Origin: an uncultured Holophaga sp.
GTDB lineage: Bacteria > Acidobacteriota > Holophagae > Holophagales > Holophagaceae
Assembly (NCBI GenBank): GCA_963664825.1
Contig: OY761614.1
Coordinates: 3,008,001 to 3,072,000, forward strand
Direction: 5' to 3'
Length of the DNA stretch: 64,000 nt
Part shown: positions 1-64,000 of the stretch, one piece after another
Numbering within the stretch: the stretch's first letter is position 1
How the letters are laid out: each line of letters begins with the position of its first letter
Program-made: the position numbers and the translations under genes
The notes under the pieces: model-generated
The model's input: the letters and a program-made list of their open reading frames with translations, nothing else
Databases searched by the model: none
Told to the model about the DNA's origin: nothing

Positions 1-369
1 GTGCAACGGGCAATCGATCCCCGCATGGGCACCATCTCTGTGCGGGCGGTCTTCCCGAATCCCGACCGCAGGGTGCGCCCTGGCCAGTTCGTGAAGGTCC
101 GCTTCGATTTCGACACCCTCAAGAACGCCGTGGTCGTGCCCCAACGGGCGGTCCAGGAACTCCAAGGGGCCTACCAGCTCGCCGTGGTGGAAGGTGGCAA
201 GGTGGTCATCCGTCCCGTGAAGATGGGACCCCGCATTAATTCGGACTGGGTGGTGAGCGAAGGGCTCAAGCCAGGGGAGACTGTGATAGTGGAAGGCCTT
301 CAGCAGGCCAAGCCCGGCGTCGTCGTGGTGGCCAAGCCATTCGCGCCCACCACGAATGGGAGGCACTAG
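1..369 (+). CDS. RND efflux periplasmic adaptor (MFP), C-terminal part; 5' end lies outside the window
   Basis: VRAVFPNPD..RPGQFV, VVVPQRAV and WVVSEGLKPGETVIVEG are typical MFP C-terminal motifs; directly upstream of the RND permease. Confidence 0.92.
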   Translation: MQRAIDPRMGTISVRAVFPNPDRRVRPGQFVKVRFDFDTLKNAVVVPQRAVQELQGAYQLAVVEGGKVVIRPVKMGPRINSDWVVSEGLKPGETVIVEGLQQAKPGVVVVAKPFAPTTNGRH

Positions 370-372
370 ACC

Positions 373-3300
373 ATGGGCAACATCTTCATCCGCCGTCCCA
401 TCCTGGCGATGGTGATGGCCATCCTCATGGTCATCGTGGGCCTCGTCGCCATGTCCGGCCTGCCCATCACCCAGATGCCCGATATCACGCCGCCCAATGT
501 CTCGGTGGAGACCACCTACACGGGCGCCTCGGCCCCGGATGTGGAGCAGGCCGTCGCAACGCCCATTGAGCAGCAAGTGAACGGCGTGGACAACATGATC
601 TACGTCAAGTCCACCAACGGCAACGACGGCACGTGCAAGACGGAAACCACCTTCGATGTGGGCACCAACCTCGACACCGCCACCATGCTGATGCAGAACC
701 GCGTGGGCCAAGCGGACGCCAATCTGCCCGCGGCCGTCAAACAGTACGGCATTAGCACCAAGAAGGCCCTCGCCCTTCCCATGCTCTTGTATGCACTCAC
801 ATCGCCCAAGGCGACCTGGGATGGCAGTTTCCTTACCAACTACGCGGCCATCAACATCAAGGACCGCCTCGCCCGCGTGAAGGGCGTGGGCGATGTGCGC
901 CTCTTCGGTGGCACCGACTACTCCATGCGCGTATGGGTGAAGCCGGACCGCCTGATGACCCTTGGCCTCACGGTGGGGGACTTGACGGCGGCCATTTCGG
1001 CCCAGAACGAGATCACGCCTGCAGGTCAGTTGGGAGGATCTCCGGCTCCGGACGGTACAGCCTTCACCTATACCGTGAAGACTCAGGGACGCCTGGCCAC
1101 CGCCGAGGAGTTCGGGGACATCATCATCCGCTCGAACCCCGATGGCAGCCAGGTCCGCCTGAAGGACGTGGCCCGCATCGAACTGGGCAGCCTGAGCTAC
1201 ATGTCCCGTGCCTGGGCGAATGGTAAGCCTACATCTGCCATCGGGATCTACCAGGCTCCCGGCTCCAACGCGCTGCAGGTGAAGGAAGCCGTGGAAAAGG
1301 CTCTGGCTGAGCTAACACCGACCTTTCCCAGGGACATAGTATGCAAACGTGTTCTCGACACCACGGAGCCCATCAGCGTGGGCATCAAGGAGATCGTGAC
1401 GACGCTCTTCGAGGCCATCCTGCTCGTGATCCTAGTGGTCTTCGTGTTCCTCCAGAACTGGCGAGCTACGCTGATTCCCCTCTTGACGGTGCCCGTCTCC
1501 CTGGTGGCCACTTTCATGGTCTTCCCCCTTCTGGGCTTCTCCATCAACGTGCTCTCGCTGCTGGGACTGGTGCTCGCCATCGGCATCGTGGTGGATGACG
1601 CTATCGTGGTGGTGGAAGCCGTCACGCACCACATCGAGCAGGGCATGAGTCCCAAGGAGGCCACGGCCCAGGCCATGAAGGAAGTGAGCGGTCCCGTGAT
1701 CGCCATCGCCCTCATCCTTATCGCAGTCTTCGTGCCTGTTGCCTTCATGGGCGGCATCACGGGGCGCCTCTACCAGCAGTTTGCCGTCACCATCGCGCTC
1801 TCCGTGGCCTTCTCCGCCATCAGCGCCCTGACCCTCAGCCCGGCCCTGGCCTCCAAGTTCCTGAAGGCGAGGAAGCCCGGCGAGAAACACTTCCTCGATC
1901 CCTTCTACGCTTGGTTCAACCGCATCTTCGGGCGTACCACGGAAAAATACCTCAACATCACTCAGATCCTCGTCCGCAAGGGCATGCGCAGTCTCCTGAT
2001 CGTAGGAGCCATGGTCCTCCTGGCGGGGGGCCTGATGAAGGCCGTGCCCACGGGCTTCCTGCCCAACGAGGACAACGGCTACTTCTTCGTGCATATCCAG
2101 CTCCCGGACGCGGCCTCCCAGGAGCGGACCGAAGCCGTGCTGCGGAAGGTCGAGAAGATCATGGCCAGCAGCCCGGTTGTCCAGGATGTGGTCACGGCAT
2201 CGGGTTTCGGACTGCTGACGGGCACAACCGCTTCGAATACGGGCATCGGCTTCGTGCAGGCCAAGCCCTGGGAGGCCCGGAGTGGCATCAAGCAGCGCCT
2301 CGATATCGCCATGCTTCTGCTGAACCTGGAGTTCTACAAACAGATCCCCGAAGCCCAGGTCTTCGCCTTTGGGCCCCCGCCCATTACCGGTCTGGGCACG
2401 GGCGAGGGATTCACCATGATGATCCAGGACCGGGCGGGCAGCACGCCGGAGGCCCTGGCGGCAGTTGCTGAGAAGTTCGTGACGGAGGCCTCCAAGCGCC
2501 CCGAGCTCGGGCGGGTGAACACCTTCTTCCGCACTTCCGAACCCCAGGTCTTCGCGGACATTGACCGGGAGAAGGCCCACAAATTGGGGGTACCCATCCA
2601 GGAGATCAACCGCACGATGGGCGCTCTGCTGGGCAGCTCCTACATCAACGACTTCAACCGGTTTGGGCGTATCTACCGGGTCTTCCTGCAGGCGGAGCCG
2701 GAGTTCCGGACCTCGGCCAAGTCCCTCTCGCAATTTTTCGTGCGCAGCGGGGATGGGCAGATGATCCCCCTGGACACGCTGGTGACCATGAAGAAGACTC
2801 AAGGGCCCTCCTTCACCACGCGTTTCAATCTCTTCCGGGCCGCGGAGATTACGGGCGTGCCGGCCACAGGCTACAGTTCGGCCCAGGCCCACAAGGCCCT
2901 CGAGGAAACGGCCGCCAAGGTGCTGCCCCAGGGCTACGGCTACGAGTGGGCCAATCTCTCCTACCAGGAGCAGAAGGCCGCCGGGACAGGCTCCATCGTC
3001 TTCATCTTCGCCCTGGTCGTGGTGTTCTTCATCCTCGCGGCCCAGTACGAAAGCTGGTCGCTCCCTTTCAGTGTGCTCCTAGGCACACCCTTCGCGCTCT
3101 TTGGGGCGATATTGGGGCTCTGGCTCCTGCGCACGATCCTGCCCCAGGTGATGGGGGGCGGCTACGTCAACAATATCTTCGCGCAGATCGGCATGATCAC
3201 CCTCATCGGCCTGGCCGCCAAGAACGCCATCCTCATCGTGGAATATGCGAAGGCCCATCGGGAGGCGGGTATGAGCGCGGTGGATGCCGCTATGATGGCC

Positions 3301-3594
3301 GCCAAGCTGCGCCTCCGGCCTATCCTCATGACGGCCTTCGCCTTCATCCTGGGTGTGACACCCCTGATGTTCGCCTCGGGTGCCATGGCCGAGGCTCGCA
3401 AGGTCATCGGTGTGACAGTGTGTGTCGGAATGTTCGTGGCCACGCTGTTTGGCATCTTCTTCATCCCAGCGCTGTACGTGCTTGTGGATCGTTTCGGGAG
3501 GAAACCGGTGCCGAACGCAACACCCGTTGCGCCTGCTGAAACCCTCCCCATGCACCAGGATTCGAACAATGGAGGCCCCGATGTCGAAGCGTAG
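373..3594 (+). CDS. RND efflux permease, HAE1/AcrB family
   Basis: 1073 aa; FIRRPI N-terminus, GIVVDDAIVVVE, KNAILIVE and RLRPILMT motifs. Confidence 0.97.
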   Translation: MGNIFIRRPILAMVMAILMVIVGLVAMSGLPITQMPDITPPNVSVETTYTGASAPDVEQAVATPIEQQVNGVDNMIYVKSTNGNDGTCKTETTFDVGTNLDTATMLMQNRVGQADANLPAAVKQYGISTKKALALPMLLYALTSPKATWDGSFLTNYAAINIKDRLARVKGVGDVRLFGGTDYSMRVWVKPDRLMTLGLTVGDLTAAISAQNEITPAGQLGGSPAPDGTAFTYTVKTQGRLATAEEFGDIIIRSNPDGSQVRLKDVARIELGSLSYMSRAWANGKPTSAIGIYQAPGSNALQVKEAVEKALAELTPTFPRDIVCKRVLDTTEPISVGIKEIVTTLFEAILLVILVVFVFLQNWRATLIPLLTVPVSLVATFMVFPLLGFSINVLSLLGLVLAIGIVVDDAIVVVEAVTHHIEQGMSPKEATAQAMKEVSGPVIAIALILIAVFVPVAFMGGITGRLYQQFAVTIALSVAFSAISALTLSPALASKFLKARKPGEKHFLDPFYAWFNRIFGRTTEKYLNITQILVRKGMRSLLIVGAMVLLAGGLMKAVPTGFLPNEDNGYFFVHIQLPDAASQERTEAVLRKVEKIMASSPVVQDVVTASGFGLLTGTTASNTGIGFVQAKPWEARSGIKQRLDIAMLLLNLEFYKQIPEAQVFAFGPPPITGLGTGEGFTMMIQDRAGSTPEALAAVAEKFVTEASKRPELGRVNTFFRTSEPQVFADIDREKAHKLGVPIQEINRTMGALLGSSYINDFNRFGRIYRVFLQAEPEFRTSAKSLSQFFVRSGDGQMIPLDTLVTMKKTQGPSFTTRFNLFRAAEITGVPATGYSSAQAHKALEETAAKVLPQGYGYEWANLSYQEQKAAGTGSIVFIFALVVVFFILAAQYESWSLPFSVLLGTPFALFGAILGLWLLRTILPQVMGGGYVNNIFAQIGMITLIGLAAKNAILIVEYAKAHREAGMSAVDAAMMAAKLRLRPILMTAFAFILGVTPLMFASGAMAEARKVIGVTVCVGMFVATLFGIFFIPALYVLVDRFGRKPVPNATPVAPAETLPMHQDSNNGGPDVEA

Positions 3595-4987
3595 CCACGG
3601 ATGGTTCTGGGGGCTCCCCCTCGCAGGGCTCGCGCTCTCGACGGGATGCGCTCTGGGGCCGAACTTTCGCCGCCCTGTGGTGGAGATTCCAGAGTCCTTC
3701 AAGATCGAGGCCGAAGCAGAAGCCCTCTCCGCAGATCTGGGCTGGTGGGAGATCGTCAATGATGACCCAGTGCTGAAGGCTTTGGTGCTTGAGGCGCTGG
3801 ACAAGAATCGCGATCTCCGCATGGCCGTGAGTCGCATGGAGGAGGCGCGCGCCCTGGCAGGAATCAACCATCTGGGACCGAATCTCGACCTCGGCGGCAA
3901 CGCCGCGCGACAGCGAGGCATCGTCGCTGGTGCAGGCCCTCAGACGGTGTTAGGAAACAACTTCTCTGCGAGCCTATCCGCCAGTTGGGAGCTGGATATC
4001 TGGGGAAGGATTCGCCGTTCCCAGGAGAGCGCCCAGGCCCAGTACCTGGCGACCGAGCAGGGCAGGAGGGCCGTCTTCCTCAGCCTCCTGGGTGATGTGG
4101 TGGGGGGCTATTACCAGCTCCGTGCCCTGGACATGAAGCTGGAGACCGCCAGGCGCACCGTGGAGACCCGCAGGCATTCCCTCGCGCTCGTGGCGAGCAG
4201 GATGACGGGAGGCGTGGGAGACAAGCTGGAGACGAGCCAGGCCCAGTCGGCCGTCGCCCTGACCGAGGCGGCAGTACCCCAGCTGGAGCTGGCCGTCCAC
4301 ATGCAGGAGAACCAGATGAACCTCCTGCTGGGAAGGGCTCCGGGCCCCATTCCCCGGGGTGCCGCCCTCCAGGCCGTGCCCCCGAAGGCCATTGCGCCGG
4401 GGTTGCCCTCGGCCCTGCTGGAACGCCGTCCAGATGTGCGCCAGAGCGAGGAACAGTTGCGGGCCGCCAACGCCCAAGTGGGTGTGGCCACGGCTGGTTT
4501 GTTTCCGAGTTTCAGTCTTACGGGCAGTCTTGGGTATCAGAGCCTGGAACTCTCGGACCTTACCCGCGCGGGACAGAAGAGCTGGAGCGTGGGAGGTGGG
4601 GTCCTCGCGCCCATTTTCCATGGCAAGGAATTACGTAATCAGCGCCGTGCCGCTGTTGCACGTTGGGAACACGCCAGGGCTTTGTACGAGAAGACCGTGC
4701 TTTCGGCTCTTGGGGATACGTCCAATGCACTGGTTGGCGTGGCCAAATCCAAGGAGATCGTGAAAGCCCAGCAGGAGGCCGTCCGGTCTCTGCGGGAAGC
4801 GGAACGCATCGCTCAGATGCGCTTCGAGGGTGGAGTCTCGCCCTACCTGGAAGTACTGGATGCTCAGCGGCAACTCTTCTCGGCGGAACTTTCCTTTGCC
4901 GAGGCTCTCTGTGACCAGCAGCGAAGCGTAATTCGACTGTATCTGGCTCTGGGGGGCGGTTGGCAGAAGGCGGAGCGTCCCAAATAG
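3581..4987 (+). CDS. Outer-membrane efflux lipoprotein (NodT/OprM family)
   Basis: ATG at 3581 with GGAGG at 3571; lipobox LSTGC; SWELDIWG, LLERRPDVR and LYLALGGGW motifs. Confidence 0.95.
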   Translation: MSKRSHGWFWGLPLAGLALSTGCALGPNFRRPVVEIPESFKIEAEAEALSADLGWWEIVNDDPVLKALVLEALDKNRDLRMAVSRMEEARALAGINHLGPNLDLGGNAARQRGIVAGAGPQTVLGNNFSASLSASWELDIWGRIRRSQESAQAQYLATEQGRRAVFLSLLGDVVGGYYQLRALDMKLETARRTVETRRHSLALVASRMTGGVGDKLETSQAQSAVALTEAAVPQLELAVHMQENQMNLLLGRAPGPIPRGAALQAVPPKAIAPGLPSALLERRPDVRQSEEQLRAANAQVGVATAGLFPSFSLTGSLGYQSLELSDLTRAGQKSWSVGGGVLAPIFHGKELRNQRRAAVARWEHARALYEKTVLSALGDTSNALVGVAKSKEIVKAQQEAVRSLREAERIAQMRFEGGVSPYLEVLDAQRQLFSAELSFAEALCDQQRSVIRLYLALGGGWQKAERPK

Positions 4988-4996
4988 GGGTAAGGG

Positions 4997-5037
4997 ATGA
5001 GTGGGCGTTCAAATGGGATGAACGTCCACTCATGTTT
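4997..5037 (+). terminator. Putative intrinsic terminator of the RND operon
   Basis: ATGAGTGGGCGTTCA / TGAACGTCCACTCAT 15-bp stem with one G.T pair, followed by GTTT, just after the stop at 4987. Confidence 0.55.
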
Positions 5038-5066
5038 GCCAGACGCATAGATCTCAAGAGGATAAT

Positions 5067-5276
5067 ATGTGGGTTATCAATCAAAGACGACAAATTATCA
5101 ACATAGATCTATTCAAGATGGTGGACACTGAAAACGGCAGACTAATTGCCAGGAATGGCCGAGAATATCAGGTCATTTTCAAGGGTGAGCAAGAAGTTTG
5201 CGAAGAATTGTATTATAAAATAATAGATGGGTTAACGATGGGTGTATTACTATTGGATCTTAAAGTGGTTAACTAA
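5067..5276 (+). CDS. Small hypothetical protein, AT-rich
   Basis: 69-aa ORF with GAGG upstream, in an AT-rich patch. Confidence 0.55.
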   Translation: MWVINQRRQIINIDLFKMVDTENGRLIARNGREYQVIFKGEQEVCEELYYKIIDGLTMGVLLLDLKVVN

Positions 5277-5334
5277 ATCAAGCGCGTAACTGTGTGCAAA
5301 TTATCTGGTGATCTGATTACCAAGAAAGGTTGCC

Positions 5335-5751
5335 GTGAATATCAAGACCTATGTGGCGCGTCTGGACGATTATTCGGGTGAACTTGCTCGGAATCTGGCC
5401 ACGCTCGAAATGGCACATGTAAACGGTGCCGTGAACCGCACGGAACAACTGGGCTTCATTGCTGAAATCCAGCGGGCAGCCATTCAAAGGGACCTTCGTC
5501 CATGGCGGACGCGCTCGATTTGGGCCGCCTGCACAGGTCTGGGACTCCTGGTCCTATCTGGGGCCATGGCTTGCCTCTTACCAAACCCTAGCGTGTGGCC
5601 TCAGGCCATCGGCCTCTTCGCGGTCCTTACGTTAGGCATCGGAGAAGGCTGCTACATAGCCTATTCCAGACGTCGGAAGAGTTTGAAATTGTTATTTATT
5701 AAATTTAATGACTCTATCCAGGGGGGTGCATCCCTCTTCGATCTTGGGTAG
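5335..5751 (+). CDS. Hypothetical membrane protein with two predicted TM segments
   Basis: GAAAGG RBS and GTG start; two hydrophobic segments followed by RRRK. Confidence 0.6.
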   Translation: MNIKTYVARLDDYSGELARNLATLEMAHVNGAVNRTEQLGFIAEIQRAAIQRDLRPWRTRSIWAACTGLGLLVLSGAMACLLPNPSVWPQAIGLFAVLTLGIGEGCYIAYSRRRKSLKLLFIKFNDSIQGGASLFDLG

Positions 5752-5790
5752 CCCGAGGCAGCGACCCGCAAAGTCTTCAGGAGGATTCCC

Positions 5791-6147
5791 TTGAGGCATT
5801 TCATCGTGACCCTTTCCCTCTGCGTGGCGCCCGGGTCCATCGGGGAGCATCTCATCGGCCAGCATCACGCCCTCGTCCAGGACGGATACGACCGGGGAGT
5901 CTTCCTCCTCTATGGTGCTCTGGAATCGGAAATGGGAAGTGTCGCGATTGCACGCGCCCCAAGCCATCAGGTCTTGACCCAGTTTCTGGAGGAGGATCCT
6001 CTCCTGAAGGAGGGCTTGGCCGCCTACGACCTTGTCGAATTTGTACCGGAAGTCTTCCCTCACATCCTGAATGACTGGCTGTGGGCAGGCGCGTCTCAAG
6101 GGCGCAATGGGCTCCCATACGAAAACCTTGGAGGCGTTCCCGTCTAG
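5791..6147 (+). CDS. YciI-like protein
   Basis: AGGAGG RBS; pattern H..LVQDGYDRGVFLLYG...G.VAIARA...EDP...G.A.Y..EF.P resembles YciI. Confidence 0.7.
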   Translation: MRHFIVTLSLCVAPGSIGEHLIGQHHALVQDGYDRGVFLLYGALESEMGSVAIARAPSHQVLTQFLEEDPLLKEGLAAYDLVEFVPEVFPHILNDWLWAGASQGRNGLPYENLGGVPV

Positions 6148-6247
6148 TTCTGTCTGGGGCCGTGGATTGCGATGGCGCCAACGTCGGCGGCAGTCAGGAG
6201 GATGTGTGGAAAGGAAGCTGAGCCTTCCGTGCTGGGTTTCGACCAGG

Positions 6248-8965
6248 GTGATCTGCACGCTGTTGCTCGCATGTTTGGGGGCAAGCCTTCCAGGACTTTA
6301 TGGCCAGGAGATGGCGCGGGCGCCGATTCGGTTCGAACTCACGCCGCCGGACTATCGTCTGGAGCTTTTCCCCCGCGCCTTTGCCCCCGCTCAGCGTCAC
6401 CTCGTCCTAGCCCTTGGGGGTGGTGGGGCCAAGGGTATCGCCCATGCCGGTGTTCTTCAGCGCCTGCAGGAGGAAGGGATCCCCGTTTCTGGGATCGCCG
6501 GTACGAGCATGGGGGCATGCATCGGATCCATGTATGCCGCTGGCTACTCGGGGTTTGCCATCGAGGGTTTGCTGAAAAAGGTTGACCTTGGGGCACTCCT
6601 ACTGGATCGGCAGCACCGACTCCCTGGCAAGACGCTATGGGAGCAAGAGAACGAGCGAATCACCTTCCTATCCCTGGAATATAAACCAGGATCCGGGCTC
6701 GCCTTCTCCCCCGGCACCTCTTCCGGCCTGGATCTGAGGCGTGCGCTTCAGATCCTCCTGAGTCGTAGTTCCTACCGTGGGAGCGATTCCTTCGATGAAC
6801 TCCGTGTCCCTTTCAGGGCTGTTGCCTCCAACCTCCAAACAGGACGGGCTGCTGCACCCTCCCATGGGGAATTAAGTACCATTGTGCGGGCCTCCATGAG
6901 CATCCCTGGCATCTTCAATCCCGTAATGCTGGGGGAGCATCAGCATGTGGATGGCATGCTGGTCCAGAACTTGCCGGTGGAGACCGCGAAAAGCCTAGAT
7001 CCTCACGCGGCAGTCATAGCCGTAGAAGTGGGGGGGAGTTTGGACGCTGTGCGCCAGAATTCCATCCTCGGGTTGGCTTTCCGTTCGCTCGAGGTGAGCG
7101 TTGAAGAACGCACGGAAATCAGTCGCCGGGCAGCGGATCTCCTCCTTCGTCCCGCCACGGACAAGATTCCCCACCTCGAGTTCCATCTGCAGGTTTCGGC
7201 CGCCATCCAGGAGGGGCGGCGTGCATTCGATGACCGATTGGACGCCCTGGAAGACCTCCTCTATGGTCTGGAGGGTGCGTCTCCTGCGCCAGGCGGAACG
7301 GTAATCCTTCAGGTGCCTGGGGCAGTGGAAGGTCAGATCCAGACCCTCGTGGAGACAACACTGCCAAAGGGGCCTCGTTTGCGCCGCCACTACCTGCGCA
7401 TGCTCCGCCGGATATACGCAGGGGGATTCGCGCAGCGGGCGGAAATTCGTTTTCCGCCAGAGGGCCCAATCCTTGAGGTAGAACCCTACCCGATGGTGAA
7501 CCGTATCGAGGTACAAGCTCCCGAAGAGTGGCGCGGATCTCTATTACGGGTCCTGAACGAAGCGCAGGTTAGAACGGGCGTTGCCTTCAATCCGGTGAAC
7601 CTGGGTCGAGCCCTGGATGGCTTCTTCCTGCGCGTCACCCTCCGGGGCAGGCTCGCAGTAAACACGGAGGGAACCGTCTTCGATCCCGCCACGGGTGTAC
7701 TGCATCTGAAGATCAATGAACCGGTTCCGAAGGTGATCCAAGTCCAGGAGGGCATTCTCTCCCAAGCCCAGACCACCTATATCAGGAACCTGTTTGCCCC
7801 CTTTGAAGGTTGTTCCGTTGATGTGTCAGCCTTCACGCGTAGATTCCAGCTAGCCGAACAGCGGCTTGGTCTGGAGGAGCTCCGGGTCACTGCAGACTAC
7901 GCCGGATCCAGCGCACGGATGCTGCTCACACCTATTCCGGAGATGCGGACGACGGTGGACGGGATCTTCGCGTACGAGAGCACTTGGGAGGCACATGTGG
8001 GTGCGTCGGTACATACCAACCGCCTCTTCGGTTCCGATTGCGGGTTCGGGTTCCAAGCCAGCACCGACAAATTGAGGGATGCCGTGGATCTGGAAGTCAC
8101 TCGCGTTTTTGGTATGTGGCCACGCCTTGGATGGCGGATTTCTGGGACGCAAACCATGCAGCGATTCCTGCCCGAAGCCCTCCGACCGCCTTCCTTACTC
8201 GGCTCGTCAGCCTCGCTCCTGGAAGATGGATCCCTTCGGGAGCGGAACCTGGGCCTCGGCATGTTTGCCCGCTTCGGAATGGAGGATCGAGGCCTGCTCT
8301 CCCTCGAATGTAGTCGTAGGTGGAGTGATATTCGCCCCACAGCCTCAGGTTGGGCGATGCCCCGCATGGACCAAGTCCAGTTTATGGGCGAATGGGATAG
8401 CTTCGACCGATATCTGTTCCCGACCAAAGGCACTTTGGTACGCCTCAAACTTGGCGAGGGATGGCTACCGTCAGGAGAAACCGGGACAGATGGGAAGACC
8501 TATCATTTTGCCTATGCCCGTGCGCGAAACCTGTGGTCCATGGGGACATGGGCCAGCTTGGAAGGTGATCTGGAGTCTGGCTTGGGTTGGAATCTCCCAT
8601 TGACCCGTTGGTATAGCGTCGGAGGACCTTCCTTTATGGCGGGAACCGCGAGTGCGGGTTTGCTGACGCCGAATTTCGCTGTGGCCCGGGTGGGGTTCCC
8701 GATCCGCGTCGTGAATATGTTTGGGGTCAACCTGCAAGTGGTTCCTAGGTTGGATGTCGGATATCTGGGCGGTCCGAAACCCAGCCACTTGCAGGATGGG
8801 ACCTTCGCCCGTGGACTCGGTGCCAGTTTGCGTTCCGAGATCGGTCGCTGGTACTGCGAGGTCGCGGTGGGGCGATGGTTTGCGACCGATGCCGGAATGG
8901 TCGAGAAGACGCGGATCAACGTGCTGTTCGGAGCCCACCCCTTTGATCTTTGGCGGGAGCGCTAG
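6248..8965 (+). CDS. Patatin-like phospholipase fused to POTRA-like and outer-membrane beta-barrel regions (PlpD/type Vd-like)
   Basis: GGGAKG, GTSMG nucleophile elbow and DG motif (HVDGML); signal-like N-terminus from GTG 6248 (start uncertain); C-terminal amphipathic beta-strands. Confidence 0.8.
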   Translation: MICTLLLACLGASLPGLYGQEMARAPIRFELTPPDYRLELFPRAFAPAQRHLVLALGGGGAKGIAHAGVLQRLQEEGIPVSGIAGTSMGACIGSMYAAGYSGFAIEGLLKKVDLGALLLDRQHRLPGKTLWEQENERITFLSLEYKPGSGLAFSPGTSSGLDLRRALQILLSRSSYRGSDSFDELRVPFRAVASNLQTGRAAAPSHGELSTIVRASMSIPGIFNPVMLGEHQHVDGMLVQNLPVETAKSLDPHAAVIAVEVGGSLDAVRQNSILGLAFRSLEVSVEERTEISRRAADLLLRPATDKIPHLEFHLQVSAAIQEGRRAFDDRLDALEDLLYGLEGASPAPGGTVILQVPGAVEGQIQTLVETTLPKGPRLRRHYLRMLRRIYAGGFAQRAEIRFPPEGPILEVEPYPMVNRIEVQAPEEWRGSLLRVLNEAQVRTGVAFNPVNLGRALDGFFLRVTLRGRLAVNTEGTVFDPATGVLHLKINEPVPKVIQVQEGILSQAQTTYIRNLFAPFEGCSVDVSAFTRRFQLAEQRLGLEELRVTADYAGSSARMLLTPIPEMRTTVDGIFAYESTWEAHVGASVHTNRLFGSDCGFGFQASTDKLRDAVDLEVTRVFGMWPRLGWRISGTQTMQRFLPEALRPPSLLGSSASLLEDGSLRERNLGLGMFARFGMEDRGLLSLECSRRWSDIRPTASGWAMPRMDQVQFMGEWDSFDRYLFPTKGTLVRLKLGEGWLPSGETGTDGKTYHFAYARARNLWSMGTWASLEGDLESGLGWNLPLTRWYSVGGPSFMAGTASAGLLTPNFAVARVGFPIRVVNMFGVNLQVVPRLDVGYLGGPKPSHLQDGTFARGLGASLRSEIGRWYCEVAVGRWFATDAGMVEKTRINVLFGAHPFDLWRER

Positions 8966-9441
8966 TGCGATGCCATCTGGCTTTCCCCATCCTTATGATT
9001 TGTGGAGCATGTGCGCATCCTGTATCTCAAATTACATGTTTTGATGAACACAAGCTGGTTGGACTTCGTTTTTTCTACATTGTTCCCGCAAAGGAGCAAT
9101 CCAGGATTGTCATATGGAACATGAATTCCGTTGATTCCGCGACAACCGCACGCTTGGTAGGAACAGAGCTCAATGCAAAAGGATACGAGGCCGACGCCTC
9201 AAGTAAAGCTGATTTATTGGTCTATGTAAGAACTTTTGAAGGCAATTCAAAACAAACTTCAAAAAATATTACTTTATTGTTAGATGTCTTTGACAAGACT
9301 GGTCAATACAAGCTCTGGAACGGAAGGGCTGAACTCTCATGCGGTCAAGTCGTGTCGAATGGAGATTTGAATCATTTAAAGCTCAAAAATGCCATTGTCG
9401 AGTTGTTTGCTGATTTTCCAAAACATAATAAATCACACTGA
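8950..9441 (+). CDS. Putative lipoprotein, DUF4136-like; start uncertain
   Basis: ILMICGAC lipobox-like segment; L.AKGY...ADLLV..., LLLDVFD..G..LW.G and LFADFP pattern; AT-rich. Confidence 0.55.
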   Translation: MAGALVRCHLAFPILMICGACAHPVSQITCFDEHKLVGLRFFYIVPAKEQSRIVIWNMNSVDSATTARLVGTELNAKGYEADASSKADLLVYVRTFEGNSKQTSKNITLLLDVFDKTGQYKLWNGRAELSCGQVVSNGDLNHLKLKNAIVELFADFPKHNKSH

Positions 9442-9963
9442 CTTGCCCGTAATTCGGTGATGCAGCATGTCCTTTTTTTGCAAAACTATTCTTGCTTTTC
9501 CCATAGCCTTAGGCCCCCTGGCTTTCAGCCAAACCGAGGATGCGTGGCCGGACCCGGGTCCTCCAGTCACACGGGATCTGTTCCCTTTGAATATGACGCA
9601 GCTCACTGGGGTGGTGATCTCCGCCTTGCAAGTGCCTGGGTCCTTGGCACGAAGACCCGCAGGATTGCAGGTGAAGGATTGGCCGAGGAACTCGCCACCA
9701 TCCTGGGTTCCGGGCTGAAGCCGACCTTGATCCCCCAGGTGCTTCGGGGCCACAGTGCAGTGCACTCCGTCGCCCGGTACGAGGCCATCGAAGGGATTGT
9801 GAGGGCATTTGTATTGGGGCTTCAGAACCAGACGGGAACATACGTTCCACGAAATTGAATGTGCTCCCTTTTGGGAGCGGGTGAACAAGGAATGAACCTG
9901 TGTCGCCCTGACAAACCTCGAAAGTCCGCACTGTCATTAGCATTCCATGGATGATGATTTTAA

Positions 9964-10005
9964 ATAATCCTTAGGTCGGCGGTTCGAATCCGCCTCCAGC
10001 CACCA
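9964..10005 (+). repeat. Isolated 3' half of a tRNA (probably Met/CAT-type); likely att site at an island boundary
   Basis: ATAA-TCCTT-AGGTC-GGCGG TTCGAAT CCGCC-TCCAGCC-A-CCA: intact T-arm, acceptor 3' strand and CCA, but no D-arm or complementary GGCTGGA upstream. Confidence 0.8.
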
Positions 10006-10010
10006 CCGAA

Positions 10011-10049
10011 ACAAAGCCCCGACACCACTAGGTTTCGGGGCTTGTCTTT
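10011..10049 (+). terminator. Hairpin downstream of the tRNA fragment
   Basis: AAGCCCCGA ... TCGGGGCTT followed by GTCTTT. Confidence 0.55.
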
Positions 10050-11371
10050 GATGCAGGGCTCGGTCCTGCAGCAGGGATTCGCAGGATCGCCCGGGCACCC
10101 CCCTTCTCTCGGTTGAGGAGCCTCAGATCGCCTCCATGGCCCTCGGCGATCTGGCGGGCGAGGAGCAGGCCGATGCCGCTGCCGCCGGGCTTGGTGGTGA
10201 AGAAGGGCACGAAGAGGTTGCCGCCCTGGGGCAGTCCGGGGCCCTCGTCCTCCACGAGGAATTCCACGGAATCCCGCCCCAAGCGCCAGGTCATATCCAC
10301 GGCCCCGCCGGTCTCCAGGGACGCGTCGGCGGCGTTGCGCACGAGGTTGATGAGGGCCTGTTCCAGCTGATCGCCGTCGGCCTGGAGGCGGGCGGGGGGC
10401 CCCTGGGCGACGCGCACGCTCAGGCGCCCCTCCAGGGCGGCGGCCTTGCGCACGAGGGCTTCTACATCCACCATGCCTAGGCACGGCTCTGGGAGTTTCG
10501 CCAGCCGCGTATAGGCCTCCATGAAACGCCCCAGCGCCTGGGCCCTGGAGGCGATGATGGACAGCCCCTGTCGTGCGTCCATCCGCCAGTCCTCTCCTTG
10601 CTGCTCGATGATCGTGCCGATGCTGCCCGAGAGGGACTGGATCGGCGCCAGGGAATTGTTGATCTCGTGGCCCAGCACCCGGATGAGGCGCTGCCAAGCC
10701 TGGCGCTCTTCTTCGCGGAGGGGCCGGGTGAGGTCGGAGAGCACCAGGAGCTGATGGGGCCTGCCGCCCTGCCGGAAGATGCCGCGCCGCAGTTCGAAGC
10801 GCCCCGTGCGCCCGGGGAACGCCAGGTCCAGGAGACGGGGCCTATCCTCGCCCAGGGCTTCCGAAAGCCCCAATTCGGAGGCGGGGAGCCCCAGCAATCG
10901 CACCTGGGGCTTGGCCAGCAGAGCCTCTCCCGCACGGTTGACGAGCCTGAGCAGGCCTCCCTCGTCGAAGGCGAAGATCGCCACGTCGATCTCGGCCATC
11001 ACCGTGCGCAGGAGGGCCGTGGCCTCCATGGCCTTCAGCCGCTGCCGCTGGAGGAGTTCGGAGAGGTTATTGAGTTCCAGAAATACCGTGGCCAGCGCGT
11101 CATCCCCGGGGTGGGTGTGGGCCCGGAAGGAGAAATCCCCGGCCTTCAGGGCGCTCAGGAGGTTCGAGAGGGTCTGCAGGGGCCGTTGAGCCAGGAGGCG
11201 CAGACGGTGCGCCGTCCAGATCGAGGCCGCCAGGGCCCCGGAGCCGAGCCCAAGCTTCAGGAGGCAATGCAGGGGGCTGGCGTGCAGGAGGAAGGCGAGG
11301 AGGCCTAGTGCCGGCAGGGCCCCCGCCATCGCCAGGAGCTGGAGCCTCCGGTCGTGGGAGAGGCGGATCAT
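10028..11371 (-). CDS. Membrane sensor histidine kinase (HAMP/PAS-HisKA-HATPase)
   Basis: LGHEINNSL H-box, NLVRNA, DEGPG, FFTTKPGGSGIGL. Confidence 0.95.
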   Translation of the reverse strand: MIRLSHDRRLQLLAMAGALPALGLLAFLLHASPLHCLLKLGLGSGALAASIWTAHRLRLLAQRPLQTLSNLLSALKAGDFSFRAHTHPGDDALATVFLELNNLSELLQRQRLKAMEATALLRTVMAEIDVAIFAFDEGGLLRLVNRAGEALLAKPQVRLLGLPASELGLSEALGEDRPRLLDLAFPGRTGRFELRRGIFRQGGRPHQLLVLSDLTRPLREEERQAWQRLIRVLGHEINNSLAPIQSLSGSIGTIIEQQGEDWRMDARQGLSIIASRAQALGRFMEAYTRLAKLPEPCLGMVDVEALVRKAAALEGRLSVRVAQGPPARLQADGDQLEQALINLVRNAADASLETGGAVDMTWRLGRDSVEFLVEDEGPGLPQGGNLFVPFFTTKPGGSGIGLLLARQIAEGHGGDLRLLNREKGGARAILRIPAAGPSPASKTSPET

Positions 11372-12714
11372 CCGGAGATCCCGTATTTCTGAAGCCGTCG
11401 ATACATCGCGCTGCGGGAGAGCCCCAGAGCCTCGGCGGCGGCGGTGGCGCTGCCATGCCTGGCGAGGGCCTTGCGGATGAGCAGGGCCTCGACATCTTCC
11501 AGGGCCAGGGCGTCCAGGTCCCGGGAGGGCGCCGCCAGCAGCAGATCGGTGGCGGCCACCCGGGGCCCGGCCGTCATGAGCACGGCGCGCTCCACGGCGT
11601 GATCCAGTTCCCGGATATTGCCGGGCCAGGGGTGCTGCTCCAGCGCTCGGAGGGCCCGCTCCTCGAATCCGGACAGGTGCTTCCGGTATTTCAGGGCGTA
11701 GCCCTGGAGGAAGCGGGTGGCCAGCGGCGGGATATCCTCCCGGCGCTCCCTCAAGGGGGGAAGGTGGATCTCAACGGTATTGAGTCGGAAGAAGAGATCC
11801 CGGCGGAAGCGTCCGGCGTTGACCTCCGATTCCAGGTCGGCGTTGGTGGCGCTGAGGATCCGCACATCGGCGTGCAGGATGCGATTGGAGCCCACCCGCT
11901 CGTATTCGCCGGTCTCCAGTACCCGCAGGAGCTTGGCCTGCAAGGCCGCCGGGGCGTTGGCGATCTCATCGAGGAAGAGGGTCCCGCCGTCGGCCATCTC
12001 GAAGCGCCCGGCCCGATCTTCCCGGGCGTCCGTGAAGGCGCCCTTCACGTGTCCGAAGAGCTCGCTTTCCAGCAGGCTTTCGGAGAAGCCTCCCGCATTG
12101 AGGGTGATCAGCGCGTGACTTGAACGGGCCGAGGCGGCGTGCAGGCACCGGGCCAGGAGGCTCTTGCCCGTGCCATTCTCTCCCGTGAGCAGTACGCTCG
12201 CATCCGAAGGCCCCACCCGCTCCAGGAGGCGCAGCACGGGCTCCATGGCCCGGGACTGGGCCACCATCTGCGGCGCCCCCTCGCCCCGCAACAGGCGATT
12301 CTCGGCCTCCAGGCGCTGGCCATTCCGCAGGGCGGTGGAGAGTGCCAATTGGGTGCGCAGGGTGGCCAGGAGTCGGGCGTTCTCCCAGGGCTTCTGAATG
12401 AAATCCCGCGCACCCCGCCGCATGGCCTCCACTGTCAGCTCGATGCTGCCCCAGGCCGTCATCACCACCACCGGCAGGAGGGGATCCAGGGACTGCACCC
12501 GTTCCAGCAACTCCAGGCCCTCCTGGCCCGAGGTGGTGTCCTGGGTGTAGTTCATGTCCATGAGCAGCAGTTCGGGGGCCGTGGCCTCCACGGCCGCCAG
12601 GGTGGCGGCCGGTGAAGCCGCCGTGTCCACCCTGAAACCCTCGGATTTCAGGAGCAGGCGCAGGCTCTCTCGGATATCAGACTGGTCATCGGCCAGCAGG
12701 ATTCGTGCGTTCAT
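11368..12714 (-). CDS. Sigma54-dependent response regulator (NtrC family)
   Basis: REC domain; GENGTGKS Walker A; ESELFGHVKGAFTDA; GTLFLDEI; WPGNIREL; C-terminal Fis-type HTH. Confidence 0.97.
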   Translation of the reverse strand: MNARILLADDQSDIRESLRLLLKSEGFRVDTAASPAATLAAVEATAPELLLMDMNYTQDTTSGQEGLELLERVQSLDPLLPVVVMTAWGSIELTVEAMRRGARDFIQKPWENARLLATLRTQLALSTALRNGQRLEAENRLLRGEGAPQMVAQSRAMEPVLRLLERVGPSDASVLLTGENGTGKSLLARCLHAASARSSHALITLNAGGFSESLLESELFGHVKGAFTDAREDRAGRFEMADGGTLFLDEIANAPAALQAKLLRVLETGEYERVGSNRILHADVRILSATNADLESEVNAGRFRRDLFFRLNTVEIHLPPLRERREDIPPLATRFLQGYALKYRKHLSGFEERALRALEQHPWPGNIRELDHAVERAVLMTAGPRVAATDLLLAAPSRDLDALALEDVEALLIRKALARHGSATAAAEALGLSRSAMYRRLQKYGISG

Positions 12715-12808
12715 GTCTCTAGGCTACTAAAGCCTGGGGGCTCCCCGTTTCAATTAATCCCGTGGGTCCTGGACCGATGGTGGGAGATCCGGGGCTTGGG
12801 TGCGGGAC

Positions 12809-15217
12809 TCATTCGCTTCGCAGCGCCCGGGTGGGGTCTACCCGGACCGCCCGCAGGGCGGGAACCAGGCAGGCCAGGAGGGCCACCGTCATCAGGAGCA
12901 GCAGGACGGCGGTCAGCGTCAGGGGATCGGCTGTGCCGAGGCCCGTGATCTGGCTCTGGAGCAGCCTGCCCAGCATCAGGGACCCCGCCAGCCCTAAGGC
13001 GGCGCCCACGGTGACGGTGCCCAGGCCCTGGCCCAGCACCAGGCCGATGACATCCCAGACCCGGGCGCCCAGGGCCATGCGGATGCCGATCTCCCGCCTG
13101 CGCTGGGCCACCAGGAAGCTGGTGACGCCGTAGATGCCTACGGTGGCCAGGATCAGGGCCAGCAGGCCGAAGACGCTGAAGAGCAGGCTCTGGGCGCGAT
13201 TTTCCCCGAGGTCCCGGGCCATCCATTCCTCCATGGTCCTCAGGCGCCCCGCGGGGATCTCCGGATCCACGTCCCGCAGGGCTCCCTTGAGGGCGGCCTT
13301 CCAGCCATTGGGATTCCCTTCCGTCCGGAGGAGCACGGAGACGGCCTGCCCCCTTGGCCCCCCGTACTGGGCGGGATCGAGAAGGGGCATGTAGAGCTCC
13401 AGGCCCGGTTCGTCGGCCAGGCCCATCTGATGGACATCTCCGGCGACGCCGAGGATGGTCATCCAGGGGCCCTGGTCGCCGCCCATGGAGATGCGTTTGC
13501 CCAGAGGGCTCCTCCCGGGCCAGTGGCGGCGGGCGAAGGCTTCACTGATGATGGCCACCTGGGAATCCCTGGGCCCGAAATCCCGGCCCCGGGTCAGTGG
13601 AATGCCCAGGGTCTGGAAGTAGCCCAGGCTCACTCGGTGGCTGATGGCCATGGGGCGGACGCGCGGCGTGGGTTCGCCCTCGATCTGGTAGGCGCTGCTG
13701 GAGGTAGATCCCCCCAGGGGCGGGGTGTCATTGAGGGCCGCTCCCTTCACGCCGGGGATCGCGACGAGGCGTTCCAGGAGCCGGGCTTCGAGGGCCTGTT
13801 CGGTCTTGGCGTCCGGGTATTTCGCCTGAGGCAGGCTGAGGGAGGCCGTGAGCACGCCCTTCGGCTGGAAGCCCGGATCCACGCGCTGGAGCTGCCAGAG
13901 GCTCCTGATCATGAGGCCCGCCCCCGCCAGGAGGGCGGTGGCCAGGGCCACTTCGGCTCCCACCAGGAGACCGCGGAGCCGCCGGTGCACCGGCCCCGTG
14001 GAACCCTTGGCTCCCTCCCGGAGGCCCTCCAGGGGAGCCGAACCCGAGGCCTGGAGGGCGGGGAGGCCGCCGAAGACCAGGGTGGTGAGCAGGGAACACC
14101 CCAGGGTGAAGGCCAGCACATGCGGGTCCAGGCCCAGGGCAGGGGTCCGGAAGGGCAGCAGATACCGGAGCCCCTCCACCGAGAACCGGGCAAGGAGCAG
14201 GCCGGCCGCGCCGCCCAGGAGGGAGAGCAGGAGGCTTTCGGCCAGGAGCTGGGTCAGGATGCGACGGCGGTCCGCGCCCAGGGCCATGCGCAGAGCCAGT
14301 TCCCGCTCCCGGCCCGCGCTGCGGGCCAGGAGGAGATTGGCCACATTGGCGCAGGCGATGAGCAACACGAAGGCCACCGCCCCCAGGAGCGCCAGCAGCG
14401 TGGGCCGGGCGTTGTGCACCACCTCGTCCTGTAGGGCCGTGACCCTGGCGAGATAACCCAGGTTGCTGGCGGGGTAGGCCTTTTCGAGCCCCGCGGCGAT
14501 GCCGCTCATCTCCTGCTGGACTCCCGCCAGCGTGGCTCCGGGCTTCATCCGGCCCACGCAGTCCAGGAACCATGCGCCCCGGCCCGTGGCGAGGTCGGGG
14601 GGCAGGGACAGGGGCACGAAGAGCTCGGAATTGGGGATGCCATAGGGACAATCGAAGCCGGGCGCCATGACGCCGATGATCTCGACGCTCTCCCCATCCA
14701 GCCGCAGGCTGCGCCCCACCGCCCGGGGGTCTCCCCCGAAGCGCCGCAGCCAGAGGGCGTGACTCAGGATTGCCACCCGGGGACTGCCGAAGCGGTCGTC
14801 CTCGGGCCGGAAATTCCGGCCCAGGAGGGGCTGGGCTCCCAGCGTGTCCAGGAAGGTCCAGGAGACGCGGCCGGCCCCCAGGCGCTCCGGATCCCCTTCC
14901 CCGGACAGGTTCACCGCCCCCCCGGTCATCACCGCCAGGGAGGCCAGTTGGGTACTCTGGCGCTGGAAATCCAGGAAGTTGGGATAGGAGAACCCGCCGC
15001 CGCCCCTCATCGGGCGCTCGGGGTTGAATTCCCTCATCGCCACTAGGCGCTGGGCCTCGGGAAAGGGCAGGGGCCTCAGGAGCATGCGGTCCACCAGGCT
15101 GAACACCGCCGTATTGGCTCCGATGCCCAGGGCCAGGGTGAGTACCGCCGCCGACGTGAAACCGGGAGACTTGATCAGGCTACGAAAGGCGGACTTAAGG
15201 TCATGCAGGATGGGCAT
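12809..15217 (-). CDS. ABC transporter permease, duplicated MacB/FtsX (ADOP-type), copy 5
   Basis: PGFT..AVLTLALGIGANTAVFS, LLIACANVANLLLAR, RRREIGIRMALGA, PALRA.RVDP..ALRSE. Confidence 0.95.
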   Translation of the reverse strand: MPILHDLKSAFRSLIKSPGFTSAAVLTLALGIGANTAVFSLVDRMLLRPLPFPEAQRLVAMREFNPERPMRGGGGFSYPNFLDFQRQSTQLASLAVMTGGAVNLSGEGDPERLGAGRVSWTFLDTLGAQPLLGRNFRPEDDRFGSPRVAILSHALWLRRFGGDPRAVGRSLRLDGESVEIIGVMAPGFDCPYGIPNSELFVPLSLPPDLATGRGAWFLDCVGRMKPGATLAGVQQEMSGIAAGLEKAYPASNLGYLARVTALQDEVVHNARPTLLALLGAVAFVLLIACANVANLLLARSAGRERELALRMALGADRRRILTQLLAESLLLSLLGGAAGLLLARFSVEGLRYLLPFRTPALGLDPHVLAFTLGCSLLTTLVFGGLPALQASGSAPLEGLREGAKGSTGPVHRRLRGLLVGAEVALATALLAGAGLMIRSLWQLQRVDPGFQPKGVLTASLSLPQAKYPDAKTEQALEARLLERLVAIPGVKGAALNDTPPLGGSTSSSAYQIEGEPTPRVRPMAISHRVSLGYFQTLGIPLTRGRDFGPRDSQVAIISEAFARRHWPGRSPLGKRISMGGDQGPWMTILGVAGDVHQMGLADEPGLELYMPLLDPAQYGGPRGQAVSVLLRTEGNPNGWKAALKGALRDVDPEIPAGRLRTMEEWMARDLGENRAQSLLFSVFGLLALILATVGIYGVTSFLVAQRRREIGIRMALGARVWDVIGLVLGQGLGTVTVGAALGLAGSLMLGRLLQSQITGLGTADPLTLTAVLLLLMTVALLACLVPALRAVRVDPTRALRSE

Positions 15218-15220
15218 GGA

Positions 15221-17515
15221 TCACTCCAAACGCAGCGTATCGGCGGGCTGAGTGCGGGCGGCCATCAGGGCCGGACCGAGGCCCGCCAGGAAGCATGTGA
15301 GCCCCAGTGAGATCATGGCGAAGGCCAGCAGGCCTGGGTCGGCTGGGTTGACGCCCTGGAACTGGTGCTGAAGGAGGCGGCCCAGGATCCATGCGAACGC
15401 GGAGCCCAGGGCCATGCGGATGCCCCATTCCCGCTTCTGGCGGGCCGCGGCCTGGGCTAGGGTGCCCATGAGGCCGATGCCCGCCAGGAAGGCCGCGAGG
15501 ATTCCGGCGCCCAGGGTCTGGCGGCGCAAGGCTCGAGGCTCCTCCAATTCCCGGGCGGCCAGGGATTCCAGGCTCTGGAATTCCAACAGGCGGGCGCCTC
15601 CATCGGCCTGACGAGAGGCTTCCTGGACCGAGCGGCGCAGGGTATCCGCGGGGGCGGCGCTGCGCAGGTAGACCGTCACATAGCTGGAACCCCAAGAGGC
15701 CAGGGAGGTATAGACCGCTGGGGCCGCTTCCCGGGCCATCCGGCCCATGCGGGCGTCGCCCACCACGCCCACGACGGTCATGGGCGCTCCTTCGGCGCTG
15801 TCTTCCCTGACCAGGCGCCCCAGGGGCGAGGCCTCGCCCCAGGCCTTCCGGGCGAACTGGGCACTCACGAGGCAGACGTGCGCCTCGCCTTCTTCCAGGT
15901 TCCGTCCGGCCAGCAAGGGTATCTGAAGGACCTTGAAGTAATCGGGGCTGATGGCATGCTGTCCGGCCTGGATGAATCCCTCGGCGCCTTCCGGCCACAC
16001 ATTGCCCTCATGGCCTTGGTCCACCAGGGGCCGGGTGTTGGACATGGCCACGGCCTGGATGCCTGGCAATTGGCTCAAAGCTTGGCGCACATGGCGCTGG
16101 AAGGCCGCGCTGCGTTTTACGAAATCCTCGTTTGGGCGCATCCCCAGGCGCAGTACCGCCACCTTGAGATCCTTCAGGGAGTACCCCGGATTCACGCCCT
16201 GCAATCGCTCCAGGGCCCGAAGGCTGAGTCCCGCCCCCACCAGAAGGGCGAAGGCCAAGGCGAGTTGAAGGATGGCTAGAGTCCCACGAAGCCGGGCACT
16301 GCCCCGGGAGGCGGAAGCGGCGCCTCCCTTCCGCAGCGCTTCGTTCAGATCCAGGCGATGGCCCCAGCGCAGGGGCAAAAGCGAAGTCACCAGCAGCGAA
16401 ATCCCTAGGGCCACAGCCATGGGCACCAGCCCAGCGCCAAGCTGCACATCCGGAAGGATCTCCAGGAGCTGCAGGCCCTTTAGGAGGGGTAGAGCCAAGA
16501 GACTGCCCAGGCCCGTCAGGATGGCAACCTCCATCAGAATGGGCCCCTGAAGGCCGCCCTGGCCCGCTCCCAAAGCAGCTCGTAATCCCCATTCCCGCGT
16601 ACGGCCCAGGCTCCTGGCGAGGACCAGGTGGGCCACATTGGCGCAAGCCAGGAGGAGGATGAGCAGTCCCGCGGCCGTGGAGAGAGCCAGTTTCGGTCCC
16701 ACGCGGGCCCGCCAATAGGCCAGGAAACCCCGAGCCTTGATTCCCCAGGAACGGTCCACGGCGTGTCTCGGTGGACCCAGACGGGGCAGCATGCGATCCA
16801 CTTCGGCCTGAAGTTGGTGCACGGTGGCTCCAGCCGTTAGTCGGCCGTACACCCAGCAGCAGGGATTGTCGCGTCTCTGGATACCGTCGCCCAGATCCGT
16901 GAAGGCCAGCGGCTGGAAGGCGATGGCATCATCCATGAAAAAGGGCAGACGGCGCTGGGGGGCGAGCACGCCCACGATTTGATGAGGCTTGCCATCCAGG
17001 TTCAGGGTCTTGCCCAGGATTTGGGGATCGCTGCCGAAATGGCGCACCCAGAACCCGTGGGTCAGGATGAGGATCTTGGCAGAGCTTCCCTGGGACTCCT
17101 GGGGTTCGAAGTCCCGCCCCAGGTGAAGGGGCAGGCCCATCACCTGGAAGAATCCCGGGCTCACCCGTGCGGTGCGCACCTGCTCGGGTCCATCCTGGGA
17201 ATCCATCTGGGGACTATCGTCCCGGCAGGCGGCCAGGCCCTGCACGCTTTTGAGTTCCCGCTGGAGATCCCAGAAATCCGGGGCCGAAAGGGGGCGGAGG
17301 AATTCCGCGCCCGCGGCCCCTTCTCCCGAAAGACACACCACCCGACTGGGGTTCCGGAAATCAAAGGGCACGCCCAGCAGATCCCAGGCGGGGGCAAAGG
17401 CCCCGAGCGCCGCAGCCAGACCCACGGCCAGCGTGAGGCAGGCCGCCAGCCCATAGCCAGGAGTGCGGGAGAGAGAACGCAGCGTCTGGCGGAAAAGTGA
17501 GGACAGATTGGACAT
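15221..17515 (-). CDS. ABC transporter permease, ADOP-type, copy 4 (apparent ~25-aa in-frame deletion near the C-terminus)
   Basis: LLLACANVAHLVLAR and REWGIRMALG motifs; shorter C-terminal FtsX domain than its paralogues. Confidence 0.9.
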   Translation of the reverse strand: MSNLSSLFRQTLRSLSRTPGYGLAACLTLAVGLAAALGAFAPAWDLLGVPFDFRNPSRVVCLSGEGAAGAEFLRPLSAPDFWDLQRELKSVQGLAACRDDSPQMDSQDGPEQVRTARVSPGFFQVMGLPLHLGRDFEPQESQGSSAKILILTHGFWVRHFGSDPQILGKTLNLDGKPHQIVGVLAPQRRLPFFMDDAIAFQPLAFTDLGDGIQRRDNPCCWVYGRLTAGATVHQLQAEVDRMLPRLGPPRHAVDRSWGIKARGFLAYWRARVGPKLALSTAAGLLILLLACANVAHLVLARSLGRTREWGLRAALGAGQGGLQGPILMEVAILTGLGSLLALPLLKGLQLLEILPDVQLGAGLVPMAVALGISLLVTSLLPLRWGHRLDLNEALRKGGAASASRGSARLRGTLAILQLALAFALLVGAGLSLRALERLQGVNPGYSLKDLKVAVLRLGMRPNEDFVKRSAAFQRHVRQALSQLPGIQAVAMSNTRPLVDQGHEGNVWPEGAEGFIQAGQHAISPDYFKVLQIPLLAGRNLEEGEAHVCLVSAQFARKAWGEASPLGRLVREDSAEGAPMTVVGVVGDARMGRMAREAAPAVYTSLASWGSSYVTVYLRSAAPADTLRRSVQEASRQADGGARLLEFQSLESLAARELEEPRALRRQTLGAGILAAFLAGIGLMGTLAQAAARQKREWGIRMALGSAFAWILGRLLQHQFQGVNPADPGLLAFAMISLGLTCFLAGLGPALMAARTQPADTLRLE

Positions 17516-17957
17516 CAGAGGCCTTTCACTCGCTTCGCAGCGTATCGGCGGGGTTTGTGCGGGCGGCCCGCAGGGCTGGGATGAGGCAGGCCAGGAGGCC
17601 TGCGGCGGTGAGGGCTCCGGCGGCGCTGAGAAGATCGAGGCTTGAAAGGGTGGGCAGGCCGGCCCAGTGGGAAGCCGTTAGGCGGATCAGGAGCCAGATG
17701 ACGAAGGCCCCCGTCACCAGGCCAAGAGCCAACAGGCGCGCGCCAAGCCCTAGGATGCGTGTGGCCAGCTGGCGGGCCGTGGCGCCCAGGGCCATGCGGA
17801 TGGCCAGTTCCCGGCCCTTCAGTGCGACCTGGAGGTTCAGGGCGGCCCAGAGTCCGAAGCAGGCCAGCATCAGGGAACCCAGGCCCAGGCTGCCCAACAG
17901 GCGCATATTCTGGTGTTCGTGATGCAGGGTGGCGGCCATGTGGTCCTCCAGGGTGAT
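17505..17957. repeat. ~450-bp near-identical direct repeat, copy A (copy B at 19915-20367)
   Basis: Both copies start AGATTGGACATCAGAGGCCTTTCACTCG and stay colinear with scattered substitutions; offset 2410 bp. Confidence 0.9.
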
Positions 17958-19925
17958 CACCTTGTCGGGCTGGAGGGTGGGGGCCTCCTGGCGGAGGGCC
18001 TCCCGGAGCCGCGCCGCCACCTGCTGGCTGCTGCCGGGGCCCGAGGCCAGGATCCAGAATTGGCCTGTCGGGATATCGTTTAGGTAGACATCCGAGAGCC
18101 AGATCATGGGCAGGTGGAAGTCGGGATCCGGGCGCATGCGGTGATCGGCCACCACGCCGATGACGTCGTAGGAATTTTCGCTGCCATTGGTCACGCTTCG
18201 CCCCACGGCGGAGCCGTCCGGGAAGAAACGCCTAGCCAAGCTTTCGTTGAGGATGACCTGCCCGTGCCCGTCGCCGTCACGGAATTCCCGTCCCCGGATG
18301 ACATTGACGCCCAGTGTCTTGAACCAGTCCTGTCCCACGAGACAGGCCGGTAGGAAGAGCGTTTCTAGCCTCTCCCCGCCTCTCAGGCTGAAGGTGGCGC
18401 GCCCGCTGGCATCCAGAGGCGCCACGATGCTGCGGGCAGCGGCCGTGATGCCCGGCATGGCCCGCAGACGGGCCAGCACGCGCAGTCCCAGGGCCCTGTC
18501 TGCTCCGGCGTCGGCAGATAGAAGGGCCCTGTGAGCCGCAGGGTAGCCTGTCTTGGCGGCCCGGCGGAAGGCGCCTAGGGCCATGCTGGAGGCCACCAGC
18601 AGCGCGAGGGAGAGGGCCACCTGGGCCGCGACGAAGAGGCCGCTTCCCTGGCGGGTATTGCCCCGACCGCCCTGTCCCGCCAGGACACGGTTCAGATCCA
18701 TGCGCCGCACCTTCAGGAGAGGGATCAGGGCCGCGATGAAGAGGGCCGCTAGGCTCAGTCCCACCCCGAAGGCGAGGAGGCGCCCGTCCAGTGTCGGCAT
18801 CACAAGCGCCTGGGAGGCGCTTTCCCCGGGCCTGAGCATGAAGCGTCGCGCCAGGAATAGGCCGGAGGCAAGGGCCACGGGGGCTGCCAGCAGGGCCAGC
18901 AGCAGGGCCTCCAGGGCCTGGGTTCGGAACAGCGTTCCCTGACTTGCGCCCAGGGCGCAGCGGGTGGCCAGTTCCCGTTCCTGACGGGCGGCTCTTGCCG
19001 CGAAGAGCCCCGAGGCGCCCACCACAGCCAGGAAGAGAGCAAGCCCGGAGGCCACCAGCAGAAGGGAGCGCTGGGGGAGCACCTGATCCAGCAGGGTCTG
19101 TTCCCCCTGGCCGGGATCCACGGCCACATAGCGCCGCCCCGAATTGGAATCGGGGTGGGCCTGGGCATGGATGGCGCTGAGGCTCTCGAGGGTCGCCTGG
19201 GTCTCGGCCAGGCTCAATCCGGGCCTCATCCGTCCCAGGAGCTGGAAGGCCGGGATCTCCCGGCTGGTGAAGAAACCTGGAGGCAGCGTGGCTCCGAGTT
19301 TCGAGATGGCCTGGAGGGGCATCCAGCAATCCTCCCGCCGCCCCAGTTCCAGCCCCTCGAAGCCCGCAGGACCGACGCCCACCACCGTGACGGGCTGGCC
19401 CTGGCTGCCAAAGGCGAAGGCACGCCCCAGGACGGTGGGATCCCCGTGAAGGACTGTCTTCCATAGGCGGTGGCTCAGGATCATCACGAGCCCTCCAGAG
19501 GCTTCCTCACCAGCCGTGAATCCCCGGCCCAGGCTCATGCGCAGCCCCAAGAGGGATTGCCACCCCTCGCCCACCATGGGCACCCGGATCGGCACCTTCC
19601 GATCGCCCACGGGCAGGGTGGAATCGGAATCCATCACGATGGGCACGAGCTGCGCGAAGGGGGAGACGGAGGCCTTCAGGTCCTCCACCTGGGGCATGGA
19701 GAGGTTTTCCAGGCCCCGCTCGCCCTTCTTCTCGAGGCGCAGCGTGACCAGTTCGCTGCGGGCGGCCACGGGCAGGGGACGGAAGAGCACGGCCTGGAGG
19801 ATGGCGTGGAGGGCCACGTTGGCCCCCAGGCCCAGGCCCAGCACGATGACGATGGGCAAGGTGAAGCCGGGCGAACGCAGCAGCGAACGCAGGGCCTGCC
19901 GGAGCTCAAGGAGGAGATTGGACAT
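17526..19925 (-). CDS. ABC transporter permease, ADOP-type, copy 3
   Basis: PGFTLPIVIVLGLGLGAN, RELAIRMALGA, PALRAARTNPADTLRSE. Confidence 0.93.
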   Translation of the reverse strand: MSNLLLELRQALRSLLRSPGFTLPIVIVLGLGLGANVALHAILQAVLFRPLPVAARSELVTLRLEKKGERGLENLSMPQVEDLKASVSPFAQLVPIVMDSDSTLPVGDRKVPIRVPMVGEGWQSLLGLRMSLGRGFTAGEEASGGLVMILSHRLWKTVLHGDPTVLGRAFAFGSQGQPVTVVGVGPAGFEGLELGRREDCWMPLQAISKLGATLPPGFFTSREIPAFQLLGRMRPGLSLAETQATLESLSAIHAQAHPDSNSGRRYVAVDPGQGEQTLLDQVLPQRSLLLVASGLALFLAVVGASGLFAARAARQERELATRCALGASQGTLFRTQALEALLLALLAAPVALASGLFLARRFMLRPGESASQALVMPTLDGRLLAFGVGLSLAALFIAALIPLLKVRRMDLNRVLAGQGGRGNTRQGSGLFVAAQVALSLALLVASSMALGAFRRAAKTGYPAAHRALLSADAGADRALGLRVLARLRAMPGITAAARSIVAPLDASGRATFSLRGGERLETLFLPACLVGQDWFKTLGVNVIRGREFRDGDGHGQVILNESLARRFFPDGSAVGRSVTNGSENSYDVIGVVADHRMRPDPDFHLPMIWLSDVYLNDIPTGQFWILASGPGSSQQVAARLREALRQEAPTLQPDKVITLEDHMAATLHHEHQNMRLLGSLGLGSLMLACFGLWAALNLQVALKGRELAIRMALGATARQLATRILGLGARLLALGLVTGAFVIWLLIRLTASHWAGLPTLSSLDLLSAAGALTAAGLLACLIPALRAARTNPADTLRSE

Positions 19926-20367
19926 CAGAGGCCTTTCACTCGTTTCGCAGCGTATCGGAGGGGTTTGTGCGCGCCGCCCGCAGGGCGGGGATCAGGCAGG
20001 CCAGGAGGCCCGCAGCGGTGAGGGCTCCGGCGGCGCTGAGAAGATCGAGGCTTGAAAGGGTGGGCAGACCGGCCCAATGGGAAGCCGCCAGGCGGGTCAG
20101 GAGCCAGATGACGAAAGCTCCCGTCACCAGGCCAAGAGCCAGCAGGCGCGCGCCAAGCCCTAGGATGCGTGTGGCCAGCTGGCGGGCCGTGGCGCCCAGG
20201 GCCATGCGGATGGCCAGTTCCCGGCCCTTCAGTGCCACCTGGAGATTCAGGGCGGCCCAGAGCCCGAAGCAGGCCAGCATCAGGGAACCCAGCCCCAGGC
20301 TGCCCAGCAGGCGCATATTCTGGTTCTCCTGATGCAGAGTGGCGGCTACGTGGTCCTCGAGGGTGAT
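19915..20367. repeat. ~450-bp near-identical direct repeat, copy B
   Basis: Colinear match to 17505-17957. Confidence 0.9.
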
Positions 20368-22296
20368 GAGTTTCTCGGGCTCGGTGCCGGTTTTCTCCAG
20401 GGAAAAGGCTTCCCGCATGCGCTCCAATATGGCGCGGGCGCTGCCTCGACCGGTGACCATCACGCAGGACGTGTTCATTTTTAGCCAATCCTGGGTGAGC
20501 CAAAGCATGGGCAGATGGAATTCTGCGTCCGGTCGCATGCGGTGATCAGCCACCACGCCCACGATGTCCAGGTGAGCATTCGAGCCGAGTTCAATGGTGC
20601 GGCCCACGGCGGAAGCATTGGGGAAGAAACGTCTGGCCAGATTCTCGTTGAGGATGACCTTGTCTTGTCCATCCTGATTGGTGAAATCCCGGCCTTCTAG
20701 AACGCTCACGCCCAGGGTGCTGAACCAATCTCCCGCCACCACGGCGCCCGGGAAAACCTCCATTTCCGTGCGTTCTCCACCCCGAATCCCGAATCTGAAA
20801 ATGAAGTTGGCCAAGGGTGCAGCGATGCCCCGGGTGGCTTTGGTGACTTCAGGCATGGCGCGCAATCGCGCCAGAAGCCGATCGGGAAGCCCTGGGTCAT
20901 TGGTGGTGTCCACGACCATGAAGGCGCGATGGGCGGTGGGATAGCCCATATGGGCTGCGCTGCGGAAGGCGTGCAAGGCCACGCTGGAAGCCACTAGGAG
21001 AATGAGTGAGAGCCCTACTTGGCCCATGACGAAGAACCCGCCGCCTTTCAGAAGCGTTGCTCCCCCACCCTTCAAGGCGAGGGCCCGGGCTGGATTCATG
21101 CGGCGCACCTTGAGGAGGGGAATCGCGGCGGCCAGCAGCAGGGCCACCAGGCTCAAACCCAGCCCCAGCGCCAGGATTCGTCCATCCAATTGGGGCAAAA
21201 TAATGGCGTCTTTTGCGGTCTGACCTGGATTCAACATGAAGTGCCGCGCCACCCAAAGCCCTGATCCAAGGGCCACGGGAGCGGTCAGGAGCGCCAGCAG
21301 GAGGGCTTCCAGGAGCAGAGGCTTGGCCAAGGCGCTTCCATCCGCGCCAAGGGCGTACCGGGTGACGAGCTCTTGCTCTCGTTTGGCCGCCCGGGCCGCA
21401 AATATCCCTGAGGTGCCCACGACCGCCAGCAGCAAGGCGAGGCCGGAAGTGATGAGCAGCAGCGTACGCTGCGGCAGGACACGCTTCAGCAGTTTCTGTT
21501 CGCTGGCTTCCAGGCTTTCCAAGACGAGATGCTGCCCCGAATCCGTATCTGGATGTGCCATGGCCATGGCGGCACTGGCCGTCTCTAGCGCGACCTGGGC
21601 CTGAAAACGGCTGACTCCGGGTTTCAATCGGGCCGCCACCGAGAAGGCCAGACTCTCGCGTCTAGAGAAGTAGCCTTGCGAGATCTTCGCGCCCTGCAAG
21701 GGAATCCAGAGATCCTCGCGCCTGCCGAGTTCCAGCCCCTCGAACCCCGCGGGACCGATGCCTACCACGGTGACGGGGATAGGCGATTCCCCCGTGAGCA
21801 CCGTGCGACCAAGGATGGCGGGATCGCCCTGGAAGGCGGTGCGCCAGAGGCGATGACTCAACACGGCTACGGGCGCTCCTGTGGCCTCTTCCTCCGAAGT
21901 GAAGGTCCGTCCATGGCTTGGCTTCATGCCTAATACCTGGAACCAGCCTCGACCGACCATGGACATGGCGACAGGCCATTTCCGATCCGCCAGCTGGAGT
22001 GTCGTGCTCGATTCACAGAGGGATTCGGCCATGTTCGTGAAGGGGCATGGGCAGGCTTTCAGTTCCTCGAAACGGGCATGCGAGACCCCCCACTTCAGCG
22101 GATCGCCCTTGAGCTGCGTCTTGATAATCGTGAGACGTTCACGCTCTGCCACTGGCAGCGGGCGCAGGAACACGGTCTGGAGGATGGAATAGAGGGCCAC
22201 GTTGGCCCCCAGGCCCAGGCCCAGCACGATGACGATGGGGAGGGTGAAACTGGGCGCGCGCAGGAGGGAACGCAAAGCAAGACGAAGATCGCGCAT
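19936..22296 (-). CDS. ABC transporter permease, ADOP-type, copy 2
   Basis: Same architecture; C-terminus nearly identical to copy 3. Confidence 0.93.
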   Translation of the reverse strand: MRDLRLALRSLLRAPSFTLPIVIVLGLGLGANVALYSILQTVFLRPLPVAERERLTIIKTQLKGDPLKWGVSHARFEELKACPCPFTNMAESLCESSTTLQLADRKWPVAMSMVGRGWFQVLGMKPSHGRTFTSEEEATGAPVAVLSHRLWRTAFQGDPAILGRTVLTGESPIPVTVVGIGPAGFEGLELGRREDLWIPLQGAKISQGYFSRRESLAFSVAARLKPGVSRFQAQVALETASAAMAMAHPDTDSGQHLVLESLEASEQKLLKRVLPQRTLLLITSGLALLLAVVGTSGIFAARAAKREQELVTRYALGADGSALAKPLLLEALLLALLTAPVALGSGLWVARHFMLNPGQTAKDAIILPQLDGRILALGLGLSLVALLLAAAIPLLKVRRMNPARALALKGGGATLLKGGGFFVMGQVGLSLILLVASSVALHAFRSAAHMGYPTAHRAFMVVDTTNDPGLPDRLLARLRAMPEVTKATRGIAAPLANFIFRFGIRGGERTEMEVFPGAVVAGDWFSTLGVSVLEGRDFTNQDGQDKVILNENLARRFFPNASAVGRTIELGSNAHLDIVGVVADHRMRPDAEFHLPMLWLTQDWLKMNTSCVMVTGRGSARAILERMREAFSLEKTGTEPEKLITLEDHVAATLHQENQNMRLLGSLGLGSLMLACFGLWAALNLQVALKGRELAIRMALGATARQLATRILGLGARLLALGLVTGAFVIWLLTRLAASHWAGLPTLSSLDLLSAAGALTAAGLLACLIPALRAARTNPSDTLRNE

Positions 22297-22299
22297 GGA

Positions 22300-24663
22300 C
22301 TACTCCGAGCGAAGGGCCCGAGCCGGGCTCATGCGGGCGGCCCGCAGGGCGGGAAAGAGCGTGGCCAGGGCTGCCGCAGTGGAAAGCAGCAGGCAGGCAT
22401 AGAGGAGCACGGGCATGTCCAGGGGCGCAAAGCCATCGCTCTGGTGGACCAGTACGCGGGAGGTGACCATGGCCAGGAGGCTGCCCATCCCGAGGCCGGG
22501 AACCAGAGGGAGCAGGGAACCCTTAGCCAGCAAGGTCAGGACGGTGCCGGGACCTGCACCCATGGCCACGCGGATGCCCAGCTCTCGTTGGCGGCTCTCG
22601 GCCAGATGAGCGGAGATGCCGTAGAGGCCGCAAAGGCTCAGAAACAGCGCAACGGCGCCCATGATGGCACTGAGGAAGAAGAGCTGGCGGGGCTGAGATA
22701 GCTTTTCACTGCGCAGTTCCTCCAGGCTGTTCAGGGTGAATGGGATGTCCCTCAGCTCGGCGCGGGCAGCGTTCCGGATGGCGGCCTTGACAGCGCTGGG
22801 CGAGCCCTGGGCGTGGATGGTGAAATTGATGAGAGGGGCCTGGAACGGGTCCAGGCGGGAGGTAGCCGCGAAGACATAGGGTTCGGGCTGGTCCGTGGGC
22901 CCCTCAAAGCGGGTGCTCTTCAAGACGCCTGCCACTTCCACATTTTTGAAAACAAACTGGAAGGTTTTCCCAAGGGCAGATTCGCCTGGCCAGCGCTGTT
23001 GCGCGTATTCGGCACTGACGAGCACCCTGGGCTGATCCTCGTCCCCTGCTTCCAGGAAGCGTCCCTCCTGCAACTTCATCCCCAGGAGGGAGGGCAGATT
23101 GTAGTTGGCGGCGAGCAGAAAGGTATGGGGACCTCCCATTTGCCCAGCAATGGCGGCGCTGAAGCCCTTGATGGGCCGCCCCTGGTTCATGGCGATTGCC
23201 TGGACGCCGGGGATCTGGCGCAGCCTTTCCTGCAAAACAGGCAGCGTGGGCAGCAGTTCCGCGTCCTTGCGTCCCACCTTGCCGGGTTCGCATTCCAACA
23301 GGTAGCGGTCCCGGATCTCCAGGCCCAAGGGGATGTCCAGCTGGCGGCGCAGGTCCTTCAGGCAGAGGCTGGCCGAACAGAGCAGCACCAGGGCCAGGGC
23401 CGCCTGGGTGGCCACCAGCAGTCCCCTCAGCCTCCAGCCTCCCGTGAGAGTGCGGCCTTCCTTCAGGGGGCTGCCCAGATCCATGCGCCGAGCCTGGAGG
23501 TAGACAAAGCAGGCCAGCAGTGCCCCTAGGAGCATGGCCAACAGGAGCGTCGCAAGGCCCGTCCAGAGGCCGAAGGTGACGTGCATCTTGGGGGGATAGG
23601 GCAGCAGGGCCTGGATGGCCTCCAGCATCGGCGCCGACAGGATGGCCAGGAGAATGGCAGCTCCACCCGCCAGGAGGCTGAGCAGCAGATTTTCCAGAAG
23701 GATCATCCGGAAGAGCTGACCGGGCCTTGCTCCCAGGGCCGTGCGCAGGGCCAATTCATGGCGACGGCGTTGAAGCCGGGCGGTCTGGAGGGAGAGCACA
23801 TTGGCCAGGCCGATGGCGAGGATCAACAATGCCGCCCCGTGCAGTCCCGCCAGGCCCCGGCTCAGTTTCCGGTGGATGTTCCCGGGCAGGGGGTGATAGG
23901 CATGGAGTTCTAGATGGAAATCCTTCCCCCAATCCAGGCTCCTAAGAGCGGCCTTAGCCTGGGCCAGAGAAGTTCCCGGGCGCAGACGTGCCAGCACCGT
24001 GCCCATACTTCGAAAGGGCATCGTGGGAGGAACAATCTGGTCCTGGCAGGGTAGGAAAAGCTCCGCGTTTTCGCTCAAGGAGTGGCCTTCGAAGCCAGGA
24101 GGCAGAATCCCTACCACGGAATATTCTTTGCCATCCACTTTCACCAAGGTGCCAAGCACATCCCTTCGGCTATCCAAGTTTGCCTTCCAGAAATGGTGGC
24201 TCAGGATCGCCACTTTCTCCGTGGATCCAGCCCCTGTCTCATTCGGCAGGAAGTCCCGGCCCAGATAGGGCTGAATGCCCAGGAGGGGCAGATACTCGTG
24301 GGTGATCTGCATGACCTGAACAGGCTCTAGCCTATCCCTACCATTCCAGGTTTTTGTGCGCGGGACACTGGCCAGGGCCGTTTCGGCGAAGGCGGGCAGA
24401 TGGCGCAGCGCATCATAGGCCGAGGTACTGCCACTTTCCCCCCCCTCAGGTTTTGAAGCATGATTGGACAGATCCATCACCTCCAGCAGCGTCCCCGGTT
24501 CCATCACCGGCGCAGGGCGCAGCAGGAAGGTTCTGGAGAGCACCAGCAGCGCGCCGTTTAGTCCCAGTCCCAACGCTAGGGCCAGCACGCTGAAGAATGT
24601 GAAGGCCCGGTCTCGGGTCAGGGATCGTAAGGATTGAATGAGTTCGCGAAGCAGCGTGAGCAC
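22300..24663 (-). CDS. ABC transporter permease, ADOP-type, copy 1
   Basis: GTG start with GGAAAGG; RRHELALRTALGA, RQRELGIRVAMGA, PALRAARMSPARALRSE. Confidence 0.92.
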   Translation of the reverse strand: MLTLLRELIQSLRSLTRDRAFTFFSVLALALGLGLNGALLVLSRTFLLRPAPVMEPGTLLEVMDLSNHASKPEGGESGSTSAYDALRHLPAFAETALASVPRTKTWNGRDRLEPVQVMQITHEYLPLLGIQPYLGRDFLPNETGAGSTEKVAILSHHFWKANLDSRRDVLGTLVKVDGKEYSVVGILPPGFEGHSLSENAELFLPCQDQIVPPTMPFRSMGTVLARLRPGTSLAQAKAALRSLDWGKDFHLELHAYHPLPGNIHRKLSRGLAGLHGAALLILAIGLANVLSLQTARLQRRRHELALRTALGARPGQLFRMILLENLLLSLLAGGAAILLAILSAPMLEAIQALLPYPPKMHVTFGLWTGLATLLLAMLLGALLACFVYLQARRMDLGSPLKEGRTLTGGWRLRGLLVATQAALALVLLCSASLCLKDLRRQLDIPLGLEIRDRYLLECEPGKVGRKDAELLPTLPVLQERLRQIPGVQAIAMNQGRPIKGFSAAIAGQMGGPHTFLLAANYNLPSLLGMKLQEGRFLEAGDEDQPRVLVSAEYAQQRWPGESALGKTFQFVFKNVEVAGVLKSTRFEGPTDQPEPYVFAATSRLDPFQAPLINFTIHAQGSPSAVKAAIRNAARAELRDIPFTLNSLEELRSEKLSQPRQLFFLSAIMGAVALFLSLCGLYGISAHLAESRQRELGIRVAMGAGPGTVLTLLAKGSLLPLVPGLGMGSLLAMVTSRVLVHQSDGFAPLDMPVLLYACLLLSTAAALATLFPALRAARMSPARALRSE

Positions 24664-24767
24664 AAAGACCTTTCCATACGGCGGTTTTCACCGCCGTTCT
24701 GCACGGGCAAAAAGGCAATTCAAGCCGGTGATGGACACCGATGAAAGGTGATAAGGACAATCCAGAA

Positions 24768-25472
24768 TCACAGCACGTGTTTTTTCGCGGCCTCTTCTTC
24801 CGAAACGATGCGCCCGTCGAAGAGATGCACGGTGCGGTCGGCGACACCGGCGAAGCGCGTATCGTGGGTCACCATGCAGATGGTGGAACCGCGATGATGC
24901 AGGTCCTTCAGCAGTTCCATCACGGCCTCGCCATTGGTGGAATCCAGGTTGCCCGTGGGCTCGTCGGCCAGCAGGATGGAAGGCCTTCCCGCCAGGGCCC
25001 GGGCCACGGCCACGCGCTGTTGCTGGCCGCCCGAGAGCTGGCTGGGCAGGTGCTTGGCTCGATGGCCCATACCCACCTCCTCCAGGCAGGAGAGCGCCCT
25101 CGCCCGCCGCTCACCCGTGGACATGCCGCGATAGACCAATGGGAGTTCCACGTTTTCGAAGACCGTCAGATCGCCGATGAGATTGAAGCTCTGGAAGATG
25201 AATCCGATCTCCCTGTTGCGGATGCGAGCCCGCTCCGAGAGCCTCAGGCCTGAGGCGGCCTTGTTGTTGAGGGTGTAGGTCCCGGAGGTGGGCGTGTCCA
25301 AAAGCCCGAGAATCGAGAGCAGTGTGGACTTCCCGCAGCCCGAGGGACCGGCGATGGAGACGAATTCCCCCTCCTGGATATCCAGGTGGATGCCGGAGAG
25401 GGCGTGGGTCTCCACCTCGTCGGTGGTGAAGACCTTCTTGATGCTTTCGAGTCGGATGAGGGATTTGGTCAT
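24768..25472 (-). CDS. ABC transporter ATP-binding protein (MacB/LolD-like)
   Basis: [35 protein letters not shown]. Confidence 0.97.
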
Positions 25473-25520
25473 GGGAACTCCTTGTGTGGGTAGGGACTAA
25501 TTCGAGTAGCGGCGCCTTTC

Positions 25521-26741
25521 TTATTTCAGTCGGATGCGGTCACTGCCATCCCAGGCGCTGGTGTCGCTGAGGATCACCTGGTCGCCGGGGCGGAGGCCTT
25601 CCACGATCTCGATGGTGGAGACCGAGCCGCGGCCCAGGCGGACCTTCACGCGGGTGGCTTCCCGGCCATCGGGGCTGAGCTTGAAGAGACTGAGGGTTCC
25701 ATGGGCCTGGGCCTGGACGGGACGCCCCACGAAAGTACCGTCATTGACGCGATCCAGTTCGATGATGCCCTCCACGCTGAGATCGGGGCGGGCGCCCTTG
25801 GGCAGTTCGCCTTCGAGGCTGGCATCCACGGTGACGGTGCCGTTCTGCACGGAGGGATCGATGCGGATCACCCGACCCTTCACCAGGCCATTGCGGGTAT
25901 CGATTTCCACGCTCTGGCCGATCTGCACATCCTTGGCCTGGGTCTCGCTGATTTTCAGTTCGGCCTTGAGGGGGCGCGGCTTGGCGACCTTGGCCAGATT
26001 GGCGCCCGGCGCGAGCTGCTGGCCCACCTGGAGGGGCACGAGTTGGAGGATGCCGGCCATGCCCGCACGGACCTTGAGGGAATCCAGCTGTTCCCGCTTG
26101 AGGGCATAGAGGGCCCGGGCCTGCTCCAGCCGGGCCCGGGCGGGGGCCACCCGGCCCGGTTGGGCTTCGAAGAGGGCCATGCGGGCCTCCTCGGAAGCCA
26201 GGCGCCCGGTGCTCTCTTCGGATTTCACCTTGGCCCGCAGCACATCCAGATCGCTCTGCAGGCCCTCCTTCTGGAGCCGTTCGGTCGCGCGCAGCACGGC
26301 CCGGCCCTCCTGGGCATTGGCCTTGGCTGAATTGAGCTGGGCCCTCTGGTTGAGGCGGTCCACCTCGTAGTCGGCCTCGGCCCTCCGCAGCTGCCAGAGG
26401 GCGTCCTCGGCCGCCTGGCGCAGCTCGGGACTGGAGAGCTCGGCGATGACGCTCCCGGGCTGGACCTCCGTGCCCGGGAAGAGGACGATGCGCTCGACCA
26501 TGCAGGGCACCTGGGCGGTGATCATCCGCACGTCTACCGGCACCAGCGTGCCCGTGCCGCGCACCTGGAAGACCATGGCCCCCCGCTTAACGCCATCGAT
26601 GAGCAGGCTGCCCCGTTCCACGGAAGGGGCCGCGGGCTTGAGGCGACCGAGGCCGATGACCAGCAGCAGGAGGGCGAGCCCGCAGGCGGCGCCCAGATAG
26701 TATTTCCGGCGGCTCGGGGGGGTCTGGCGGGGGACATCCAT
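25521..26741 (-). CDS. Efflux periplasmic adaptor (HlyD/MacA-like)
   Basis: ATG 26741 with GGAG; single N-terminal TM; VRGTGTL, G.V.RIDPSV.NGTV.V and GL.PGD.VILSD. Confidence 0.92.
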   Translation of the reverse strand: MDVPRQTPPSRRKYYLGAACGLALLLLVIGLGRLKPAAPSVERGSLLIDGVKRGAMVFQVRGTGTLVPVDVRMITAQVPCMVERIVLFPGTEVQPGSVIAELSSPELRQAAEDALWQLRRAEADYEVDRLNQRAQLNSAKANAQEGRAVLRATERLQKEGLQSDLDVLRAKVKSEESTGRLASEEARMALFEAQPGRVAPARARLEQARALYALKREQLDSLKVRAGMAGILQLVPLQVGQQLAPGANLAKVAKPRPLKAELKISETQAKDVQIGQSVEIDTRNGLVKGRVIRIDPSVQNGTVTVDASLEGELPKGARPDLSVEGIIELDRVNDGTFVGRPVQAQAHGTLSLFKLSPDGREATRVKVRLGRGSVSTIEIVEGLRPGDQVILSDTSAWDGSDRIRLK

Positions 26742-26763
26742 GGTTTGGGCTCCGGGCAGGAAT

Positions 26764-26779
26764 AGCCAAGGGCATGCCG
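26764..26779 (-). promoter_or_regulatory. Sigma54 (-24/-12) promoter of the adaptor-ATPase-permease operon
   Basis: Minus strand cGGCATGCCCTTGGCt gives GG-N10-GC just upstream of the RBS; an NtrC-family activator is encoded at the operon end. Confidence 0.75.
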
Positions 26780-26830
26780 TTTTAAAAATCAAACAAATGC
26801 AGGGATTACATCAAAGCGCCTGAGCAGGAA

Positions 26831-26870
26831 CCGTCCCAACTTCGGGACGGCCCGTCCCGGGTGTGGGACG
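26831..26870. promoter_or_regulatory. Two tandem palindromic enhancer sites, CGTCCC-N6-GGGACG
   Basis: CCGTCCC-aacttc-GGGACGG (26831-26850) and CGTCCC-gggtgt-GGGACG (26853-26870); centres 21 bp apart, roughly 90-110 bp upstream of the predicted start. Confidence 0.75.
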
Positions 26871-27001
26871 AATTCTCTCCCCTCGTCACCCGCTACCTGC
26901 GGTGTGCACTGGCCGCCTCGCAGGCCACGCCCTATTCTTGGCGAGCCCTTCGGCTCCTGCGGCTCTGCCCAGGTTCCTTCTCTCCTGTCATGAGGCGACC
27001 G

Positions 27002-27406
27002 ATGACCCGGTTCACGTGGAACCCGAAACTCGCCACAGGCATCGCGTCGATCGACGCCCAGCACATCTCGCTATTCGAATCCGCTAAGTACTTGCACCAG
27101 ACATTCCGCGATCAAACGGCTTCTGAAGGCATCGCCCACACCCTCAATCACCTCGTCGCCTATTGCGCGACCCATTTCGAAGACGAGGAGGGATACATGA
27201 TTCAACGATCCTTCCCGCGCCTTCATGAGCACCAAGCAGAACACCGCAAGCTGATGTCTCGCGTATTCCATCTGCGAGACCGCTACGTGGCGGGGGAAAC
27301 GAGCGTGGCGATGGATTTATCCATCCTCATAGCCGATTGGTTGAGGGACCACATCCTCAAGTTCGACCAGGCCTTCGCGGAATACGTCCGTCAGGCAGAT
27401 CGCTGA
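27002..27406 (+). CDS. Bacteriohemerythrin
   Basis: FTW...LATGI..IDAQH, HFEDEE, HQAEH and WL.DHI...D iron-ligand pattern. Confidence 0.93.
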   Translation: MTRFTWNPKLATGIASIDAQHISLFESAKYLHQTFRDQTASEGIAHTLNHLVAYCATHFEDEEGYMIQRSFPRLHEHQAEHRKLMSRVFHLRDRYVAGETSVAMDLSILIADWLRDHILKFDQAFAEYVRQADR

Positions 27407-27455
27407 AGGGCCGTTTCTCGCTCTGTGCTAGCCTGGGGCCCCTCCTGGAGGCCTC

Positions 27456-28619
27456 ATGCGCCGACTGCTTCCCGTTGTCCTGGTCCTGCTCGCGCTTCCT
27501 GTCTACGGGCAGTTCTGGAGCGAACTGGCCAACCCCAAGGTGGAAGTGACCCTCGTCCATCCCCCGGGCATGGGTCTTCAGGTGGAACGGCTGGCCTTCG
27601 CACCGGCCCGGGACTTCGATTCCAGAGAACTGGTCGATATCCTCACGGCTGAAGTGGTGCAGAGTCGGCAGGTGGAGGTGGTGGACCGGGCCCATCTCGA
27701 CGCCTTATTGCATGAACAGGAACTGGGTGCCGAGGGCTACATCGAGCCGGCCACCATCGCTAGGCTGGGCAAGCTGCTGGGGCCCAGCGTGCTGGTCATC
27801 GTGCATGTGAATCGCTCGGAGCTCAGCCGCAACCGGTCCACCAAGGAGGAGCGCGGCACGGACCACAAGACCAAGCAGGAATTCGTGCGCCTCAAGCGGA
27901 CCAGCATCACCAGCCTGGACTTCAGCGCCACGGTCCAGGTGATCGATCTCAACACGGGCCGCGTCTTCGGCGCCCAGCGCCTAGAGGATTCACCCAGCCT
28001 CAGCAACACTTCGTACGAGGGCTTCCCGGCCTATCCCAATGATGCCGATGTTCGCCGCCTGGGCCTTGAAACCGCCAAGGAAAAAGTGCTGCGCATGCTG
28101 CTGGCCTGGAGCGAGGTGCGCAAGCTCACCTTTTTCGACGACGAGGTCTTCGGCATGGCCAAGGCCCACGAACGGCTCCGGGCGCGGGATACCCGGGGCG
28201 CGCTGGATCTGGCCCTGGAGGGCCTCGAACAGTCGAAGCGGGACAAGGGGCAGAAGCCCAAGTACTACCCCCGGACCCAGTACAACGTCGGCATCATCCA
28301 CTTCATCCTGGGGCGCTACGAAGATGCCCTGCCTTTCCTGCGGGCAGCCCTGGATATGCAGCCCGACGCCAGCATCTTCCAGACGGCCCTGAGGGAATGC
28401 CAGGAGGCCATCGGCCTTCAGGAGGCCTTGCGGCGCTCCGAGACTCGCGCTGAGCAGGCCTCCCGTCCGGCCGCTCCCTCGCCTTCTCCATCCAAGGCCT
28501 CAGAGCTTGCCCCCAGCGCAGAGGAACGCCTTCAGAAGCTTCAGGAACTCTACAAGAAGGGCCTGCTGAGTAAGAAGGAATTCGAGACCAAGAAGGCGGA
28601 GATCCTGAAGACCCTGTGA
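27456..28619 (+). CDS. Exported CsgG-like / TPR / SHOCT-domain protein
   Basis: Signal peptide; VVDR.HLD.LL.EQ.L....I.PATIARLGKLLG (CsgG-like); TPR YNVGII...GRYEDAL; SHOCT ERLQKL.EL..KGLLS..EFE.KK.EIL. Confidence 0.8.
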   Translation: MRRLLPVVLVLLALPVYGQFWSELANPKVEVTLVHPPGMGLQVERLAFAPARDFDSRELVDILTAEVVQSRQVEVVDRAHLDALLHEQELGAEGYIEPATIARLGKLLGPSVLVIVHVNRSELSRNRSTKEERGTDHKTKQEFVRLKRTSITSLDFSATVQVIDLNTGRVFGAQRLEDSPSLSNTSYEGFPAYPNDADVRRLGLETAKEKVLRMLLAWSEVRKLTFFDDEVFGMAKAHERLRARDTRGALDLALEGLEQSKRDKGQKPKYYPRTQYNVGIIHFILGRYEDALPFLRAALDMQPDASIFQTALRECQEAIGLQEALRRSETRAEQASRPAAPSPSPSKASELAPSAEERLQKLQELYKKGLLSKKEFETKKAEILKTL

Positions 28620-28671
28620 GCGAGCCCTGCGGTATCGGGTGGGTGAACGGGTGAAGGTTCCAAGGTGTTCC

Positions 28672-28702
28672 GCTATTCAATTATGCTGCATAATTGAATA
28701 GC
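28672..28702. promoter_or_regulatory. Perfect 31-bp palindrome, probable operator
   Basis: GCTATTCAATTATGC-T-GCATAATTGAATAGC, AT-rich, 23 bp upstream of the ATG at 28726. Confidence 0.75.
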
Positions 28703-28725
28703 TTCCTGTCCTTGAAAGGTCTCCC

Positions 28726-30543
28726 ATGTCCCCATCCCCTCGCATCCTGATCATCGGTGGTGTGGCAGGGGGCGCGAGTGCGGCGGCCCGGGCTCGCAGG
28801 CTCTCCGAGGACGCTGATATCGTGCTCCTGGAGCGGGGCCCCGATGTCTCCTTTGCCAATTGCGGCTTGCCCTACCACATCGGGGGCGTGATCGAGGAAA
28901 GGGGGCGGCTCCTGGTCCAGACTCCCGAAAGCCTGAGCGCCCGTTTCGATCTGGATGTGCGCGTCCGTACCGAAGCGGTCTCCATCGATGCCCAGGCCCA
29001 GGTGGTGCTGGTTCGGAACCTGAGGACCGGCAAGGAAACCCGCGAACCCTACGATGCCCTTGTGCTCTCCCCCGGGGCCACCGCCCTCCGGCCCGCCATC
29101 CCCGGGGCCGAGGACGAGCGGATCTGCACGTTGCGCAATATGGGCGACATGGATAGGATCCTGGCGGTCCTGGCCAAGGGGGGGCCTCGCTCCCAGGCGG
29201 CCCCCGGCAGCGATAGACCTGTTGTTCGGGTTTTGCCTGCACAACAGGTGGGGGTTCCAGGGGGGACTTCGCGAGCTGCGCTTCCTGGGACAGCCCTGGT
29301 CGTGGGCGCGGGCTTCATCGGCCTGGAACTGGCCGAACAGCTCCGGCACCGCGGCCTTGCGGTGACGTTGGTGGAGAAGCTATCCCACGTGTTGGGCGTG
29401 GCGGATGGGGAGATGAGTTTCCCCCTGCAAGAGGAATTGGCGCGTCAGGGCGTGGATCTGCGTCTGGGGCGCTCTGTCTCGGCCTTTGAACATGAGGGCG
29501 AGGCCCTGGTGGCTAAGTTGGATGACGGTGCCTGTCTCCCCTGCGATCTGGTGGTATTGAGCGTGGGCGTGCGTCCGGAGACCACGCTGGCCCGGGAGGC
29601 GGGGCTCGCCCTCGGCGCCACCGGTGGCATCCTGGTGGATGACCAGATGCGCACCAGCGATCCCCACATCTTCGCCGTGGGGGACGCCATCGAGATCCGG
29701 GACTTCACCAGCGGGGACCCGGCGCTCGTCCCCCTGGCGGGCCCCGCCAACCGCCAGGGCCGCATCGCCGCGGAGGTCATCCTGGGCCGGGATAGCCACT
29801 ACAAGGCCACCCAGGGCACCTCCATCTGTAAGGTCTTCGGCCTCACCTTCGCCATGACGGGACTTTCGGAGACCCTGCTCCAGCGCAAGGGAATGGCTTA
29901 CCGGCGCGTCTACGTACATCCCGCGGACCACGCCACCTACTATCCCGACGCGCAGCCCATCACGCTGAAGCTGCTCTTCGAGCCGGAGAATGGCCGCATC
30001 CTGGGGGCCCAGGCCGTGGGCGTGGCGGGCGTGGATAAGCGCATCGACGTGATCGCTGTGGCCCAGCGAGCCGGGCTCACGGTCTTCGATCTGGAGGACC
30101 TGGAGCTCTGCTACGCTCCTCCCTTCGGCAGCGCCAAGGACGCCATCAACATGGCCGGTTTCGTGGCCTCCAACGTGCTGCGGGGCGATGTGGAACTCTG
30201 GGAACCCGAGGAACTGGTCGGGCTGAGGGAGGCTCAGACGCTGGTGGATGTGCGCACCTTCCAGGAGCATGCCCTGGGCACCATTCCGGGGGCCATCTGC
30301 GCCCCCGTGGATGAACTGCGGGACCGCCTGGAGGATCTGCCCCGGGATGGGGAGTTGCTGGTGTTCTGCCAAGTGGGCCTGCGGGGTTACCTCGCCGCCC
30401 GCATCCTCAGTCAGCACGGCTTCAAGGTGCGCAACCTCTCCGGGGGCTACAAGCGCTATGCCATGTGGCAGGGCGCTCAAGGGGTGCCTCGCGAATCCGA
30501 GGCGAAGGGCGAGGCTGGGGGGCCGGCTTCCTGCCTGTGCTGA
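28726..30543 (+). CDS. CoA-disulfide/persulfide reductase with C-terminal rhodanese domain (CoADR-RHD/Npsr-like)
   Basis: IIGGVAGG, SFANCGLPY, VVGAGFIG, LELCYAPPF; rhodanese DVR...E...G.IPGA and FCQVGLRG. Confidence 0.93.
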   Translation: MSPSPRILIIGGVAGGASAAARARRLSEDADIVLLERGPDVSFANCGLPYHIGGVIEERGRLLVQTPESLSARFDLDVRVRTEAVSIDAQAQVVLVRNLRTGKETREPYDALVLSPGATALRPAIPGAEDERICTLRNMGDMDRILAVLAKGGPRSQAAPGSDRPVVRVLPAQQVGVPGGTSRAALPGTALVVGAGFIGLELAEQLRHRGLAVTLVEKLSHVLGVADGEMSFPLQEELARQGVDLRLGRSVSAFEHEGEALVAKLDDGACLPCDLVVLSVGVRPETTLAREAGLALGATGGILVDDQMRTSDPHIFAVGDAIEIRDFTSGDPALVPLAGPANRQGRIAAEVILGRDSHYKATQGTSICKVFGLTFAMTGLSETLLQRKGMAYRRVYVHPADHATYYPDAQPITLKLLFEPENGRILGAQAVGVAGVDKRIDVIAVAQRAGLTVFDLEDLELCYAPPFGSAKDAINMAGFVASNVLRGDVELWEPEELVGLREAQTLVDVRTFQEHALGTIPGAICAPVDELRDRLEDLPRDGELLVFCQVGLRGYLAARILSQHGFKVRNLSGGYKRYAMWQGAQGVPRESEAKGEAGGPASCLC

Positions 30544-30629
30544 GGCGCCGGGCCCACGCCCTTGGGACTGGAGGCACGGTGGGGCCCCGAATCAAAACAA
30601 ATGCCCTCCCAGCCCCTGCTTAGCGAATT

Positions 30630-31375
30630 TCAACTGGCCTCTGGTCCTGATTTCAGGCAGCGCTGGATCACTGGTCGCATGAAGTCCTGCGCCTCTGAAG
30701 CGACCTCGCTGTAGGGGGGCACCACGAGGTGCCTGGACCGGGTATAGGCGTCCCCGATCCTCTTGAGGGTGGCGTCTGTGCCATAGCTTGGCTGGAGGGC
30801 GTTGGCATCCATGCGAGGACCGTTTCCATCTTTTCGGCGAGGAAGGTTTCCACGGGATACCCCAGCACCTGCCCGCCCTGGAAATCATCGAGCATCGGGC
30901 GGATCTCGATCAGTCCCGGGGCTGGGGTGATGGGATCCCCAAAACTGAGGTCCAGCTTGATCTGGCGCGCACGCTTGGGGCCGAAACGGAACGAAATGGT
31001 GAAGCGCTGACAGGGGTCTTCCGTGTCCTCTCGGATGTCCTCCCAGGTCATGACCTGCGGCTGGAATTCCAGACGATCACCCAAATCGATCCCGAGAATC
31101 TCCGTGAGAACGCCTTCCAGGGTGTCGCTGGGGATCCGGAGAGCCAGGAAATCGAGGTCCTCCGTGGGGCGATTCCATCGCTGGGTCAGCAGATACAGGA
31201 GGATGCCGCCCTTCAGCACCAGTTGGTCTCGGTAGCGGCTTTGGGCGACCCTGGCGAGAAAACGCTCCAGGACGAAGAGGACCTGGGCATTCTCGACGCT
31301 CTGGCCGTCCACGCGCCGGTTGCTAAGGCGCTTGAGGACGCTGTCAGGGCTCTTGGTGTCGCCCTCTTTCTTCAT
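30630..31375 (-). pseudogene. AbiEii-like nucleotidyltransferase toxin with an internal deletion and frameshift
   Basis: LERFLAR, LVLKGG, R.TEDLDF, DLSFGD and LAEK present; the expected RMKDFYD-type segment is missing, and a C-terminal-like segment continues in another frame (30630-30812). Confidence 0.75.
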
Positions 31376-31950
31376 GCAAGCAGGACCGAGAGATAGCCGC
31401 GCAGCGTGGTCTTGACCCGACAAACCTCTTCCCATTGGATCAGCTCATCAGGAAGTCCTCCCTGGCGCAGGAAGGTCTTCAAGGCCTCGAAGGCAACTTC
31501 AAATCCAACCTTATCCCGGAAGCGCAGGGCATCACAGACCGTCTTGGCCTTGCTGTAGATGCGGACCTTGGTTCTGCCAACCTTGATGGTCTCGATTCCG
31601 GTGGCATGCGCGGCCTCCCCAAGGCGAATGAACCGCGTGGGGAAGGCCATCTTGGGAACCCAAGAGGTCTTGGGGATGGCGATCCAGGTCTCCCCGGGGA
31701 TGGTGGTGGTCAATCCGTGGTAGGACAGGGCCGAGATGAGACAGATGACTCCTTCGGGAACGGCTAAACATGCGTCCGCCAAGTCCTGATGCGCCCAGGT
31801 ATCCCGAGTCGCAGATCGGTAGACCCCTGCACGCAGCTTCTGGAGGCGACCGTCCTGGGCCAAGCGGAGGACGGTCGTATCCCGTCCTCTACGCTTTGCG
31901 AAAGATAGCCTGACAACCTCTTTGCGCAGTTCCGGGAGTCCCTTGGACAT
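31372..31950 (-). CDS. AbiEi-like antitoxin / transcriptional regulator (type IV TA)
   Basis: L.KLRAGVY, VPEGVICLISALSYHGLTT.IP and IYS.AKTVCD..RFR; ATGA overlap with the AbiEii gene. Confidence 0.9.
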   Translation of the reverse strand: MSKGLPELRKEVVRLSFAKRRGRDTTVLRLAQDGRLQKLRAGVYRSATRDTWAHQDLADACLAVPEGVICLISALSYHGLTTTIPGETWIAIPKTSWVPKMAFPTRFIRLGEAAHATGIETIKVGRTKVRIYSKAKTVCDALRFRDKVGFEVAFEALKTFLRQGGLPDELIQWEEVCRVKTTLRGYLSVLLA

Positions 31951-32436
31951 GCTCGATGCCTCTATTCCTACACACAAAAAATAGTGTGAATGAAAAACGG
32001 CGTCAAGGCGTAAGAATCCAGCTTGATGGAAAGGTGTTCTTTGGGGTCGCATCGTCTGCTCAGCATTCCACTCCCCTCCATTTTCGTCTTGGCGGCCAGT
32101 TCGACGACTTGGCGCTCCACGCCGTGGGTGTCGGTATAGCTGCGGGTGCGCTTCTCTCCGTGGATTAGGACGGCCTAGCCCTTGGCCAGGAGCTTCCCAG
32201 CGTGGGTCGCGAGGGTGCCCCAGGGGTATCGCACGGGCCACGGATCAGCAGGTGCGGAAGTTGTGCGCAGCACAGGCGGACTCGGGCGGATCCTTGCGAG
32301 GCGGACTGAGAGGACATCGGGCGGCGCTGGCCCACCTCCTCAGTAACGCGTGGGGAGCAGGCCAACCGCTTGGCCAGTAGGCCGGGCATCAGGGCCTTTG
32401 GGGGGACCTTGAGATCTAGAGTCACGCTAGAGTCAT

Positions 32437-32470
32437 GACGCAAAAACGGCCACCTCGTAGGTGGCCGTAA
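32437..32470 (-). terminator. Terminator-like hairpin downstream of the tRNA fragment
   Basis: ACGGCCACC-tcgta-GGTGGCCGT with an A-run on the left (U-tract on the minus strand). Confidence 0.65.
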
Positions 32471-32483
32471 GTGTTGTGTTTAT

Positions 32484-32532
32484 TGGTGGTCCCGGGGCGA
32501 TTCGAACGCCCGACCCTCAGATTCGTAGTCTG
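32484..32532 (-). repeat. att site: 49-bp copy of the tRNA-Arg 3' end
   Basis: TGGTGGTCCCGGGGCGATTCGAACGCCCGACCCTCAGATTCGTAGTCTG matches 42341-42389 at 48 of 49 positions. Confidence 0.95.
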
Positions 32533-32697
32533 TAGCAGGCCTTCGGACTCGAAACCATCTCAACACTCAAAGCCTTGTTTTTCAGGCATGTATCAAAGAT
32601 CGTTGTTTGGGGAAGGGCGGTAGAGCATTAGAATATTCCCCGTTGCTTTGTAGCTTCAAGCGTATCTCTCTATCGTGCCTTTGCAAGGGGAATCCTC

Positions 32698-33894
32698 ATG
32701 GCTGCCGTCAAGCTCAACACCCGCGTCATTACAGAGCTTGAGCCGAAGGAAAAGACCTATGCCGTGTTCGACACGGAGATCCGGGGCTTCGGGGTCCGGG
32801 TCTGGCCCAGTGGCGTGAAGGTCTTCGTGTTCAAGTACGAGCGGCAGGCCAAACAGCATTGGCTGACCCTTGGCCGCTTCGGGGAGCTCACCTTCGAGCA
32901 GGCCAAGAAGCGCGCCCTCAAGCATCGACTGGAAATCACGGATGGGCAGAACCCCGGCGCCGTCATTCGGGCCAAAAGGGAAGCCCCGAGCGTGGCCGAT
33001 CTGGCAGATCGATTCCTTCGGGACCATGCCGACCTGAAGACCAAACCCCGGACGGCGGCAGAGTATCGCCGCATGGTGGAACTCTTCATCAAACCGAAAC
33101 TTGGAAGGCTCAAGGTGGCGGACGTACTGCCCGCTGATGCCTATGAATTTCACACCAGCCTCGCCAAGACTCCGCGTCAGGCGAACCATACCTTGGCGGT
33201 GCTCTCCAAGATGTTCAGCCTCGCGGAACTCTGGGGATGGCGAACCCAAAACACGAATCCCTGCTTCATCGTGGAACGCCTCCCGGAGCGGCGGCGGGAC
33301 CGTTTCTTGACAGAGAAGGAATTGGAACGATTGGGGCAAGTGATACAGGAAATGGAAGACGCCATCACGGATTCCATCTACGTCTTTGCCGCTCTTCGGA
33401 TGCTCATCTTCACGGGCGCCCGCCTCAGTGAAATCCTCACCCTTACCTGGGCCATGGTGGATCTGGAAAACGGAATGCTTCGCCTTCCGGATTCGAAAAC
33501 CGGGGCCAAGGTGATCTTTTTGAATCCCCCGGCTATTCGCCTTCTCAAAGTTCTTCCTGAGATCCAGGACAACCCTTATGTTTTCCCCGGCGACCGGGAA
33601 AACGACCGCCTGGTGAACCTCGAAAAGCCCTGGCGGAAGATCCGCGACAAAGCCGGGTTGCCCAATGTCCGAATCCACGATTTGAGGCACACCTTCGCGA
33701 GCATGGCGGCCCAGTCAGGATTGAGTCTTCAGGTGGTGGGCGCCCTCCTCGGGCACACCCATCCGAGCACCACTAAGCGGTATTCGCATTTCGGCACACA
33801 GCCCCTTCTGGACAGCAGCAAACAGGTTGGGGCGAAGCTGGCCAAGGCCCTCGAACAGCCTGTCAAGAAACCCAGTAAGAAACAGGGTTCGTGA
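32698..33894 (+). CDS. int: Tyrosine recombinase/integrase with N-terminal arm-binding domain
   Basis: D....GFGVRV.PSG.K.F arm domain; catalytic TGARLSEI, DSKTG, HDLRH, LGH and TKRY. Confidence 0.97.
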   Translation: MAAVKLNTRVITELEPKEKTYAVFDTEIRGFGVRVWPSGVKVFVFKYERQAKQHWLTLGRFGELTFEQAKKRALKHRLEITDGQNPGAVIRAKREAPSVADLADRFLRDHADLKTKPRTAAEYRRMVELFIKPKLGRLKVADVLPADAYEFHTSLAKTPRQANHTLAVLSKMFSLAELWGWRTQNTNPCFIVERLPERRRDRFLTEKELERLGQVIQEMEDAITDSIYVFAALRMLIFTGARLSEILTLTWAMVDLENGMLRLPDSKTGAKVIFLNPPAIRLLKVLPEIQDNPYVFPGDRENDRLVNLEKPWRKIRDKAGLPNVRIHDLRHTFASMAAQSGLSLQVVGALLGHTHPSTTKRYSHFGTQPLLDSSKQVGAKLAKALEQPVKKPSKKQGS

Positions 33895-33918
33895 AGGGAT
33901 TGGGAGGGGTGGCCGGCT

Positions 33919-34401
33919 CGCCCTCGCCAGGGTCACGCCAGGGGAAAAAGCGCCCCTGTCATGCCCCCGGCGGTGAGGGCGCCCGTGTCGCTGTTCAACC
34001 CACACCAGCGCTTATTGAAGTGGTCCCAACGCGGCGTGTCGCTCCGGTCACCCATCGGACCCCGACCCTCGCGGGGGGTCCGATGGGTGACGGCAGCAGG
34101 CGGATATCAGGAGGGGGGCAAGCCCCCCCTGAAGAACTGCAATAGAGGGGAGAGCCCTCGGGATCCGGCAGCAGAGGTTCCGGGCCTTTGGCCCTCGAAA
34201 ATCCATGCTGATGTCTCGTCGAAAAGGTCCGGTTGTGGGAAACGCGAAGCGTTTTCCAGCCACGGGCCGAGGGGGTGGGAACCCTGGGGAAGGTCCCCTC
34301 GGGACCGCTTGCCTGTGGACCCGAAGGGCGGATGAAATCCGTTCCGCGAAGCGGAATCCATCGGGCAATCCACAGGGTTTCCATGCCCGAGCAACCGGAC
34401 C
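33919..34401 (+). other. Highly structured non-coding region (candidate single-strand origin, ssDNA signal or ncRNA)
   Basis: 17-bp perfect inverted repeat (34047-34063/34075-34091); 10-bp long-range stem (34226-34235/34392-34401) enclosing a four-way junction of GAA-triloop hairpins. Confidence 0.7.
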
Positions 34402-34652
34402 GGGAATGGAGCTTGGATCGCGCTGGAACACCTCAAAGATGGGGAAGTGCGCCGAGGTTGGCCGGGACCTGGGGGCACCGCTTGCGGCGGTGGCAAGTTG
34501 AGTCCTCTGGAACATTGTACAGAAGCGACAGTATAAGATGCATAAATACAAATACATACATAACTAGAAATGATACTAGAAGAGTATTGTGGAATTTGTC
34601 CGCTTCTAGCTATATGCTCAAGGTGTCAGTATTCGTTGGAGATTTTCACAAC

Positions 34653-35216
34653 ATGGCTAAAGAAGCGGATGTTAAGACGCGTAGAAACAGTAATAAGGCG
34701 CGATCTAGCAAAACCCAATTCAACATGCCCTTGAGCGTGGAAGAGGCCCGGCAATTTGACATGATCCAAGCCGCCTGGAGCCTTCCGTCCAAGGCGGAAA
34801 CGTTCCGATGGATGCTCAAGGATTGCCATGAGCGGACCACGACCAAGGAGCACGAAACGATCCTCGGAATGTTTGGTCAGGTCCGGGGAGCGTTGGAGTC
34901 CCTCTTGGTGGAGCAGTCCCAATTCAGAACCGATTTGACCCGCGATGTCATGCGCCTGGTTGAGCGCGCCGGAAATGCCGCTGATCGAATCACGCTTGTC
35001 TCGGAAGCGGCTACCGAGAAGATCGGAAGCCGGGTCGAAAACTCGATCGCAATCACCCGGCAAATGGAACTCGACCTCAAGGAACAACTCGCCGCCGCCA
35101 ACAAGATGCTCTTCTCGGCTTTGGTCCGAATGAAGGTCGAACAGGCCTACCTGCCCGATCATGTGAAGGCGGCCATCAAGGAAGGGCTCAATCGATCCGG
35201 CCTCGCGGGCGTGTGA
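34653..35216 (+). CDS. Hypothetical protein with a possible ribbon-helix-helix N-terminus and coiled-coil C-terminus
   Basis: GGAG RBS and ATG 34653 after an AT-rich tract; TQFNMPLS.EE...FD.......SKAETFRWML resembles an RHH fold. Confidence 0.65.
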   Translation: MAKEADVKTRRNSNKARSSKTQFNMPLSVEEARQFDMIQAAWSLPSKAETFRWMLKDCHERTTTKEHETILGMFGQVRGALESLLVEQSQFRTDLTRDVMRLVERAGNAADRITLVSEAATEKIGSRVENSIAITRQMELDLKEQLAAANKMLFSALVRMKVEQAYLPDHVKAAIKEGLNRSGLAGV

Positions 35217-35596
35217 CTCATGGCGGGTGCAGATTCGAGGTTTGGATGGGGCGATTGGGAGCCTAGAATCAAATCCATGTTCTTCACGATTCGGGATTGC
35301 ATCGCTCCACGGTCTCCCTTTGTTGGGAGAGGGCGGGCCAATGGGGATTCGTTTCCCATCCGGCTTAGTGAAGTTCAAGACCATCCCACTTCGTGGTTTA
35401 AGAGACAGGATTGCACTTCCAGTCTTGAGGTTGATACCCGGCGATTTGGTCTGGATAGGTCCCACTTTAAAAGGACCGTTGATCTGATCTTGGGCGTTTT
35501 TTTCGTCCAGGAATTCTGTCGCGCAATCGCTACTCTCGCCATAGCCTTTGGGCAAAAATGCGTACAGTGGCAATTCTGTGCTGATCGAGAACAATA

Positions 35597-36574
35597 ATGA
35601 ATGCAGACCTACTTCGTCGCCTAATGAGAGCCATCGCTGAAGGTGGCTCTGGTGAATTGGAACAACTAGGGCATACGATTATCGAAAGTGAGCGGCGCCT
35701 TGGTCATACGAAGCTGTCGTCAGAATTGCTTTCAATTTTAATAAAAAAATCTAAAAATCGTAACCAAGGCGAATCAAGCCTAAAAGGTGATCAATCCCTT
35801 AAAGAATTGCCATCGAGCAAGAGGCGGGGGGATCTATTAGCAACCTTTATTGAGCATGATTCTTTGGAACACACGATGATTCTCCCTCCTGAGACGGAGA
35901 TGAGATTCGCAAGAATTGAGTCTGAGTTTTCCGCAAGAGAACGGCTTGGTCTGCATGGACTTACCTATAGGCGATCAATCCTTCTTCATGGGCCTCCTGG
36001 TTGTGGGAAATCGCTTGGTGCAAAAAGGCTTGCATGGAATACAGGATTGCCACTTATGAAAGTAAGATTTGATGCATTGATATCTTCATTTTTTGGAGAA
36101 TCTGCATCAAATCTTCGTACTGTTTTTGATGCAGCTAACGAAAAGCCGTGTGTTCTTTTGTTTGATGAATGTGATTTTCTTGCCAGATCGAGAATTAATT
36201 CAAAAGATATTGGAGAGGCATCTAGGATTGTCAATACTCTACTGCAGCTAATGGAGGAATTTGAGGCGCCTGGGCTGCTTGTTGCTACTACAAACATTGA
36301 ATCAGCATTGGATCCTGCAATATTTCGTAGATTTGATGATGTCTTTGAGGTCCCGCCGCCTGGTCCTCAAGAAATTGTTAAGTTGATGCAATTGACGCTG
36401 GCTTCGATTAAATATGATGGCAATATTGGTTGGGATAAAATTACATCAAAGCTCGGTAAGGCTTCGGCAGCAATGGCTGTTAAAGCAGCGCAGAATGCCG
36501 CAAAGGCTGCAGTCCTTTCCGGTCGTTTGGTTGTTTCCGAACAACACCTTGTTAAAGCTATAGCTGAATTGTAA
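35597..36574 (+). CDS. ietA: AAA+ ATPase, IetA-like
   Basis: GPPGCGKS, VLLFDECD, ATTN and LDPAIFRRFD; low GC; directly upstream of an S8 protease. Confidence 0.85.
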   Translation: MNADLLRRLMRAIAEGGSGELEQLGHTIIESERRLGHTKLSSELLSILIKKSKNRNQGESSLKGDQSLKELPSSKRRGDLLATFIEHDSLEHTMILPPETEMRFARIESEFSARERLGLHGLTYRRSILLHGPPGCGKSLGAKRLAWNTGLPLMKVRFDALISSFFGESASNLRTVFDAANEKPCVLLFDECDFLARSRINSKDIGEASRIVNTLLQLMEEFEAPGLLVATTNIESALDPAIFRRFDDVFEVPPPGPQEIVKLMQLTLASIKYDGNIGWDKITSKLGKASAAMAVKAAQNAAKAAVLSGRLVVSEQHLVKAIAEL

Positions 36575-36607
36575 GGCCTTGATTGACCAAGGAATTTCAC
36601 ATGGGGT

Positions 36608-39211
36608 ATGTTTATGCCAAACGAACATAATTTCGAGCATCTTCGTTTGATATTTGCAAAACAAGGAATAGCTCGCTTGCATGGGGGTGGGGAATCCAAT
36701 CCGATTACTGTTCAGAATAAGGACAATCGAGCTGGGCATTGCGACACCCTCATGAAGTCCGCCTGTTCGATCTCCGGCGCTTGGGGGGAGCGATTCGCAA
36801 GCCGTGCTCGGGAAAATCTCCCAGATCTTAGGGCAGGTATTCCGCTTTTGTTAAAAATCGACGAATCGATGGATGTCGATAGTTTGAGACATTTTTTGGG
36901 GTTTGAGATTATATCTGAAGAGGATAATGGTTTTGTTATCGTTGCTTCTGAGGACTTAAATCTTGGTCACTTGATTTCAAAAATAAATGATTTCAATAAT
37001 AGTGTCACAGGCTCTGCTGCTGTTGCTCAGATTCATGAATTGATTGAAGAGTCCGAAGAAGAGAATCGCTTATCAAGGATTTTGTCAGATGAGCTGAAAA
37101 ATGAATGGGCATCAATTGGGGATACGGATGACTACGTTGTAGATGTTTCTATCTCATGCTCCGGGAATTGGGTCATCCCAAAAAAACCTAAAAAAGGACG
37201 TCTAAAGCCTGAGACATGGGAGCGGAAGCTTCGTGAATGGAACGAAAATTACGAAACATCCTATATAAAATGGGACAATTTGCGCGAAGAGCGCAAGGAT
37301 GCCATTGGTAACATTATAAATTATTATGGGTCAGAGATAGTTGATGAATATGAGCAAAGTGATGGCGAAACCATTCCGGATAACTTCACTCTTCGCATCA
37401 AATTAACGGGCAAGGCTCTTCGTGATTTTGCCTCGAATTATCCTTATATTTTTGAAATTGGAGAGCCTGAAGATATTGAAACTCCACAAGGTGTGAGGAG
37501 GCAAGATTCGTTAGCTGTCCCTGATGTATCTATTTTGGCGGCACCGGCATCTGCTCCGACGGTTTGCGTCATCGATAGCGGCATTCAGGAGAATCATATT
37601 TGGATCAACCCTGCAATCGATACCGCTAACTCGTTCTGTTTTGTCCCGTATGAATCGCCCACCGACACGGCTGATTACGTGAGCAATGGGGGGCATGGAA
37701 CTCGCGTGGCCGGAGCTATTCTGTATGGTGAGGCTGTCCCGACAGGTGGCACCGTTCAATTAAATGCATGGATTCAAAATGCTCGGGCGCTTGATAAAAA
37801 CTGTGCTTTATCTAGAAGCGTGTTGCCAGAGAAATTAATCAGCCAGGTTGTCGCAAAATACCACAATGGTGATAGGCCGACCAAAATATTTAATCATTCG
37901 ATTAATTCAATAGTGCCGCACAGAAGTAGGCATATGTCTTCGTGGGCATTTGAGATGGATAAATTGTCATATCGGCATGATATATTAATTATTCAAAGCG
38001 CTGGCAATATTCAGCGGTCTGGACCGCCAAATAATCCTGGTGTTGAAGAATTGATTGCATCGGGACATGATTATCCTGAATATTTGACGCGTCGGTCGTG
38101 TAGGATTGCCAATCCGGGGCAGAGCCTTCAGGTGCTGACTGTCGGTTCTATTTCGTATGATCAATTCAGTGATGGTCATTGGGCAAGCTTCTCTGACCAA
38201 TATTCAAAACCTTCTGCTTTCAGTCGGGCTGGATTTGGGATCTGGGATTCAATAAAGCCTGAAGTTGTTGAATTTGGAGGAGATTACTTGCATAGCGGCA
38301 GGCAATCAACGTCTGTGGCTATTCCGGCAACTGGGTCAGCATGCTATCCCGAATTAATTAGATCAACATTGCACGGTGGTCCCGCATTCAGTAAAGATAT
38401 CGTCGGAACCTCGTTTTCGACCCCAAAAGTTTCAAAGCTCGCGGCAAGTATCCAGGCTGTATTACCCGAAGAGTCCTGCCTTATATATAGGGCTCTTATT
38501 GTTCAGTCTGCGCGTTGGCCGAATTGGGCTGAATCACTTACTCGAGACGAGAAGGTGCCGGTTTTGCAGCAAATCGGTTATGGTGTTCCTGATCTAAATC
38601 GAGCAACTACGAATACTCCCTATAGGACGACTTTTATAACGTCGAATGAATACGAATTAAAAGCTGGGGAATGTCATATTTTCCAAATCCCGATTCCTGA
38701 TCGACTTCGCTCCCCAGGTACCGAATATCAAATTCGGCTAGATATAACTCTTTCTTATTCTGCAGAGCCAAAGAGAACCAGGAAAGGGCGGCGAGGCTAC
38801 CTTTCTACATGGTTGGATTGGGAGACAAGTCGGAAAGGTGAGTCGATTGAAGCTTTTACGAATAGGGCGGTAAGGGAAGCTGCAAAAACTTCAACCGAGG
38901 GTCAATCCATTAATTGGACACTCGGCACTCAGGGTAATCATGGCATAATCCCTATTGCAAATCGAAATAATGGAACCGTCCAGAAAGATTGGGCTCAAAT
39001 TAGTTCAAATGAACTCCCTGAATTCTTTTGCATCGCTGTTCGCGGCCACCAGGGATGGAACAAAGATCCAGAGGCCTCTGCAAAATATGTTTTGGCTGTT
39101 TCAATAGAAAATATTGGAAGTGAAATTGAAATATATGAAGACCTTCGAGCCGCTGTCCAGGAACTTCAGTCTGAAACAGAGGTCGAGATGGAGCTGGAGG
39201 TAGATGTTTAG
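36608..39211 (+). CDS. ietS: S8 subtilisin-like serine protease, IetS-like
   Basis: Catalytic triad VIDSG / HGTRVAG / GTSFSTP; SAGN; KPEVVEFGG; GYGVPD; no signal peptide. Confidence 0.85.
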   Translation: MFMPNEHNFEHLRLIFAKQGIARLHGGGESNPITVQNKDNRAGHCDTLMKSACSISGAWGERFASRARENLPDLRAGIPLLLKIDESMDVDSLRHFLGFEIISEEDNGFVIVASEDLNLGHLISKINDFNNSVTGSAAVAQIHELIEESEEENRLSRILSDELKNEWASIGDTDDYVVDVSISCSGNWVIPKKPKKGRLKPETWERKLREWNENYETSYIKWDNLREERKDAIGNIINYYGSEIVDEYEQSDGETIPDNFTLRIKLTGKALRDFASNYPYIFEIGEPEDIETPQGVRRQDSLAVPDVSILAAPASAPTVCVIDSGIQENHIWINPAIDTANSFCFVPYESPTDTADYVSNGGHGTRVAGAILYGEAVPTGGTVQLNAWIQNARALDKNCALSRSVLPEKLISQVVAKYHNGDRPTKIFNHSINSIVPHRSRHMSSWAFEMDKLSYRHDILIIQSAGNIQRSGPPNNPGVEELIASGHDYPEYLTRRSCRIANPGQSLQVLTVGSISYDQFSDGHWASFSDQYSKPSAFSRAGFGIWDSIKPEVVEFGGDYLHSGRQSTSVAIPATGSACYPELIRSTLHGGPAFSKDIVGTSFSTPKVSKLAASIQAVLPEESCLIYRALIVQSARWPNWAESLTRDEKVPVLQQIGYGVPDLNRATTNTPYRTTFITSNEYELKAGECHIFQIPIPDRLRSPGTEYQIRLDITLSYSAEPKRTRKGRRGYLSTWLDWETSRKGESIEAFTNRAVREAAKTSTEGQSINWTLGTQGNHGIIPIANRNNGTVQKDWAQISSNELPEFFCIAVRGHQGWNKDPEASAKYVLAVSIENIGSEIEIYEDLRAAVQELQSETEVEMELEVDV

Positions 39212-39264
39212 TGTGGTGACATTGGTAACAACTGAAGAATCGAAACAGCTAGCCGTTCCTCGCT

Positions 39265-39579
39265 TCAGTTCTCGATGAACCGCTCTGGTTCGAAATCCTG
39301 CTCCATCCTCATCACGCCGATAACCCACAGCTCCTTCCCGGCGATCCGGTAGATCACCCGGAAGGGGCGTACGCTGAGGAGTTCCCGGTAAGTCTGTCCC
39401 AGCTCCGGGATGAAGCGGGCCATCTCAGGGAAAGCGGCTGCATGTTCGACAGCTTCCATGACTCGGGCGAAGAGGTTTTGGGCGGCCTCGGGGTTCTCAA
39501 AGGCGATGTATGACAGCAGGGCGTCAAGGTCCCGTTCGGCGGGATCCGACCAACGAACGCTGAGGGGTTTCAGGCCCAT
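39265..39579 (-). CDS. Type II TA toxin, RelE/ParE family
   Basis: V.WS..AERDL..L..YIA.ENP.AA, FPEM.R and FRVIYRI. Confidence 0.9.
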   Translation of the reverse strand: MGLKPLSVRWSDPAERDLDALLSYIAFENPEAAQNLFARVMEAVEHAAAFPEMARFIPELGQTYRELLSVRPFRVIYRIAGKELWVIGVMRMEQDFEPERFIEN

Positions 39580-39833
39580 CGCTTCGCCATCCGGGCCTTC
39601 ACGTCTGCGTGAGAGCTTGCCCGCCCTTCCGTGAAGGCCTGTTCGCCCTTGGCGATGACCTCCAGCAGTTCGAGGCGATGAAGCATGCCCTTGTAGGTCG
39701 CCACATCCAGCATGACGGCAGCCTCCTTGCCGTGCTCTGTGATGAGCACCGGCACACGATCAGCGCGGAGCTGGTCGATGATCTCGGTTGCGTGGCGCTT
39801 GATTTCGGTGACGGGCTTCAGGGCGGGCAACAT
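39570..39833 (-). CDS. Type II TA antitoxin, Phd/YefM family
   Basis: GGAGG RBS; PVTEIKRH..EII......PVLITEHGKEAAVM; overlaps the toxin start. Confidence 0.9.
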   Translation of the reverse strand: MLPALKPVTEIKRHATEIIDQLRADRVPVLITEHGKEAAVMLDVATYKGMLHRLELLEVIAKGEQAFTEGRASSHADVKARMAKRWA

Positions 39834-39976
39834 GGCGGGCCTCCAGAACCAAGAATGATACTTTAGTGCCACTTCGGCAAGGGCCTCATGGTTGAACCTG
39901 ATTACTGGCTCCGCGATCTGGGCGTACCGCTTCGTGCCCCATTCGGGACTGGATGCGCTGTCAGGCTTGAGTTGTG

Positions 39977-41482
39977 TCATGTCATCTCTCCTATCGGGGG
40001 CGGCCCCGTCATGGTTGGAACCCAGTACCCCTTGGCCTTGAGTCCCGCTTCGAGGTGTTCCAAGGCTGAAAACGCCCGCCGAGACGCGATTTGCAACCAT
40101 GTGTGAAGGTCCAAGGTGGCCATGAGCCCGCGAAGGGTTTCTCGACGCCGGGTCTCATCCTTGGATGGTTCCTTTACTGGAGCGCCGTCAGATATTGCAG
40201 GGGTATCAAGCGAACAGGAAGCACCCGCTTCGCGGGCCGCAGCGCCCCTCAGATCGGCCAGAAGCTCCGGTGAAAGGCCGTCCCTGGCCTCGCACCACTC
40301 AGGGGCCTTCCAACGGCTTCTGGCAGCCCCCACGCATTCGAAGACGCGAGGGCTTCGATTCCAGATGCCATCGCGCAGGTAGTCACCTGGAAGGCCTGAC
40401 ACGATCCACTCGCCTGGATGCTCCGGATCGGGAACGTAGCAGGCGATGTCATCGGCCTTGGTGCAGTATTTCAGGGTTTCCTGGATGGCGTCTTCCAAGG
40501 ACATGGCGTTATCGCCCCGGCGTGTCCTGCGGTTGACGGCTTGAACGTGGATGCAGGCGGTGATGGCTTTGGCGCGGTTTTCCATCTGGGGATAGAGGTC
40601 TTCCAGCTCGAACCCGTAGACACGACGCGTAGCCGTTCGCAGGCAGGCCCACCACGCCGCCGCCAAATCGGCTTGGGACACGTACCGCGCCCAGGCCAGC
40701 AAATGGAAATGCGGGTGATGCAATACAACCCCATCCCAGAACGATTTGCGGGTGACCTCAAAGCCACGGAAAGCAGCGAAGACCGTGGCTTTGAAGATGT
40801 CCAATTTGCGAAAGAGGGACCAGGCCAAGAACATGCGTTCCTCTTCCCGCACCTCGCAAACGCTCGACACGATGGAGGGATCTAGCGTTGGTGTGGTGAG
40901 TGTCCAGGCGACAGGCAACACTTTTCCCGCCTCTTTCGTGTCGTACGCCACAGCCCAGAGGCGGCGCCGAACGTGCCGGATTGCCTCGCGAGCCTTTTTC
41001 CTGGAACGCACACTCAGGCGCCGTTGGTAGGCGGGTGCATAACGCATGGAAGCGCCGAAGCCAGATCCGCCCATGCCGAAAAGCCGATCTCCATGGCGGC
41101 CCACCACGCCGTACGGAGTTTGAGCTTCGAGCAGCAGGAGCGCCGCGGAACGCAAGGCCAAGCCTTCCCCTGGTTTGGCCATGATCTCAAGCCCATCGGC
41201 ATCCAGGAGGATCACTTCTCCGGTGTCATCCCGGCTCAAGCGCACCTTTCCGCCCGCGAGGGATTCCGCCAGTGCAGAGGCATAGCGGGATGCTGAGCAG
41301 GCGCGGTACTGAGCTGTGCGAATCGATTCCGTCAATGAGCCGAGGACCTCTCCTGAAGTGGGATCGACCACGAGCGGGCCTTCTGACGTGTCGAGAACGG
41401 CCAGGCCTTCCCATGTCGCAGGACATGGCGAAGCCGGGGTGTCCCGAGCGCCCTTGTGCGGGGAGCCCGAGCCACCTTCCAT
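39977..41482 (-). CDS. rep: Rolling-circle replication initiator, HUH endonuclease (Rep_1/pC194-like); start uncertain
   Basis: Motif 1 WTLTTP, FEVT, motif 2 HPHFHLL and motif 3 ETLKYCTK in the canonical order. Confidence 0.85.
   Translation of the reverse strand: MEGGSGSPHKGARDTPASPCPATWEGLAVLDTSEGPLVVDPTSGEVLGSLTESIRTAQYRACSASRYASALAESLAGGKVRLSRDDTGEVILLDADGLEIMAKPGEGLALRSAALLLLEAQTPYGVVGRHGDRLFGMGGSGFGASMRYAPAYQRRLSVRSRKKAREAIRHVRRRLWAVAYDTKEAGKVLPVAWTLTTPTLDPSIVSSVCEVREEERMFLAWSLFRKLDIFKATVFAAFRGFEVTRKSFWDGVVLHHPHFHLLAWARYVSQADLAAAWWACLRTATRRVYGFELEDLYPQMENRAKAITACIHVQAVNRRTRRGDNAMSLEDAIQETLKYCTKADDIACYVPDPEHPGEWIVSGLPGDYLRDGIWNRSPRVFECVGAARSRWKAPEWCEARDGLSPELLADLRGAAAREAGASCSLDTPAISDGAPVKEPSKDETRRRETLRGLMATLDLHTWLQIASRRAFSALEHLEAGLKAKGYWVPTMTGPPPIGEMT
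40204..40236 (-). other. Candidate double-strand origin (nick site CTTGATA with an upstream hairpin)
   Basis: Minus strand CCCGC-GAA-GCGGG, 13 nt, then CTTGATA; CTTGATA is the pC194/phiX174 nick core. Confidence 0.5.
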
Positions 41483-41576
41483 CGTAAATGTGTGCAAGAT
41501 TGCAGCCACGCTTGCGCGAAGACACGCCCCAGGCGAAGCCAGGGCTCAAAGGCCTGAAAGGCGCGTCAGCGTTTGA

Positions 41577-41822
41577 TTAGCGGCGCTGGTAGTAGGGGCC
41601 GGGATCCACCGTGGACCGGCGCCGCTGAGCTTCCAGCCAGCGCGTGATGTCGTCCATGGTGTAGAGCACCCGGCGAGGGCTGATGCGCAGATACTCCGGG
41701 CCTTCGCCCGTCATGCGTAGGCGCTGGAGATAGGCCTTCTTCATGCCCAGGTATTCAGCGGCTTGTTGGGTCGTGAGGAAGGGAGTCTTCACGGGCTCTG
41801 GGGTTTCCTTGCGGGTAGCCAT
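41577..41822 (-). CDS. Excisionase/AlpA-like HTH protein
   Basis: GGAGG RBS; FLTTQQAAEYLG......L.RLR..GEGP.Y.RI..RRVLY...DI..WL. Confidence 0.9.
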   Translation of the reverse strand: MATRKETPEPVKTPFLTTQQAAEYLGMKKAYLQRLRMTGEGPEYLRISPRRVLYTMDDITRWLEAQRRRSTVDPGPYYQRR

Positions 41823-42038
41823 TGCGGCCTCCAAAGCGCCGGGGTGCGTTGCAGGAACCCCAGCGATTTCACCCTTCCGTCTTGCGAACCGCGCATCCCA
41901 ACCGCACAATAGTTGGACGACGCTGCCGCAAGGCAACGCAAGTGCCGCCCCTCCCCATGGCTGTTTTCGAGGCAGAACCATGTGGAGGGGTTCGTGTATG
42001 TACTCCCAGCGGCGCTGGAAGGTCTTGATGATGTCGGA

Positions 42039-42067
42039 AGTATCGTTTCGTGGATTTTGGGTGTCAA
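42039..42067 (-). promoter_or_regulatory. Sigma70-type promoter for xis-rep
   Basis: Minus strand TTGACA-17 nt-GATACT. Confidence 0.65.
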
Positions 42068-42094
42068 GCCGTAAGAATAGATATAACTTGACTT

Positions 42095-42114
42095 GGCTAG
42101 GCTATAGCCTAGCC
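42095..42114. promoter_or_regulatory. Perfect 20-bp palindrome, possible operator
   Basis: GGCTAGGCTA-TAGCCTAGCC. Confidence 0.5.
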
Positions 42115-42299
42115 TGCGATCTGCCTAAATCCTTTGCTTGCCTCCTTTCTCGGCCCGAGCGTGGACCTTTTTGGGGAGGCAGTTCTTTTGCGAGGAGACG
42201 CCGCAGAAGATGACAGGGGGCCCGTTTGGGCTCACCAGGTGGTACGCACCCGTGAAATGAGTCGAAGGGCGGCCCTGTATCTTCGCCGTAGCTGAACGC

Positions 42300-42325
42300 A
42301 AAAGAGCCGCCTTGTGGGCGGCTCT
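42300..42325 (-). terminator. Terminator downstream of tRNA-Arg
   Basis: AGAGCCGCC-ttgtg-GGCGGCTCT with an A-run on the left. Confidence 0.7.
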
Positions 42326-42340
42326 AAGTGTTGTATTGAT

Positions 42341-42417
42341 TGGTGGTCCCGGAGCGATTCGAACGCCCGACCCTCAGATTCGTAGTCTGATGCTCTATCC
42401 AGCTGAGCTACGGGACC
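42341..42417 (-). tRNA. tRNA-Arg(ACG)
   Basis: GGTCCCG acceptor stem, D-arm TAGCTCAGCTGGATAGAGC, TCAGA-CT-ACG-AA-TCTGA anticodon arm, TTCGAAT T-loop, encoded CCA; 77 nt. Confidence 0.97.
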
Positions 42418-42794
42418 AAACTCTCTGCCATCGTGTGTCCTTGTGTTCGGCTTGCGTCAAACGCGGATGGGATGGCGACTTCCATGGTGCACCCGTGCAG
42501 CAGGCCGCGCGGGTCCTTCAGTCTATCGGATTCCTTCCCGTTGTCCATCCCCCATCGACAGGGAAGTGATCCGGGGTGCGGGGGAAAAAACCAAATGAGT
42601 GACGTTTTTCTCCTGGCTCTTCCCAGCAAGGGGCTTGACCCAGGTCCTCCTCGGGATCCCTTGTCCACCATGGCAGTCCAAGGCAACTTTGGCGATGCGC
42701 TTGGATAAATCATGTTGATGGGGCTGCGGAGCCAGGGGTACACTCAGATCCAAGAAAAAATGCTGTTGCCTGCCCGCGATCCAAAGGAAGCTCC

Positions 42795-45137
42795 ATGAGC
42801 GAACTGACACGCAAGGAAGTGGTTTTCATCCTCAAGTCGGGGAAAGACTTCCATCGCACCGACTTGAGTGGTCTGGACCTCCGGGGCTTCGATCTGTCCG
42901 AGGCCAACCTTTCCGAGGCCAATCTGGCCGGCGCGGTCCTCAATCAGGCCTCCCTGCGGGGCGCCAATCTCGCGGGCGCGGATCTGCGTTTGGCGAATCT
43001 GGATGAAGCCGATCTCGAGGGCGCCAACCTGAGTCGGGCCAAGCTCGCCGGGGCCAATCTGGCGGGCGTGAACCTCGCCAAGGCCGACCTGAGTCATTTC
43101 GATATCCAGCAGTACGAACCGGCCACCATCCCCAATCTGCGCGGAGCCGTGCTGAGCGGGGCGCTGCTGAGCGGCGTGAACCTGGGCGGCCTGGATTTGA
43201 GCGGGAAGGATCTGCGGGGCGCCAATCTGAGCGGCGCCGATCTGCGTCAGGCCGTGCTTGAGGGGGCCAATCTGGAAGGCGCCAGCCTCTCCCAGGCGAG
43301 CCTTTTGGGGGCGGCCCTGGGCCACGCCAACCTCCTGGGCGCGAACCTGTCTGGGGCCGTGCTAGGGGGCGCCGCACTCAACCGGGCCGATCTCTCCGGG
43401 GCCAATCTCTCGGATGCCGATCTCCATTGGGCCAGCCTTGCGGAGGCCAATCTCGAAGGGGCCAATCTCAGTCGCGCCAATCTGAAGGGCGCTAATTTGA
43501 GCGGCGCCAATCTGGTGGGCGCCGATCTGCGCTACCTGGACATCCTCCAGTACGACAAGAACGATATCCCCAACCTGGCGGGAGCCAATCTCTCCGGCAC
43601 CAATCTCTCTGGCACCAATCTGCGGGGGATCGACCTCAGTCGCTCCAATCTGAGCAAGGCCGATCTCAGCACGGCGGTGCTGCGGCACGCCAGCCTCGAG
43701 GGCGCCAATCTTTCCGAGGCCAATCTCAAGGGGGCCGATCTCACGGGCACCAATCTCAGTGGCGCGGTGCTCTCGGGCGCCAATCTGAGCGGTGCGCTCC
43801 TGAGCGGCGCCGTGCTGAGTGCTGCGGATTTGCGCGGTGCCGATCTCACAGGCGCCGATCTCAGTGAGATCAATCTCAGCGGCGCCAATCTCTCCGACGC
43901 AATTCTCTCCGGAGCCAGTCTTTCCGGCGCGCTCCTGGATGGCGCCGTGCTGGCGGGAGCGGTGCTGGTGGGCGCCAACCTCAAGCGGGTAGATTTCTCC
44001 GAGAAGAATCTGCGGGGGGCGAACCTGGGGAATGCCGATCTCTCCCAGGCCAACCTGGATGGTGCCGATCTGGCCAGCGCGGTCTTCTGCGGGGCCAATC
44101 TCTCCGAGACCCATCTCGGCGGAGCCAACCTCCACCTCTCCCGGCTCACGGGCAATGATCTCCGCAGCGCGAATCTCTGCGGGGCCAATCTCAGTGAGGC
44201 CGATCTCAGCAGCGCGAACCTCGAAGGCGTCATCCTCAGCGCCAACTTGCAGGGCGCCAACCTCACAGGGGCCAGCCTCCGCGGGGCCAGTCTGGACCGG
44301 GCCATGCTCGCTGGCGTCAACCTCAGCGGCACGGACCTCACGGGCTTCATCCTCGAGGGCATGGACCTCAATCATGCGGTGCTCGACGGGGCCAATCTGA
44401 ACGGGGCCAATCTGCGCAGCGCCATTCTCCGGGAGGCCCGGGCCGTGGGCGCCGATCTCAGCCTCTGCAACCTCTCCTCGGCCGATCTCAGTGGCAGCGA
44501 GTTGCGTGGTTCGAATCTCTTCAGCGCCAATCTCGAGGGCGCCAACCTGAGAGGGGCCAAGCTGGCCTCCCTGCCCACGGAATCCTGGGGCGAGTATCGC
44601 ACCAATCTCAGCAAGGCCAATCTCCGCGGCGCCGATCTCACAGGAGCCGATCTCTACCAGGCCAACCTGAACGAGGCGAATTTCGTCAATGCCGATCTCA
44701 GCAACGCCAACATGGTGTGGGCGGATCTGCGGGGCGTCGATCTCCGCCAGACCAATCTCACCGAGACGAACCTCAAGGAGGCCAATCTCGATGGGGCCAA
44801 TCTCTGCGGCGCCGATCTCCGGGAGACCATCCTGCGGGACGCCTACCTGGATGGCGCCAATCTCTCCGGGGCCAATCTCAGCGGCACGAACCTGTCCGGC
44901 GCCGATCTGCGGCACACAAACCTCATCGATGCGGCCATGGATGGTGCGAACCTCTCGGATGCCAATCTGAGCGGCGCGAACCTGGTGTGGACCAACCTCT
45001 CAGGGGCCAATCTCAATCGCGCGAACATGAGCCATGCCAAGCTCAGTGGCGCCAATTTGGGAGGGGCCGATCTCCGGGAGGCCAATCTCACGGACGCCAA
45101 TCTGGATAGCACCAATCTCGCGGGCGCCAAGCGCTAA
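42795..45137 (+). CDS. Very long pentapeptide-repeat protein (780 aa)
   Basis: Near-continuous A(N/D)L(S/R/E)G pentapeptide repeats; AAGGA RBS. Confidence 0.95.
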
Positions 45138-45148
45138 AGGGATCCCAG

Positions 45149-45184
45149 AACGACGAAGCCCCCGGTGCCGGGGGCTTCGTCGTT
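45149..45184. terminator. Bidirectional terminator between convergent genes
   Basis: AACGACGAAGCCCCCGG-tg-CCGGGGGCTTCGTCGTT, a perfect 17-bp inverted repeat. Confidence 0.85.
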
Positions 45185-45206
45185 TATAGCTTAGTTCCCC
45201 GTTCGT

Positions 45207-45746
45207 TCAGGGTTTCTTGTCGAAGGGCTTGGCGTAGGGGAATTCACTGCCCGAGGGCATGTTGTTGACGGGCGCAAGCCCTGGCCGCTCGAGGGGGCGA
45301 TGCTCGTCGAGTTTGCCCTTGCCCGCGGTGGTAGTGGGACTGGGGGCAGGGAGGGTCTCCTTGGTGGCCCCGCGGCGGGTGCAGGTGCCCAGCAGGGTGC
45401 CGCCTTCGTCGACCACGAGGGCGCCGACTTCGACTTCGCCTTCCACCCAGCCCGTGCCGTGGATTTCCAGGCACTCCTCGATCTTGAAGATACCTTCCAC
45501 GCGTCCTGTGACGATCAAGTGCTTGGCGTGAATGGTGCCGTTGATGACGCCCGAAGGGGCGACGGTCACTTCACCCTCGCAGTGCACGGTGCCTTCGATG
45601 GTCCCCTCCACCCTCAGGCTATTGGGGCCGGTGTGGATCTCGCCCTTCCAGAGCGTGCCCTTGCCCAGGAGCGTGTGAATGGCCTGGGCCGAGGCCGGGA
45701 TCTTCTTGGTCCCATTTGCATTCGCACTTGGGTTGAATACCGACAT
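45207..45746 (-). CDS. Bactofilin (polymer-forming cytoskeletal protein)
   Basis: TLLGKGT..KGEI....LRVEG.IEG.V...G.V.V...G.I.G.I.A...IV.G.VEG beta-helix; GAGG RBS. Confidence 0.9.
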   Translation of the reverse strand: MSVFNPSANANGTKKIPASAQAIHTLLGKGTLWKGEIHTGPNSLRVEGTIEGTVHCEGEVTVAPSGVINGTIHAKHLIVTGRVEGIFKIEECLEIHGTGWVEGEVEVGALVVDEGGTLLGTCTRRGATKETLPAPSPTTTAGKGKLDEHRPLERPGLAPVNNMPSGSEFPYAKPFDKKP

Positions 45747-45760
45747 GGGGATACCTCGTT

Positions 45761-46714
45761 TCACCTGATGGAGGACAGCCACTCCCGCTGGAGGTGCAAG
45801 TAGGGCTGGGGGTTCACGGGGCGACCATTGCGGCGCACTTCGTAATGAAGGTGCACGCCGGTGGCGTTTCCAGAACGTCCCATGGCTCCCAGGATATCGC
45901 CTCGCTGCACCTTCTGTCCCGGCTTTACCTCCACGCGCGACATGTGGGCATAGAGGGTCTCCACTTCGGGCGAGTGGCGGACGATGACTCCCCAGCCATA
46001 GCGATCCATCCATCCGGCGGATTCGACGACGCCATCGGCCGTGGTCTGGATGGGTGTGCCCAGGGCGTTGGTGATATCAAATCCGCTGTGGTAGCCCAGG
46101 AGGCCGTCTCCCGCCTCATTGGCCCGGGAAAAGGGGCTGATCCGGACCCCGAAGCCGGAACTGAGATAGCCCGCCGTCGGGGGGATGGAGGGCGTATGGT
46201 TCCAGCGGAGCACCAACGGTTCCATGCGGGCGCGGATCACCTGGGCCATGGCACTGGAATGTTCGAGATCTGCCCGCAGACGGCTCAGCTTGGCGCCGTC
46301 CGTGGGGGGCAGGGCCATGCCTTCTTTGGTGGGGGGCGGGATGAGATTGGGACCGGGGGTCTTGGCGTTGATCAGCGAGAAGAGATCGAGGACCTGTTTG
46401 CGGAGGGTGACGATCTCGCCCTCCAGGCCCTGGGCCTGATTGAGGCTTTCCCGGAGTTGCCGCTCCTGCTCGGTGGTCTCCCGTTGGAGATGGGAGAAGT
46501 TCATGATTTTTTTCGTGGCCCAGAATCCGTAGGCCGACCCGATCATAGCCACGGTCCAGACGCCCAGCACGATGCAGGCCGTCCGCACCAGCATCTTGCG
46601 GGCCATGGTCCAGCGGAAGGTACGGTGACTGAAGACGACCATCACCGTGAAGAACTGCTCCTGGTCCGGTCGGCTGAGTCGAAGGCCTCTGCGCGGGGGC
46701 GGTGGACTGGTCAT
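45761..46714 (-). CDS. M23 family metallopeptidase (TM, coiled coil, M23)
   Basis: HSGFD, YAHM and GNATGVHLHYEVR. Confidence 0.93.
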   Translation of the reverse strand: MTSPPPPRRGLRLSRPDQEQFFTVMVVFSHRTFRWTMARKMLVRTACIVLGVWTVAMIGSAYGFWATKKIMNFSHLQRETTEQERQLRESLNQAQGLEGEIVTLRKQVLDLFSLINAKTPGPNLIPPPTKEGMALPPTDGAKLSRLRADLEHSSAMAQVIRARMEPLVLRWNHTPSIPPTAGYLSSGFGVRISPFSRANEAGDGLLGYHSGFDITNALGTPIQTTADGVVESAGWMDRYGWGVIVRHSPEVETLYAHMSRVEVKPGQKVQRGDILGAMGRSGNATGVHLHYEVRRNGRPVNPQPYLHLQREWLSSIR

Positions 46715-46765
46715 GACTCCAAACTACGTGGGATGGAGCCCCCTGTCGACGCCGATTTTTTCATG

Positions 46766-47668
46766 TTACGTGAGACGGCGCGCCAGGAGCCATTCCGCCA
46801 GATGCCCTAGGAAAAAGATCGGACCCACCAGGCTGTTCAATGTGAAGAAGGCGTGATCGATGCGATCCAGGTTGCCTCCCCGGAGGACCCCGTGCTCCCG
46901 GACCAGGATGAGGGCTACCCCCAGCCAGGCCACCCAGGGCAGGAGATGGCAGCCCAACAGGAGGTTGAAGACCGCCCAGGAAGCCAGGGCGACCAGATGG
47001 AAGGCCCTCGACACCCAGAGGGCCCTGGCCGTGCCCAGTCGCGCCGGGATGGAGCACAATTCATGGGCCCGATCGAAACCCTCGTCCTGGAGGGCGTAGA
47101 GCACATCGAAGCCCGCCGTCCAGGTCAGGACGCCCAGGGCCAGGTACCAGGCCGGGGGATCCAGCTGTCCGGCCACGGCGATCCAGCCTCCCAGGGGGGC
47201 TCCCGCCAGGGCCAAGCCCAGTACCGCGTGGGAGAGGCTCGTGAAACGCTTGCAGAGGGAGTAGCCCAGGATGATCAGGAGGGCCAGGGGCGCCAGCTCC
47301 CAGGGCAGGGGGCCCAGCATGCCCGCCGCGAAGCCGAAGAGGGCGACGGAGGCCCCCAGCAGCAGCATGGCTCCGGTGCGGCTCACCCGAGCCGCGGGCA
47401 ACGCGCGGTCGCAGGTCCTGGGGTTGGCGGCATCCAGATCGGCGTCCACGAGGCGGTTGAAGGTCATCGCAGCGGTGCGTGCGCCCACCATGGCGGCCAG
47501 CACCCAGCCCAGGGTGCGCCATCCGGGGGGCACCGGGGAGGCTGATATCACCCCCAGGAACGCGAAGGGCAGCGCGAACACCGTGTGCTCGAACTTGATC
47601 ATGTCGAGGAGTTCGCGGGTTTGTTTGAAATAACTCAAGGCACGCACCTGTCCCGGATGGGTGAACAA
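46766..47668 (-). CDS. ubiA: UbiA-family polyprenyltransferase (MqnP-like)
   Basis: MIKFEHTVFALPFA, FNRLVD..LDAANPRT..R.LP and GFD.LYALQD..FD. Confidence 0.9.
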   Translation of the reverse strand: MFTHPGQVRALSYFKQTRELLDMIKFEHTVFALPFAFLGVISASPVPPGWRTLGWVLAAMVGARTAAMTFNRLVDADLDAANPRTCDRALPAARVSRTGAMLLLGASVALFGFAAGMLGPLPWELAPLALLIILGYSLCKRFTSLSHAVLGLALAGAPLGGWIAVAGQLDPPAWYLALGVLTWTAGFDVLYALQDEGFDRAHELCSIPARLGTARALWVSRAFHLVALASWAVFNLLLGCHLLPWVAWLGVALILVREHGVLRGGNLDRIDHAFFTLNSLVGPIFFLGHLAEWLLARRLT

Positions 47669-47829
47669 GCCTCAGGGCCTTGGCCGCTCCTGGGGGCGGC
47701 TTTCAATGTACCGCAGGTCCTCCGCTTATCCAGCATGGACATGCTCTGGGCGAGGGGGATGCCCGGCGGGAATGAAACTCTGCCCAGACGCCATTGGGCT
47801 CACGCTGAAATCAGGAACCAGCCCGAGGC

Positions 47830-48210
47830 CTAGAATAAATCCCCCAGGCAGGCGGCGATCTTGGCGGCCAGATCGTCGGGGGAGAAGGGCTTCACGAGGT
47901 AGTTGGCGGCCCCGCCGTGGATGAAGTCCAGGATGCGGGTGCGCTCGGATTCCGTGGTCAGCATCATCACGGGGATGGACTGGAAACGGGGGTCCTCCTT
48001 GATGGCCCGCAGGGTTTCGGCGCCGTCCATCTCGGGCATGTTCACATCCAGCACGACCAGGGCGATTTCGGAATACTGCTGCTCCAGCACGGCCAGGGCC
48101 TCCACCCCGTTGGAGGCCTCTGCGGTCTCCATGCCGAGGGTCGTGGCCACGCGCCCCACAATGCGCCTCATGGTGGCCGAATCATCCACGGATAGGATCT
48201 TGGTGGCCAT
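47830..48210 (-). CDS. cheY: Single-domain response regulator, CheY-like
   Basis: AGGAGG RBS; ILSVDDS, LDVNMPEMDG, MLTT, YLVKPF; ends the che cluster. Confidence 0.88.
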   Translation of the reverse strand: MATKILSVDDSATMRRIVGRVATTLGMETAEASNGVEALAVLEQQYSEIALVVLDVNMPEMDGAETLRAIKEDPRFQSIPVMMLTTESERTRILDFIHGGAANYLVKPFSPDDLAAKIAACLGDLF

Positions 48211-48218
48211 GGGTCCTC

Positions 48219-49067
48219 CTAGCCGATCCGGCTGCGATAGTAGGTGCCAGCGCCATGGGAGCGGGGTTCGAAGAGATCTGGGGAATTCTGGAGATTCTCC
48301 ACTGCGCTCGTGAAGAAGTAGCCCCCCTGGCTCGTCAGCTTGGCGATTCCCTCGAAGATCTTGCGTCTGAAGGCATCCGAGAAGTAGATCGTCACGTACC
48401 TGCAGAAGACGATATCGAAGTGCCCCAGGGGTTCCAGCGGATCCTGCAGATTGAACTTGTGCAGGGTGACCATCTTCTTCACCGCATCCTCCAGCACCCA
48501 GACCTGGCCTTCCTGCCTGAAGTAGCGGGTTCGGAGCGCGTCGGGCATGCCTCGCCCCAGGGCGGCGGCATCGTAGCGGGCCGCGCGGGCCAGGAAGAGG
48601 GCGGAAGGGGAAATGTCCGAGGCCATGATTTCGAATTGATCGGGCCGCAGACCGGGATGCTCCCGGCATAATTCCTGGATGGTGATGGCGATGGAGTAGG
48701 GCTCCTGCCCCGTGGAACTGGCCGCCGACCAGATGCGGATGCGGAAGCGCTGGCCCGCCAGGAGGCAGGCGGCGAATTCCGGCAACAGGACCTCCCGCAG
48801 GATCTGGAAGGGGTGGCCGTCGCGGAACCAGAGGGTCTCGTTGGTGGTCATGGCATCCACAATCTTGTCCCGCAGGGCCGTGCCCGTCTCGCTGGCGGCC
48901 ATGCGGTAGAAGGCGCCGTAGTCCGCGGAGCCCGTCTCCGCCAGCAATCCCGCCAGGCGCGTCTCGATGAGGTAGGCCTTCTCCTCCCCCAGCAGGATGC
49001 CGCAGGACTTCTCGATGTAGTCCCGCATGAACCGGAATTCGGTGGGCTGAATGGTCTCCGTCCCCAT
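48219..49067 (-). CDS. cheR: Chemotaxis methyltransferase
   Basis: TTNETLWFRD, RIWSAASSTGQEPYS, FDIVFCRYV.IYF. Confidence 0.95.
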   Translation of the reverse strand: MGTETIQPTEFRFMRDYIEKSCGILLGEEKAYLIETRLAGLLAETGSADYGAFYRMAASETGTALRDKIVDAMTTNETLWFRDGHPFQILREVLLPEFAACLLAGQRFRIRIWSAASSTGQEPYSIAITIQELCREHPGLRPDQFEIMASDISPSALFLARAARYDAAALGRGMPDALRTRYFRQEGQVWVLEDAVKKMVTLHKFNLQDPLEPLGHFDIVFCRYVTIYFSDAFRRKIFEGIAKLTSQGGYFFTSAVENLQNSPDLFEPRSHGAGTYYRSRIG

Positions 49068-49068
49068 G

Positions 49069-50193
49069 TCACCTTCCTCTCCAGGCCAGTTGGTTCACGC
49101 GGAACGCGAGCTGCGCCAGGGGCACGCGCTCGTCGGAGAGGCCCGCCTCGTCCACCGCCAGCGGCATGCCGTAGACCACGCAGCTCTCCGCGCTCTGGGT
49201 GAGGCAATGGCATCCTCGGCGCTTCATGGCGCGCACTCCCTCGCATCCATCGTTGCCCATCCCCGTCATGACCAGCGACAGGATGCCTCCCTGGTACTGG
49301 GCGGCGATGGAGCGGAAGAGGACATCCACCGAAGGACGGCAGCTGTTTTCCGGCGGGTTTTCGTTGAGCCCCACGATCATGGCCTCGGCATCGTCGGCGG
49401 CGCCGGGGCGCCTGCGGACGACCATGTGCCTGCCCCCGGGAGCGATGTAGATCCGACCGGGTTGGATGGCCTCGCCTTCCACGGCCTCGCAGACCCGCAG
49501 CTTGGAGCGCTTATCCAGATGCTCGGCCAGGGAGGCCGTGAAGCCCGGCGGCATGTGCTGGACCAGGAGCACGGGCATGGGGAAGTCCGCGGGCAGTTCC
49601 GGAATGAAATCGCCCAGCGCATTGGGGCCGCCAGTGGAAACCCCCACCCCTAGGACCTCGAAGCGCGCCGGATGAGGCGTCGGGCGGGGGGGCGGGAGGA
49701 CGGGAGGCGGAGCCTGGCTGGGCAGCGAGGCGGCCCTGGCGTTGGCATCCGGAGGCGCCAGGGGCTCCGAGCGGAGATTGCGTCGGGTGCGCACATGGCG
49801 AAACAGGGGCTTCAGGGCTTCCTTGAGTTCCTGGCTGCTGGATTCCGGATCATGGCCTTCGGGCTTCCGGATGAAATCCAGGGCGCCGTCGGCCAGGGCC
49901 CTGATGGTGGCATCGGCGGCCCGGGCGCTCTGGCCGCTGATCATCACGACCGAGACCTCCGGGTGCCGTTGACGGATGTGCTTGAGGGTTTCCAGGCCAT
50001 CCATCTCGGGCATCTCGAGATCCAGCAGCACCAGGTCCATGGGGCCCTGTTCCAGGCGGGCCAGGGCCAGCCGCCCATGGGGAGCCGTGGCCACCACCTC
50101 CGCGTCGCCGATGCTCTCGATGACATCCGAGAGAATGCGGCGATAGGTCACGGTGTCATCGACGACCATCACGCGAAGGGGGGCCAGGCTCAT
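49069..50193 (-). CDS. cheB: Chemotaxis methylesterase (REC-CheB)
   Basis: GVSTGG, VQHMP, RPSVDVLF, MTGMGNDG. Confidence 0.96.
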   Translation of the reverse strand: MSLAPLRVMVVDDTVTYRRILSDVIESIGDAEVVATAPHGRLALARLEQGPMDLVLLDLEMPEMDGLETLKHIRQRHPEVSVVMISGQSARAADATIRALADGALDFIRKPEGHDPESSSQELKEALKPLFRHVRTRRNLRSEPLAPPDANARAASLPSQAPPPVLPPPRPTPHPARFEVLGVGVSTGGPNALGDFIPELPADFPMPVLLVQHMPPGFTASLAEHLDKRSKLRVCEAVEGEAIQPGRIYIAPGGRHMVVRRRPGAADDAEAMIVGLNENPPENSCRPSVDVLFRSIAAQYQGGILSLVMTGMGNDGCEGVRAMKRRGCHCLTQSAESCVVYGMPLAVDEAGLSDERVPLAQLAFRVNQLAWRGR

Positions 50194-50202
50194 GGGTTCG
50201 GC

Positions 50203-52506
50203 CTAGAGCTTGAAGCGGGCGACGTTTTGCTGGAGCTTCTCGGCCAGACGGGCCAGCTCCTTGGAGGCGTTATTGGTGTCTCCGGCGCCGCGAGTCGTAT
50301 CCCGGGCCGCGGTATTGACCAGGGCCACGTTGCGAGCCACATCGTTCATGCCCTTGGAGGCTTCTCCGGCATTCTTCGCCACGTCTCCGGCCCCGGTGGC
50401 CAGCTGGTTGATGTTGCGCGAAATATCGGTCACCCCCTTCACGGCCTCCTGCACGTTGCGGGAGACTTCGTTGGTGCCTGCGGCGGCCTGCTGGACGTTG
50501 CGGGCCACCTCGGCGGCTCCCCGAGCGGCATAGCCGACATTCTTGGAGATCTCGTTGGTGGTGGCGGTCTGTTCCTCCACGGCCGCGGCGATGGTCCCGG
50601 AAATATTATTGATCTCGTTGATGATGGTCACGATCTCGTCGATGGCCTTCACGGCCTGCTGGGTGTTGCCCTGCATGCCTTCCACCTGGGCCCGGATTTC
50701 TTCGGTGGCGCTGGCGGTCTGTTTGGCCAGTTCCTTCACTTCGTTGGCCACCACCGCGAACCCCTTGCCGGCCTCCCCGGCGCTGGCGGCCTCGATGGTC
50801 GCGTTCAGGGCGAGCAGATTGGTTTGGGCCGCAATGCCCTTGATCATGTCGACCACCTTGCCGATCTCCTGGGCGCTCTTGCCCAGCATATTGACGGTCT
50901 GGGCGGTGTTTCCAGCGTTCATGGCGGCGCGGCTGGCCACCGTGGCGGCCTGGCCTGAATTCTTGGAGACCTCGTTGAGGCTCACGCTCATCTCCTCGAT
51001 GGCGGTGGCCACGGTGTTGACGGAGCTGGTCATCTGCTCGGTAGAGGCCGCGATGGTCTTCATGTTCGAAGACATCTGCTCCACCGCCGCGCCCACGGTG
51101 CGCAGGTTCGCCGTCACCTCTTCGGAGGCCGCCGCTACGGTGTTGGCGTTGGCGCTCATCTCCTCTACGCCTGCGGCCATGTTCTTCACATTGGCCGAGG
51201 CCTGTTCGGTTCCCGCAGCCGCCGTATTGGCCTGCTGGGTCATCTGCTCGGCGCTTCCGGCCATGGTTGCGGAGGTCGCCGTCAGTTCGTCGGCGGAACT
51301 GGCCAGCGTGTTGGACGCCCCGCTGATCTCGGTAAGCGTCTGGGCCAGTTTTGTCGCGCTGTTATTCACCGCGTTGCGCAGCACCTGGAGATCGCCTCGG
51401 TATTCGGTTGTGATCCGAGCCGTGAGATCCCCCTGCTCGATGGCCCCCATGATCCGCTGCACTTCATTGATGGGATTGATGACGCCATCCAGGGTGTCAT
51501 TCACGCCCTGCACGATGCGACGGAAATCTCCCTGATGCTGGGTGGCGTCGGCTCGGGTGGCGAGCTTGCCCTCGATGGCCGCCTTGCTCAGCATGGTCGC
51601 CTCGGACACCAGCGCGAGTAGATTGGTGCGGACCATCTTCAGGGCCGGCGCGATCTCGTCCTGGGCGTCGGCCGCCATCCATTCCCGGTTGAGGTCGCCC
51701 TTGGCGATCTCCTGGAGCCCGTTGACCATGTTCTGCAAAATATTCGTGAAGCCATCCATGGCCCCAGCCAGTTCGCCGATCTCGTCCTTGCGCTCCAGCT
51801 TCAGGCGAATACTGAGATGGCCCTTGGCCATCTCGTTCATCATGTCCACGCCCTGCTTCAGGGGTGTGGCGATGGACCGGGCGATGATGACCCCCAGGCC
51901 CGCGGCGAGGGCCGCAGCCACCAGCATCATGAGGTACATGGCGTTCTTGGATGCATGATAGTTGGCGGTGTTTTCGTCGGCGATTTTTTTCGCCAGTTTC
52001 GTCTTGGCTTCCTGCATTTCGTCGAAGATCTTGTTCTGCTCCTGCTGCAGCCTGTCCTGCTCCCCGTACATCAGGCCCTCGGCTTCGCCCTTCTTGCCGG
52101 TCCGCATTAAATCCAAGATCTTTTTGTTGATATCAATGATCCCAGCCTGAGTTTCCTTGTAGCGCCTCCAGAGGACCTTCCCTTCATCGGTCACGAGGGT
52201 TTTTTCGAAGGACTCCTCCGCCTTGGTCCTTTCGGCGATGCGATCGGTGATGCGCTTGTTGTAGGTCTCGAAATCCTTGCCTAGCAGGATGTCCCGCATA
52301 TTGGCCCGGATGCGCAAGGTGGCCGCGCTGATATCCACCCAGTCGCTGAGTGGGACCGCGCCCTTTTCGAAGAGCATGGTGTCGGCATCATCGGCCGCCT
52401 GCATCTTGGAGATGGCGAAGAATCCGACGATGACGGCCAGGGAGGCCGTGATCAGGAAGGATGCGATGAGTTTGGGACCCATCTTGATGTTGTCGAGGAA
52501 TTGCAT
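50203..52506 (-). CDS. Methyl-accepting chemotaxis protein
   Basis: Two TM segments, HAMP domains and hairpin tip [34 protein letters not shown]. Confidence 0.97.
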
Positions 52507-52587
52507 GGGATGCTCCTGGTCTTGGGTTGTCGCGGATGGAGGAAGGCGTCTGGAGGAAAGGGAAGGGGCGCTCAGGGTTTTTGCGAC

Positions 52588-53037
52588 CTAGCCGCTGGAT
52601 AACAGTTCCTGGAGGTTCAGCAGCACCAGGAGGCCCGCATCGGTCTTGAGGACGCCGGAGAGGAAGTGCTCCTCGGCATCCGTGAGATTGGCCGGGGGCG
52701 CCTCGGCCAGGGCGGCTTCGGCCTCCACCACGTCCCCGATGGCGTCCACTAGCAGGCCCATGAGGTCCTGGGTGTGCCCGTTGGATTGGGCGGCGTTGGC
52801 GCCCTGTTTGAGGATCACGATGTGGCTGGAGTCCTTCACCGGCAGGGGCTCATGCCCCAACCGTACGGACAGGTCCAGGATGGTCACGATCTGGCCCCGG
52901 AGATTGATGAGGCCCCGGATATGGGCTTCGGCCCGGGGTACGGGTGTGATGGTGAAGACTCGGATGATCTCCCGGACCCCGAGGATATCGAGCCCGTAGA
53001 GGCGATCCCCCACGCGAAAGGTCGCGAATTGGCTCAT
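52588..53037 (-). CDS. cheW: Chemotaxis coupling protein
   Basis: VREII....ITPVP.A...IRGLINLRGQIVTILDL. Confidence 0.95.
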   Translation of the reverse strand: MSQFATFRVGDRLYGLDILGVREIIRVFTITPVPRAEAHIRGLINLRGQIVTILDLSVRLGHEPLPVKDSSHIVILKQGANAAQSNGHTQDLMGLLVDAIGDVVEAEAALAEAPPANLTDAEEHFLSGVLKTDAGLLVLLNLQELLSSG

Positions 53038-55751
53038 GCGGCATCTCCTCCCAGGAGGCCCGCCGCCTTCAGGAGACTGACGGGATCGATGAAGAGTGTC
53101 AGGTGCCCCTGCACTACGGCCGAACCCAAGAGGCCGGGCCCCTTGAAGGCCACGGCCTTCAGCTCCACTTCCACATCGAGGGCGTCCAGGATCTCCGAGA
53201 TGAGGATGCCCGCCGAAGGGCGTACCGTGGAGCTCTGACCGGGGATCTTGGGGATCACCAGGAAGAGTTCCTCCAGGTCATCTCGCAGGGGCCGCACTTC
53301 CATGTGCTGATCCAGGCGCACCAAGGGCAGCCCCTCGCCGCGGTATTCGATGTACTCCCGGTCTCCGATGAGTTCGATCTTGCTCTTCAGGATGCGCTCC
53401 AGGCGCAGGACATGATCCTGGGGCACGGTGAAACGCTCTCCGGTGGCGGCCTCGAACAGGATCACGGAGCGGCGTCTGGAAGCCTTGAGGGCGGCATTGA
53501 GTTTCTCCTCTTCGGCTCTGCGCAATTCCTCGGCCTGGAGATCGGTGAAATGGAGATTGGCCACGGTGGCAAGACCTCCTCCGTCCAGGATCATGATCAC
53601 CCGGCCATCACCCAGGATCGTGGCGCCGCTGAAGCACTTGGTGCCCTGGATGAAACCCGAGAGGGGTTTCACGACGATCTCCTCGATATCGAAGAGCTCG
53701 TCGACGATGACGCCATAGTGGTTCTTGCCCACCCGCAGCACGATGATGTTGTGATCGGTGCGCCAATCGGTACGGCGATCCTCGCTCCTGCCCGAGACTT
53801 CTTGCAGGGCCTTGTCCTCTTCCGTGCGGCGATCGGCCAGGGACTGTCGACGATCCGGGACCGCCAGGCCCGTCTCGGGATCATGGAAGATGCGCTGGAT
53901 CTCCAGCACATCGGCCAGGCGCACCAGGGGCAGGAGCTTGTCGCGCAGGCGTAGCACAAGGGCGCCCTGCACATGCTCGATGCGCTGAGCGACCTCGGAG
54001 GCCTTCACCCACACGAATTCGACGACATTCACCTGGGGGATGGCGAAGCGATGATCGGCGACCCCCACGATCATGGAGGGGATGATCGCCAGGGTGAGCG
54101 GCAGGCGCAGGCGCACGGTGGTGCCCATGCCCACCTCGGTCTCCATCTCCACATGGCCGCCCAGCTTTTCCACATTGGTGCGCACCACGTCCATGCCCAC
54201 GCCCCGGCCCGAGATTTCGGAGACCTGTTCGGCCATGGAGAAGCCGGGGGCAAAGACCAGATGGATGATCTCCCGGTCGGTCATCTCCGCGGCCTGGGCC
54301 TTGGTGACGAGCCCCTTGGCGAGGGCCTTGGCCAAGACCTTCTTGGCATCGATGCCCCGGCCATCGTCGTGGATGGCGATATTGATTTGGCCCCCTTCGT
54401 GGAAGGCATGGAGGTGGATGGTCCCTGTGGGATTCTTCCGGGCCTTTTTGCGCTCGGCGGGACTCTCGATGGCGTGATCGGCGCAGTTGCGGATGATGTG
54501 GGTGAGGGGGTCCACCAGCATTTCCACGATGGACTTGTCCAGTTCGACCTCGGCGCCCTCGATCTTGACTTCGATCTGCTTGTCGAGCTGGCGGCTCATA
54601 TCCCGGATGATGCGGGGGAAGCGGCTGAAGACCGTCCCGATGGGCTGCATGCGGGTCTGCATGATCCCCTCCTGCATCTCCGTCGTGACCTGGTTGACGT
54701 TTTGCAGGATGGCTCCCAGGCCCGGAATTTCGTGCCGATAGTCCGTGACGGCCCGCACCAGCTGGTTGCGTCCGAGGACAAGTTCCCCGGCGAGGTTCAT
54801 GAGGTTGGTGAGCAAGTCCACCCGCACGCGAAGGGTCTCGTTGCCGCCCTCTTTGGCCTTGTCCCGAGGGGCTTTGTCATCGATCAGGACCCCGGCTTCG
54901 ACTTCGGTTTCGGGGGGCAGGATCTCGGGCACTTCGGGGATCAGGAGGGTTTCGGCTTTGGCTTTGGCCTTGGCCTTGGCCTTGACTTCCTCTCGCAGGG
55001 CCTCCAGTTCCAGCACCTTGATTTGTGTTTCGGGCAGCTTGAGTCCCAGGGCCGCAAGGTCTGGTTCCAGCACGGTGGCGAAGAGCAGCGTCACGGGCAG
55101 GTCCTGTTCCAGGCAGTGTTCCAGATCGGCGATGGCCTCGATATCGATGAAGGCATCCAGGCAGGTGCCCACGGAGAGGGCGTTATTGAGGAAGGCCAGG
55201 GGGGTGAGCCCCTTGTCCTTGATATCGCGATGGAGGAAGGCGATGGCCCGGAAGATATTCATGCCTCGGCGCAGGGCCGAACGCACGCTCTCGGCATCGA
55301 GATCGAAGTCCCGCTGGGTGCCCTTCTCCCGGCCCTTCACCCTTTCGCCGAGGACCAGTCCCTGACCGCTCAGGATGGCTTCCAGGGAGGCCAGTTCCTG
55401 GGCGAAGGGCACGCTATCGCTGGCTTCGATATCGTCGAGCATGGCCTTGAGGCAATCCAGGCTGGCAAAGACCACATCCATGAGTTCAGCTGAGACCTGG
55501 AGTTTGCCGTCCCTCACCTGCATGAGCACGCCTTCCATGGCGTGGCTCAGCTTCTTGAGGGCCTCAAAGGCGAAGAAACCGGCGCCCCCCTTGATGGAAT
55601 GGATGGCACGGAAGACCCGGTTGATGACTTCGGCGCTGACCTTCGCCCCCTCTTGTTCCATGAGGAGCAGGTCGGGTTCGATGGTCGCCAGATGTTCGCG
55701 GCTTTCGGCCACGAAATCCGAGATGATGCTTTCGTCGGCGAAGCTACTCAT
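53034..55751 (-). CDS. cheA: Chemotaxis histidine kinase
   Basis: HPt FRAIHSIKG, LMNLAGELV, HIIRN..DH, DDGRG, SGRGVGMDVV; two CheW-like domains. Confidence 0.97.
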   Translation of the reverse strand: MSSFADESIISDFVAESREHLATIEPDLLLMEQEGAKVSAEVINRVFRAIHSIKGGAGFFAFEALKKLSHAMEGVLMQVRDGKLQVSAELMDVVFASLDCLKAMLDDIEASDSVPFAQELASLEAILSGQGLVLGERVKGREKGTQRDFDLDAESVRSALRRGMNIFRAIAFLHRDIKDKGLTPLAFLNNALSVGTCLDAFIDIEAIADLEHCLEQDLPVTLLFATVLEPDLAALGLKLPETQIKVLELEALREEVKAKAKAKAKAETLLIPEVPEILPPETEVEAGVLIDDKAPRDKAKEGGNETLRVRVDLLTNLMNLAGELVLGRNQLVRAVTDYRHEIPGLGAILQNVNQVTTEMQEGIMQTRMQPIGTVFSRFPRIIRDMSRQLDKQIEVKIEGAEVELDKSIVEMLVDPLTHIIRNCADHAIESPAERKKARKNPTGTIHLHAFHEGGQINIAIHDDGRGIDAKKVLAKALAKGLVTKAQAAEMTDREIIHLVFAPGFSMAEQVSEISGRGVGMDVVRTNVEKLGGHVEMETEVGMGTTVRLRLPLTLAIIPSMIVGVADHRFAIPQVNVVEFVWVKASEVAQRIEHVQGALVLRLRDKLLPLVRLADVLEIQRIFHDPETGLAVPDRRQSLADRRTEEDKALQEVSGRSEDRRTDWRTDHNIIVLRVGKNHYGVIVDELFDIEEIVVKPLSGFIQGTKCFSGATILGDGRVIMILDGGGLATVANLHFTDLQAEELRRAEEEKLNAALKASRRRSVILFEAATGERFTVPQDHVLRLERILKSKIELIGDREYIEYRGEGLPLVRLDQHMEVRPLRDDLEELFLVIPKIPGQSSTVRPSAGILISEILDALDVEVELKAVAFKGPGLLGSAVVQGHLTLFIDPVSLLKAAGLLGGDAA

Positions 55752-56076
55752 GGGTGGCCTCCACGACGGGGAAGAACTTCGTCAGGTTGAAGAGTTTGAA
55801 GACCCGCATCAGATCGGCATTGGTCCCCTCGATGGAAAATGCGAGTTCCTTCTTCTGACAGCTCTTGAAGAGCCCCAACACCAGCGTGATGCCCAGGGAA
55901 TCGATCTGCTTGGAAGAGGATAGATCCAACACCACCGCCTCTTTGGCGGCATCCATGGCCTTGAGCATGGCGCTGCGCAGGAGCTCGACGGTGCTGGCCA
56001 CCAGATCCCCATTGGGATTGAGGCGCACCGTTCCATCGGTCTTCTGGGTCTTCATGGGGGATTTCCCTGCGGCCAT
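55744..56076 (-). CDS. STAS-domain anti-sigma-factor antagonist (start 56076 or 56055)
   Basis: G.L.......LR, VVLDLS....IDSLGI with the conserved phospho-acceptor Ser. Confidence 0.9.
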   Translation of the reverse strand: MAAGKSPMKTQKTDGTVRLNPNGDLVASTVELLRSAMLKAMDAAKEAVVLDLSSSKQIDSLGITLVLGLFKSCQKKELAFSIEGTNADLMRVFKLFNLTKFFPVVEATHE

Positions 56077-56077
56077 G

Positions 56078-59000
56078 TCATGCCTCCCAGCTAAAGGTGA
56101 TGCTCAGTTCGCCGCCCACCATCGCCACCCTGCTGGCGCAGCTGCGGAGATAGGGAATGCCCCGTCCTCGTTCGGAGAGAGGGTCCGTGGGGGATTGCAG
56201 GGCCTGGAGATCGAAGCCCAGGCCCTCGTCCACCACCCGGAGGGTGAAGGTGGGAGGGGATTCCTCCCACCGGGCGCAGAGATCGATCCGACCGTCGGCT
56301 CGCCACTCATTGCCATGGATCATGGCGTTGGTGAGGGCCTCCCTGGCCGCGGTGAGGATATCGAAGGTGCGGGAATGGGTGAGGGGAATGGATCGGGGGG
56401 CCTTGGCCAGGTAGGTCCTCAACTGGAGGATCGTCTCGTCGATGGCCGCGGCATCGGAGGGGAAGCGCATCCTCAGGCCCTCGGCCTCCAGGGGGGGCTG
56501 TTCAAACCCAACGGCCAGCAGATCATCCTGCAATCCCTGATCGGCAAGGGTCTGGGCGCTCCCGGCCAAGATGGAGACGGCCTCCTGGATGGGCACCTCG
56601 TGTAGCTCGCACCAGAGGTCCAGGGCGATATCGTCCATGAGTTCGCCGTCCCGGCTGCAGATATCGAAGAAACCGTCGCTGGCGAAGAGCACCCGTTCCC
56701 CCGCTTCGAGCATCAGCACCTTCTCATCGACCATCGGTTCGTCGAAGACACCCAGGGGCGTTCCGTTGATGGCGATGCGCAGGCGCCGGTTGGGGCCGCC
56801 GCAGAGGCCGTGGGGTAGGCCCGCATTCAGCACATGCAATCGGCCGCTGAGGGGTGACCAGTGGCCCAGCAGGACGCAGACCGGCACTTCCGAGAAGGGG
56901 CCCTCCTGGATGCCGTGATTTAGGCGCAGGGCCAGGGTGGAGATGTTCGTGTTCTGGGGCACCAGACTCGAGAGGAGGCCGAGGAGGGCCGCCACGGCGT
57001 AGGAGCTGATCACGGAATGGCCCGCCACGTCCGCCAGGATGAAGAGGATGGACCCATCGGGCTGCTTGAAACAACGAAACACATCGCCCCCGGCGTCCGT
57101 GAGGGACTGGTGCACCAGGTAGAGCGGGAGGTCCTTTTCGGGCACCGCGACCAGCGCCTGCTGGGCCATGCGGACGGCCTGGGCCGTTTCCGCGGAACGC
57201 TGCCGGACATTCACCCCCGAGATCATCCGTTCCACGCAGGAAATGAGCGCGGTGGAATCGAAGGGCTTGCTCAGGAATTCGCTCACCTGGAGATGCAGGG
57301 CCGACTTCATGGCCTCCATGTCCTCGGAAGATGAAAGCAGCGCCACCGGGATATCCGGATCGATCTCGCGGATGCGCTCCACGAGATGGATGCCATCCAT
57401 GCGCGGCATGACGATATCCGAGAGCACCATGGCGAAGGAGGCCGCTCCCTCCTCGGTGTAGATCTCCCAGGCCTCCTGGCCATCCCGGGCCTCCCTCACC
57501 CGGTACCCGGCCTTCACCAGCCAGGTGCGCAGGAGACTGAGGGTCACAGGGCTATCTTCGGCCAGCAGGATTTCTCCGGTGCGGGCCCGCTCCGGGGTGG
57601 GCGCGGCGCTGACCTCCACGCGAGCGGCGCATTTGCGCGCGTCCAGCACCCTGCGCAGGGCGTGTCCCAGATCGCGGATGGAGACGGGCTTGGTGAGCAC
57701 TTCGTCGAAGGGCGTCTCGAAACTGGGCTTCACGAGATTGCCCGAAGCCAGGATGACCGCGATATTCGGACGCAGTTTCCGGACCCGTCGGGCGAAGTCC
57801 TCCGCCGAAATGGCCCCCTTGGAATACTCCAACAGCACCACGTCGAAGATGGCGGGGTGTTCCTTGAAGGCGTCCAGGGCCGCATAGAGGTCGGATTTGG
57901 CGGTGACATGGTAGCCCAGGTGTTGGAGCGACTCCTTGGTGAGGGCCACCCGCACTTCCTCCATATCCACCACGAGGAGATGTTCGGTACCGCGTAATGC
58001 CTCCTGGGGAGTCTCATCCAACGTGGAAATTACGATGGTGGCCGAGGGGAGATGCACCTCCACGAGGGTGCCCCTGCCGGGTTCGGAGCTGATGGAGATG
58101 GTCCCGCCATGCTGGGTGACCACGCCATGGACGATGGAAAGCCCCAGGCCCGTGCCTCCCCCGGAACCCTTGGTGGTGTAGAAGGGTTCGAAGACATGCT
58201 TGAGGGTCTCTGCATCCATTCCGTACCCGCTATCGCGCACCGTGAGCCGGGCGGCCTTGGCTCCGGCGAGCATGGAACCGGGCTCGATATCGCCTTCCGT
58301 CAGCTCCAGTTCCAGCCACCCTTTGCCATCCAGGGCCTGAAGGGCGTTCACGGCCAGGTTCATCACCACCTGGTGGATCTGGGCGGGATCCCCAAGGGTC
58401 CACACCGAGGGGCTCACGTCGCTGCGGATCTGCACATCCTTGGAGACCGTCGATTTGAGCAGATGGACGCATTCCCGGACCACGGCGCTCAGATCGAAGG
58501 GGATGCGCCGCTCCTCGGTGGGGCGGCTGAAGGTGAGGATCCGCCGGTTCAGGTCCTTGGCCCGGTTGGCGGCCTGCATGATGACCTTGAGCTTGGAGCG
58601 GGCGGGGCTGTCCTCGGGGAGTTGCCATTCCATGAGTTCGGCCGAACTCATGATGGCGGTCAGGACATTATTGAAATCGTGGGCGACGCCGCTGGCCAGG
58701 GCTCCCAGGGCCTCCATCTTTTCCACCTGCCGGAGGTGCCGTTCCATCTCCAGTTCGGCGGTGATCTCCCGGAACACGCAGGTGATGAAGGCGTCGTGCC
58801 CTTCCGGGTGCAGCATGGAGACCGTGCCCGACAGGGTGCACAGGGCGCCGTCCACCCGCTGGACTCGCAGTTTCCCCTGCCAGGGCCGCCCCTCCATCAG
58901 GGCCTTCAGGATGGTTCTCACCAGGGCATGGCGCCCCTCTCGAGGCAGCAGGCCCAGGACTCTGCGACCCGTCCAGGCGGCGGTCTCGAATCCGGTGATG

Positions 59001-60643
59001 GCCGCAATGGCCTGGTTCACGTAGATCGTCCGCCCATGGAGATCGGCGATGAGCATCAATTCCACCGCGTGGTCCACCGCGGCGGCTAGGCGCGCCTGGG
59101 ATTCCTGGAGGGCCCGGTGGGCGGTGATGTCCTCCTTCACCCCCAGGAAATGGGTGATCCGGCCTTCGCTGAGGATGGGGGAGATGGTGACACTCTCCCA
59201 GTAGGCCTCCCCGCTCTTCTTCCGGTTGCAGAATTGACCCTTCCAGGTCTGGCCGCTTTGAATCGTCCGCCAGAGCTCGGCATAGACTTCCGGCCCCTGC
59301 AGGCCGGACTTGAGAATGCGGGGGGTGTTCCCCCGGGCTTCCTCCGGGGTATAGCCCGTGAGGGTGGAGAATTTGGGATTCACGTATTCGATGACCCCGG
59401 CATCATCGGTGATGACGATGGAGGCCGGGCTCTGCTCCATGGCCGCCAGCATCAGGGCCGTCTGGGCTTCCTGTTTCTTGAGCTCCGAGATATCGAGAAA
59501 GATCACGGAGAAGAGGCCCTTCCGGGGGCACTGGGCGAGGAGGCTGAAATGCTTGTCGAGTTCGCTGGAGTACTGATCGAATCGCTGGGACTCGCCCGTG
59601 AGGGCCACGCGCCCGTAGGCCTCGATCCAGTGAGCCTCGATGGCCGGGATGGCCTGCCGCACCGTGCGTCCGACGACTTCGGCGCTCTTTAGCCCCGTGG
59701 CGCGCTCCCAGGCTGGATTCACCTCCAGGAAGCGGTAGTCCACGGGCCTGCCCGCCTCGTCACAGATGATTTCATGCAGGGCGTAGCCCTCGCTCATTTC
59801 TTCGAAGAGGCGTCGGTAGCGGTTCTCGGTCTCCTGCAAACGGCCCTCGGTCTGGCGGTGTTCGCTGAGGTCCTGCACCAGCACGATGAGCTGGTCCACC
59901 TGGCCATCGGGCCGAAAGATCGGACTGATATCGATCATGGCCGGGAGGATCCGTCCATCCGGACGACAGAAGCAGGTCTCCTGGGGTTCGGAAACCCATT
60001 CATGGCCCAGGTGGCCGTGCCCCAAGAGGGCCAGATCGACCAGGTTCTGATCCGGGACGAAATCGCCCCAGGTCATCTTCAGGAAAGCCTCCTGGGGGAG
60101 ACCCGCCAGGAGGCAGAGGGCCTCGTTGACGGCTAGTATCTGGCCCTCCCTTCCCAAGATGCCCATTCCCACCAGCGACATCCGGAAGATGTGGCGCCAC
60201 CAGCGCTCGCTCTTCTGGATGACCTGTTGGGCCTGTCGAAGGACCCGGAGATCCCGGGCGGCGAGGGCCCCGTAAACGGTGCTGCCCTGCCGGAAGGTGT
60301 GCCCGCTCAAGCCCAGCAGAAGAACCTCGCCCTGTCGGTTCTGGCCTTCCACTTCCCGGGACCAGGACCCTGAGGTTTCCCGGAATCGTTCCAGGATCTC
60401 TCCCGCCGGGAGGAGTCCCTCCAGGCTGCGTCCGGCCAGTTCTGCGGGATCGCCGAACCCGAAGAGGCGGGCATAGGCGGGATTGCAGTGGATATGCCGT
60501 CCCTCCCGGAGCACGGCGACGGCTTCGGGAAGATGCTCGACCATGGCCTCGAAAAAACCCTGGCCCCGAGTCTTCTCGGCGCCGGGGGAAGACTCGGCCT
60601 CGGGTCGCTCCGGGAGTGGTGTTTTCGGGAACGGGTTGGCCAT
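56078..60643 (-). CDS. Hybrid signalling protein: multi-PAS, HisKA/HATPase, pseudo-REC, REC, SpoIIE/PP2C phosphatase, RsbW-like HATPase
   Basis: GVAHDFNN, NLAVNA, GTGLGL; REC SDIVMPRMDG; PP2C GGD, DVAGH, SDG, DD; C-terminal EALTNAMIHG, DEGLGFD, ERGRG. Start uncertain. Confidence 0.9.
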   Translation of the reverse strand: MANPFPKTPLPERPEAESSPGAEKTRGQGFFEAMVEHLPEAVAVLREGRHIHCNPAYARLFGFGDPAELAGRSLEGLLPAGEILERFRETSGSWSREVEGQNRQGEVLLLGLSGHTFRQGSTVYGALAARDLRVLRQAQQVIQKSERWWRHIFRMSLVGMGILGREGQILAVNEALCLLAGLPQEAFLKMTWGDFVPDQNLVDLALLGHGHLGHEWVSEPQETCFCRPDGRILPAMIDISPIFRPDGQVDQLIVLVQDLSEHRQTEGRLQETENRYRRLFEEMSEGYALHEIICDEAGRPVDYRFLEVNPAWERATGLKSAEVVGRTVRQAIPAIEAHWIEAYGRVALTGESQRFDQYSSELDKHFSLLAQCPRKGLFSVIFLDISELKKQEAQTALMLAAMEQSPASIVITDDAGVIEYVNPKFSTLTGYTPEEARGNTPRILKSGLQGPEVYAELWRTIQSGQTWKGQFCNRKKSGEAYWESVTISPILSEGRITHFLGVKEDITAHRALQESQARLAAAVDHAVELMLIADLHGRTIYVNQAIAAITGFETAAWTGRRVLGLLPREGRHALVRTILKALMEGRPWQGKLRVQRVDGALCTLSGTVSMLHPEGHDAFITCVFREITAELEMERHLRQVEKMEALGALASGVAHDFNNVLTAIMSSAELMEWQLPEDSPARSKLKVIMQAANRAKDLNRRILTFSRPTEERRIPFDLSAVVRECVHLLKSTVSKDVQIRSDVSPSVWTLGDPAQIHQVVMNLAVNALQALDGKGWLELELTEGDIEPGSMLAGAKAARLTVRDSGYGMDAETLKHVFEPFYTTKGSGGGTGLGLSIVHGVVTQHGGTISISSEPGRGTLVEVHLPSATIVISTLDETPQEALRGTEHLLVVDMEEVRVALTKESLQHLGYHVTAKSDLYAALDAFKEHPAIFDVVLLEYSKGAISAEDFARRVRKLRPNIAVILASGNLVKPSFETPFDEVLTKPVSIRDLGHALRRVLDARKCAARVEVSAAPTPERARTGEILLAEDSPVTLSLLRTWLVKAGYRVREARDGQEAWEIYTEEGAASFAMVLSDIVMPRMDGIHLVERIREIDPDIPVALLSSSEDMEAMKSALHLQVSEFLSKPFDSTALISCVERMISGVNVRQRSAETAQAVRMAQQALVAVPEKDLPLYLVHQSLTDAGGDVFRCFKQPDGSILFILADVAGHSVISSYAVAALLGLLSSLVPQNTNISTLALRLNHGIQEGPFSEVPVCVLLGHWSPLSGRLHVLNAGLPHGLCGGPNRRLRIAINGTPLGVFDEPMVDEKVLMLEAGERVLFASDGFFDICSRDGELMDDIALDLWCELHEVPIQEAVSILAGSAQTLADQGLQDDLLAVGFEQPPLEAEGLRMRFPSDAAAIDETILQLRTYLAKAPRSIPLTHSRTFDILTAAREALTNAMIHGNEWRADGRIDLCARWEESPPTFTLRVVDEGLGFDLQALQSPTDPLSERGRGIPYLRSCASRVAMVGGELSITFSWEA

Positions 60644-60702
60644 GGCGCTCAGAGCCTCGGAGGGTCGCCCTGTCGGCAATGGCGGGGAAACCCTGGAAAA
60701 AA

Positions 60703-60750
60703 GAAGGCGCAATCAATTGGGTCCGCCCGAACCCGATTGATTGCGCCTTC
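60703..60750. promoter_or_regulatory. 20-bp inverted repeat in a divergent intergenic region; hairpin plus U-tract on the minus strand
   Basis: GAAGGCGCAATCAATTGGGT / ACCCGATTGATTGCGCCTTC (19 of 20 match), with an A6 run at 60697-60702. Confidence 0.6.
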
Positions 60751-60949
60751 GACTTGCAGACCTAGAGACTGCCCATCAAGGCGTTCCGCTCCCAAAAAAA
60801 AGCGGAACTTATACGAGGTAATTCTCGACAGAGGAGGTCCGAAACTTGAATTTTGTCCTCCAAGATGGATTCACGCGAGTTGGGCAAGGGAGGGGATACC
60901 CTGGAGGGCGTCGGCCGAGAGGCTGAGGTCTGGTTCAGAAAGGATCGCC

Positions 60950-62800
60950 ATGGCAACCCGCAAGCCTCTGCCAATCTTCCGCTCGAATCTCCTGAGGTTC
61001 GGGGCGAGGGTCGCAATCGCCCTTCTGACCGCCAACATGCTGGTCCTCCAAGGGCAGCAGGACAGGGAAAAGGAAAAGGGAAAGGACAAGGACAGGAAGT
61101 CCGAGCCTGCCCGACCCGAATCCAAGCCGGAGCCGAAGCGGGAAGCCCCCCAGGCGGCGCCTCGCCCCCAGTCCCAGCCTGCCCGGCCCGAACCCAGGCA
61201 GGAACCGAGACGGGAAACCCAGCCGTCTCGGCAGGCCCCGGGAACCCCCGGGGGTCGCCCCGAGGTCACACGCCCCGGCACACCGAGTGGTCGACCCGAG
61301 GTGATGCGCCCCGGCACATCGAACGGTCGCCCCGAGATCACGCGCCCTGGCACACCGAGTGGTCGACCCGAGGTGATGCGCCCCGGCACACCGAGTGGTC
61401 GACCCGAGGTCACGCGTCCCGGCACACCGAACGGTCGACCCGAGGCGACGCGCCCTGGGGCCGCTGGAAGCCCCTGGGGTCGCCCCGAGCCTTCCCGGCC
61501 TGCCGGGGGACCTCCTGACCGGCGGGGCTCCGAGCGCCAGATTATTCCTACCCGCAATGGGGGAGAGATCCACCGCACCCAGAGCGGATCCATTCGCGAA
61601 GTCCACACGCCTAGCGGGGCCGTGATCCGCCATGCCCCGAGCGGGGCCAGGCATGTGGAGCTGGTCCGTCCGGGCGGAAGGGTCATCGTGGCCAACGCCA
61701 CGGGCCGCAGTGGCTACATCCAGAGGCCCCTGCAGTCCCATGGCCATGCCTTCATCCAGCGCACCTATATCTTCAACGGCGTCTCTCGCGCCCAGATCTA
61801 CCGGCCCTGGTCCCATGGGGGCCGGGAATACAACATCTACACCCCCAGTCACTTCTATCGTCCCAGCTTCTACACCTGGGCCTACACCCCCTGGTCCCGT
61901 CCCGTCCACTACCGCTGGGGCTGGAATTCCCGCCCCTGGTACGGCTACTATGGCGGGTATTTCACGCCCTATCCGACCTATGTGAGCCCCTCCTTCTGGC
62001 TGGCGGATTTCATCATCGCGGCCACCCTGGAGACGGCCTACCTCGCGCAAAATGCCTCCGTCGGGGCGCCGCCGGTCATCTACAACTCGACCACCTGCAT
62101 GACCCCGGAGGTGAAGGAGGCCATCACCGAGGAGGTCCGGCGGCAGATGGATCAGGCCCAGGCAGACCAGGCTGCCCAGGTTTCGGCCCCGCCCCCGCTC
62201 TTCTCGAGCCGAGGGCCCAGGGTCTTCCTGGTTTCGGATAGCCTGATGGGCTACTCCGGGAACCGGGAATGTCCGCTGGCGGAAGGGGATGTCCTTCAAC
62301 TGGTCGAAACCCCTGCCCTGGGGGCGGAATGGGCCGAAGTCAGGGTGCTGTCCAGCCGTGGCTCCAATTGCCCCAAGGGTAGCTACCTTTCCGTCCGAAC
62401 CATGGATCTTCAGGAGATGCAGAACCACATGCAGGCCACCGTCGATCTGGGCATGGCCAAGCTTCAGACGAGCCAGGGCAGGGACGGTATCCCGAAGCTC
62501 CCGGCCCAGGCCCTGGGCACCGTCAATGCGTCCTACACCGCAGATATCCAGCCCGACCCGGAGGCCCAGAGCGAGCTGGCCCTGGCCGCCAAGGAGGCCA
62601 ACCAGTCCGAGCAGGAAATCATCAGGGAAGGCGGGGAGGAACCCGCCGGATCGACCATCGCTTTGGGGATGAGCATCTCGGCTGTGGAAGGCGCCCTGGG
62701 CCGCCCCATCAACACGGTGGACCTCGGAGCCAAGAAGATCTATGTCTACAAGAATCTCAAGATCACCTTCCTCAAGGGGCGGGTGAGCGACGTCCAGTAG
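60950..62800 (+). CDS. Exported proline-rich hypothetical protein
   Basis: GAAAGGA RBS; signal-like segment, Pro/Arg repeats, Tyr/Trp-rich middle, C-terminal LGMS...V...LGRP...YVY...KITF..GRV (SmpA/BamE-like). Confidence 0.8.
   Translation: MATRKPLPIFRSNLLRFGARVAIALLTANMLVLQGQQDREKEKGKDKDRKSEPARPESKPEPKREAPQAAPRPQSQPARPEPRQEPRRETQPSRQAPGTPGGRPEVTRPGTPSGRPEVMRPGTSNGRPEITRPGTPSGRPEVMRPGTPSGRPEVTRPGTPNGRPEATRPGAAGSPWGRPEPSRPAGGPPDRRGSERQIIPTRNGGEIHRTQSGSIREVHTPSGAVIRHAPSGARHVELVRPGGRVIVANATGRSGYIQRPLQSHGHAFIQRTYIFNGVSRAQIYRPWSHGGREYNIYTPSHFYRPSFYTWAYTPWSRPVHYRWGWNSRPWYGYYGGYFTPYPTYVSPSFWLADFIIAATLETAYLAQNASVGAPPVIYNSTTCMTPEVKEAITEEVRRQMDQAQADQAAQVSAPPPLFSSRGPRVFLVSDSLMGYSGNRECPLAEGDVLQLVETPALGAEWAEVRVLSSRGSNCPKGSYLSVRTMDLQEMQNHMQATVDLGMAKLQTSQGRDGIPKLPAQALGTVNASYTADIQPDPEAQSELALAAKEANQSEQEIIREGGEEPAGSTIALGMSISAVEGALGRPINTVDLGAKKIYVYKNLKITFLKGRVSDVQ
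61253..61460 (+). repeat. 36-bp tandem repeat, about 6 copies, encoding GRPEV(T/M)RPGTPS
   Basis: Units start at 61253, 61289, 61325, 61361, 61397 and 61433; in frame. Confidence 0.92.
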
Positions 62801-62811
62801 CAACTGACAGA

Positions 62812-62849
62812 TCCGGCCTGTGCGTCCCCAGTGGATGCCCAGGCCGGAC
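62812..62849. terminator. Hairpin between convergent genes
   Basis: TCCGGCCTG ... CAGGCCGGA with an inner GCGTCC/GGATGC stem. Confidence 0.5.
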
Positions 62850-62930
62850 CTGTATTCATCCGAAATTTTGCGTTCTGGTTCAGCCGATGCGTCTTCAGGG
62901 AGCGGCGCATTTCGGCATTTTGAGCCGAGA

Positions 62931-63677
62931 TCAGACCCTCAGTAGCTGCTCCAGCCGCTCGCGAAGCTGGCCGAGTTCCTTGGATTTGAAGGCGCTCCGT
63001 GTGCGTTCCAGCACCTCGATGCCCTCCTGCACGACCCGCTGATACTCGTTGAGGCGAGGGCAGGTATGGATGGTGCAGCGCTCAGGGGCCGTTGCGGATT
63101 CCAGGGTCATTTCGAAGAGGGCTTTCATGTCCAGGAGGACCCCGGCGATATTGCCCAGGGCCAGCCCCAGGACCTCCCGGGAGGCCTGGTGGTCCAGGGC
63201 CTGAGGGGCGCTGTGCACGGCCTCCTGGATTCGCCCCAGATCCTCCAGCCAGCTCGTCAATCGCTCCTTGGAGCGGCCCATGGCGCGCTGGGAGCGGACG
63301 CTGGCCACGGCCCGCCGGATATGGCCCAGGAATTCTTCGAAGACGATGGGCTTGGTGAGATAGGCCGCCACCGGCAGATGGATGGATTGCACCGCCGTGC
63401 CCACGGAGGGGTAGCCGGTCACCAGGATCACTTGCAGATCCGGGCTCAGTTCCGAGGCCAAGCGGATGAAGTCCAGATCCTGGTTTCCGGGCATGAGGAT
63501 ATCGGAGATCAGGAGATCGTAGGTGTTCTCCCGCAGGAATTCAGCTGCCTCGAAGCCGTCCCGGGCCGTGTCCACCAGGAGTCCCTCCAGCCGCAGGAGA
63601 TCGGCCGTGGCGAGGAGGAATATCTCCTCGTCGTCGGCCATCAGGATCCGGGCGGGAGCTTGGGCATGGACGTTCAT
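62931..63677 (-). CDS. Response regulator (REC plus helical C-terminus)
   Basis: ILMADDE, ISDILMPG, VTGY, YLTKP. Confidence 0.9.
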   Translation of the reverse strand: MNVHAQAPARILMADDEEIFLLATADLLRLEGLLVDTARDGFEAAEFLRENTYDLLISDILMPGNQDLDFIRLASELSPDLQVILVTGYPSVGTAVQSIHLPVAAYLTKPIVFEEFLGHIRRAVASVRSQRAMGRSKERLTSWLEDLGRIQEAVHSAPQALDHQASREVLGLALGNIAGVLLDMKALFEMTLESATAPERCTIHTCPRLNEYQRVVQEGIEVLERTRSAFKSKELGQLRERLEQLLRV

Positions 63678-63705
63678 GGCGGAAGGCCTCGGAGGGGAGA
63701 CCAGT

Positions 63706-64000
63706 CTATGCGGAGTCCCAGGCCAGGGGAATCTTTACGGTGAAGATGCATCCGCCCTGGGGCGGGTTCTCGAAGTCGATGGAACCGTGAAGGGTTTCCA
63801 GCAGGCGGCGGCAGGTGGAGAGGCCCAGGCCCATGCCTCCCTGCAGCGAGTCCTGTTTGGTGGTGAAGCCCTCTTCCCAGATCCGCTTGGCCAGTCGCCC
63901 CGGGATGCCGGGGCCCGTATCGCAGACCTGGATCTCGAGATTCTCCCCCACCCGGCGGGCGCGGCAGCTCACGGTCCCCTCGGGAGGCGTGGCCTCGATG
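63706..64000 (-). CDS. Sensor histidine kinase, C-terminal HATPase part (extends beyond the window)
   Basis: DTGPGI, FTTK and GMGLGL. Confidence 0.88.
   Translation of the reverse strand, partial: IEATPPEGTVSCRARRVGENLEIQVCDTGPGIPGRLAKRIWEEGFTTKQDSLQGGMGLGLSTCRRLLETLHGSIDFENPPQGGCIFTVKIPLAWDSA

Follow-up and report, generated by a model that had tools for sequence, protein, structure and literature searches.

A tRNA-integrated Holophagaceae element combining a divergent Rep_1-type initiator, predicted anti-phage cargo and a putative oriT with a MobC-like factor

The window (64,000 nt; contig OY761614.1, positions 3,008,001–3,072,000 of the forward strand), to which all coordinates refer, derives from a Holophagaceae bacterium (Holophaga sp.; genome G000) and contains a 9.9 kb mobile element inserted in a tRNA-Arg(ACG) gene. 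Its features are:

32484–32532, minus strand: distal att, a copy of the tRNA-Arg 3' end with one mismatch to the tRNA copy
32698–33894, plus strand: tyrosine integrase, 398 aa, with an arm-binding domain and intact catalytic motifs
33911–33987, minus strand: hairpin block a, common to other Holophagaceae loci (fold z −4.2)
34033–34177, minus strand: hairpin block b, candidate single-strand origin (fold z −3.9)
34234–34403, unstranded: hairpin block c
34476–34500, plus strand: putative oriT, comprising an inverted repeat (34476–34492) and the core GGTGGCAAGTTG (34489–34500), about 150 bp upstream of the MobC-like gene
34653–35216, plus strand: MobC-like ribbon-helix-helix (RHH)/coiled-coil protein, 187 aa, by homology a putative relaxosome accessory factor
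35597–36574, plus strand: IetA-like AAA ATPase, part of the low-GC cargo
36608–39211, plus strand: IetS-like S8 protease with D/H/S motifs
39265–39579, minus strand: ParE/RelE-family toxin
39570–39833, minus strand: Phd/YefM antitoxin, whose reading frame runs open from the ATG that overlaps the stop codon of rep at 39980
39977–41482, minus strand: HUH rolling-circle initiator of a divergent Rep_1/pC194 type, 501 aa (alternative GTG start at 41509)
40184–40210, minus strand: putative double-strand origin in the 3' part of rep, with CTTGATA (40210–40204) followed by a conserved ATA codon
41577–41822, minus strand: HTH_17 excisionase-like protein, 81 aa
42039–42067, minus strand: Sigma-70-like consensus match (10/12, a consensus match only) upstream of the xis-rep-TA run
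42290–42340, minus strand: terminator and end sequence carried by the element, located behind the tRNA and common to sister elements at tRNA-Cys and tRNA-Lys
42341–42417, minus strand: intact tRNA-Arg(ACG), whose 3' 49 bp are the second att copy

The att repeats given in the preliminary description (32484–32532 and 42341–42389) are indeed 49 bp long with one mismatch, lie 9,857 bp apart, and are embedded in a 90-bp repeat with 88% identity that includes two terminators. Two congeneric genomes (G007 and G008) have, after the tRNA, the terminator that here flanks the distal att externally, and hence the site is empty in these relatives, from which the distal att has drifted at three positions. 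The integrase, rightly called an intact tyrosine recombinase, matches PF00589 (E 4.9e-24) and the Pfam Arm-DNA-bind_3 domain, displays the R/K/H-R/H/Y motifs, and shares 47% identity with its counterpart in the G140 sister element. As had also been described, an Xis/AlpA-like HTH protein (HTH_17, E 9.5e-11) is encoded directly upstream of Rep; the HTH proteins preceding Rep in G022/L006 and G140 are respectively 73% and 41% identical to it. As it encodes an integrase and a directionality factor, is bounded by att sites, and has relatives in which the site is empty, the locus is an integrative element. The backbone ORFs are all intact, as are the oriT core and the hairpin blocks, and an Rfam scan returned the tRNA only. 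The four runs consulted consist of contigs; in two of them, X1 and X3, the element is a single 9,852-bp contig, in which the 36-bp identical att stretch would mask circle junctions; the depths of the left flank, element and right flank (14.5–16.3, 27 and about 35 in X1; 2–3.4, 3.7 and 2.2–2.7 in X3) are those of mixed strains and not a copy number.

The initiator displays the three Rep_1-type HUH motifs previously claimed for it (residues 193, 256–260 and 335–342 for motifs I, II and III), with H258, H260, E242, E335, Y339, and K342 invariant in 40/40 alignment rows. Its Glu242/Glu335/Tyr339 triad is that of the pC194/Rep_1 replicons and resembles the catalytic Glu142/Glu210/Tyr214 of pC194 (PMC5703833). 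The Rep_1 match anticipated in a profile search was recovered (PF01446, E 1.8e-6), but at 28 bits it stays under the curated cut-off of 33.2, which a distant homolog (L028) passes with 37.2 bits. The VIA comparisons of the Rep model gave Z 6.2 against SIRV1 ORF119 (rmsd 4.4, 112 aligned) and Z 5.5 against a nanovirus Rep (rmsd 3.5, 94 aligned), both below the Z 7.0 of the non-HUH Thg1; the best Foldseek hit in the PDB has an E of only 0.02, and PDB sequences yielded nothing significant (best E 1.1). Rep has no relative in IMG/VR and no match among 72,556 plasmid records or in the phage collection.

The rep-coding strand contains CTTGATA, the nick motif of Rep_1 (PMC10378824), but within rep and not upstream of it, where the Rep_1 double-strand origins usually lie (PMC5703833). 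Across 10 homologous loci, the codons around this motif are unusually constrained: Ile430 is ATA in 9/9 (pooled frequency 0.11), Asp426 is GAT in 9/9 and Gly433 is GGC in 9/9; of 152 columns, these three rank highest for fixed codon choice, with p-values that ignore the kinship among the loci. The exact motif occurs in 6/10 loci, has an altered third base in 3/10, and is further diverged in one more; residues 422–438 have a pLDDT below 50 in the AF2 model. These features point to a putative intragenic double-strand origin. The region is entirely missing from the Rep of G140; a deletion exactly at the nick was considered for this truncation and rejected, as the divergence begins about 10 codons earlier. 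As for a single-strand origin, hairpin block b is a candidate, having one orientation relative to rep in 3/3 Rep loci possessing it (the window, L005 and L029); a scan of the 19 remaining loci did not detect it. Block c, which is multi-copy in many genomes of the family and often lies beside transposase-like ORFs, was rejected for this role because its orientation flips relative to the Rep-like ORF in G118.

Between the transfer-related region and the replicon lies the cargo. The toxin-antitoxin pair and the ATPase-protease module of the preliminary description were both recovered, with Phd and ParE above the Pfam cut-offs and the module matching the PADLOC IetA (E 7e-66) and IetS (E 4e-63) models. 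Both systems conform to known versions in gene order, domains and PADLOC/Pfam models, with the AAA ATPase gene preceding the S8 protease gene as in IetA/IetS; a difference from known systems is that both IetAS proteins fall far short of the NCBIfam equivalog cut-offs (189 vs 510 and 107 vs 900). We predict from these matches that IetAS is anti-phage cargo; integrative elements carrying ietAS have been described (PMC9958689). The pair has 44% GC as against 59–62% for the backbone genes and occupies the slot held by relaxase and coupling-protein genes in related elements.

Three features are additional to the preliminary description, namely the putative origin within rep, the MobC-like gene, and an oriT-type 12-mer. 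Its statement that conjugation genes are lacking holds for relaxase, coupling protein and pore families (Pfam scan; for the relaxase, also in six frames) but the element does have a gene for a MobC-like protein and a core of the oriT type. The ORF at 35220–35597 was considered as a relaxase remnant and rejected after the six-frame check. The MobC-like protein has 11 homologs with 56–88% identity, aligns with relaxase-linked MobC-like proteins at the profile level (hhalign P 87%, E 4e-6), and has an Atlas lead to RHH_1/NikA with a score below 0.9; its AF2 monomer consists of helices only, leaving the ribbon strand unresolved. It has no match in IMG/VR and no direct match in 132 other genomes of the family. 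The 12-mer occurs twice in the 3.47 Mb genome, in this element and in a co-resident 25 kb element at tRNA-Met that codes for a MobL/Relaxase-type relaxase (G000 C1:2963552–2965108) and a coupling protein; each copy is accompanied by an RHH gene in like orientation, and the two RHH genes are profile-homologous. A 13-bp core is found at ≥11/13 upstream of 19/24 relaxase loci (18 of these at 574–586 bp upstream), whose relaxase family is unnamed in Pfam and NCBIfam. The match in the element emerged post hoc from comparisons of 24 region pairs (blast E 0.027) and is confined to the core: with the core matrix the site ranks 5th in the genome, after 3 presumably chance sites, and with the full 25-column matrix it scores −4.8 and ranks 1,935. 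Since the flanks do not match, the co-resident relaxase may not be the cognate partner. When the 13 further loci with a Rep were scanned with the core matrix, none gave a convincing oriT (best score 14.8, in G108). A search of G000 for VirB4-type ATPases was negative, and PF03135 has a match in 1/133 genomes of the family. A putative relaxosome accessory factor accompanied by no relaxase, coupling protein or pore is the makeup of a relaxase-less mobilizable element.

Related loci bear out the idea of an integrative rolling-circle element with variable defense cargo: the cargo differs between sister loci and includes IetAS, Fic, methylase/restriction-type genes, and AAA_21 pairs. The sister elements include a degenerate 5.6 kb version with 47-bp att repeats at tRNA-Lys (G140) and one of 19.3 kb between tRNA-Met 3' copies (G108). 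A relaxase or coupling protein is encoded beside Rep in 3/7 other loci of the close clade (G091, L008 and L009), two of the seven being shorter than 3.1 kb; TrbJ/TrbL labels on ORFs of G091 were rejected, as they have no such family match. In a sample of the phylum 3/401 genomes have a match, one of them outside the family (G406); this one is possibly mis-binned because it is 100% identical to a G081 contig over 4,380 bp.

We favor, with fair but guarded confidence, the interpretation of this locus as an integrative mobilizable element that lacks a relaxase and has a rolling-circle replicon of its own. The integrase and the HTH_17 protein would excise a 9,857-bp circle from tRNA-Arg(ACG), as the anatomy of the element suggests, and Rep would then nick the CTTGATA-bearing strand inside its own gene, allowing the circle to replicate, with block b probably priming the second strand and Phd/ParE favoring retention of the element. 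The MobC-like protein would bind the oriT and recruit a MobL/Relaxase-type relaxase and a coupling protein in trans, possibly from the 25-kb co-resident element, with the mating pore having to come from a third element, none being found in this genome; upon transfer, the integrase would re-insert the element at the recipient tRNA. The most likely mode of spread would thus be via the borrowed conjugation enzyme of another element rather than phage packaging.

The preliminary description had instead entertained a helper-dependent satellite, possibly of a filamentous phage. This proposal, whether for filamentous phages or for undescribed prophage-like elements carrying the distant Rep clade, draws on distant Reps (28–33% identity) in prophage-like elements with a common gene set (L028, L032 and L034), on the tRNA-Arg(ACG) att fragment adjoining the L028 integrase, and on BFVD matches between the Rep model and viral proteins (best E 2.6e-7). 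We consider it very improbable: G000, at 96.6% completeness, has no Zot/pI match (PF05707, one family), just 2/21 prophage-like proteins, an integrase and a transglycosylase, match G000, no prophage-like locus falls in the close clade of Reps (SH-aLRT 100 in a quick tree), Rep is unmatched in the viral collections, and no packaging-interference gene was recognized in the element. The MobC-like gene, the oriT core and the relaxase-bearing sister loci point to conjugative mobilization instead. Within conjugative mobilization, Rep might itself double as the relaxase, nicking the double-strand origin and being handed to the coupling protein of a helper, and a borrowed relaxase would therefore be unnecessary. 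Rep_1 initiators, that of pC194 included, serve as mobilization relaxases with ICEBs1 (PMC5704250, PMC5703833), and here the cores of both origins hold CTTG on the same (minus) strand. Yet the mobilizing sister loci G091, L008 and L005 encode a distinct relaxase next to that Rep, and the cases described in the literature use TcpA-type coupling proteins, whereas those of the elements here are VirD4-like, making this route improbable.

The absence of a relaxase remnant in six frames and of a mating pore in G000, the oriT flanks unlike those of the co-resident relaxase element, the drifted distal att, and the degenerate sister in G140 would all suit a stranded derivative of a mobilizable element, which would remain able to excise and perhaps to replicate but has lost its relaxase, retains oriT and mobC as relics, and persists as a vertically inherited defense island. 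The intact backbone ORFs, oriT core and hairpin blocks argue against this, as does the known mobility of relaxase-less islands with an oriT and an accessory factor (PMC5704250), and we regard such a fate as unlikely. On the far side of the favored reading, that of a relaxase-less mobilizable element, lies a bolder and rather doubtful one: an active, self-amplifying defense shuttle that has both of its nick sites on a single strand and an origin overprinted on rep, acting as a hitchhiker on a hitchhiker, in that its RHH factor would divert both transfer proteins, relaxase and coupling protein, from a co-resident element that itself has no pore, with both elements needing a third, unseen pore; the Rep lineage would here be common to plasmids and an undescribed rolling-circle prophage family in the same hosts.

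The analysis outlines a small Holophagaceae element family in which cargo and transfer modules are swapped around one Rep, and yields three short DNA sites: the putative intragenic double-strand origin, the putative single-strand origin, and the oriT core common to 19/24 relaxase loci. For Acidobacteriota, genetic tools could be developed from the integrase/att module together with the replicon. The claim of an uncharacterized family stands insofar as we found no description of it in the literature, subscription journals and supplements being outside the coverage. The Rep clade and the combination of parts were likewise not found described; the parts themselves have precedents in the int-xis-rep arrangement of pSAM2-type AICEs and in the islands with an oriT and an accessory factor. 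The novelty is lowered because int, xis and a rolling-circle rep at a tRNA are already known from the former (PMC3218068), and the surprise is moderate because the kind of element is known.

Among known systems, MGIVchHai6 and MGIVmi1 (strategy V, PMC5704250) and the iOriTs (bioRxiv 10.64898/2026.01.13.699239, a survey of six nosocomial species) resemble the element in combining a tyrosine integrase, a directionality factor, a putative oriT with an accessory factor, and defense cargo, with no relaxase or pore. The element has a Rep_1-type replicon in addition, and those systems use MobH/IncA-C helpers with MobI, in place of the MobL/Relaxase-type partner and RHH MobC-like factor proposed here. 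PICI, P4 and cf-PICI satellites have primase-helicase replication and packaging or capsid genes; in agreement with the preliminary description, no capsid or primase-helicase family was matched in the element (Pfam, PHROGs). The pSAM2-type AICEs, with pSAM2 itself assigned to the pC194 family (PMC3218068), likewise combine, at the 3' end of a tRNA, an integrase, xis and an HUH rep for rolling-circle replication; as depicted there, they have an FtsK/SpoIIIE Tra, whereas the ORFs of the element have no PF01580 match, and their int shares the xis-rep operon, whereas here it points towards xis-rep. The Acidobacteriota host and the Rep with a single catalytic Tyr are further differences. To pC194/pUB110 (Rep_1, PF01446) the element is linked by motifs I–III, the Glu/Glu/Tyr triad and the CTTGATA nick motif, but its 501-aa Rep is under the Pfam cut-off and unmatched among the plasmid records, and it is chromosomally integrated with its putative double-strand origin inside rep, a placement in which it resembles the unrelated pT181 family (PMC5703833).

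The preliminary description had delimited a tRNA-integrated element, and its att repeats, intact integrase, HTH, Rep, TA pair and ATPase-protease pair are all present, as follows:

32484-32532: distal att repeat
leftmost gene: integrase (PF00589, catalytic motifs present)
right of the integrase gene, before the 187-aa ORF: structured spacer
34489-34500 (+): putative oriT core
34653-35216 (+): 187-aa MobC-like RHH protein, no Pfam match
right of the 187-aa ORF: AAA ATPase and S8 protease, matching IetA and IetS
minus strand: HTH_17, Rep (39977-41482), Phd and ParE
42341-42389: right att repeat, the 3' end of an intact tRNA-Arg(ACG)

The 49-bp repeats differ by one mismatch and are spaced 9,857 bp apart. 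The ietAS pair, whose presence on integrative elements has precedent (PMC9958689), has a GC content of 44% versus 59-62% in int, rep and the TA pair. In two genomes of the same genus (G007, G008) the tRNA precedes the terminator that in the host sits outside the distal att, indicating that the integration site is empty there; in G004 an unrelated 7.3-kb integrase element occupies the same tRNA. Integration of the element is almost certain. Immediately beyond the distal att lies an AbiEi/AbiEii pair (30668-31950, minus strand), in which AbiEii appears to be truncated, its match spanning just positions 8-186 of the 294 in the model. The host flank departs from G004, G007 and G008 immediately past the terminator, which suggests an older accessory region, and a 780-aa pentapeptide-repeat protein upstream of the tRNA (42795-45137, plus strand) is present in these genomes too. 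G007 additionally has a 33-tRNA-gene array beside a tRNA-Arg(ACG) 3' fragment (L086:3770-10833), probably on a mobile element.

The earlier assignment of Rep to the Rep_1-type HUH initiators holds for the motif residues but not for the profile score, which is under the Rep_1 cut-off. Rep has 14 homologues that are 47-78% identical to it, and a profile search yielded 153 matches; H258, H260, E242, E335, Y339 and K342 are invariant across a 40-row alignment, a pattern equivalent to the catalytic Glu142/Glu210/Tyr214 of pC194 RepA (PMC5703833). AF2 modeled Rep confidently (pLDDT 88.6). Solved HUH domains match this model no better than middlingly and rank under Thg1, and a BFVD search with it gave 13 matches at E <= 0.001, every one unnamed. 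Residues 28-180 and 459-483 form confidently modeled N- and C-terminal parts that are predicted to lie outside the HUH core.

The Rep_1 nick motif CTTGATA (PMC10378824) occurs on the rep strand at 40210-40204, inside codons 425-427. We compared codons across 10 loci retaining this region (~28-77% protein identity), leaving out L002 (which nearly duplicates L006), L029 (which lacks the region) and any locus that is partial or very distant. The codons for Ile430 (ATA, pooled frequency 0.11), Asp426 (GAT) and Gly433 (GGC) are each fixed in 9/9 and rank 1-3 among 152 columns, with p-values that ignore relatedness; the exact heptamer is found in 6/10 loci. A peptide matching this stretch, which is of low confidence in the AF2 model, recurs in 32/40 alignment rows. 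The simplest reading of the fixed codons is a DNA-level signal, i.e., a putative intragenic origin, as known in pT181 and unusual for the pC194/Rep_1 family (PMC5703833). Hairpin block b (34033-34177) is a candidate single-strand origin: the window, L005 and L029 all carry it in one orientation relative to rep, as expected of such an origin, and no copy was found in the 19 other loci scanned. The element probably contains a rolling-circle replicon. In L032 the heptamer reads GTTCATA, with both bases flanking TT swapped relative to CTTGATA, and the matching V-H-T peptide is found again in several distant Reps. Three modular hairpin blocks (33911-34403) recur separately in 34/132 other family genomes, beside ORFs labeled by eye as transposase-, primase- and helicase-like.

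Rep profile matches are found in 14/132 other Holophagaceae genomes and at 6 metagenome loci; a quick tree recovered a well-supported clade of the query with seven other loci.

Loci of the close Rep clade
G022/L006: tRNA-Cys, HTH, Rep
G140: 5.6-kb element, 47-bp att at tRNA-Lys; HTH, Rep, Fic, int
G108: 19.3 kb between tRNA-Met 3' copies; ResIII and methylase genes
G091: int, coupling protein, relaxase homologue
L008: integrase fragment, TrwC-like relaxase, methylase
L009: AAA_21 pair and coupling-protein fragment
L007: too short for gene content to tell

The Arg, Cys and Lys elements have in common an end sequence behind the tRNA. More distant Reps occur both on L005, a contig that resembles a plasmid and carries Phd/ParE and MobA/MobL, and in prophage-like elements that share a gene set (L028, L032, L034), which in L028 includes a transglycosylase. 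With L033 (G130), a 3.8-kb remnant flanked by 53-bp att repeats at tRNA-Lys, the latter (G081, G143 and G033, respectively) constitute an apparently undescribed family encoding an integrase, a Rep_1-type Rep, a small HTH, a transglutaminase-like protein, a transglycosylase and several conserved unknown ORFs; its 540-aa protein weakly matches portal (E 0.007), and no capsid was found by Pfam or PHROGs. A separate clade (L022, L035-L038) has Rep-like ORFs of 600-670 aa, two near tRNA-Arg(ACG) 3' fragments.

The host genome has a second, 25-kb element at tRNA-Met (47-bp att; C1:2962559-2987607; L104, L105) encoding an RHH-type protein, a VirD4-like coupling protein, an integrase and a protein tied by Atlas to MobL/Relaxase (score 0.94). 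Tandem elements are hinted at by another tRNA-Met 3' copy, which lies at C1:3017966 (about 9966 in the window). A 13-bp core (at least 11/13 matches) lies upstream of the relaxase in 19/24 loci of this relaxase family, 574-586 bp before it in 18 of those 19; it resembles a MOBP-like nic site and may be one. The 12-mer GGTGGCAAGTTG has two copies in the 3.47-Mb genome, one in the 25-kb element and the other at 34489-34500, where it follows a small inverted repeat and precedes the 187-aa ORF by ~150 bp. This ORF has 11 homologues and profile homology to MobC-like proteins (P 87%, E 4e-6); downstream of it there is no relaxase remnant, ietAS being there instead. Work on staphylococcal plasmids, where oriT specificity is set by an accessory factor (PMC8136818), suggests a reason for the element to retain a factor of its own. 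The relaxase family (L106-L130), unnamed by Pfam/NCBIfam, has a conserved oriT-type motif 557-586 bp upstream of the relaxase and is present in 19/133 family genomes, versus 1/133 for VirB4 (PF03135).

The account we favor, and hold to be reasonably probable, is that Int and Xis would excise the element, which would replicate by rolling circle from the intragenic origin, be retained through its TA pair, be mobilized by borrowing a relaxase, a coupling protein and a pore, and re-integrate after transfer. Against the transfer step stand the flanks of the core, which do not match those at the relaxase loci, the site's rank of only fifth genome-wide by the core matrix, the post hoc nature of the match, and the lack of any VirB4 found in the host genome. 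Among the relaxase loci, the divergent L122 and L123 likewise have differing flanks. We judge trans-mobilization somewhat likelier than its converse. That the element is a stranded relic seems unlikely. Rep itself acting as the relaxase has precedent (PMC5704250, PMC5703833) and is, in our estimate, quite improbable here. The proposed satellite of a filamentous phage finds no helper and no Zot match in the host genome, and only 2/21 prophage-like proteins match there, both generic; we consider a phage satellite of any kind highly improbable.

Our literature searches returned no account of the Rep clade or of this gene combination. As far as the consulted sources describe them, the core of the element resembles pSAM2-type AICEs, but without Tra (PMC3218068), and under the favored account of borrowed mobilization it would work like relaxase-less IMEs of the oriT-plus-accessory-factor type (PMC5704250) and like iOriTs (bioRxiv 10.64898/2026.01.13.699239).

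Follow-up and report, generated by a model that had tools for sequence, protein, structure and literature searches.

The plus strand of the window, that is, the whole 64,000-nt stretch of an uncultured Holophaga sp. genome analysed here (contig OY761614.1, positions 3,008,001–3,072,000), carries a nested, branched structure, hereafter motif A, which is conserved among relatives, most likely folds as single-stranded DNA (ssDNA), occurs mainly at the ends of DDE insertion sequences (ISs), and repeats in its stems and 5′ tail sequences found at the host replication origin, oriC. By analogy with the A site of the ABC primosome, motif A may be a DnaA-dependent signal for helicase loading and priming, a reading to which we give roughly an even chance. 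The parts of motif A in the window are as follows.

34205–34401, plus strand: motif A as a whole, with an unpaired triplet tail, a spacer and a branched ssDNA fold of nested junctions.
34205–34213, plus strand: conserved unpaired 5′ tail, ATGCTGATG in the window copy and (CTG)n-ATG in homologues.
34226–34401, plus strand: outer stem P1 (34226–34235 with 34392–34401), fully paired, with a sequence unlike that of homologues.
34234–34258, plus strand: hairpin 1, with a GAA triloop.
34234–34242, plus strand: tail-proximal putative DnaA-like box TGTGGGAAA in hairpin 1.
34259–34267, plus strand: small 3-bp hairpin of the outer junction, with the loop ACG here and GNA in most homologues.
34271–34388, plus strand: long stem that holds the middle junction and two more putative DnaA-like boxes.
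34309–34368, plus strand: inner zero-linker four-way junction with three GAA hairpins, as obtained by DNA folding.

The initial annotation described a nested multibranch fold with a cloverleaf of GAA-triloop hairpins, and all of the helices that it named are present at its coordinates on the plus strand. Folding with DNA parameters reproduces the cloverleaf at −59.5 kcal/mol with a z-score of −7.05, which is better than shuffled sequence (0 of 200 shuffles equal it), while the minus strand is weaker (−52.3 kcal/mol, z −5.64); with RNA parameters the plus strand gives z −5.96, yet the minimum-energy structure lacks the cloverleaf. Only two sites in the 3.47-Mb genome have three GAA-triloop hairpins (stems of at least 5 bp) inside 200 nt, one being the window fold and the other lying on the minus strand. 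Since a 3-bp hairpin occupies 34259–34267, the outer junction of motif A is four-way too, and the partner strand of box TGTGGGAAA is completed across it with one G·T wobble; in the inner junction, TGTGGA is paired with TCCA-(bulged T)-CG. The window copy is without the CCC-GNA-GGG arm that homologues carry at the middle junction (34271–34388), and its tail scores a weak 1.5 on the oriC-trained profile. The lost arm and the weak tail favour decay of this copy, and the fully re-paired outer stem favours past selection on it. In the preferred reading, held as a whole at about even confidence, the window copy is accessory and slightly decayed. Another dispersed intergenic repeat with GAA-loop hairpins (GCGAAGC / CCCGAAGGG type) occurs in the same genome at about 2,279,870–2,279,970 on the minus strand and at similar sites, and the motif A model gives no match to it.

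Homologues were collected by blastn and then with a covariance model built from 13 copies. Of 133 genomes from the host family, 48 contain motif A by this model; the host genome has 8 copies, and the highest number per genome is 13. The copies are related to one another, so these counts overstate independence. In the 13-row alignment, 94.1% of cells pair, and RNAalifold alone recovers nearly the same structure. The fold is conserved with covariation, as 24 of 80 pairs change on both sides in the 13 homologues, against a shuffled mean of 9.4 (0 of 500 shuffles reach motif A) and 4–8 pairs in slid controls, although roughly half of the 13 rows come from IS256 ends that are related to one another, which overstates the independence of the covariation. 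Across the phylum, model R1 matches 4 of 151 genomes, the single match outside the family being weak, from an unpublished genome and not used for any claim, and the model is therefore family-specific. A pattern scan of species genomes returns at least 124 stretches, nearly all from Acidobacteriota, and the stretches listed are simpler three-way folds sharing the first hairpin of motif A; versions of the motif range from a single hairpin with two tandem boxes up to three nested junctions. The Rfam scan proposed in the initial annotation, run on the window and 30 homologue loci, gave nothing above the gathering threshold and six chance matches (E 0.5–8.8). Likewise, blastn of motif A against plasmids and phages gave short chance matches only, which leaves the suggested packaging signal without support, and one hairpin pattern had no match in viral contigs; a looser hairpin pattern gave 117 stretches, of which only a few are true folds. 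Decayed copies of motif A lie at the same position, downstream of groEL, in two genomes (loci L200 and L210).

Three features distinguish the strand and the molecule that fold. In the paired columns of 87 distinct family copies, 408 G·T and 39 A·C pairs are found on the given strand (the 3 weakest of 91 matches were dropped, and the alignment is fitted to the structure). Folding without any model gives the lower energy to the given strand in 59 of 61 and in 62 of 64 non-redundant copies, in support of the plus strand as the one that folds in the window, as had been suspected from its G·T pairs. RNA prefers GNRA and UNCG loops, whereas the 318 hairpin loops of the family set comprise 140 C(GNA)G triloops, 4 GNRA and 1 UNCG; on the reverse strand, UNCG tetraloops make up 1 of 314 loops (Holophagaceae set). 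Mini-hairpins of the GNA type reportedly have exceptional stability as DNA and are found where phages and plasmids are primed (PMC13037366). Because of the G·T excess, the strand stability and the abundance of GNA triloops with few GNRA or UNCG loops, motif A most likely folds as ssDNA, and folding in one specific DNA strand is a property that it shares with the A site. The initial alternative of a functional ssDNA element or a new non-coding RNA is accordingly narrowed to its first half by the loops and the strand data.

At each level of motif A, TGTGG(A/G) recurs in pairing with (T)CCA-CA, in many cases with a G·T wobble or a bulged base, and the same core is concentrated in dnaA-dnaN regions. 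The host dnaA gene lies about 11–15 kb from the GC-skew minimum. In 24 Holophagaceae dnaA-dnaN regions (24 of 31 loci, no dnaN start being found in the other 7; two loci from unpublished genomes were excluded from the oriC analysis), TCCACA and TCCGCA are the top hexamers. The density of TCC(A/G)CA is 19.8/kb in these regions (n = 24) compared with 1.27/kb genome-wide, a 15-fold enrichment, and the core hexamer reaches 12.1/kb in the dnaA-dnaN regions of 22 other Acidobacteriota. Motif A carries this core in its stems, and 59 copies have it at 8.7/kb, besides 69 wobble and 37 bulge-interrupted versions; the DnaA-like boxes are putative, as they are defined by enrichment, and their first three positions are loosely constrained. 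The 11 oriC regions tested have no fold of their own (z −1.6 to +0.4), so the fold of motif A is not a by-product of box clusters.

The tail of motif A also follows the host. In Holophagaceae oriC, the last DnaA-like box is followed by a 14-nt spacer (22 of 23 regions) and then by a TCAGCATCATCA-like sequence, while in other Acidobacteriota the last box is followed after 3–7 nt by CTA-type triplets (16 of 22), described as the canonical DnaA-trio tract (PMC8287927, PMC6669920). The 5′ tail of motif A is the reverse complement of the element beside the last oriC box of its own lineage. Scored against profiles built exclusively from oriC sequence, the tails favour the profile of their own lineage in 33 of 35 Holophagaceae copies and in 60 of 72 copies from the other lineages; Holophagaceae tails score 5.38 against −3.92 ± 0.67 for shuffles and other Acidobacteriota tails 2.61 against −0.90 ± 0.39, in each case above shuffles only with the own profile and on one strand, with the reservation that the profile anchors were picked after both sets had been viewed and that 1 of 35 tails is mis-anchored. 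A combined box and tail pattern has 20 matches genome-wide, 8 of which are the 8 copies of motif A. The basal unwinding system of oriC consists of DnaA boxes, a GC-rich spacer and DnaA-trios (PMC6669920, PMC8287927), and motif A keeps the order and the strand of box, GC-rich spacer and triplet tract, with a tail and a spacer length that follow the host dnaA-dnaN region by lineage. Unlike oriC, motif A folds, resides on mobile DNA, has spacing 3–8 nt longer in Holophagaceae (about 17–22 nt from box to tail in family copies against the fixed 14 nt) and has triplets that deviate from 3′-GAT-5′. The Holophagaceae tail has reverse polarity compared with canonical DnaA-trios, the central C of other lineages often replaces the essential A, and motif A lacks the three or more NAN trios (3′-GAT-5′) within 16 bp of a box described in PMC8287927; its tails may therefore not be DnaA-trios, and they point to a divergent unwinding element in Holophagaceae oriC. 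The Holophagaceae oriC candidates (L245, L251–L279) have boxes ending in CC(A/G)CA, the fixed 14-nt spacer and a TCAGCATCATCA-like tract, with no canonical CTA trios, and the DnaA proteins of the same loci have HHSTVMN(A/S) in a divergent domain IV signature.

The initial annotation regarded the fold as a feature of the region downstream of an integrase gene, but most copies of motif A lie at the ends of DDE insertion sequences. Among 172 classified copies, 112 are within 500 nt of a DDE transposase, namely 51 of the 88 found in the family and 61 of the 84 found by pattern (the latter from 80 loci with flanks), and the families involved are IS256 (20), IS21 (18), ISNCY (20), IS481-like (18), IS3-like (20) and ISL3 (16). 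In 81 of these 112 copies, motif A is downstream of the transposase gene, on the opposite strand, and points from the IS end into the element. Other layouts occur among ISL3 and IS3-like elements, and relative to the transposase gene the strand of motif A varies, being the non-coding one in 91 copies and the coding one in 21. Identical IS copies place it inside the element, about 110–170 nt from one end, in a 1583-bp IS256 and a 2516-bp IS21. These two ISs are unrelated and have the stretch upstream of motif A in common, which indicates that the module has moved between IS families. The remaining copies are solo, in IS remnants or in islands, such as five related islands with a MobF-like relaxase in which motif A lies 1–2.6 kb upstream on the relaxase coding strand (L044, L203, L207, L211 and L224, four of them with a panD-like gene). 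Motif A is thus not specific to the integrative element of the window, whose features are given below.

32443–32532 and 42300–42389: 90-nt repeat bounding the 9.9-kb element.
32484–32532, minus strand: att duplicate, repeating the 3′ end of tRNA-Arg and marking one boundary of the element.
32698–33894, plus strand: tyrosine integrase (PF00589, PF13356).
About 33905–34200, minus strand: motif B, a separate conserved multi-hairpin structure on the rep-coding (nicked) strand.
34653–35216, plus strand: 187-aa ORF, no family match.
35597–39211, plus strand: IetA ATPase and IetS subtilase defence pair, cargo.
39265–39980, minus strand: Phd-type antitoxin and ParE-type toxin pair.
39977–41509, minus strand: Rep_1-like HUH rolling-circle initiator, weak match to PF01446 below the curated cut-off.
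40204–40210, minus strand: candidate nick site CTTGATA inside the rep frame.
41577–41822, minus strand: HTH_17 excisionase-like gene.
42341–42417, minus strand: tRNA-Arg(ACG), the integration site.

The element is inserted in tRNA-Arg, with motif A 330 nt downstream of its integrase gene. The N-terminus of the 187-aa ORF looks like a small DNA-binding protein, judging from its sequence, and the IetAS cassette (35597–39211), cargo of the rolling-circle integrative element, is low in GC. Just outside the att duplicate, at 30668–32241, is an AbiEi/AbiEii-type pair, probably part of an older island at the same tRNA, and a 780-aa pentapeptide-repeat-like ORF (42795–45137) adjoins the tRNA. One sequencing run contains the complete element on one contig, and no excision joint was seen among the contigs listed from that run. 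The HUH and Tyr motifs of the Rep_1-like protein are invariant across 18 homologues, and alignment to viral contigs found no relative. CTTGATA at 40204–40210 is a putative nick motif of the pC194/phiX174 type, and the nick position is inferred from it; it lies in the 3′ part of rep and is kept in several rep homologues. It is conserved as coding sequence, encoding L-D-T in 17 of 18 aligned homologues, and in Rep_1 plasmids the nick site is normally upstream of rep, a position within the gene being unusual. A CTTGATA of locus L033 was rejected as a nick site because it falls in an RHS-core gene.

Rolling-circle replication releases the nicked strand, and the single-strand origin (sso) sits on that strand (PMC5714925). 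The candidate nick is on the minus strand, which is therefore the predicted displaced strand, and motif A folds on the plus strand, opposite to what an sso requires. Nor is it kept in related replicons: none of 20 Rep-homologue loci, most of them short, carries it, it was not found in 32 loci searched (Rep_1 relatives and neighbouring-motif loci, mostly fragments), and the Rep_1 relative L003, the sole Rep homologue long enough to include the region downstream of int, has the same layout without motif A. The proposal of a single-strand origin for motif A is not supported by these results. Like ssoA/ssoU and the phiX174 ssi (PMC5714925), motif A is a strand-specific conserved fold in a Rep_1 element, and motifs A and B are back to back on opposite strands like the ssiA/ssiB pair of RSF1010; unlike these, motif A occupies the strand that is not displaced, was not retained by the Rep relatives, and is accompanied by no element-encoded primase.

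Motif B, in the 300 nt immediately upstream of motif A, fits the position of an sso better. In 12 of 12 homologues its core is more stable in the minus orientation, and for the region as a whole z is −5.97 on the minus strand compared with −3.2 on the plus strand. It is present in the window, L008, L032 (twice, inverted) and L033–L041, near Rep_1/MobA, MobP, RecD2 and primase-integrase genes; in both L008 and the window its strand is the one that codes for rep. In one unrelated primase-integrase element, motif B is followed by the outer frame of motif A without its interior. Motif B has no Rfam match; its main hairpin presumably resembles ssoA/Frpo-type elements. It is a candidate single-strand origin or ssDNA promoter of the element, and for this element a better single-strand-origin candidate than motif A. 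The opposite polarity of motif A, left unexplained initially, is thereby answered for the minus strand but not for the plus strand, where motif A in the window could be an additional loading site on the opposite strand or else a passenger that arrived recently.

The nearest system with experimental support is the ABC primosome, whose A site is an ssDNA hairpin with a DnaA box (Masai 1990, cited from PMC6127211); DnaA bound to this box loads DnaB, so that DnaG and Pol III can act (PMC6127211). Motif A is likewise an ssDNA fold, has putative DnaA-like boxes in its stems, and is proposed to use host-only machinery for helicase loading and priming. The A site, which originates from plasmid R6K, is one hairpin with one box, whereas motif A is branched, has several boxes at three- or four-way junctions, and differs further in its GNA mini-hairpins, its oriC-like tail and its residence mainly on DDE insertion sequences; its activity is predicted only. 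Motif A would join the A-site design to the oriC unwinding layout, with duplex boxes and, on their 5′ side, a triplet tail that stays single-stranded. According to PMC5737381, ssDNA folds of such complexity are uncommon, and none resembling motif A is listed there. No description of motif A was found in the open-access papers searched, and we rate it, on its sequence features, as a variant of DnaA-dependent ssDNA signals without a prior description found.

As proposed here, motif A would be a portable ssDNA signal that recruits the host initiator DnaA. Once the plus strand becomes single-stranded or is extruded, it would form stacked junctions capped by SSB-resistant GNA mini-hairpins, its stems would offer several duplex DnaA-like boxes, and its unpaired 5′ tail would copy the triplet element beside the last oriC box. 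DnaA, once bound to the boxes, would spread along the tail and load the replicative helicase, whereupon primase and Pol III would copy the strand, as at the A site. The zero-linker junctions would allow coaxial stacking, so that boxes are completed across the junction; that the junctions rebuild better boxes than the duplex holds is a weakly supported suggestion. It has been reported that DnaA filaments grow along the direction of a single-stranded 5′ triplet tail (PMC6669920). Circular intermediates are on record for the families IS3, IS21, IS256, ISL3 and IS1202 (10.1101/2023.06.07.543989), and in such ISs motif A might be used at the replicative copy-out step, the natural step being replication of the figure-eight into a duplex circle (PMC7780238); in islands and plasmids it might be an accessory priming or helicase-loading site. 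The DnaA-dependent reading is weakened by the strand of motif A in the window, opposite to the predicted displaced strand, and by L003, by the box-to-tail distance and the reversed tail polarity, by the non-uniform strand relative to the transposase, and by the lost arm and low tail score of the window copy. If it is true, a cis-acting DnaA site in such elements would make the IS replication step testable, and DnaA-dependent ssDNA priming would extend from one plasmid hairpin to a widespread module.

Alternatively, motif A might work as a duplex or cruciform, mini-oriC-like DnaA site, serving local unwinding, DnaA titration, or transposition or excision tied to the cell cycle, with the fold as a regulatory switch. 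The linear sequence is likewise rich in box cores, the succession of box, GC-rich spacer and tail is that of oriC, and this reading accounts for the non-displaced strand here and for the absence of replichore bias in the four genomes compared (15 lagging-template versus 14 leading-template copies). We consider it unlikely, as the conserved strand-specific wobbles, bulges and GNA loops are not visible in duplex DNA and many boxes are broken in duplex form.

Less probable still is DnaA-independent priming, in which DnaG would start at the tail triplets next to a fold that keeps SSB away, in the manner of the phage G4 origin, or PriA or RNA polymerase would recognise the fold. The tail triplets of both lineages have a central T (CTG/ATG and GTC/GTA), and E. 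coli DnaG starts at CTG. In addition, mini-hairpins occur at the G4 and RSF1010 priming sites (PMC13037366). This reading leaves the DnaA-box core, and its switch to TGCGGA in step with oriC, unexplained. GAAGCGG, the hallmark of PriA sites, is not conserved in motif A, and no promoter-like site is present, which also leaves the ssDNA promoter proposed at the outset without support.

A structured non-coding RNA, e.g. an antisense transcript read inward from the IS end, is very unlikely: the z-score with RNA parameters, the G·U wobbles and the antisense position downstream of most linked transposase genes would agree with it, but GNA triloops far outnumber GNRA and UNCG loops, no Rfam match and no promoter or terminator consensus was found, and the match to oriC would go unexplained. 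The preferred DnaA-dependent reading draws on that match.

REP/REPIN repeats with their RAYT proteins are also dispersed palindromic ssDNA structures (PMC6006769), and motif A shares with them some solo intergenic copies, but it is much larger, branched and embedded in DDE elements. A REP/REPIN-like or MITE-like repeat spread by an HUH (Y1) transposase, with the window copy a neutral passenger, is the least likely reading of all and is largely refuted for four of the five genomes tested: although 34 of the 88 copies in the family are more than 500 nt away from any transposase gene and PMC6006769 describes class 3 Y1 proteins, with a CnGA foot, from Acidobacteria, G000, G113, G122 and G114 (8, 11, 13 and 6 copies) have no Y1_Tnp match, the five Y1_Tnp genes of G118 lie no nearer than about 30 kb to a copy, so that no cognate Y1 transposase is flanked by the repeat, multi-copy cases are whole ISs with motif A inside, and several solo copies retain IS end sequence.

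A branched DnaA-box fold analogous to motif A was also found with a pattern modelled on proteobacterial IS ends, and three records inspected have it at the following places.

L434, 2950–3140: IncW origin.
L435, 2960–3170: pXAC64 origin.
L436, 2950–3180: end of a Polaromonas IS21.

The pattern matches 92 plasmid records, mostly redundant Xanthomonas and Xylella plasmids. The analogue comes directly after iterons and an AT-rich stretch in the IncW and pXAC64 origins, and in the Polaromonas IS21 it is just downstream of istB on the non-coding strand, as in Acidobacteriota IS21. Its likeness to motif A is one of layout. A far-reaching extension, which we hold tentatively and at clearly less than even likelihood, is that one exchangeable ssDNA "origami origin" is common to ISs of several copy-out/paste-in families (IS256, IS21, IS3, ISL3, IS481-like and ISNCY), to mobilizable islands and to iteron plasmids. 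Only in its folded form would it rebuild the host oriC unwinding module with DnaA boxes completed across four-way junctions; it would track the oriC code of each lineage and would give the element its own DnaA-dependent replisome-loading site for turning a figure-eight or displaced strand into a duplex circle. The analogue beside the IncW and pXAC64 origins is open to testing in laboratory strains, and in 4 of 4 sequences tested the strand of the analogue with G·T pairs folds better.
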